Source: a virus (lineage: Duplodnaviria > Caudoviricetes). From it: 24,852 bases of DNA. The stretch spans positions 1-24,852 of IMG/VR virus record IMGVR_UViG_3300042252_000041; one strand, 5' to 3'. Numbering within the stretch: the first letter of the stretch is position 1; each line of letters begins with the position of its first letter. The notes under the pieces were generated by a model. The model worked only from the letters and a program-made list of their open reading frames with translations, was not told the origin of the DNA and ran no database searches. The position numbers and the translations under genes were made by a program. Positions 1 through 24,852 of the stretch are shown in pieces.

Positions 1-2
1 CC

Positions 3-227
3 ACGATCCGCGCTGGGGTGAACTCGCGGCCCGAGGGCAGCGACCTGCGAAAGGCCCTCGACGAGGGCCGGCCGATCCACCCCAACTCGCCCGAGCTCCT
101 GCGGCTGCTGTTCCGGGCCGGCCTCAAGAACAAAGAGGACGGCCTGGTCACCGGGGACGCGACGCAAGGCGGCCCGTCCAGTTGGGGGCGGACGCTCTAC
201 CCCAACCAGTCGCAGAAGGACGCTTAG
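3..227 (+). CDS. Capsid scaffolding protein, C-terminal part (5' truncated by window)
   Basis: Frame is open from the window edge; ends 3 nt before the capsid ATG; N-x-P-E-L-L-R-L...E-D and C-terminal LYP motifs are typical of scaffolds preceding this capsid family. Confidence 0.6.
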   Translation, partial: TIRAGVNSRPEGSDLRKALDEGRPIHPNSPELLRLLFRAGLKNKEDGLVTGDATQGGPSSWGRTLYPNQSQKDA

Positions 228-230
228 ACC

Positions 231-1229
231 ATGGCTGTCGTCGGAAACACCTACCTGACCCTCGCGGACCTGTTCGCGCGCCAGGACGACTCCAAGCAGA
301 TCGCGGCCATCATCGAGATGCTCGCCGAGATCAACCCGATCATGCAGGACATGCCCGTGATGGAGTGCAACTCCGGCACGCGGCACCTGACCACGGTGCG
401 CACCGGCCTGCCCTCGGCCACCTGGCGCAAGCTCTACGAAGGCGTCCAGCCTTCGAAGTCGACGACCCGCCAGGTCTACGACACCGTCGGCTCCCTGGAG
501 GCCTGGTCGGAGATCGACGCCAAGCTGGTCGAGATCTCCAACGACGCGGCGGCGACCCGCCTGTCGGAGGCGCAGGCCTTCATCGAGGCGCTCTCGCAGG
601 AGATGGCCACGACGCTGTTCTACGGCGACACGGCCGCGACCCCCGAGCGCTTCCTCGGCCTGGCGCCGCGCTTCAACGACAGCACCGCCGAGAACGGCAG
701 CCAGATCGTCAAGGCTGGCGGGTCCGGCAGCGACAACACCTCGATCTGGTTTGTCGTCTGGTCGGAGCGCACCTGCCACGGGCTCTACCCGAAGGGCAGC
801 CGCGCCGGCCTGCAGCGCGACGACAAGGGCAAGCAGGTCAAGGAACTGTCGGACGGCTCGATGTACGACGTCTTCCGCGAGAAGTTCTGCTGGGACCTGG
901 GCTTCTCGGTCCGCGACTGGCGCTACGTCTCGCGCGTCTGCAACATCGACGTCAGCGATCTGTCGAGCGACGCCACGACCGGCGCGGACCTGCACGAGAA
1001 GATGGTCGAGGCCTACTACCGCCTCTACCAGCGCCGGGTGACCGGCGGCACGGCCGCGATCTACTGCAACACCAAGGTCAAGGAGTTCCTGCACAAGCAG
1101 GCGCTCAAGGCCAACAGCAACACCTTCATCCGCCTCAGCGAGGTCGACGGCCAGGAGAAGATGTCCTTCCTGGGCATGCCGATCCGCGAGTGCGACGCGA
1201 TCCTCAACACCGAGGCGACCGTCGCCTGA
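231..1229 (+). CDS. Major capsid protein (HK97 fold, BPP-1 Bbp17/epsilon15 gp7-like), 332 aa
   Basis: Motifs TLAD, IIEML..N.I..D, RTGLP..TWR..Y.GVQPSKS, FLGLAPRF, TSIW.V.W, RDWRY..R..NID, F.G.PIR..DAILNTE; strong GC3 codon bias. Confidence 0.93.
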   Translation: MAVVGNTYLTLADLFARQDDSKQIAAIIEMLAEINPIMQDMPVMECNSGTRHLTTVRTGLPSATWRKLYEGVQPSKSTTRQVYDTVGSLEAWSEIDAKLVEISNDAAATRLSEAQAFIEALSQEMATTLFYGDTAATPERFLGLAPRFNDSTAENGSQIVKAGGSGSDNTSIWFVVWSERTCHGLYPKGSRAGLQRDDKGKQVKELSDGSMYDVFREKFCWDLGFSVRDWRYVSRVCNIDVSDLSSDATTGADLHEKMVEAYYRLYQRRVTGGTAAIYCNTKVKEFLHKQALKANSNTFIRLSEVDGQEKMSFLGMPIRECDAILNTEATVA

Positions 1230-1236
1230 TCAGGCC

Positions 1237-1256
1237 GGGGCGCCTCCGGGCGCCCC
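1237..1256 (+). other. GC-rich hairpin after the capsid stop (mRNA stabiliser or partial terminator)
   Basis: GGGGCGCC-TCCG-GGCGCCCC, 8-bp perfect stem, no U-tract. Confidence 0.6.
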
Positions 1257-1287
1257 ACCCTGGAGCTCGAGCAGAAGGACCAAGAGC

Positions 1288-1716
1288 ATGATCTTCGACA
1301 AGCAGGGCCTGTTCAGCGACGCGCAGGCCATCACCGCCTCGGCGGCCTCCTCCAACGTCATCGACCTCGGCACGACCGGCACCCCGGTCGGCGGCGCGGC
1401 CGCGCTGTCCCGCGACATGGGGCGCAGCATGGTGCCGATCCTGATCCAGGTGGTCGAGGACTTCGCCACGCTGACCAGCCTCAAGGTCGCCGTGCAGGTC
1501 GACACCGTCGAGAACTTCGCCTCGCCGGAGACGGTGCTGGAGAGCGAGGCCATTCCCGTCGCCGACCTGGTCGCCGGCTACATCTTCAACATCGACAAGC
1601 TGCCGCGGCGCACCGACCAGCGCTACGTCCGCCTCTACTACACGGTGGCGGGCTCCAACGCGACGGCCGGCAAGGTTACCGCCGGCGTCGTGACGGCGCA
1701 GCAGCAGAACCCGTAA
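1288..1716 (+). CDS. Capsid cement/decoration protein (Bbp16-like), 142 aa
   Basis: MIFD....FSD.QAITA.A.S.NVIDL start, RYVRLYYTV.G...TAGKVTAG end; directly follows the capsid gene; AAGGA RBS. Confidence 0.88.
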   Translation: MIFDKQGLFSDAQAITASAASSNVIDLGTTGTPVGGAAALSRDMGRSMVPILIQVVEDFATLTSLKVAVQVDTVENFASPETVLESEAIPVADLVAGYIFNIDKLPRRTDQRYVRLYYTVAGSNATAGKVTAGVVTAQQQNP

Positions 1717-1728
1717 GGAGGCGCGCCC

Positions 1729-2040
1729 ATGCACGTGACCGCGACTGCCAAGGGCTACTACGGCCGGATCCGCGAGCCGGGCGACGAGTTCGAGCTCAAG
1801 GCCGCCGGCGACTTCTCGAAGGCCTGGATGGCACCCGCCGACAAGGCCGCCGAGAAGCAGGCCGCCAAGGCGACCGGCGGCAAGAAGGCCAGCGGCGCCG
1901 TTGGCGGCGGCAAGAAGCGCCAGCAGGCCGCGAAGAGCGACGCCGACAAGCCGGCGACGGAACAGCCGCAGGGCACCTCCGCGCCCAAGGCTGCCGAGGG
2001 GGGCACGGGGGATCCCTACGCGGACGGCTTCGACGCCTGA
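1729..2040 (+). CDS. Small phage protein with short N-terminal domain and Ala/Lys-rich tail, 103 aa
   Basis: AAGGAGG RBS; GYYG.IREPGDEF...WM motif seen at this position in related phages. Confidence 0.75.
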   Translation: MHVTATAKGYYGRIREPGDEFELKAAGDFSKAWMAPADKAAEKQAAKATGGKKASGAVGGGKKRQQAAKSDADKPATEQPQGTSAPKAAEGGTGDPYADGFDA

Positions 2041-2051
2041 TCCGCGACCCC

Positions 2052-2088
2052 AGAGGGGGCGGGCGGCGGGTCCGCCCCCTCTTCCTCC
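2052..2088 (+). terminator. Intrinsic terminator/attenuator between head and tail genes
   Basis: AGAGGGGGCGG (2052-2062) pairs with CCGCCCCCTCT (2072-2082); followed by a pyrimidine run with few T. Confidence 0.6.
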
Positions 2089-2103
2089 CGCCGGAGCGCC
2101 GCC

Positions 2104-2763
2104 GTGGCCTACTCGAATGTGCAGATCGCCAACCTCGCCCTGTCGCACGCGAAGTCGCGGGGCGAGATCGCGTCCCTGACCGAGTCGAGCCGCGAAGCCA
2201 AGATCTGCCGGCAGCACTTCGACGTCGCCCGTGACGAGATGCTGCGCGCCCATGATTGGGGCTTCGCGCGGCGCTACATCGCCCTGGCCGCACGTTCCGG
2301 CGAGACGCTCCCGCCCGGCTGGCTCCACGCCTACGGCTACCCCTCCGACTGCCTCGCCGCGCGCAGGCTGCTCCGGCCGGAGCAGCTGTCCAGCGAGGGC
2401 GCAACCTACTGGTCGAGCCAGGACGAGCGCCTCCAGCGGAGCCACCGCGACGAGGCCGAGCGCTTCGAGGTGGCGAGCGACGACGCGAAGACGGGCCGCC
2501 TTATCTTCTGCAACATCGCGCAGCCCTGGCTTCGCTACACCGCGACGGTCACCACCCCCGCCGTCTTCGACCCGCTGTTCGTGGCGGCGATGGCGCTGCA
2601 TCTCGGCGGCCTGATCTCGCCCGGCCTGCACGGCAACGATGACCACAGCAAGGTTCTGCTGCAGCGCGCGGCCGCGAAGGTCAGCGAGGCCGAGGCCGCG
2701 GACGCGAACGAAGTGGCGAGCGAGTCGGGCCGCGACGCCGAGTGGGTGAGGGGCCGCTGGTGA
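2104..2763 (+). CDS. Head-tail adaptor (tail tubular protein A-like), 219 aa
   Basis: S.VQIANLALS, ARD..LR.H.W.FA, W..AY.YPSDCL, FDPLF..A.A..L motifs; GGAG RBS before GTG. Confidence 0.85.
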   Translation: MAYSNVQIANLALSHAKSRGEIASLTESSREAKICRQHFDVARDEMLRAHDWGFARRYIALAARSGETLPPGWLHAYGYPSDCLAARRLLRPEQLSSEGATYWSSQDERLQRSHRDEAERFEVASDDAKTGRLIFCNIAQPWLRYTATVTTPAVFDPLFVAAMALHLGGLISPGLHGNDDHSKVLLQRAAAKVSEAEAADANEVASESGRDAEWVRGRW

Positions 2764-5030
2764 CCAGCTTCCGGCCGACCAAGGCGGCGTTTACCGGCGG
2801 CGTCCTGTCGCCGGCGCTGTTCGGGCGCCTCGACCTGTCGAAGTACGACATCGGCGCCAAGCAGCTGCACAACACGATCGTCCACGCCGAGGGCGGGGCA
2901 TCGAACCGCCCCGGCACCGAGTACGTGATCCGGGCCAACGGGCTGCTGCGCCTGATCCCCTTCGCCTTCTCGGTGCAGCAGACCTATGTGCTGGAGTTCG
3001 GTGACCAGTACATGCGCGTCATCAAGGACGGCGCCGTGGTCACCGAGGCCAGCCAGGCGATCACGGGCATCACCCAGGCCGACCCCGCGGTCGTCTCGAT
3101 CGTCGGCCACGGCTACAGCGATGGCGACTGGATCTACATCGGCGGCGTCGTCGGCATGACCGAGGTCAACGGCAGCTTCTACAGGGTCGCCTCGGCGTCG
3201 ACGGACGCCTTCGCGCTGCAGGATCTCGACGGCAACGACGTCGATTCGACCGGCTGGGGCGCCTACGCCTCGGACGGCGAGGCCGAGCGGGTCTACCAGA
3301 TCGCCACGCCCTACGCGGCGGCGCAGCTGCGGGAGATCAAGTTCACGCAGTCGGCCGATGTCATGTACCTGGCGCACCCGAGCCACGCCCCGCGCTCGCT
3401 CTCGCGCACCGGCCACACCAGCTGGACGCTCGCGGCCCTGACGTTCGGGCCGTCCCTGGCGTCGCCGACCGGCCTGGGCGTCTCCGGCGGCACAGCGGGC
3501 AGCGGGACGCAGTACCAGATCACGGCCGTCGCCGACGAAACGCTCGAGGAAAGCCTGCCGGCGAGCACCTCCTCGGGCAACGTGCCGACCAGCGGCAGCC
3601 CGATCACGCTCAGCTGGTCGGCCGTCGCCGGCGCCGGCAAGTACAACGTCTACAAGAAGGGCGCCGGGCTCTACGGCTTCATCGGCTCGACGGACGGGAC
3701 GAGCTTCGCCGACGACAACATCGCGCCCGACGAAACCGACACGCCGCCGGGCAGCCGCACGGTCTTCGACGGCGCCGGCGCCTACCCCGGCGCGGTCGGG
3801 CTTCACGAGCAGCGCCTCGGCTTCGGCGCGACGGACAACGACCCGCAGAAGAGCTGGCTCTCCAACTCGGCCGAGTACCTCAACTTCAACGTCTCGACGC
3901 CGTCGAAGGACTCGGACGCGGTCACCTTCACGATCGCGGCGCGCCAGGTGAACAAGATCGAGCACTACGTCAGCCTCTCGGACCTGCTCATCCTGACCAG
4001 CGGCGCGGTCTGGAAGGTCAACGGCGGCGACGAGATCGCGGTCACCCCGTCGAACGTCAACGTGAAGCCCCAGAGCTACCGCGGCTGCAGCCCCCTGCCG
4101 CCGCTGCTGGTCGACGACAGCGTGCTCTACGTCGTGCGCGGGCAGCGCCAGGTGCGCGATCTGCAGTACCGGCTCGAGATCGACGGCTACAGCGGCAACG
4201 AGCTCTCGGTCCTGGCGCGGCACCTCTTCGACCGGTCGAGCGGCTCGCGGATCGAGGAGTGGGCGCTCGCCGAGCGGCCCTACGGGATCGTCTGGTGCGT
4301 CCTGGCGGACGGCACCATGGCCGGCCTCACCTACCTCAAGGAACACGACGTCTGGGCCTGGCATACCCACTCGACGGACGGCGAGGTGGTGTCCGTCGCA
4401 TCGGTCGTCGAGGGCGAGGCCGACGACGTCGACGCCGTCTACCTGGCGGTCAAGCGCACGATCGGCGGTCAGGACCGCTACTACATCGAGCGCATGAAAG
4501 AGCGCGACTTCTCAACGGTCGAAGACTGCTTCTTCGTCGACTGCGGCCTCACGTACAACGGGGCCGACGCCACGGAGATCTCTGGCCTCGACCACCTCGA
4601 AGGCAAGACCGTGGCCATCCTGGCGGACGGCGGCGTGCGGCCGCAGCAGGTGGTGACCGGCGGCAGGATCACGCTCTCGCCCGCGGCCGGCAAGGTGCAC
4701 ATCGGCCTGCCCTACGAGGCGGTGATCGAGACGATGCCTATCCAGTTCGCCGAGGGCCAGGTCGCCGGGCGCAAGAAGCGCGCCTCGAATCTGCTGGCGC
4801 GCGTGATCAACACCCGGGAGTTCCGCGCCGGATCCTCGACCGAGAGCACGCTCGAAACGAAGCTGCGCGCGGACGAGGCATGGGGCGAGCCGACGCGCCT
4901 GCTCTCCGACGAGATCAAGATTTACATCGACCCGGCCTGGGAGCGGGACACGACCATCGTGATCGTGCAGGACAACCCGCTGCCGCTGACCGTGCTGTCC
5001 CTCCGGCCTGACCTCGAGCTCGGTGACTGA
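2760..5030 (+). CDS. Tail nozzle (tail tubular protein B-like), about 756 aa
   Basis: GTGA overlap with upstream stop; FTGG.LSP.L.GR.DL.KY, RLIPF.FS..Q.Y.LEFG..YMR, Q.ADV, GLDHLEG.TV.ILADG, Q..PLPLTVL motifs. Confidence 0.9.
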   Translation: MTSFRPTKAAFTGGVLSPALFGRLDLSKYDIGAKQLHNTIVHAEGGASNRPGTEYVIRANGLLRLIPFAFSVQQTYVLEFGDQYMRVIKDGAVVTEASQAITGITQADPAVVSIVGHGYSDGDWIYIGGVVGMTEVNGSFYRVASASTDAFALQDLDGNDVDSTGWGAYASDGEAERVYQIATPYAAAQLREIKFTQSADVMYLAHPSHAPRSLSRTGHTSWTLAALTFGPSLASPTGLGVSGGTAGSGTQYQITAVADETLEESLPASTSSGNVPTSGSPITLSWSAVAGAGKYNVYKKGAGLYGFIGSTDGTSFADDNIAPDETDTPPGSRTVFDGAGAYPGAVGLHEQRLGFGATDNDPQKSWLSNSAEYLNFNVSTPSKDSDAVTFTIAARQVNKIEHYVSLSDLLILTSGAVWKVNGGDEIAVTPSNVNVKPQSYRGCSPLPPLLVDDSVLYVVRGQRQVRDLQYRLEIDGYSGNELSVLARHLFDRSSGSRIEEWALAERPYGIVWCVLADGTMAGLTYLKEHDVWAWHTHSTDGEVVSVASVVEGEADDVDAVYLAVKRTIGGQDRYYIERMKERDFSTVEDCFFVDCGLTYNGADATEISGLDHLEGKTVAILADGGVRPQQVVTGGRITLSPAAGKVHIGLPYEAVIETMPIQFAEGQVAGRKKRASNLLARVINTREFRAGSSTESTLETKLRADEAWGEPTRLLSDEIKIYIDPAWERDTTIVIVQDNPLPLTVLSLRPDLELGD

Positions 5031-5496
5031 GGTCCGCGTCACCTGGGCTGAGCGCGGGCACCTGCCGGCTATCGCCGCCGACATGCGCCTGGCAGACCGG
5101 CGCGAGGTGCAGGCGTCGAGCGGCCTGGATCCGCTGTCGTCGCTACGGTGGAGCCTCGACAACAGCGCGCTCGCCTGGACCGGCTGGGTCGACGGCGAGC
5201 CGGTGGCCATATGGGGCGTCGCGAGCGTGGGCCTCCTGTCCACGCAGGGCGCGCCCTGGCTGCTCGGCACCACGGCCCTGGAGCGCCACCAGATCCCCTT
5301 CCTGCGGCGGAACAAGGCCTTTATCGCCTGCATGCGCGCGCAGTTTGCGACGCTCGCCAACCATGTGGATAATCGAAACACGCTCTCGATGCGGTGGCTG
5401 CGGTGGCTGGGCTTCGAGATCGAGGAGCCGAAGCCCTATGGCGTGCTCCAGCTGCCGTTTCGCCGCTTCACGATGAAAGGGCTGCTCGATGTGTAA
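5023..5496 (+). CDS. GNAT-fold virion assembly protein (T7 gp13-like), 157 aa
   Basis: MR.AD..E, G.PWLLGT, L.N.VD.RN..S.RWL.WLGF motifs; position between nozzle and ejection genes. Confidence 0.82.
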   Translation: MTEVRVTWAERGHLPAIAADMRLADRREVQASSGLDPLSSLRWSLDNSALAWTGWVDGEPVAIWGVASVGLLSTQGAPWLLGTTALERHQIPFLRRNKAFIACMRAQFATLANHVDNRNTLSMRWLRWLGFEIEEPKPYGVLQLPFRRFTMKGLLDV

Positions 5497-6133
5497 CCCC
5501 GCCATACTGGCGGTCGCCTCGATCGCCGCCACGGTGGTCGGTGGAATGATGCAGGCGCAGGGCGCGGCCAATCAGGCGGCGGCGGCGCAGCATGCCATCA
5601 ACATGCAGAACCAAGCCCAGGCGGCACAGTCGGCGGCGCAGACCAAGGTTGATCAGGGGCGCTACGACTACCAGGCGACGGTCGAGCGGAACAACGCCCA
5701 GGCGGCGCGCTACATCGCCGAGGACGAGGTTCACCGCGGCAACGTCGAGGAAAAGCAGTACCGCATGCAGGTCGCCCAGCTGCGGGGGCGGCAGCGCTCG
5801 GTGCTGGCGGCGAGCGGCGTGGCCCTCGACGAGGCCGGCACCAGCGCCATGGACGTGCTCGCCGACACCGACTACCTGGCCGGCAGCGACGTCGGCGTGA
5901 TCCGCTCCAACGCCAAGCGGCGCGCCTACGAGTCCCGCCTGCGCGCCGCCGATCACGAGGCGCAGGCCGGCGCGCTCGACTACGGCGCCGCGGCCGCTCC
6001 GGTCGAGAACTACCGGACGCCCGCCGCCTACACCGGCCCGTCGCCTGGCGCGGCCGCGGCCCCGGCGCTGGTCGGCGCGGCCGGCTCGGTCGCCTCCAAG
6101 TGGTACGGCTTCAAGAAGGAAGGGGTCTTCTAA
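5489..6133 (+). CDS. Small internal virion/ejection protein (T7 gp14-like position), 214 aa
   Basis: MC.P start followed by a hydrophobic Ala/Gly helix; G.QR...AASGV motif; Ala/Gln-rich. Confidence 0.8.
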   Translation: MCNPAILAVASIAATVVGGMMQAQGAANQAAAAQHAINMQNQAQAAQSAAQTKVDQGRYDYQATVERNNAQAARYIAEDEVHRGNVEEKQYRMQVAQLRGRQRSVLAASGVALDEAGTSAMDVLADTDYLAGSDVGVIRSNAKRRAYESRLRAADHEAQAGALDYGAAAAPVENYRTPAAYTGPSPGAAAAPALVGAAGSVASKWYGFKKEGVF

Positions 6134-7956
6134 TGCCCCGCGTCCCTACCGCCAGCGAGGCCGGGCTCGGCCAGCAGACGCCCCAGGCGCTCACGATCCC
6201 GCAGCAGACCAGCCGGCTGCCGCACGTTCGGGTGCCGATGGACGAGTCGTTCCGCTACGTCAGCGGCGAGCAGGGCAGGGCGCTCGAGCGCATGGGCCGC
6301 CAGCTGGATCGCGCCGGCGACGACTTCGGCCGCATCGCAATCGAGCAGCAGCGCGAGTACAACCTGACCGCGGCGAAGGAGGCCGACGCCGCCGCCTCCG
6401 ACCGGATCCGCGCGCTGCTCTACGACCCCACGGAGGGCTTTCTCAACCTACGCGGCCGCGACGCCATGGATCGGGCGCCCGACATCCGCGAGCGGCTGGA
6501 AGCTGTGCGCAAGGACGTCGCTGGGAAGCTGGAGCCCGGCGCCGCCGAGATCTTCGAGCGCTATTGGGAGAACCGGCGCGAGAGCGGCCTCCTGCGGATC
6601 GACAACCACCACGCCAGCGAGATGCGGCGCTGGAAGGACACGGTCAACGAGTCGCTGCTGAAGTCGGCGCTCGACGACGCCGTGGCGGCCGCCGGCGACC
6701 CGGAGATGGTCGGCCAGGCCGAGGGCGCCATCCGCGCCACCGTCGAGGACGTGGGCCGGGACAACGGCTGGACGCAGGACATCGTGGTCCAGCGCACGAA
6801 GGAGGCGCTGACCGAGATGCACAAGGGGGTGGTGACCACCCTGCTCAACGAGAAGCAATACGGCCGGGCGGCGGCGCATCTGCGCGAGGCGATCGCCGAC
6901 GACGAGATCTCCGCGGTCGTGGCGTCGAGCCTCAAGGACAAGATGGAGACGGCGCGCAAGGTGGCGGCCGAAGAGAGCCGGGCGGCGCGCGTGCAGTCGC
7001 AGGTCGACGCCTGGACGGGTGAGGGGCTGTCGACTGCGGAGATGCTGGAGCGCTCGCGGCGCCTGCCGCAGAAGGACCGCGACGAGGCGCGCAAGCGGAT
7101 CCGCTGGGCGGCGCAGGAGCGGGAGATCGCGGAGGAGGAGACGCACGAGGCGGCGCGCGACCGGGCGACGGACATCATCGACGGTGGCGGCCGGCCAGAG
7201 GATATCCCCTTCAGCGACTGGACGGCGCTCACGACCGCCGAGCAGGCGACGCTCGAATCGCGCTGGCGGCGTCGGGTGACCGGCACCGAGCCGGTGACCG
7301 ATGAAGAGCACTTCCAGGAGCTCCTCATCGAGGCGCAGACCGATCCCGAGGCCTTCGCCAAGCGCGACCTGCTCGCCATGCGCGAGAAGCTCGACAACGG
7401 CGACTTCGAGACGGTGCGCAAGCTGCATGCGGCGACCAAGGCAGCGGCCAAGGGCGACCCGGCGCCGGCCGACTTCTCGGTCCTCTCCCAGAAGGAGTCG
7501 ATCAAGATGATGCTCGAGGCGGCCGACATCGAGACGAATCCGAAGCCGGGGTCGGACGAGGCGAAGGCGCTGGCCGAGTTCCACCGGACGCTCGGCCAGC
7601 GGGCCCGCGCCTTCGAGGTGCAGAACGATCGCGAGCCGAATCAGGCCGAGGTCGAGGAGATGGCGCGCGCGCTGCTCTCCGACGTCGCGATCCGCGGCAG
7701 CGAGGGATCGTTCCTGGGCCTCAAGCTCACCGGCCCCGACCGGGCGCGCGTCTACGAGGTGCCGCGCGGCGAGCCGACCTTCGTGCCGGCAGACGAGATC
7801 CCGCCCGGCGACAAAGCCTTGCTGCTGGAAGACGGCCGGGTGCGCGGCAAGAGCCTGACGCCTGGCGACCTCGAGGATCTCTACGCCGCCTACCTCGCCG
7901 GCGACCGCGCCCGCTACGAGGCCATCCTCGAGACGGCGGGCGCTGCCGATGAGTGA
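6133..7956 (+). CDS. Middle internal virion/ejection protein (gp15-like position), 607 aa
   Basis: TAATG coupling with the upstream gene; MPRVP start; helical, charged composition; synteny. Confidence 0.75.
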   Translation: MPRVPTASEAGLGQQTPQALTIPQQTSRLPHVRVPMDESFRYVSGEQGRALERMGRQLDRAGDDFGRIAIEQQREYNLTAAKEADAAASDRIRALLYDPTEGFLNLRGRDAMDRAPDIRERLEAVRKDVAGKLEPGAAEIFERYWENRRESGLLRIDNHHASEMRRWKDTVNESLLKSALDDAVAAAGDPEMVGQAEGAIRATVEDVGRDNGWTQDIVVQRTKEALTEMHKGVVTTLLNEKQYGRAAAHLREAIADDEISAVVASSLKDKMETARKVAAEESRAARVQSQVDAWTGEGLSTAEMLERSRRLPQKDRDEARKRIRWAAQEREIAEEETHEAARDRATDIIDGGGRPEDIPFSDWTALTTAEQATLESRWRRRVTGTEPVTDEEHFQELLIEAQTDPEAFAKRDLLAMREKLDNGDFETVRKLHAATKAAAKGDPAPADFSVLSQKESIKMMLEAADIETNPKPGSDEAKALAEFHRTLGQRARAFEVQNDREPNQAEVEEMARALLSDVAIRGSEGSFLGLKLTGPDRARVYEVPRGEPTFVPADEIPPGDKALLLEDGRVRGKSLTPGDLEDLYAAYLAGDRARYEAILETAGAADE

Positions 7957-10900
7957 TCTTGCGAACTGGCTGCAGCAGGGCGACCCGGGCGCGCCGGCGG
8001 ACCTGACGCCCTCGGAGCCGGTCGACAGCCCCCTTGGGCAGTGGCTCCAGCGCAGCCAGTCCAGCGACGTCGAGCGCGCCCGCTGGCAGGCGCTGATGAA
8101 CCTCCAGGGCCAGGCTCACCGCAAGCCCGACGACATGGCCGAGGCGAGCCTCCTGTCGGGCGCGATCGGCGTGCCGCCGAAGATCATCGAGAAGGACCTC
8201 GACGCGGCCCGGGCGAAGGCGCGCAACGACCAGATCCGCAAGCTGGTCGACGAGGGCTTGGCCACGCCGCGGTTCCTGGCCGACCCCGACAACGCCGCGG
8301 CCGCCCAGGACGAGGTCGAGAACCTCGTCTTCCACGAGCGCGCGTGGAAGAGCCTGCGCGGCGCCATGGCCGAGCTTCCCGAGGCCTTCGAGCGCGGCCG
8401 CAAGACGACCGAGATGGGCGTCATCGGCAACCGCATGGCCACGACGGGGCTCTCGGAGGCCGAGCGGCAGCGCCTCGACCAGCTGCGCGAGTCGCTGGCG
8501 GCCGTGCCGGAGGGCGAGGGGTTCCTGACGGCGGCGGCCGAGCTCGCCGGCAATATGTACGACAACCTGCTCTCGGCGCTGCAGGTGGGCGTGGGCGCCG
8601 GCACGACGGCCGCGACCGGCGCGGCGATCGCCGGCCAGGCCGGGCCGCAGATCGCGACGCCCGAGGAGCTCATCACCGTTCCCGGGGCCTTCGTCACCGG
8701 GCTGACTGCCGGCACCGCCGCCGAGCTCGCGCGGCGCTCCTTCATCGTCGAGCAGGGCCACAGCTACGTAGAGATGTACTACGCCGCCAAGGAAGCGGGC
8801 GTGGAGTTCGACCCGCAGACGGCGGCGATGCTGTCGGCCGGCGTCGGCCTGGCCAATGCCGGCCTCGAGATGGTCGGCGTTGCCACGGTCGCGCGGCCCT
8901 TCAAGCAGGCGCTCAACCGCGCCTTCAGCCGGGACGTGCTCGCCCAGGCGCTGAAGCGCCAGACCCGCGCCGGTGCCGCGCGCGCCTTCGCCGGCAACTA
9001 CGCCCTCGGCGTCGGCGGCGAGACGGCGACGGAGATGCTGCAGGAGATCGCGCCGGCCGTCGCACAGTCGCTCTACGACTACTACCAGAGCGGCGACTGG
9101 CAGGGCCTCGACACCGACCAGCTGGCCCAGAACATGGCCGAGATCGGGCTGAAGACGGCGCAGGGCATGGCCGTGCTTGCCGTGCCGGGCCCGACGACTC
9201 GGCTGGTGGGCGACCTCAGCCGGGCCAGCCAGTCGCGGCTGCAGGAAGAGGCGATGCGCCAGCTGCAGCAGGGGGCGGTCGACAGCAAGCTGCTGCAGCG
9301 GCTCCCGGATCGCTACCGCGCCTTCGTCAAGGCGATGGGCGAGGAGGGCGGCATCGACGCGGTGTCGATCGAGGCCGAGGCCTTCGAGTCCTATTGGCAG
9401 AGCCAGGTGCCCAACGAGGCCGAGCGGCTGGCGATCTACGACGCCCTCGGCGTGCGCGGCCAGGTCGAGGCGGCGCGCCAGACGGGCGAGGACGTCCAGA
9501 TCCCGATCGAGCTCTGGCAAAGCCGGATCGCGCCGACCGACCACTTCGAGGCGCTTCTGCAGGATGCGCGCCTGCGCCCCGGCGCCTTCACGCCGCGCGA
9601 GGCCCGCGAGTGGGTCGCGAACGGCCAGGACACCGCCTTGCGCACGGCCATCGCCCAGGCCCAAGCGGACGTCGACGCGGGCGTGACGGAGATCGAGGCC
9701 TCGGCGCCGGGCAGGGTCTTCGCCGGCGTCGAGCGCTCCCTGACGGCCACCGGCATGGATCCCGAGGCCGCGCGGAAGAGCGCCACGATCCATCTCGGCT
9801 TCGCGCGCGTGCTCGAGCAGGAGTACGGCATCGACCCCGAGGCCTTCCACGCGCAGGAGATGGGGCTGCGGGTCGTCAGCGGCACTCCGGCGGCGCCGAC
9901 CGCGACCCGCGTGGCCAAGCCTGCGTCGCAGCGCGGCCCGCTCGACGCCGCCCGGTTCCTCGCCGGCCGGGGCGGGATCCGCGACGACCAGGGCCACGAC
10001 CTTCGCCGCGGCCGAAACCTGCAGAAGCTGACGCCCGAGGGGCCGCTGATCCGTCAGACCGGACTGTCGATCGACGAGGCGGGCGAGGCGCTGTGGGAGG
10101 CGGGCTTCTTCGGCCCGCTGGAGACGACGCTGCGGCCCGACGAGTCGCAGGTGCTCGAGCTGCTGGAGCGCACGGCCGAGGGCCGGGTGTTCACGCCGGA
10201 AGAGGCGGACGCGGCTGCGGCCGACCTCGCTGCCGCATCGAACGCCGATCAGGAGGCGACCCTGCGCGAGGGCATCGCCGCGACGGCGCGCGACATGGGC
10301 TTCGAGTTCGCCGAGGCGGACGTCGACGCGGCACTGCGCGCCATGGCCGAAGATGGCCTGGAGATCGACGATGCGGTAGACTTGCAGATCGAGCGCTTGG
10401 CCATGCAGACGCTCGACGACCTCGAAAGCGAGACCGGCGACAATGCCTACGACATCCCGTTTGACGACCCAGCTGAATCGGCCGAAGGCGATCGAGCTGC
10501 TGGAGCGCGGCGCGACGGACGAGAGGGCCAGCCCGGAGACGCGGGCGAAGGCGAAGCTGGCGGCCGACCTGCTGAAGGCCTCGGAGGCGCGGAGGGGCCA
10601 GACGGCCTAACCTTCGAGCAGGCGCCGGCGCGGCCGCGCTCTCACGAGGCGCGCAGGCAGGGCATCCCGCCGGCGGCCGACCCGCCACTTCAGTCGTTCC
10701 GGAACACGACTCCGCTGAAGGCGCACCCCGACTACGCCGCGGCCAAGGCCGGCGACCGCGCTGCTGCGGTGCGGCTGGTCACCGACCTGGTGCCGCAGAA
10801 GACGCTCGACGAGGCGGCCGAGCGGTTCGGGCCCGGCGCGATCTTCGCTGCGGCGCACGCCGAGGAGGCGAGCGGAAGAAACGCCATCCCCACCACGCTG

Positions 10901-13900
10901 GCCGACCTTCTCGCGGCCGCGACGGACGGCCGGGCCGACGACGGGATCGTGCAGGCCAACCGGGCATTCCATACCGGCGCCAAGGCGATGGAGCGCATGA
11001 TGGCCCGGCCGCTGTTCGACGGGCCGGTCGAGCCTGGTGGGCGCTATGTGCTGGTCGATGACGTCACCACGATGGGCGGCACGCTCGCCGAGATGGCGAA
11101 CCACATCATCGACGGCGGCGGCCAGGTGGTGGGCGTCGTCACCCTTGCCAACGCCAGCCGAACGCCTACATTGGGAGCTTCGGCGCAGCGCGTGCGCGAG
11201 ATCGAGCGGAGGTACGGCGATGCAGTCCGAGAAGTCTTCGGCACCGAACCTGCCGCGCTCACAGCAGCCGAAGCCCAATACGTCCTCGGCTTCCGAGATG
11301 CTGACTCCCTCCGAGCTCGAGCAGCTAAGGCGCGACAAGAGAGAGACGAGCGCCTACGCGCGCGAGGCGTTCTCCCATCTGCGCCGGAAGAAGGCCAGCT
11401 AGGCGAGGGCGACCCGCCGACCTTCTTTCAGCCGGCCTGGCACGGCAGCCCGCACATATTCGACCGGTTCAGCCTGGACGCCATCGGCACTGGCGAGGGT
11501 GCGCAGGTCTACGGCTGGGGGCTCTATTTCGCAGGCAAGCGCGAGGTCGCCGAGTTTTATCGGGACGCTCTTGCGCGCGGGCCGGCTTGGCGGACGGCGG
11601 CTGGCGAGGAACTCGACCTTTACGACTTGGCCAGGGAAGCCGAGGCCGGCAGCCCGGAGGCTTTGGCCGCTTCCTTCCTGAAGCAGCGCACCTCAGTCGA
11701 CAACGCCCTATGGACGGCCCGCCATAGCCATCCAGACGAGTTCATCGGCGGCGAGCAGGAGAAGCAGGCGACGATTGCGGGCCTTGAGGAGTTCAAGCGA
11801 CGCGGCTTGAAAAAGGGCAGGCAGTCGCGGCTCTACAAGGTCGAGATCCCTGAGGACGACACCTTCCTGCTCTGGGATAGGCCGTTTCGCGAGCAGCCGG
11901 AGAAGGTGAGGGCCGCGCTGGAGCGTCTTGACGTCGACCTTTTCAGGCGATGGCAAGAGAACGGGGCTTGGCCGCATATCGCCGGGCGGGACCTCTATTC
12001 TGCGGCAGCCGGCCCGCGGGGCATGGAGATGCGGAACGCGGAAGGTCAGAAAGCCGCGTCTCTCGCGTTGCGTGATGCCGGCATCAACGGGATCAAGTAC
12101 CTCGATCAGGGCAGCCGCGCCACCGGCGATGGCACCTACAACTACGTCATCTTCGACGACAAGCTGGTTGAGATCGTCGAATTCGAGCAGCGGCGCGGCG
12201 CCGGCGGACCCCGCGGCTCCGTCTCCTTCGGTCAGGATCAGACGATCATCCGGCTGCTGCCGGGCGCCGACCTTTCGACCTTCCTGCACGAGTCCGGCCA
12301 CTTCTTCCTCGAGGCGCTCAAGCGCGTCGCCGAGCGGCCGACCGCCTCGCAGCGGGCCGTAGACGACTACCGGGCCATCGGCGCCTGGTATCGCGACCGG
12401 GCGGGCGCCGTCGCCACCGAGGCGGCGCGCAGCGGGCCCTACCGCGTCGTGCCGCAGGCCGGGGGCTTCGAGGTGCGCTACGGCGCCCGGGTCGGGGGCA
12501 CCTACCAGAAGAAGGCCGAGGCCGACGCCGCGGCGAAGGCAGCAAACGAGAACGTGGCCGGCCGCCTCGATGCCATGGGCGAGGCCGGGGTGATCGAGTT
12601 CCTCGACACCGGCACCACCGGGCAGCCCGACGCCGACATGGCGATCTCGACCGCGCTGCACGAGCAGTTCGCCCGCGGCTTCGAGGCCTACCTGATGGAA
12701 GGCCGGGCGCCGAGCCCCGACATGCGCTCCGTCTTCCAGGCCTTCCGCGCCTGGCTGGTGCAGATCTACCGGAACCTGCGCGGGCTCGACGTCGAGATCG
12801 ACGACCGCATGCGCCGCGTCTTCGACCGGCTGCTGGCCACCGACGAGCAGATCGCGCTCGCCGAGCAGCAGAACATCTACGCGCCGCTGCTCGACAGCGC
12901 CGAGGCGGCCGGCCTGTCGCGCGAGGACTTCGAGCAGTACCTGCGCGCGGCCGAGGCGGCGACGCGCGTCGCCGAGGACGAGCTCCTCAACGACGCCATG
13001 CGCGAGGTCGCGCGCGAGCGCACCGAGGAGTGGCGCGCGGCCCGCGACGAGATCACGGAGCAGGTCACCGAGGAGATCGACCGGAATCCTGCCTACCGGG
13101 CGCTGCGCTACCTGACCGAGGGGCGGCTGCCTGACGGCCGGGTAGAGCCGGAGCACCGGCGCCTCGACAAGGCCCAGCTGGTCGCCGAGTACGGCGAGGA
13201 GATCCTGCAGGAGCTCGGCCGCGGCTTCGGCCGGGCTTACCAGATCAGCGGCGGCATGCGCCTCGAGGAGGGCGCCGAGCTGCTCGGCTACCGGAGCGGC
13301 GACGCGCTGGTCGAGGCCCTGCGCGGGCTGCCGCCGCGGCGCCAGGCGATCGCCGACAAGGTGCGCGCCCGGCTCTCGGAGCGGTTCGGCGACATGATGA
13401 AGGACGGCTCGATCGTCCAGGCCGCGCAGGATGCCGTGCACAGCGACGCCCGCGGCCGATTCCTCGAGGTCGAGCTCCGCGCGATCAGCAAGCGCGGCGC
13501 GCCCGACATGGCGACGCCGGCCGAGGCCGCGCGCGCCTTCGCCGCCAGGACCATCGCCGAGCGCGAGGTCGGGAAGATCCAGCCCGACGCCATCCTGATG
13601 GCCGAGCGCAAGGCCGGTATGAAGGCCGAGCGCGCGCTGGCGGCCGGCATGTACGAGGAGGCGGCGCGCCAGAAGCGCGCGCAGCTGATCAACCACTACC
13701 TCTACATGGAAGCCCGCGACGCGGCCCGCGAAGTCGGCCAGGGCCGCGCCTACCTGCGCCGGGTCGCCAGCCGGAAGGGCGTGCGGGAGGCGATCGCCGG
13801 CGAGTACCTGGCGCAGATCGACGACCTGCTCGCCCGCTACGACTTGGCGGTCAGCACCACCGGCAAGGAGATTCGGGCCCGCCAGGATCTGCGCGCCTTC

Positions 13901-16174
13901 ATCGCCGAGAAGGAAGCCGCCGGCGAGGCCATCGTCGTCGACCCCAAGCTGGTCGAGGATGCCCGGCGCCGGAGCTACAAGGAGCTCTCGCTCGAGGAGT
14001 TCCGAGGCCTGCGCGACGCCGTGCGGAACCTGCAGCACATCGGCCGCAAGGAGCAGGAACTCCGGCTCGAGGAGGAGCGGCGGCAGCTGCAGGAGATCGC
14101 CGACGACCTCGTGATGCAGATCGGCCAGACGCACCGCGAGGTGCCGACCGGCCGTGTCTCCCGGGCCAGCGACCTGGCGCGGCGCACCCGCGGCCAAGTG
14201 GCCGGCGCGCTGCTCAACGCCGACACCATCCTGCGCGAGATGGACGGCTGGGAAGATCAGGGGCCGGTCTACCGGAACATCAAGGGCGTGATCGACAAGG
14301 CCTATTCCGAGCGGCTGGTGCCGCTGCAGGAGCGCATGGCCGACCAGCTGACCGCGCTCTTCGGCCGATTCAGCCGTGCCGAGGCGAAGAAGATGGCCAA
14401 GGCGCGCGCCCGCGACTGGCTCGACGGCGAGGAGCTCTCCCGCTGGGAGTTAATCGCCATCGCGCTCAACGCCGGCAACGACGGCAACCGGGAGGCGCTG
14501 GTCGAGTCCGGCAAGTTCACCGCCGAGCAGGTCGACCAGACGCTCGCCGAGCTCACCGCGCGCGAGCTCGAGTTCGTGCAGGCGACCTGGGACCTGGTCG
14601 AAGGCTACTGGCCGGAGATCGCCGCGCTCGAGGAGCGCCGCACCGGGGTCGCGCCGCCGAAGGTCGAGGCCACGCCGATCGAGGTGACCAGCAGCGACGG
14701 CCAGGTCGTCCAGATGCGCGGCGGCTACTACCCGCTGAAGTACGACGCGCAGCTGTCGGCCAAGGTCGACGAGGAGACGGTCGACGAGTTCATGCAGGGC
14801 ATCCGGGCCGGCCGGTTCGCCCGGGCGCAGACGCGGCACGGCCACACCATCGAGCGTGTCGGATCCGGCGGCCGGCCGGTGCGGCTCAATATGAGCGTGC
14901 TCACTCAGCACCTGCATCAGGTGGCCTACGACCTCGCCCTCGGCGAGGCGGTGACCTGGGCCGACAAGGTGCTGAAGCACAAGGACGTGAAGGAGGCCTT
15001 TCAGACGGTCGGTAAGCGCGAGGCCTGGAACATGCTCGACATCTGGCTGAAGGACGTCGCCACCGGCGAGGTGATCGCCGGCGACGTCGTCAGCCGGTCG
15101 CTGCGCTGGGTGCGCGTGGGCTTCACGATCAGCCGAATCGGCTGGAACCTCGGCACCGCCGTCATCCAGCCGACCGGCTTCCTGCAGACCTCGGTGCAGA
15201 TCGGCAAGCGCAATGCGCTCTACGGCCTGATGCAGCTGGCCAACGTCAGCCGCTGGTCGGGCCCGAACAGCATCTTCCGGCAGGTCTACGACCAGTCGGC
15301 CTTCATGCGCGAGCGCGGGACGACCTTCAACAAGGACATCTACGACACGATCCGGCAGATCGACCGCGTCGCCCTTGGCGGCCGCAACATCGTCGAGCGC
15401 CTGGCGGCGCCGGCCTGGGCGGTCAAGGGCGGCTTCTTCCTGATGGCCAAGACGCAGCAGATCGTCGACGTGGCGACCTGGCTGGGCGCCTACCGGCAGG
15501 GCAAGGCGAAGTTCGGGGCCGACGACCGGAAGGCCCTCGACCACGCCGACCGCATGGTGGCCCGCTCCCAGGCCTCCGGCCTGTTCTCCGACCGCACGGC
15601 GATCGAGCGCGGCACGCTCTCGACAAACCACCGCCAGGTCGAGGTGGTGCGCATGTTTACGGCCCTGGCGTCGTACATGATCGCCAAGAACAACGTCGCC
15701 TATGAGCGGATCAAGCGCACCAACCCGCGGAGCCCGGCGCAGGTGGCCGGGCTCACCATCGACCTGATGCTGCTCTACACGGTCGAGGCGCTGATCATCG
15801 GCCTGATCCGGGGCTACTTCCCCGACGAGGACGATGACGAGGGCGCCGCCGAGTGGCTCGCGAGGGAGTCGCTCTTCGCGATGATGGGCGGGATCCCGCT
15901 GGTGCGCGAGTTCGCGGCCGAGAGCCAGGGCTTCCGCGGCGGCGGCGCCTTCGCCTCCGCGCTCGACCTCTACGGCCGGGCGGCGGCGCAGGTCGATCAG
16001 GGAGAGTTTGACAAGGCGTTCTTCAAGGCCAATATCGACTTCGCGGGCGTGCTCCTTCACTACCCGTCGAGCCAGATCAATCGGACTTTCGATGCCTTCT
16101 GGCGCGACGTTGTGGAAAAGGATGACGTGGCGCTGATCGAATACTTGATGAAGGTAGACACGGAAGATGACTAG
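7949..16174 (+). CDS. Giant polyvalent internal virion/ejection protein, 2741 aa, with PRTase-like, ADP-ribosyltransferase-fold-like and zincin (HExxH) modules
   Basis: Uninterrupted ORF at the gp16-like position; VLVDDVTTMGGT PRPP loop (11048); WHGSPH.F..F...G.G....GWGLYF (11438); FLHESGHF (12281) plus HEQFARGFEAY (12659); hydrophobic helices near both ends. Confidence 0.88.
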   Translation: MSDLANWLQQGDPGAPADLTPSEPVDSPLGQWLQRSQSSDVERARWQALMNLQGQAHRKPDDMAEASLLSGAIGVPPKIIEKDLDAARAKARNDQIRKLVDEGLATPRFLADPDNAAAAQDEVENLVFHERAWKSLRGAMAELPEAFERGRKTTEMGVIGNRMATTGLSEAERQRLDQLRESLAAVPEGEGFLTAAAELAGNMYDNLLSALQVGVGAGTTAATGAAIAGQAGPQIATPEELITVPGAFVTGLTAGTAAELARRSFIVEQGHSYVEMYYAAKEAGVEFDPQTAAMLSAGVGLANAGLEMVGVATVARPFKQALNRAFSRDVLAQALKRQTRAGAARAFAGNYALGVGGETATEMLQEIAPAVAQSLYDYYQSGDWQGLDTDQLAQNMAEIGLKTAQGMAVLAVPGPTTRLVGDLSRASQSRLQEEAMRQLQQGAVDSKLLQRLPDRYRAFVKAMGEEGGIDAVSIEAEAFESYWQSQVPNEAERLAIYDALGVRGQVEAARQTGEDVQIPIELWQSRIAPTDHFEALLQDARLRPGAFTPREAREWVANGQDTALRTAIAQAQADVDAGVTEIEASAPGRVFAGVERSLTATGMDPEAARKSATIHLGFARVLEQEYGIDPEAFHAQEMGLRVVSGTPAAPTATRVAKPASQRGPLDAARFLAGRGGIRDDQGHDLRRGRNLQKLTPEGPLIRQTGLSIDEAGEALWEAGFFGPLETTLRPDESQVLELLERTAEGRVFTPEEADAAAADLAAASNADQEATLREGIAATARDMGFEFAEADVDAALRAMAEDGLEIDDAVDLQIERLAMQTLDDLESETGDNAYDIPFDDPAESAEGDRAAGARRDGREGQPGDAGEGEAGGRPAEGLGGAEGPDGLTFEQAPARPRSHEARRQGIPPAADPPLQSFRNTTPLKAHPDYAAAKAGDRAAAVRLVTDLVPQKTLDEAAERFGPGAIFAAAHAEEASGRNAIPTTLADLLAAATDGRADDGIVQANRAFHTGAKAMERMMARPLFDGPVEPGGRYVLVDDVTTMGGTLAEMANHIIDGGGQVVGVVTLANASRTPTLGASAQRVREIERRYGDAVREVFGTEPAALTAAEAQYVLGFRDADSLRARAAKARQERDERLRARGVLPSAPEEGQLGEGDPPTFFQPAWHGSPHIFDRFSLDAIGTGEGAQVYGWGLYFAGKREVAEFYRDALARGPAWRTAAGEELDLYDLAREAEAGSPEALAASFLKQRTSVDNALWTARHSHPDEFIGGEQEKQATIAGLEEFKRRGLKKGRQSRLYKVEIPEDDTFLLWDRPFREQPEKVRAALERLDVDLFRRWQENGAWPHIAGRDLYSAAAGPRGMEMRNAEGQKAASLALRDAGINGIKYLDQGSRATGDGTYNYVIFDDKLVEIVEFEQRRGAGGPRGSVSFGQDQTIIRLLPGADLSTFLHESGHFFLEALKRVAERPTASQRAVDDYRAIGAWYRDRAGAVATEAARSGPYRVVPQAGGFEVRYGARVGGTYQKKAEADAAAKAANENVAGRLDAMGEAGVIEFLDTGTTGQPDADMAISTALHEQFARGFEAYLMEGRAPSPDMRSVFQAFRAWLVQIYRNLRGLDVEIDDRMRRVFDRLLATDEQIALAEQQNIYAPLLDSAEAAGLSREDFEQYLRAAEAATRVAEDELLNDAMREVARERTEEWRAARDEITEQVTEEIDRNPAYRALRYLTEGRLPDGRVEPEHRRLDKAQLVAEYGEEILQELGRGFGRAYQISGGMRLEEGAELLGYRSGDALVEALRGLPPRRQAIADKVRARLSERFGDMMKDGSIVQAAQDAVHSDARGRFLEVELRAISKRGAPDMATPAEAARAFAARTIAEREVGKIQPDAILMAERKAGMKAERALAAGMYEEAARQKRAQLINHYLYMEARDAAREVGQGRAYLRRVASRKGVREAIAGEYLAQIDDLLARYDLAVSTTGKEIRARQDLRAFIAEKEAAGEAIVVDPKLVEDARRRSYKELSLEEFRGLRDAVRNLQHIGRKEQELRLEEERRQLQEIADDLVMQIGQTHREVPTGRVSRASDLARRTRGQVAGALLNADTILREMDGWEDQGPVYRNIKGVIDKAYSERLVPLQERMADQLTALFGRFSRAEAKKMAKARARDWLDGEELSRWELIAIALNAGNDGNREALVESGKFTAEQVDQTLAELTARELEFVQATWDLVEGYWPEIAALEERRTGVAPPKVEATPIEVTSSDGQVVQMRGGYYPLKYDAQLSAKVDEETVDEFMQGIRAGRFARAQTRHGHTIERVGSGGRPVRLNMSVLTQHLHQVAYDLALGEAVTWADKVLKHKDVKEAFQTVGKREAWNMLDIWLKDVATGEVIAGDVVSRSLRWVRVGFTISRIGWNLGTAVIQPTGFLQTSVQIGKRNALYGLMQLANVSRWSGPNSIFRQVYDQSAFMRERGTTFNKDIYDTIRQIDRVALGGRNIVERLAAPAWAVKGGFFLMAKTQQIVDVATWLGAYRQGKAKFGADDRKALDHADRMVARSQASGLFSDRTAIERGTLSTNHRQVEVVRMFTALASYMIAKNNVAYERIKRTNPRSPAQVAGLTIDLMLLYTVEALIIGLIRGYFPDEDDDEGAAEWLARESLFAMMGGIPLVREFAAESQGFRGGGAFASALDLYGRAAAQVDQGEFDKAFFKANIDFAGVLLHYPSSQINRTFDAFWRDVVEKDDVALIEYLMKVDTEDD
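10443..10610 (+). CDS. Candidate nested +1-frame small protein, 55 aa (MPTTSRLTTQLNRPKAIELLERG...KLAADLLKASEARRGQTA)
   Basis: ATG 10443 to TAA 10610; the +1 frame uses host-like G/C-ending codons while the main frame turns low-complexity with A/T-ending codons; RBS weak; alternative TTG start at 10461. Confidence 0.55.
   Translation: MPTTSRLTTQLNRPKAIELLERGATDERASPETRAKAKLAADLLKASEARRGQTA
11145..11172 (+). promoter_or_regulatory. Candidate intragenic sigma-70 promoter for the nested gene at 11220
   Basis: TTGCCA-N16-TACATT, built from codons atypical for this gene (CTT, CCT ACA TTG). Confidence 0.5.
11220..11402 (+). CDS. Candidate nested +1-frame small protein, 60 aa (MQSEK...MLTPSELEQLRRDKRETSAYAREAFSHLRRKKAS)
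   Basis: GGAGGT SD at 11208-11213, 6 nt before ATG; upstream promoter-like element; codon bias shifts to the +1 frame; amphipathic helical C-terminal half. Confidence 0.68.
   Translation: MQSEKSSAPNLPRSQQPKPNTSSASEMLTPSELEQLRRDKRETSAYAREAFSHLRRKKAS
16008..16035 (+). promoter_or_regulatory. Candidate intragenic sigma-70 promoter near the giant gene's 3' end
   Basis: Consensus TTGACA (16008-16013), N16, CAATAT, in a locally AT-enriched stretch. Confidence 0.4.
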
Positions 16175-16175
16175 G

Positions 16176-16322
16176 GTGCCGCGGGTCAAGCGTGACCCCT
16201 GGCATAACCTGAAGGTCGAAATTGATTACTGGAGCCCGATACTGTTCAAGGGCGTCTGGTTTCTCGGCCTCGGGTTGATCGCCCTGCTCTTCGTTCTGGT
16301 CGGGACCGGCCACTTCGGCTGA
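16176..16322 (+). CDS. Small single-pass membrane protein, 48 aa (MPRVKRDPWHNLKVEIDYWSPILFKGVWFLGLGLIALLFVLVGTGHFG)
   Basis: Translated by hand (below the ORF-track cutoff); GTG 1 nt after the giant gene's stop; clear hydrophobic helix; fills the intergenic gap. Confidence 0.62.
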   Translation: MPRVKRDPWHNLKVEIDYWSPILFKGVWFLGLGLIALLFVLVGTGHFG

Positions 16323-16397
16323 TTCGACTGGACGAGATCGGGTGTAGCGACGCGCCCTCACCATGGGCAAAATGACCTTGCCATAGGCGAGGGGCCC

Positions 16398-18008
16398 ATG
16401 ACGGTCGAAACCCCGACGAACAGCGTCACCTACACCGGCAACGCTTCGGCGACGTCGTTCTCCTTCGGCTTCCCGATCTTCGAGGAGGGTGACCTCAAGG
16501 TTACCGTCACCGATGCGGACGGGGTCGAGATGGAGCAGACGCTGGGCGTCGACTTCTCGGTCACGGTCGCCGAGTACCCTGGCAACGGGTCGATCACCTA
16601 CCCGCTCTCCGGCTCGCCGCTGCCGGCCGACGAGCAGATCACGATCGAGCGCGACCTGTCGCCGACGCAGCTGGTCGACCTCGTCAACGGCAACACCTTC
16701 TTCGCCGAGGTGATCGAGCAGGCTTTCGACCGGGTGACGATGCTCGCCGCCCAGGCCCGGGAAGGCCTCTCGCGCGCGATCAAGCTGCCGGTCGCGTCGG
16801 ACCTGGCGGACCTCACGCTGCCGGCGCCCTCGGCGCACAAGACGATCCGCTGGAACGTCGACGGGGACGGCCTCGAGAACGGCCCCTCGATCGAGGATAT
16901 CAACGACGTGGCGGCCAGCCACGCCAGCGACGCCGCGGACAGCGCCTCGGCGGCGGCCAGCAGCGCGAGCGCGGCGGCTGCCTCCGAGCTCGCGGCAGAC
17001 GGCCACGCCAGCGACGCCGCCGACAGCGCCGGCGCCGCGGCGACCTCGGCGGCGGCGGCCGCGGCGGCGCTCGACAACTTCGACGACCGCTACCTTGGGG
17101 CCAAGGCAGCCGACCCCGCCCTCGACAACGACGGCGACCCGCTGGTGCAGGGCGCGCTCTACTACAACACCACCGAAGGCGAGATGCGCGTCTACGACCA
17201 GTCGTCGGCGCAGTGGATTCGGGCGTCGTCGGCGGTCGCCTCGACGATGATCCTCTACCGCTTCATCGCCACGGCCGGCCAGACCACCTTCACCGGCGTC
17301 GATTCGCTGGGGCGCACGCTCAACTATGTCGTCGGCAACATCCTGGTGTACCGGAACGGCATCCTCGGCGACCCGGTGAGCGACTACACGGCGACGGACG
17401 GCACCTCGGTCGTGCTGGCCAGCGGCGCCCTCGTCGGCGACGAGATCAGCATCCTGGCGGTCGAGCCGTTCCAGATCCCGAGCGTCTACACGAAGGCGCA
17501 GTCCGACGCGCGCTACTACACCCAGGCCCAGGTGGATGCGGCGATCGAGGCCACCAAGGAGGCGCTGCACCCGGTCGGGTCGTTCTACTTCACCGGCGGC
17601 AACACCAACCCGGCCAGCCTGCTCGGGTTCGGCACATGGACGCAGCGGGCGCAGGGCCTGGCGCTCTTCGGCGTCGGCACCGGCACCGACCAGAACGCGG
17701 TGGAGAAGACCATCGCGGCTGGCGCCAACGCGGGCGAATACGAGCACACGCTGACCGAGGCAGAGCTCGAGCCCCATACGCACGTCCAGAGCTCGCACGC
17801 CCACGGCGCAACCAGCTACGGGATCGACGTCTCGAAGCGCACAGTGGCCGAGGGCTCTGACTTCCTGGTGGTCGACGACGTGACGCTGGACAGTGGTGGC
17901 GCCAGCACGGGCGGCGCGACCGCGACCAACCAGAGCACCGGCGGCGGCGATGCCTTCAACGTGACGCCGCCCAGCTTCGGCCTCTACGTCTGGGAGCGCA
18001 CCGCATGA
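16398..18008 (+). CDS. Tail fibre protein with T7-gp17-like N-terminal anchor, Ala/Ser stalk and C-terminal tip domain, 536 aa
   Basis: Y.GN..AT.F.F.F.IF...DL.V and E.A.DR.TM..Q anchor motifs; FDDRYLG.K...P..DNDG..L..GALY; HPVGS.Y....NP..L.GFGTW tip motif with HTH/HAH. Confidence 0.88.
16918..17030 (+). repeat. Two 29-bp direct repeats, 84 bp apart, in the fibre stalk
   Basis: GCCACGCCAGCGACGCCGC(G/C)GACAGCGCC at 16918-16946 and 17002-17030; 28-aa (four-heptad) period. Confidence 0.8.
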
Positions 18009-19006
18009 GCCGGGCCTGGGATATCGCGGCCTCGGCCGCGCCGCTCGCCAAGTTCGACGCGACCGCGGCGCCGACCGCCGACGACGATTCCGGCGACGGC
18101 TACAGCGTCGGCTCGCTCTGGATCGACGTCACGAACGACGAGGCCTACCGCTGCGTCGACGCCTCGCTCGGCGCCGCAGTCTGGATCAACACCACGCTCT
18201 CCACCGACGAGCTCGGCGCCGCGGCCTTCGAGGCGGTCGCCGCCGGCGGCTCTGGCGACCTGCTGCGCGAGGACGGCGACGGTAGCAGCCTGACGGGGAT
18301 CTCGGCGCAGAGCGACCGCTACACGGCCACGCCGGCGGCGCGCACCGCCAGTGGCACGATCACGAGCTCCGACGCCGGCGCCCTCCTGCAGGTCGCCGCC
18401 GCCGGCGCGACGACGCAGACCCTCGACGCGACGGGCTGGACGGCGGGCCAGTGGGTCGACGTCGTCAGCATCGGCGACGGCGAGGTGACGATCCAGGCCG
18501 GCGCCGGCAGCGACGAGGGGATCAACCGCGCCGGCAACGACACCTTCACGATCGGCAAGGACGAGCAGGTCCGCATCACCTACCTCGGCTCGACCGATCC
18601 CAAGTGGCGCGCCGAGTTCGCGCAGAGCGTCGCCCTGGGGCCGAATCAGGTCGCCGTCATGGGCAGCGACGGCGCGACGCCGGAGGCCCGCACTCAGAAG
18701 GGCGCCTTCAGCCTCGTGATCGAGGCGACGGCCAATGGCGACAAGGAGCTCGGCTTCGTGCCCTGGGCGGGGCAATTCGAGAAGTTCCGCCTCAAGACGC
18801 GGTCGGGCAGCTGCAGCGTCGTCGTCAAGAAGAACGGCACCGCGATCAACGGCTTCGGCTCGGCCGTCGCGGTCACCGCCACGGCTGCCGACACCGCCTC
18901 GACCGAGTCCTTCGCCAAGGACGACCTGCTCTCCGTGACGATCTCGAGCGCGAGCTCGCTGACCGCGCTGATCATCGAGGGTATCGCCGCGCGCACGGCG
19001 AACTGA
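18005..19006 (+). CDS. Second tail fibre/adaptor protein, 333 aa
   Basis: ATGA overlap; APT..DD...GYSVGSLW.......Y.C.DA..GAAVW module; beta-rich Gly/Ser/Thr composition. Confidence 0.72.
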
Positions 19007-19008
19007 CC

Positions 19009-21657
19009 ATGGCGGGTGCGGTCAAGTTCCACGGCACGCGGCAACGCCTGGTGGGCGGCGGACTGCCGTTCTTCGGCCTGGCCGGCGGCGTGCTGGGCGG
19101 CGGGGGAGGGGGCGACCCCACGGCGCTCTGGAACGTCGACATCGTCGAGCAGGGCTCGACCGCGCGCACGAGCCAGCCCTTTAGCTTCGGCGTGCCCATC
19201 GGCCCCGGGGACTTCGACAGCGCGACGCAGAGGATCGTGGTCTACGACGGCGAGACGGCGCTCGCCGATGCGCAGTTCACCTGCGAGTGCGTCGACCAGG
19301 CGGGCGACGTGCGCTGGGTGCGGGTCGACGGGGTTCTCCCGGCACTGTCGAGCGGGGGGACCAAGACGCTCAGCGTCAAGGCCGAGTCCGGCTCTCAGGC
19401 GGCCGGCACGCCGATCACGGCCGCGGACCTGCAGGCCTTCATCAACGACAACGCCGCCGGCGGCGACGTGCGCGTCGCCATGGTGGTCAGCGGGACCACC
19501 TACACCGCCAGCGTCAAGGCGATGCTGGACAGCACGAAGACGGCCTACGCCGCCGCCGAGCCGCACTACAGGGGCGCCTACTTCGCCGGGCCCATGGCGA
19601 GTTGCTACGTCGGCTCGGTGCCGCTGGAAGACGGCGGCGGCGCCCGCGCAAGCGACTACCTGCGCGTCGACTTCCACGTCTACGGCTGGAAGGAAACCGC
19701 CGGCGGCGCGATCGTCGGGGCCAAGGTCGACGCGATCGTCTGGAACAGCGCCTACGACCCCGCCGCATTCGGTGATGTGGCCTGGACGTCGATGGTCCTC
19801 GAGTACGGCGACGGCACCGATATCGAGGCCTACACGACCGCTGGCGGGAGCACGGGCGTCGCCTACGCGCGCAGCCGCTTCAAGTTCGACGACCTGTGGG
19901 TGGGCCTCTCCGGCGCGGAGAAGGGCTCTTGGGAGGCGGTGCACGAGACCGAGAGCCTCAAGCTGCAGAAGGTGTTCGACAACCAGTGGATGCTCGACCA
20001 TTGGGCGACGAGCGACAACGTCAGCGCAAAGCTGGCCTCTCTGAAGTCCGGTCAGGATGCCGTCACGCTGGATCCCTTCCGCAGCAAGGGCGTCCACGTC
20101 CAGTATCACATGGGCAACGTCGGCGGCCGCTACGAGATCGGCTATCTAACTCAGGGCCAGGTGATGGCCGCCTGCTGTTGGAACGACGGCGCGCGCGGCC
20201 TGGTGAACAGGGCGGCGAGGGAGGCCCTTCATATCCCCTGGGTCTGGCGCGACCAGACCACGGGCGTCCTTGTGGCCCCGAGCAAGACCTCGGCGAACAT
20301 CAACAACGACACGAGCCCCAGCCCCAACGCGACCCCGTGGTGGGCGGGGAGCAACTACCTGGACGTAGGCCACCAGCCCAACGACCACTTTCTCCCGGCG
20401 ATGCTGTACGGGGATTTCTGGCTGGTCGAAGCGCTCCATGAGGGCGCGCACTATGCCTGGATGGCGATCACGAACGGCACCGGCTACAACCGGCGCCTCT
20501 CGCACGGCATCCAGGACCGCGGCGCGGCCTGGGCGATGCGCAGCGTCACCGCCGCCATCGCCCTGACGCCGAACGCCTTGAGCGCGGACCTGACCGGCTG
20601 GAGCCGGGCAAACTGGCAGTCCTGGATGGACGCGGCGGTCGGAACGGCCGGCGGCACGGCCACGAGCGGGTTCTACCACGGCGCCAAGAGCTACTATTGG
20701 GATGCGACGCAAGCGGGCGCGATTCCCGTGTCGGGCTACTTCGACAACGACGACCCCGACAGCTTCCGGTGGCTTTACCATTCAAGCGACCGCATCATGC
20801 GGCAGTGGGGCGCCGCCTTCTACCTGCACCAGATGGCGTGGGGAAAGAAGCTCAACATCGGCAACGGCGATCACACCAGCTGGCTGGAGTGGTTGACGCG
20901 CCTCCATGAGCAGTTCCTCGAGGATCCGCGGTATCAGTGGCTGCTGGGCTACTACAAGGACCTGGGGGACCGGCCGAGCATCGGCCACTACCCCCGGAAC
21001 AAGGACGAGGCGTTCCGCGACCTGACCGTCAGCTTTGCCATCTACCAGGAGCCCTACCCGGTTCTGCGCACCTACACCGAGGCGGACATGGCCAACCTCG
21101 GGATCACGGGGGCGACAGCTACGTGGTCCGCGACTACGGCCGTCACCCTCGCCCTGACGGGCGCCAGCGCCGTGGACTACTTCGAGCACACGGCGGACGC
21201 CACCTATTTCACCCGCGCTCGCCCGTGCCCGATCAAGCTGGTCGGATGGGGCGCCGGGGGCGCGGACGCGATCGGCAAGATCACCAGCGTCGCGAACGGC
21301 AAGACGGTCGTCGTCGACTTCCAGGCCGACGCCGATTGCGTCGATATCGACACGGGCGCCAGGTCGTCTGGCGAGTCGATCGTGCCGCCGAACCTGTTCC
21401 TGCCGATGCCCGCGAAAGACGCCAGCTGGCTCGGCGGCGAGACGATCTTGGGCGCGTCGAACAATGACTACACGCTGATGATGCTGGGCGCGCTCGAGGC
21501 GCTCGCCGATGTCGGCTACAACACCGGCACCTATGCGGCGAACCGCGCGAAGCTGGTCGCCTGGCTCCATGCGGCCGGCCAGATCGCCAGCCCGACCGTG
21601 TTTCCCTCCTCAACCGACGACGCCACGCCCGAGTGGTGGTTCAAGGGGACCGTCTGA
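19009..21657 (+). CDS. Large tail-associated protein resembling PcRGLX/YetA-type polysaccharide-lyase-like proteins, 882 aa
   Basis: ATG 2 nt after the upstream stop (the longer ORF call is a shadow extension); PFSFGVP..PGD and G.VRW N-terminal motifs; D..HQP....P..L.GD and Q.RG.AWA.R helical-toroid motifs; Trp/Tyr-rich. Confidence 0.6.
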   Translation: MAGAVKFHGTRQRLVGGGLPFFGLAGGVLGGGGGGDPTALWNVDIVEQGSTARTSQPFSFGVPIGPGDFDSATQRIVVYDGETALADAQFTCECVDQAGDVRWVRVDGVLPALSSGGTKTLSVKAESGSQAAGTPITAADLQAFINDNAAGGDVRVAMVVSGTTYTASVKAMLDSTKTAYAAAEPHYRGAYFAGPMASCYVGSVPLEDGGGARASDYLRVDFHVYGWKETAGGAIVGAKVDAIVWNSAYDPAAFGDVAWTSMVLEYGDGTDIEAYTTAGGSTGVAYARSRFKFDDLWVGLSGAEKGSWEAVHETESLKLQKVFDNQWMLDHWATSDNVSAKLASLKSGQDAVTLDPFRSKGVHVQYHMGNVGGRYEIGYLTQGQVMAACCWNDGARGLVNRAAREALHIPWVWRDQTTGVLVAPSKTSANINNDTSPSPNATPWWAGSNYLDVGHQPNDHFLPAMLYGDFWLVEALHEGAHYAWMAITNGTGYNRRLSHGIQDRGAAWAMRSVTAAIALTPNALSADLTGWSRANWQSWMDAAVGTAGGTATSGFYHGAKSYYWDATQAGAIPVSGYFDNDDPDSFRWLYHSSDRIMRQWGAAFYLHQMAWGKKLNIGNGDHTSWLEWLTRLHEQFLEDPRYQWLLGYYKDLGDRPSIGHYPRNKDEAFRDLTVSFAIYQEPYPVLRTYTEADMANLGITGATATWSATTAVTLALTGASAVDYFEHTADATYFTRARPCPIKLVGWGAGGADAIGKITSVANGKTVVVDFQADADCVDIDTGARSSGESIVPPNLFLPMPAKDASWLGGETILGASNNDYTLMMLGALEALADVGYNTGTYAANRAKLVAWLHAAGQIASPTVFPSSTDDATPEWWFKGTV

Positions 21658-22343
21658 TGGCCTTCATCGGGTCGGACACCTTCTCCCTCGCGACCAACGG
21701 CCTCACGATCGCCGGCGTCAACCTCGACAACGCGCTCGGCGGCAGCACGCCCGGCCCCTGGGCTCAGGACGTTTCGGGCCCCTGGATCAAGCAGGCGGCA
21801 GGCACCTACAGCGGCGACACCAGCGGCACCGTCGTCGGGACCAACGCGAACTCCAACGCCTATGCCGACTTCGGCGAGGCCGTCGTCGTGGCCACCATGC
21901 GGTTCCGGTTCGACGGCGGCACGGCGAATCTGGGGGTCATGCTCAACGCGCTGGACTATGACGACTGCGTGCTCTGCTTCTACGTGGCGAGCAACAACAC
22001 GCTGCGGATCCGGCAGCTGGTCGGCGGCGCCAGCACCGACCAGGACAGCGAGGCGCTCTCGGGGGCCCTGACGACGGGTGTCTGGTACAGGCTTGTGGCG
22101 AGCGTCGACGCGAGCGGCAACTACTCGGCCGAGATCACCGACGACAGCGGCGTCAGCCTGATGAACGTCGGGCCGGCGACCTGGCCGAGCGGCGCCGCGC
22201 CGACCCGCGAGAGTCACGGCTTCCGCAACTTCTCGACCACGGCGAACCGTAGCATCGTCGACTGGATCACGGTCGAGACCAACGATGGCGGCGGGGGCGG
22301 CGGCGGCGACCAGATCTACGGCGGCTGGTGGATCGAGGCCTAG
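21657..22343 (+). CDS. Beta-sandwich (lectin/ConA-like) virion protein, 228 aa
   Basis: TGATG coupling; all-beta pattern with G.WY.L.A.V motif; poly-Gly linker before a short C-terminal peptide. Confidence 0.6.
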   Translation: MAFIGSDTFSLATNGLTIAGVNLDNALGGSTPGPWAQDVSGPWIKQAAGTYSGDTSGTVVGTNANSNAYADFGEAVVVATMRFRFDGGTANLGVMLNALDYDDCVLCFYVASNNTLRIRQLVGGASTDQDSEALSGALTTGVWYRLVASVDASGNYSAEITDDSGVSLMNVGPATWPSGAAPTRESHGFRNFSTTANRSIVDWITVETNDGGGGGGGDQIYGGWWIEA

Positions 22344-22894
22344 GCCTCCCGGCGCCGGCGGATTCCGAGCAGCGCGGCCAGACCTGCCGCCAGCAGCGCC
22401 AGCGTCCCGGGCGTCGGGATCTCGGCCCACAGCTCGTGCGGCGGCCGGTCGGCGCGGTCACCGACGTAGAATCTCAGCAGATAATCCATCGGCGCGGTGA
22501 TCGACGTCTGACCGAAAAGGTAGCTCCCCTCGGGGATCTGCAGGTCGCTGAGCCACAGCGGACGCCAGTCGATCGGCACGTTGGGAAGGTTGGGGCGGCA
22601 GTGGATCGGCACGCCGGCGTCGGTGTAGGTGCAGAAGCCGGCCGCGCCCGGGCCGCCCTCCGGCGTCCAGATGATCGCCCAGAGGTAGCCGCCGCTCGGC
22701 ACCGTGAAGGCGAAGTTGTCGAAGTCGGAGCTCGAGAAGCTGCCGTGGATCCAGCTGGAGCCGAGGCCGAGGTTGAAGGTCTGGCCGTCGAGGTCACCGT
22801 CGACTGCCTCGTCGTGGATGACGATGGGAGCGGCCGCGGCCGGCGCGGCGAGCGCCAGGCCGGCGGCGAGGGTGATGGGGGCAAGGAATCGCAT
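22340..22894 (-). CDS. PEP-CTERM-type exosortase substrate (moron), 184 aa
   Basis: AGGAGGA RBS (22901-22907); signal peptide MRFLAPITLAAGLALAAPAAA; C-terminal IPTP-GTLALLAAGLAALLGI-RRRR (Pro motif, TM helix, Arg cluster). Confidence 0.85.
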   Translation of the reverse strand: MRFLAPITLAAGLALAAPAAAAPIVIHDEAVDGDLDGQTFNLGLGSSWIHGSFSSSDFDNFAFTVPSGGYLWAIIWTPEGGPGAAGFCTYTDAGVPIHCRPNLPNVPIDWRPLWLSDLQIPEGSYLFGQTSITAPMDYLLRFYVGDRADRPPHELWAEIPTPGTLALLAAGLAALLGIRRRREA

Positions 22895-22927
22895 CCCGAA
22901 TCCTCCTGTTGGTGGTGCCTTGCCAAC

Positions 22928-22944
22928 AGCAAGACACGGGCCAA
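22928..22944 (-). promoter_or_regulatory. Sigma-54 (-24/-12) promoter of the PEP-CTERM-type gene
   Basis: Minus strand TTGGCCCGTGTCTTGCT = TGG-N8-TTGC with exact GG-N10-GC spacing, 33 nt upstream of the ATG. Confidence 0.75.
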
Positions 22945-23135
22945 CCGCAGAGATCAGCCAACGGGCAGTCCTGCACGCCCGGATTGTGTAAGGCACGCTT
23001 GACGATTGCGGCGGCGGCGTGTCGCAAACGTTGACGTGCAGCCAACGACAAGTGGATTTTTCCCAAGGAAACGTTCACCGAAGCGGGAGCGTTGTGATTT
23101 AGTCCATGGAACAGAAGCCACGCGAGAGCAGAGGG

Positions 23136-23366
23136 ATGCCCTTGTCGAACCTGACGCAGCAGGAGCGGCTCGCGGTGCTCGAGACGCAGATGGCCCAAGT
23201 GCAGAAGACCCAGCGCGACATCCACGACGACGTGAAGCTGATCCTGGGCTTCGTGAATCGGTGGAAGGGCATGTCCGCGATGCTCCTGCTCGTCGGCGGT
23301 GCCGCCGGCACGGCGACCGGGCTGCTGATCGCGGCGGCCGACAAGGTGAAGGGGTGGATCACGTGA
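23136..23366 (+). CDS. Holin-like small membrane protein (start uncertain: 23106, 23136 or TTG 23142)
   Basis: ERLA.LE coiled coil followed by a hydrophobic helix; GTGA-coupled to the lysin. Confidence 0.62.
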   Translation: MPLSNLTQQERLAVLETQMAQVQKTQRDIHDDVKLILGFVNRWKGMSAMLLLVGGAAGTATGLLIAAADKVKGWIT

Positions 23367-23947
23367 CCGACGAAGAAGCCGACCTGAACGCTCTCTGGCG
23401 CACCATCTACGGTGAGGCCGAGCCCGGCGACGAGCCCGACGCCTTCGCGATCGGCCACGTCATCCTCAACCGTGTCGCCTGGCGCAACTGGCCGGGCACG
23501 ATCCGCGGCGTCTGCTATCAGCCCTGGCAGTTCAGCTGCTGGAACGCGGACAACCCGCGCCTGGCGCACCTCAACGAGGTCGAGCCCGGCGCCAACCCGT
23601 GGGCGGCCAGCTGCTACCGGATCGCGCGCGATCTCCTGGCGATGGGCGGGCCTACCGGCGGGCCAGGCGACCCGACTCAGGGCGCGACGCACTACTACGC
23701 CACCTACCTGCCGAAGCCGCCGAAGTGGGCGCGCGGCCACAAGCCGGTCTACGAGACGCCGGCCGGCCGCTACAACCACCTCTTCTTCAACGACATCGAC
23801 ACGCCGGCGCCGACCAGCGCCGACGTCGCGGGCCCGATGAGCGAGGCGCTCGAGATCGCGAAGTGGGTGTTCCTGGCCGCAACGATCATCGGCGTCGGCG
23901 CGATGATCTACGCCCGGGTGTCCGACCGGAAGGAAGGCCTGCGCTGA
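23363..23947 (+). CDS. Endolysin, SleB/Hydrolase_2 family, with C-terminal TM helix, 194 aa
   Basis: RTIYGEA (catalytic Glu), VILNRV, QFSCWN, DPT.GATHYY, P.WA, H.F motifs. Confidence 0.88.
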   Translation: MTDEEADLNALWRTIYGEAEPGDEPDAFAIGHVILNRVAWRNWPGTIRGVCYQPWQFSCWNADNPRLAHLNEVEPGANPWAASCYRIARDLLAMGGPTGGPGDPTQGATHYYATYLPKPPKWARGHKPVYETPAGRYNHLFFNDIDTPAPTSADVAGPMSEALEIAKWVFLAATIIGVGAMIYARVSDRKEGLR

Positions 23948-24222
23948 TGGCGCTCCTGAGCACCGCCGGCGCCTGGCTGCTCGGCAAGGCCAAGGGCGTC
24001 TGGCCCTGGCTGCTGCTCGGCCTGGCGGCGCTCCTGGCGTTCCTGGGCGCCTTCAGCGCCGCCCGCAAGGCTGGGCAGCGGGCCGAGCGGATCCGGCACA
24101 TGGAGCGGTCGCTGACCGTCGAGCGGGAAAGGAAGGCGAAGGATGCGGAAGTCTCTCGTGCTAGCGACCCTGATCTCGACCAGCGCCTTGGTCGCTGGAT
24201 GCGGCACAACGGGGGCCTCTGA
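23947..24222 (+). CDS. Inner-membrane spanin (Rz-like), 91 aa
   Basis: TGATG coupling; N-terminal TM helix then charged helical domain; overlaps a lipoprotein gene. Confidence 0.72.
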   Translation: MALLSTAGAWLLGKAKGVWPWLLLGLAALLAFLGAFSAARKAGQRAERIRHMERSLTVERERKAKDAEVSRASDPDLDQRLGRWMRHNGGL

Positions 24223-24343
24223 CACCTGCGCCGGCTGGCGGCCGATCCTCGTCGACCAGGGCGCTGCCGACCGGCTGACCCGGGCCGAGAAGGAACAGGT
24301 CGTCGCGCACAACGAGCTCGGCGAGTCCCGCGGCTGCTGGTAA
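24143..24343 (+). CDS. Outer-membrane spanin lipoprotein (Rz1-like), 66 aa
   Basis: Signal peptide with LVAG-C lipobox; C..W.PI....D.LT......HN.....C pattern; overlaps the i-spanin 3' end. Confidence 0.8.
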   Translation: MRKSLVLATLISTSALVAGCGTTGASDTCAGWRPILVDQGAADRLTRAEKEQVVAHNELGESRGCW

Positions 24344-24350
24344 GCCCGGA

Positions 24351-24419
24351 AGGGTTTGCAAAACCGCCTAACGCATTGATCTGTATTGGCGGCCGGAGGG
24401 GGTGTTTTCTGCAAACCCT
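24351..24419. promoter_or_regulatory. Prophage att arm: 10-bp inverted repeat flanking an IHF consensus site
   Basis: AGGGTTTGCA (24351-24360) and TGCAAACCCT (24410-24419); TAACGCATTGAT (24369-24380) reads ATCAA-N4-TTA on the minus strand. Confidence 0.6.
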
Positions 24420-24443
24420 CGTTGATCCGGCTCAATAATCAGT

Positions 24444-24483
24444 GGATTTGCAGTCCCCTGCATGACCACTCTGCCACCGAGCC
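24444..24483 (-). pseudogene. 5' half of tRNA-Cys(GCA), broken in the 3' anticodon stem; marks the att junction
   Basis: Minus strand GGCTCGG-TG-GCA-GAGTGGTCA-TGC-A-GGGGA-CTGCAAA-TCC; no T-loop (GTTCGA) or CCA follows. Confidence 0.85.
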
Positions 24484-24493
24484 GCCGGGCCGC

Positions 24494-24522
24494 TTTATGA
24501 CGGCTCGTCTGGGCCTTGTCCA
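24494..24522 (-). promoter_or_regulatory. Host sigma-70-type tRNA promoter
   Basis: Minus strand TGGACA-N17-CATAAA followed by a GC-rich discriminator, 10 nt upstream of tRNA G1. Confidence 0.6.
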
Positions 24523-24549
24523 GCCCTCTGCGGCCCGGTTCGAGCGGCC

Positions 24550-24852
24550 TCAGGCGAGGCGGGCGATGGCCTCCGGCAGGTCGGCGAAGCGCTCCACCAG
24601 GGCCGCGGCGCCGGCGTCCAGGAGCCGCTCGCCGTGGCCCGGCCCGCAGTGGCCGCCGCCGGTGAAGCCGAGCACGCGCATGCCGGCGGCGCCGGCCGCC
24701 GCGACCCCGGGCAGGCTGTCCTCGAGCACCAGGCAGCCGTCCGGCGGCACGCCCAGGCTGGCGGCGGCGTGCAGGAACAGGTCGGGCGCGGGCTTGCCGC
24801 GCGCGACCAGCACGGACGAGAAGACGTGGGGATAGAACAGCTCGTAGAGCCC
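24550..24852 (-). CDS. Host HAD-superfamily hydrolase, C-terminal part (5' truncated by window)
   Basis: GKPAPDLFL (motif III) and [16 protein letters not shown] (motif IV); frame open to the window edge. Confidence 0.9.

Follow-up and report, generated by a model that had tools for sequence, protein, structure and literature searches.

Our analysis suggests that a short frame lying inside a giant phage virion gene, at positions 10443–10610 of the plus strand and in the +1 register, is very likely a real, separately translated gene of 55 codons that annotation has missed. Its codon usage sets it apart from the rest of the surrounding gene, and across relatives it is the +1 protein, not the main-frame linker, that is conserved directly behind a 178-aa protein module. 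Embedded genes and toxin-immunity cassettes are already known; here a hidden gene family is tied to an undescribed module.

Results

The carrier gene and its phage

The window, by which we mean the whole stretch of 24,852 nucleotides analysed, is a linear virus record from bioreactor metagenomes, estimated to be 55% complete. Its carrier gene (7949–16174, plus strand, 8.2 kb) encodes 2741 amino acids, with an LPD22 domain at the N-terminus (E 3e-16), a PRTase-like domain at residues 903–1137 (10655–11359, plus strand; phrog_22413, with Pribosyltran below cut-off) and a match to phrog_9880 in the C-terminal part. The gene closes a podophage virion module in which its neighbours match Bbp16, tail proteins, the internal virion proteins phrog_308/418 and T7_gp14, and from this position and its domains we infer that it encodes a large ejection (internal virion) or polyvalent protein. 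Several mobile domains (LPD22, PRTase-like) are combined in this one phage polypeptide, as is characteristic of large polyvalent proteins. The closest named relative of the 178-aa module comes from Fodinicurvata sediminis (57%), and genomic loci with the module were found in Sphingomonas, Dongia, Stakelama and Sphingorhabdus, so the host is likely an alphaproteobacterium.

Further along the carrier, the segment 11435–12190, which begins with an HGSPH motif, presumably resembles the ADP-ribosyltransferase domains of polyvalent proteins. Its GC3 lies below that of the rest of the carrier, it had no match in Pfam or NCBIfam, and the per-frame codon score gave no nested-gene signal behind it. Opposite to the virion genes, the minus strand holds a PEP-CTERM-like gene at 22340–22996 (E 0.004, below cut-off).

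The +1 frame carries the coding signal

A preliminary description of this DNA had claimed that an apparently low-complexity linker of the carrier is the shadow of an overprinted 55-aa gene written in preferred codons, and had named a per-frame comparison of GC3 and codon adaptation as one check. Across the whole 8.2-kb gene, the per-frame codon score favours the +1 frame only in windows starting at 10409–10529 and at 11249–11309. From the ATG at 10443 to the TAA at 10610, the nested frame has a CAI of 0.62 and a GC3 of 0.93, compared with 0.25 and 0.58 for the main frame over the same bases. A CAI of at least 0.62 was reached by none of the 2461 other 55-codon +1 windows (mean 0.25, maximum 0.43) and by no synonymous redraw of the main-frame protein among 5000 (mean 0.45), so that the nested frame outdoes every window and redraw control and the claim of an overprinted gene in preferred codons is borne out. 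Openness of the +1 frame is no evidence by itself, since 4932 of the 5000 redraws also leave it open. Contigs of three runs span the ORF with zero differences or gaps, which excludes an assembly frameshift. The 55-aa product is predicted to form a two-helix hairpin (helices 13–25 and 31–54, pLDDT 79) with a net charge of +4, and the family shares the motif L...D.RLSPETR..A.R.

Start signals upstream of the nested gene

A promoter-like site, TGGCCT-17-TAGACT, had also been noted upstream (10354–10382, plus strand), its second hexamer arising from rare GTA and TTG codons. The site is present and the codons are indeed rare (GTA in 5 of 264 Val codons, TTG in 5 of 325 Leu codons); a promoter function is unsupported, because a consensus scanner did not call the site, the TAG at 10377 within TAGACT is the last +1-frame stop before the ATG, and -10-like hexamers are scattered in position, with TAnnnT occurring 10–110 nt upstream in 11 of the 29 loci and in 19% of background windows. 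The weak Shine-Dalgarno reported for the gene is found as GCGAGA (10428–10433, plus strand), about 10 nt before the ATG, and its pairing energy of -4.8 kcal/mol compares with a family median of -5.6. Family-wide, such pairing exceeds that of background +1 ATGs (median -5.6 vs -2.8, p 5e-7), a difference that is confounded by the acidic main frame.

These signals bear on the reading that the hairpin has no start of its own and that a programmed +1 frameshift yields a shorter carrier ending in it. The weak Shine-Dalgarno here would fit such a mechanism, as would the open stretch of 3 to 204 codons (median 26) that precedes the chosen ATG in the +1 frame of the 29 loci. We nevertheless consider it very unlikely, given that an ATG stands just behind the module in all 29 loci, that the median Shine-Dalgarno-like pairing is above background, that the last upstream +1 stop is only 3–8 codons away in five loci, and that a free-standing homologue has its own coupled start.

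A conserved small gene follows the module

We assembled DNA for 54 loci from three collections together with two earlier loci and the window, leaving 36 loci at under 90% module identity. Their carriers range from about 900 to over 2700 aa and differ in their downstream domains. A +1 ORF opening with an ATG right behind the module and encoding 44–90 aa (44–66 aa in 28 of them) was found in 29 of the 36 non-redundant loci; the loci are related, and these counts are not independent events. The suggested link with the upstream module therefore holds, and a small ORF placed directly behind a swappable cargo and specific to that cargo is the arrangement of a toxin-immunity cassette. ORFs were picked via codon score and, in L008 and L039, by eye, their starts likewise partly by eye; 22 of the 29 passed an automatic codon-score threshold.

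Modules are mostly 25–57% identical across loci, and the start and stop positions of the nested gene are kept. In a leave-one-out test, from which relatives over 50% identical were also removed and in which six frames were ranked, a +1 profile put the expected place at the top in 28 of 29 loci (median 17.3 bits), L015 being the exception, whereas a profile built from the main-frame linker across those bases succeeded in 7 of 29 (median -3.0 bits). Frame conservation thus lies with the +1 frame, and the flip in codon score together with this poorly conserved linker agrees with the proposal of a frame shadow. The +1 protein was more conserved than the main frame in nine of nine aligned pairs, the alignment having been made in the +1 frame. 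Main-frame third positions account for 164 of 512 differences in the overlap, as opposed to 304 of 562 in the module, and the +1 wobble position for 180 of 512, with no clear dominance; substitutions in the overlap are even over codon positions, so the main-frame wobble is lost and no clear +1 wobble has taken its place. Another 129 module proteins were represented without DNA, after 9 had been excluded as own or locus-encoded and others because their tails were short. In 79 of them the linker fitted the +1 profile with at least 20 bits, compared with 4 of 123 upstream controls and 12 of 387 shuffles.

That there is no second gene at all, and that the frame is the relic of an old frameshifted segment or an assembly error, is highly improbable on these data. 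Chance openness of the frame and the failure of L015 are what such a relic would predict, but the contigs of three runs agree, it is the +1 protein and not the main frame that is conserved, and start and stop positions are retained. The 55-aa ORF, which sits wholly inside ORF 7949–16174, combines a coding signal with protein-level conservation beyond the constraint of the host frame, as an embedded gene does.

A profile search of 5.8 billion proteins returned solely a 49-aa piece of the same gene, indicating that gene callers miss the family. When the 55-aa protein was used as a single query, no relatives appeared in viral contigs or the protein database; the family was reached via the upstream module. 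No Pfam family matched more than 1 of 28 members, the protein of the window had no PHROGs or NCBIfam match, ESM Atlas scores for the small protein were 0.81 or less, and fold searches starting from the hairpin yielded no informative match. Other strong +1 coding segments, not related to this family, were seen beside other carrier domains at L043:2246–2515 and L047:3929–4156.

Sequence and predicted fold of the module

The module (9938–10471), whose relatives form 291 clusters at 50% identity, is predicted with a pLDDT of 95 to consist of a compact N-domain followed by a long helix and a C-terminal bundle of three helices. The N-domain of about 90 aa (9938–10207, plus strand) contains a conserved G-G-x-R-D-D-E-G-H stretch as well as R39, D46, G49-E50 and R66-P67; conservation reaches 91% for H20, R39 and R66, 92% for E50 and 96% for D46, and these polar residues could form a putative binding or catalytic site. 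An R-x4-H motif recalls HEPN nucleases, an assignment that we rejected for the N-domain because the motif falls in a loop and no HEPN fold was matched. Scans of Pfam, PHROG, NCBIfam and PDB sequences gave no shared match for the module or the small protein; for the module, Foldseek found nothing in the PDB at E 0.001 or better and only other polyvalent proteins among viral models, and ESM Atlas had no usable match; no family or fold match from these searches pointed to a toxin or an enzyme.

The C-domain (10247–10435, plus strand), an acidic three-helix bundle by prediction, carries the upstream signals of the nested gene in its last helix. VIA-align detected a weak likeness of this bundle to UBA/CUE/EF-Ts-N and sigma-region-2 helices (Z at most 5.6). 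Alignments with UBA/CUE/EF-Ts N-terminal bundles reached Z 4.5–5.6 (1xb2_B: rmsd 1.7 over 44 residues), scores that lie within the range of common helical arrangements. The N-domain was barely probed by VIA-align, since all the matches span the C-terminal helices.

In other proteins (L002, L004, L005, L008, L040 and others), a segment that we take to be a winged-helix-like fold lies about 80 aa upstream of the module. It precedes the module in 63 of the 146 proteins, or 47 of 130 with the seed left aside, and is not present in this window. As a predictor of the nested gene it was discarded (39 of 55 with the segment vs 51 of 74 without).

The nested gene accompanies the acidic C-domain

At a score of 6 bits or more, the C-domain was recognised in 28 of the 29 loci that have the nested gene and in 2 of the 7 that lack it (Fisher p 3e-4, with the threshold set after the scores had been seen); the loci that keep it without the gene are L012 and L032. 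Among 401 Sphingomonadaceae genomes, the module occurs in 22, and 18 of its 23 places there hold the N-domain only, in frames of 1000–1900 aa, without C-bundle and without nested gene. These 18 loci apparently represent one clade and count as one event, and they indicate that the best-conserved portion of the module can do without the nested gene. DNA linkage by itself would also produce the co-occurrence with the C-domain, since the start signals are located within it. In a set of Sphingomonadaceae proteins, mostly of 1500–1900 aa (L063–L079, L081, L055), the N-domain is followed by a different conserved helical region. At around 2950–3010 of L033/L034, an in-frame deletion relative to L030 fuses the long helix of the module to a point midway along the linker; the C-bundle and the first half of the nested gene are lost, and the carrier remains open.

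When 351 Sphingomonas-group genomes were searched with only the small protein as query, ten new matches emerged, comprising three nested behind the module, one free-standing and broken by a stop, and six due to chance. The three nested loci are prophage-like and have the module directly upstream. Although the module has moved among very different carriers, the small gene was never nested behind another domain in the loci examined, and the domain that follows it varies from locus to locus.

Across all 29 loci, the C-part has a charge of -4 to -24 and the small protein one of 0 to +16, a positive charge that is partly expected for the +1 frame of GC-rich DNA. The opposite charges, together with the gene tracking the acidic C-domain and the carrier being a virion protein by context, could mean that the hairpin binds the module as a chaperone that keeps its acidic helices in solution, or as an aid to packaging the giant protein in the capsid, and does not block a harmful activity. 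This seems unlikely to us: free-standing copies would be left without a client in elements that have no module, and the C-domain persists in some loci from which the gene is missing.

The PRTase domain has its own nested gene

The downstream PRTase-like domain had been offered as another possible partner of the small protein. Adjacency in the window speaks for it, but the domain following the nested gene changes between loci, and the PRTase domain travels with a different nested gene in 7 of 7 relatives (four by pattern, three by eye; L058, L131–L137), a distinct +1 gene with an LT.SE motif. Co-occurrence thus largely refutes the pairing, to which we give almost no credence. In the window this other nested +1 gene lies at 11220–11402 (plus strand, start at 11220 or 11298), where it overlaps the PRTase end, carries the motif as LTPSE and is marked by the codon score, which turns to the +1 frame over 11249–11400; upstream of it is a sigma-70-like site, TTGCCA-16-TACATT (11145–11172, plus strand; one found, 0.1 expected).

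In Moraxella phage Mcat8 (L131) and in L136, the carrier stops inside the LT.SE small gene, giving the layout of a C-terminal domain followed by a small gene. The annotation of Mcat8 shows part of the small gene as a hypothetical gene that overlaps a 'coat protein' gene at its end, and this carrier is a putative MuF protein. The PRTase cassette is therefore both terminal and internal, which suggests how nesting arises.

Free-standing homologues

Non-nested homologues of the small gene were detected in two of 401 genomes, G070 (E 1.4e-6) and G098 (E 8.7e-6; per-genome E-values, profile built without them), and G580 is a third free-standing candidate. The homologues of G070 and G098 each belong to a small element that also has a tyrosine integrase and an HTH_17 gene, with no module nearby. 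The G098 gene (58 aa) overlaps the stop of a lipoprotein-like gene and the start of an adhesin-E-like gene, so that it is translationally coupled within an operon, and a NACHT gene is near. Most weak matches of the profile were set aside as chance hits in unrelated genes, namely seven of the nine inspected in the 401-genome search and three of four new ones from the further small-protein profile search.

An integrative element carrying a free-standing homologue also contains a 1337-aa NACHT-domain gene and a convergent 822-aa gene (L112:1791–8290), a region that looks like a defence island. At about 1450–1620 of L122 (minus strand), a free-standing homologue broken by a stop overlaps the end of another gene; judging from motifs, we take the overlapped gene to be ADP-ribosylglycohydrolase-like and the one that follows the homologue to be Xre-antitoxin-like.

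The free-standing copies support a real protein and fit orphan immunity or a carrier-independent function equally. Their location in integrase-bearing elements is consistent with orphan immunity genes. Equally, homologues without the module, among lipoprotein-like and NACHT-type cargo of integrative elements, are what would be expected of a real but independent accessory (moron-like) gene that sits in a tolerant linker and whose product acts on a host or rival-phage target with no contact to the carrier; linkage to the C-domain would then be explained by the start signals located there. We regard such independence as possible, if rather unlikely, in view of the absence of the gene behind any other domain in the loci examined, despite the mobility of the module, and of the dedicated nested gene of a second domain, the PRTase.

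Discussion

The reading that we favour, with a confidence that falls a little short of even, is that the module and the small gene form a cargo domain and its cognate inhibitor, a cassette of toxin-immunity type, and that the carrier reads through the small gene in another frame. The basic hairpin would likely bind and restrain the module, most likely via its acidic three-helix end. The complementary charges of the two parts, the co-occurrence of the gene with the C-domain and the separate nested gene of the PRTase speak for this reading; against it stand the fold searches, which gave no toxin- or enzyme-like match for the module, and the two loci that retain the C-domain but not the gene. Between carriers the cassette would move as a whole, the cargo domain together with its cognate small gene, in the arrangement known from polymorphic toxins and their immunity genes. 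The inhibitor would shield the cell that makes the carrier, whether lysogen or infected cell, during its synthesis, and possibly also against the same domain injected by related phages. With the cassette inside a long protein, the carrier would have to read the small gene in its other frame, which would give rise to the apparent low-complexity linker.

In Rz1/Rz, a small spanin gene is wholly embedded out of frame in a larger phage gene and its product is the partner of the larger one. Unlike that pair, the gene described here shows no lipoprotein or lysis features, and it lies in a virion gene of 8.2 kb that harbours two or more nested genes, each linked to a domain of its own. The literature titles and abstract openings that we searched, a coverage outside which most subscription journals fall, contained nothing on nested genes inside polyvalent or ejection proteins.

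Another parallel is offered by the MuF polymorphic toxins of temperate phages. According to passages of the two reports concerned, a small ORF follows 89.4% of the toxin genes (PMC5576092) and cognate immunity proteins act by binding (PMC12226406). As here, a virion-associated carrier bears swappable cargo followed by a small, family-less, domain-specific ORF. In contrast to MuF, the cargo is internal, the carrier is an ejection or polyvalent protein, and toxicity and immunity are putative; the internal position of the cargo means that the carrier encloses the whole small gene, which is read in the +1 frame. Polymorphic toxins hold their cargo at the carrier C-terminus, and since the module is internal in the window and in the DNA loci examined, we do not class it as a member of a polymorphic toxin-immunity cassette.

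The carrier, with LPD22 and a PRTase-like domain, is one of the large polyvalent proteins (Iyer et al. 2017, PMC5512222), and homologues of the module occur in proteins with other Pfam domains. The 178-aa module itself matches no Pfam family. The main text of that report contains no instance of 'overlap' and one of 'frame', which concerns separate ORFs; its supplementary table and alignments may name the module differently.

More tentatively, and with somewhat less confidence than in the cassette itself, we propose that low-complexity linkers of phage polyvalent and ejection proteins may often be the shadows of nested inhibitors, one per injected cargo domain. Cassettes would be shuffled in frame between carriers, and satellites would take up inhibitors as orphan defences; phages would inject the 178-aa module as a new effector, whose predicted fold found no counterpart in the PDB searches, and the 55-aa hairpin would serve as its antidote. 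Protein databases contain almost nothing of the small-gene family, even though its module is represented by 291 clusters at 50% identity. If nested genes mark domains that need restraint, they could be used to pick active effectors among the uncharacterised domains of polyvalent proteins, and they would also supply the antidote for cloning and assaying such effectors. The odd linkers of giant polyvalent and ejection proteins would then be explained.

Follow-up and report, generated by a model that had tools for sequence, protein, structure and literature searches.

The window, a 24,852-base virus record with virion genes, contains a giant gene whose PRTase module is almost certainly overprinted by a second, real gene in the +1 frame. 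We consider, with a probability of about 0.6, that the 60-aa product of this nested gene is a helical antitoxin or immunity peptide that binds and inhibits its own PRTase, the toxicity being taken from the homologous KfrC protein of plasmid RA3.

The nested gene and its conservation

The giant gene (7949..16174, plus strand) encodes a putative ejection-type virion protein of 2741 aa that matches phrog_9880 and phrog_22413. LPD22 (residues 52-140) and the PRTase lie within the same ORF, and the protein is polyvalent as Iyer et al. (2017; PMC5512222) use the term. The PRTase module (10715..11371, plus strand; residues 923-1141) belongs to the KfrC/TraN clade; it has a type I PRTase fold with a DD motif (11057-11062), resides in a mobile element, and ends in a helical subdomain. 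The predicted structure of the module had a pLDDT of 94, and the solved folds nearest to it were PyrR, ComF, and ShosT, with TM values of 0.36-0.44. In the model, the stretch overprinted by the nested ORF is the helical subdomain (pLDDT 91-98), which places the ORF over a folded part of the predicted enzyme and not over a linker.

The nested gene extends over 11220..11402 on the plus strand, from ATG 11220 to TAG 11400-11402, in the +1 frame of ORF 7949-16174. The first-pass annotation had claimed that it possesses its own promoter and Shine-Dalgarno sequence and that the main frame uses rare codons across it, and every one of these elements was found. A sigma70-like promoter, TTGCCA-N16-TACATT, is located at 11145..11172 (plus strand; TTGCCA 11145-11150, TACATT 11167-11172). 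The Shine-Dalgarno sequence GGAGGT (11208..11213, plus strand) is formed from the main-frame Arg codons CGG-AGG and lies 6 nt before the ATG. AGG is indeed rare, with 10 occurrences among the 2742 codons of the giant gene, and CGA accounts for 6 of 61 main-frame codons under the nested ORF compared to 17 of 2742 gene-wide. Main-frame codons ending in A or T numbered 29/61 under the nested ORF, 17/161 in the PRTase core, and 42/820 in the N-terminal part. The nested ORF itself has 51 of 60 codons ending in G or C, as had been claimed, and the helical segment proposed for its product was also predicted by modeling, at residues 30-50 with a pLDDT of about 95. The promoter-like site was the sole one within 7900-16400, but taken alone it is weak evidence because shuffled sequences give 0.3 ± 0.7 such sites. 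An internal ATG at 11298 was ruled out as the true start, as Met was present there in just 15% of 94 aligned members.

The locus sample for the comparison included the best 80 of 111 genome-scan loci and the best 80 of 260 metagenome-scan loci. In total 193 homologous loci were fetched, 193 of 194 including the window were mapped to the anchor, and 127 were left once those at least 85% identical were dropped. Synonymous codons of module residues 179-229 were then resampled with the main protein held fixed. No +1 stop was present in 126 non-redundant loci, compared to 230.6 ± 10.7 in the simulations (minimum 204, 500 runs). Control stretches contained 255 stops where 254 were expected and 146 where 140 were expected, and the +2 frame held 406 stops over the tested region. 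In the full set, the +1 frame was open in all 187 close loci with at least 45 aligned codons, a count that leaves out six short alignments and one unmapped locus; RP4 and locus L001, which stand outside it, were separately found to carry the nested ORF.

The amino acids of the second frame were conserved far beyond expectation. Leu28 of the peptide was present in 127/127 loci (23.7 expected), Thr29 in 115 (55.8), Ser31 in 121 (42.6), Glu32 in 125/127 (19.4), Leu36 in 126/127 (22.4), and Phe, Leu, or Tyr at position 51 in 109/112 (42.6). Leu28, Glu32, and Leu36 are encoded by various synonymous +1 codons, over a main-frame position that may be occupied by A, V, T, I, P, or L. At Leu36, for example, all six Leu codons occur over a varying main-frame residue. 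The third-base entropy was 1.03 compared to 1.71 bits, as under selection on second-frame amino acids. The key residues of the peptide are fixed via synonymous sites of the main frame, and selection acts on the +1 protein. The locus is a clear natural example of selection for two proteins in a single set of codons, where one of the proteins is a folded subdomain of an enzyme.

The start signals were conserved as well, which bears out the claim of a gene with its own promoter and Shine-Dalgarno sequence. A start codon was located 30 to 22 codons from the anchor in 126 of 127 loci (118 ATG, 7 GTG, and 1 TTG). The Arg that forms the Shine-Dalgarno sequence was encoded by AGG in 70/126 loci, compared to 4/126 and 6/127 at two other conserved Arg, and a Shine-Dalgarno score of at least 5/6 preceded 82 of 139 ATGs in the start region but only 27 of 706 other +1 ATGs. 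With a promoter score devised here (shift of 2, spacer of 16-18, and a bonus for an extended -10), values of at least 8 were reached by 37% of the loci at the homologous site, by 21% at the adjacent codon, and by no more than 10% elsewhere. A promoter-like site was found in 31 of 40 loci with a fused module (6.6 expected, maximum 13 in 200 runs), in 11 of 74 stand-alone loci (2.2 expected), and in 5 of 13 loci of unclear context (1.6 expected). The contrast between fused and stand-alone loci is confounded by kinship and is not independent evidence, because a quick tree of 122 rows groups 48 promoter-less rows into a single clade of 50, while the excess over resampling in the fused loci stands.

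The peptide family and its association with the PRTase

The conserved core of the peptide (residues 28-51; 11301..11372, plus strand) follows the pattern LTxSEIxxLRQxKKxIxDYxQKxF and corresponds to an amphipathic helix with an N-cap. In the model, the N-terminal half is extended, rich in S, P, and K, and of low confidence, and it is followed by one long helix. The conserved hydrophobic residues 33, 36, 43, 46/47, and 51 share one helix face. A profile of the peptide matched 829 proteins at E ≤ 0.001, of which 268 reached E ≤ 1e-10 (50%-identity representatives). The best 150 matches were mostly 54-75 aa long and aligned from near residue 1, and the relatives looked up were without a name or annotated as 'hypothetical'. 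The peptide defines a family so far without a name. The peptide had no consistent match in Pfam, NCBIfam, PHROGs, PADLOC, or PDB; in the ESM Atlas it hit only unnamed clusters, below 0.9; a single-sequence search gave one match; and tblastn against plasmids yielded only E values of 2-6 among the matches listed (30 of 59). A DNA-binding domain like that of classical, autoregulating type II antitoxins was not found: the peptide is modelled as a single helix, no family was above the cut-off for the window peptide, and none was consistent in 94 members. In each of seven small proteins (P0122, P0123, P0139, P0145, P0172, P0223, and P0235), the core helix occurs in tandem, with two to four copies; a search for the DNA of two of these proteins gave no match.

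Co-occurrence with the PRTase had been suggested as a check of the nested gene, and it held in most cases. In 401 genomes the peptide profile matched 6 and the PRTase profile 5, with 4 in common, one of them the seed genome. Five of the six peptide matches overlap the PRTase or its C-terminal fragment; in genome G119 the overlap is with a PRTase fragment at a contig end. The PRTase of G179 bears a weak peptide match. In locus L210 (G371:C19:20106-20189, minus strand) a peptide-like short ORF has no open PRTase frame, and this copy is an orphan or a remnant. Stand-alone relatives of the PRTase module numbered 378 among 8000 scored candidates, and the module shares about 33% identity with plasmid KfrC/TraN. 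In 11 hand-picked plasmid or phage regions, the nested ORF was present in four of six with the PRTase and in none of five kfrC regions without it, although the loss of the peptide along with the PRTase in a shortened kfrC is partly trivial because the DNA is shared. The two exceptions, a Moraxella nonliquefaciens plasmid (L219) and an Opitutaceae plasmid (L227), retain an intact DD motif, but their +1 frame is interrupted by stops and the retrieved DNA shows no match to the peptide. The proposal of the first-pass annotation, a cognate antitoxin or regulator of the PRTase, is the preferred reading; it is in keeping with the linkage in close loci (187/187) and in five of six genome matches, but two of six distant PRTases are without the ORF.

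The nested ORF was found in RP4, in RA3, in Marinobacter, Xanthomonas, and Acinetobacter plasmids, and in Moraxella phage Mcat8. It is located at CP152305 53810-53634 in kfrC of RP4 (minus strand; L003 2805-2981) and at NC_010919 4305-4472 in kfrC of RA3 (L194 1806-1973). In both plasmids a TTG lies six bases after a Shine-Dalgarno-like run. The PLSDB gene tables for RP4 and RA3, which are incomplete, do not list the ORF. It is likewise not mentioned in the text available from PMC8124265, PMC5512222, PMC7414963, PMC6961859, PMC7314908, and PMC11952213. A literature search, with subscription papers mostly outside its range, found no report of the ORF, and an earlier description is possible. A new toxin-antitoxin locus of RK2 may have been reported recently, but a literature search for such a report found none. 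The kfrC genes of RP4/RK2 and RA3 contain an unlisted gene, so deletions or truncations of kfrC have also removed or altered a second gene.

Three further observations were made at these loci. In phage Mcat8 (L228 1901-2020), the depositors annotated a hypothetical protein, AKI27356.1, that overlaps the PRTase-bearing 'coat protein' gene and seems to correspond to the 3' portion of the nested ORF. Locus L217 (G004:C1:3036000-3046000) contains an extra C-terminal part of the PRTase with a nested ORF, 3.3 kb from the full cassette. In L224 (653-1440) and L225 (568-765), a VbhA antitoxin gene lies directly upstream of kfrB, where kfrC is without the PRTase; in L224 a Fic gene accompanies it.

Proposed action of the peptide on the PRTase

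Evidence for the toxicity of a PRTase of this clade comes from KfrC of RA3. In the available text of Mitura et al. (2021; PMC8124265), the slowing of growth by KfrC depends on the host and is abolished by a DDT-to-AAA mutation. Overexpression of full-length kfrC, which in RA3 carries an intact nested ORF, slows E. coli and has no effect in C. necator. In the same text, RA3 without kfrC was destabilised in two hosts, showed no clear change in retention in two others, and was retained better in one, so that the deletion does not in every host resemble what losing a simple addiction module would do. A truncated gene, kfrC1-249, was not clonable under tacp, and it was clonable in pBGS18 and as two-hybrid fusions (PMC8124265, available text). 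The cut retains 44 of 55 nested codons plus the last conserved Leu, with every strongly conserved peptide residue among them, but the last 10 residues and the stop are replaced. The unclonability fits damage to an antitoxin, but it is weak support because the core of the peptide survives and the other 1-249 clones were made; the loss of the C-terminal domain of KfrC itself explains the result equally well. Three two-hybrid prey clones for T25-KfrC that start at RA3 4307, two bases into the nested ORF (Table 2 of PMC8124265, as available), were considered as peptide fusions and rejected, since 4307 is in the KfrC frame; the frame was calibrated on seven VirD4 clones.

We propose that the PRTase module would be a self-contained effector-plus-inhibitor cassette that may move among giant phage proteins, stand-alone genes, and plasmid kfrC. 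The internal promoter would drive the peptide ahead of the late transcript or separately from it, and the peptide would bind and silence its own PRTase through the amphipathic helix. This could shield the producer cell during synthesis and packaging of the giant protein, and it could shield cells that already possess the element against PRTase that related phages inject or related plasmids deliver. Overprinting would tie the inhibitor to the toxin, so the cassette could be shuffled into new polyproteins with its immunity kept. Tandem repeats and orphan copies are also seen with immunity genes, and by this analogy the tandem core-helix proteins and the PRTase-free copy may be counted in favor of an immunity role.

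The arrangement has precedents. In lambda Rz1 within Rz and comS within srfAB, a same-strand, out-of-frame gene with its own start lies within a longer gene. The likeness to the nested ORF is one of arrangement, without sequence relation, and these are not known to be toxin-inhibitor pairs. The nested gene is an overprinted gene of a known kind, which probably works like an antitoxin or immunity protein. In Rhs toxin-immunity pairs, the internal promoter reportedly drives a toxin fragment and the immunity gene is separate, unlike the present case, in which it would drive only the small partner overprinted on the folded domain of the toxin itself. These type II TA pairs likewise have internal promoters in a giant delivered-toxin gene with a cassette of toxin and immunity gene (Starsta et al., 2020; PMC7043789, available text). 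ShosTA also has a toxin with a PRTase fold, which the module matched weakly (8zvc, TM 0.37; profile E 0.0055), but it differs as a type IV system in which ShosA is a separate DNA-binding protein and ShosT is also a pyrophosphatase (Pu et al., 2025; PMC11961720, available text). No likeness to ShosA was detected, as neither nested peptide of the giant gene matches PADLOC. A further counterpart is KfrC/TraN (Upf54.4) of the IncP-1alpha plasmid RK2/RP4 and the IncU plasmid RA3, with a homologous PRTase and the same +1 ORF; according to the available text of Mitura et al. (2021; PMC8124265), KfrC differs in being fused to a plasmid-specific helical tail and not to a virion protein. In the text available from Iyer et al. 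(2017; PMC5512222), phage polyvalent proteins likewise contain a PRTase domain with a DD motif; its role is called enigmatic, it is suggested to target rival elements, and solo forms occur, whereas no nested or partner gene is mentioned. This enigmatic role, in polyvalent proteins and in KfrC, becomes directly testable through the peptide.

The peptide might instead be a true partner of the PRTase that is no plain inhibitor, such as an adaptor, an activator, or a trigger-sensor that sets target or timing. We hold this to be unlikely. It would share the linkage and conservation data with the inhibitor reading and agree with the host-dependent growth inhibition by full-length kfrC despite its nested ORF (PMC8124265, available text), but a separate promoter within a late virion gene fits protection better, as do the tandem helix repeats and the PRTase-free copy. 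We give slightly less credit to the view that the peptide is a small effector in its own right, perhaps one that inhibits a host protein, and that it arose by overprinting and stays with the PRTase only through shared DNA. The copy in L210, the multi-repeat proteins, the PRTases without a peptide, and the second nested ORF of the giant gene, counted as lying in a linker, speak for such an effector, but the peptide is kept in all 187 well-aligned close loci and in several phyla, across phages, plasmids, and chromosomes, which suggests a target travelling with it. It is very improbable that the +1 frame is no separate gene at all but a frameshifted alternative C-terminus, or that it arises from constraints on the main frame or the RNA. 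In favor of this reading, the frame in the window is open for about 72 codons upstream of ATG 11220, and an Asp codon partly accounts for the ATG at the main site (of 127 loci, 92 have it and 50 would be expected to). Against it, a +1 stop at most 25 codons upstream of the start in 104/127 loci argues for initiation rather than frameshifting, the Shine-Dalgarno sequence and promoter are conserved, 231 stops would be expected from resampling at a constant main protein, and the antisense frames are without comparable openness (21, 1, and 57 of 126).

Returning to the peptide as an inhibitor of its PRTase, the pair is a candidate type II TA system, and the genetic linkage of the two genes was found in 187/187 close and 4/6 distant loci. 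There is about an even chance that the pair is a TA module, with the antitoxin overprinted on the folded domain of the toxin, in virion-delivered phage polyproteins and in kfrC of RK2/RP4 and RA3, and that, more widely, every effector domain of a polyvalent protein may come with a nested immunity gene (two in the present case), giving injected toxin arrays with kin protection. If true, a TA module in kfrC of RK2/RP4 and RA3 had gone unnoticed.

Surroundings of the module in the giant gene

Upstream of the giant gene lies a T7 gp14-like internal virion gene (5489-6133, phrog_418), and a 618-aa gene (6100-7956) is located between the two. From this gene order, we infer that the 2741-aa protein is ejected into the host. 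Across most of the giant gene, about 95% of the main-frame third positions are G or C, a share that falls to 0.50-0.57 at two internal spots, about 10440-10610 and about 11220-11400. The first spot coincides with a second nested +1 ORF of 55 aa (10443-10610, plus strand), which belongs to a separate family and lies at the end of an upstream domain without a name (residues ~660-830). Its GC3 was 0.93, compared to 0.58 for the main frame. L196, L004, and L202 have, at the corresponding position, a +1 ORF that shares this codon signature, and the L196 counterpart shares 48% identity over 40 aa. The ORF was missing in L089, L197, L199, L203, and L205, where the match to the upstream domain stops earlier. 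The second nested ORF and the upstream domain are possibly a second effector-partner pair. Locus L195 was discarded as a chance match. On the 3' side of the PRTase, a module at 11411-12208, without a Pfam match, shows a lower GC3 and a split His/Tyr motif pattern as in ADP-ribosyltransferase-like polyvalent domains, and may be such a domain.
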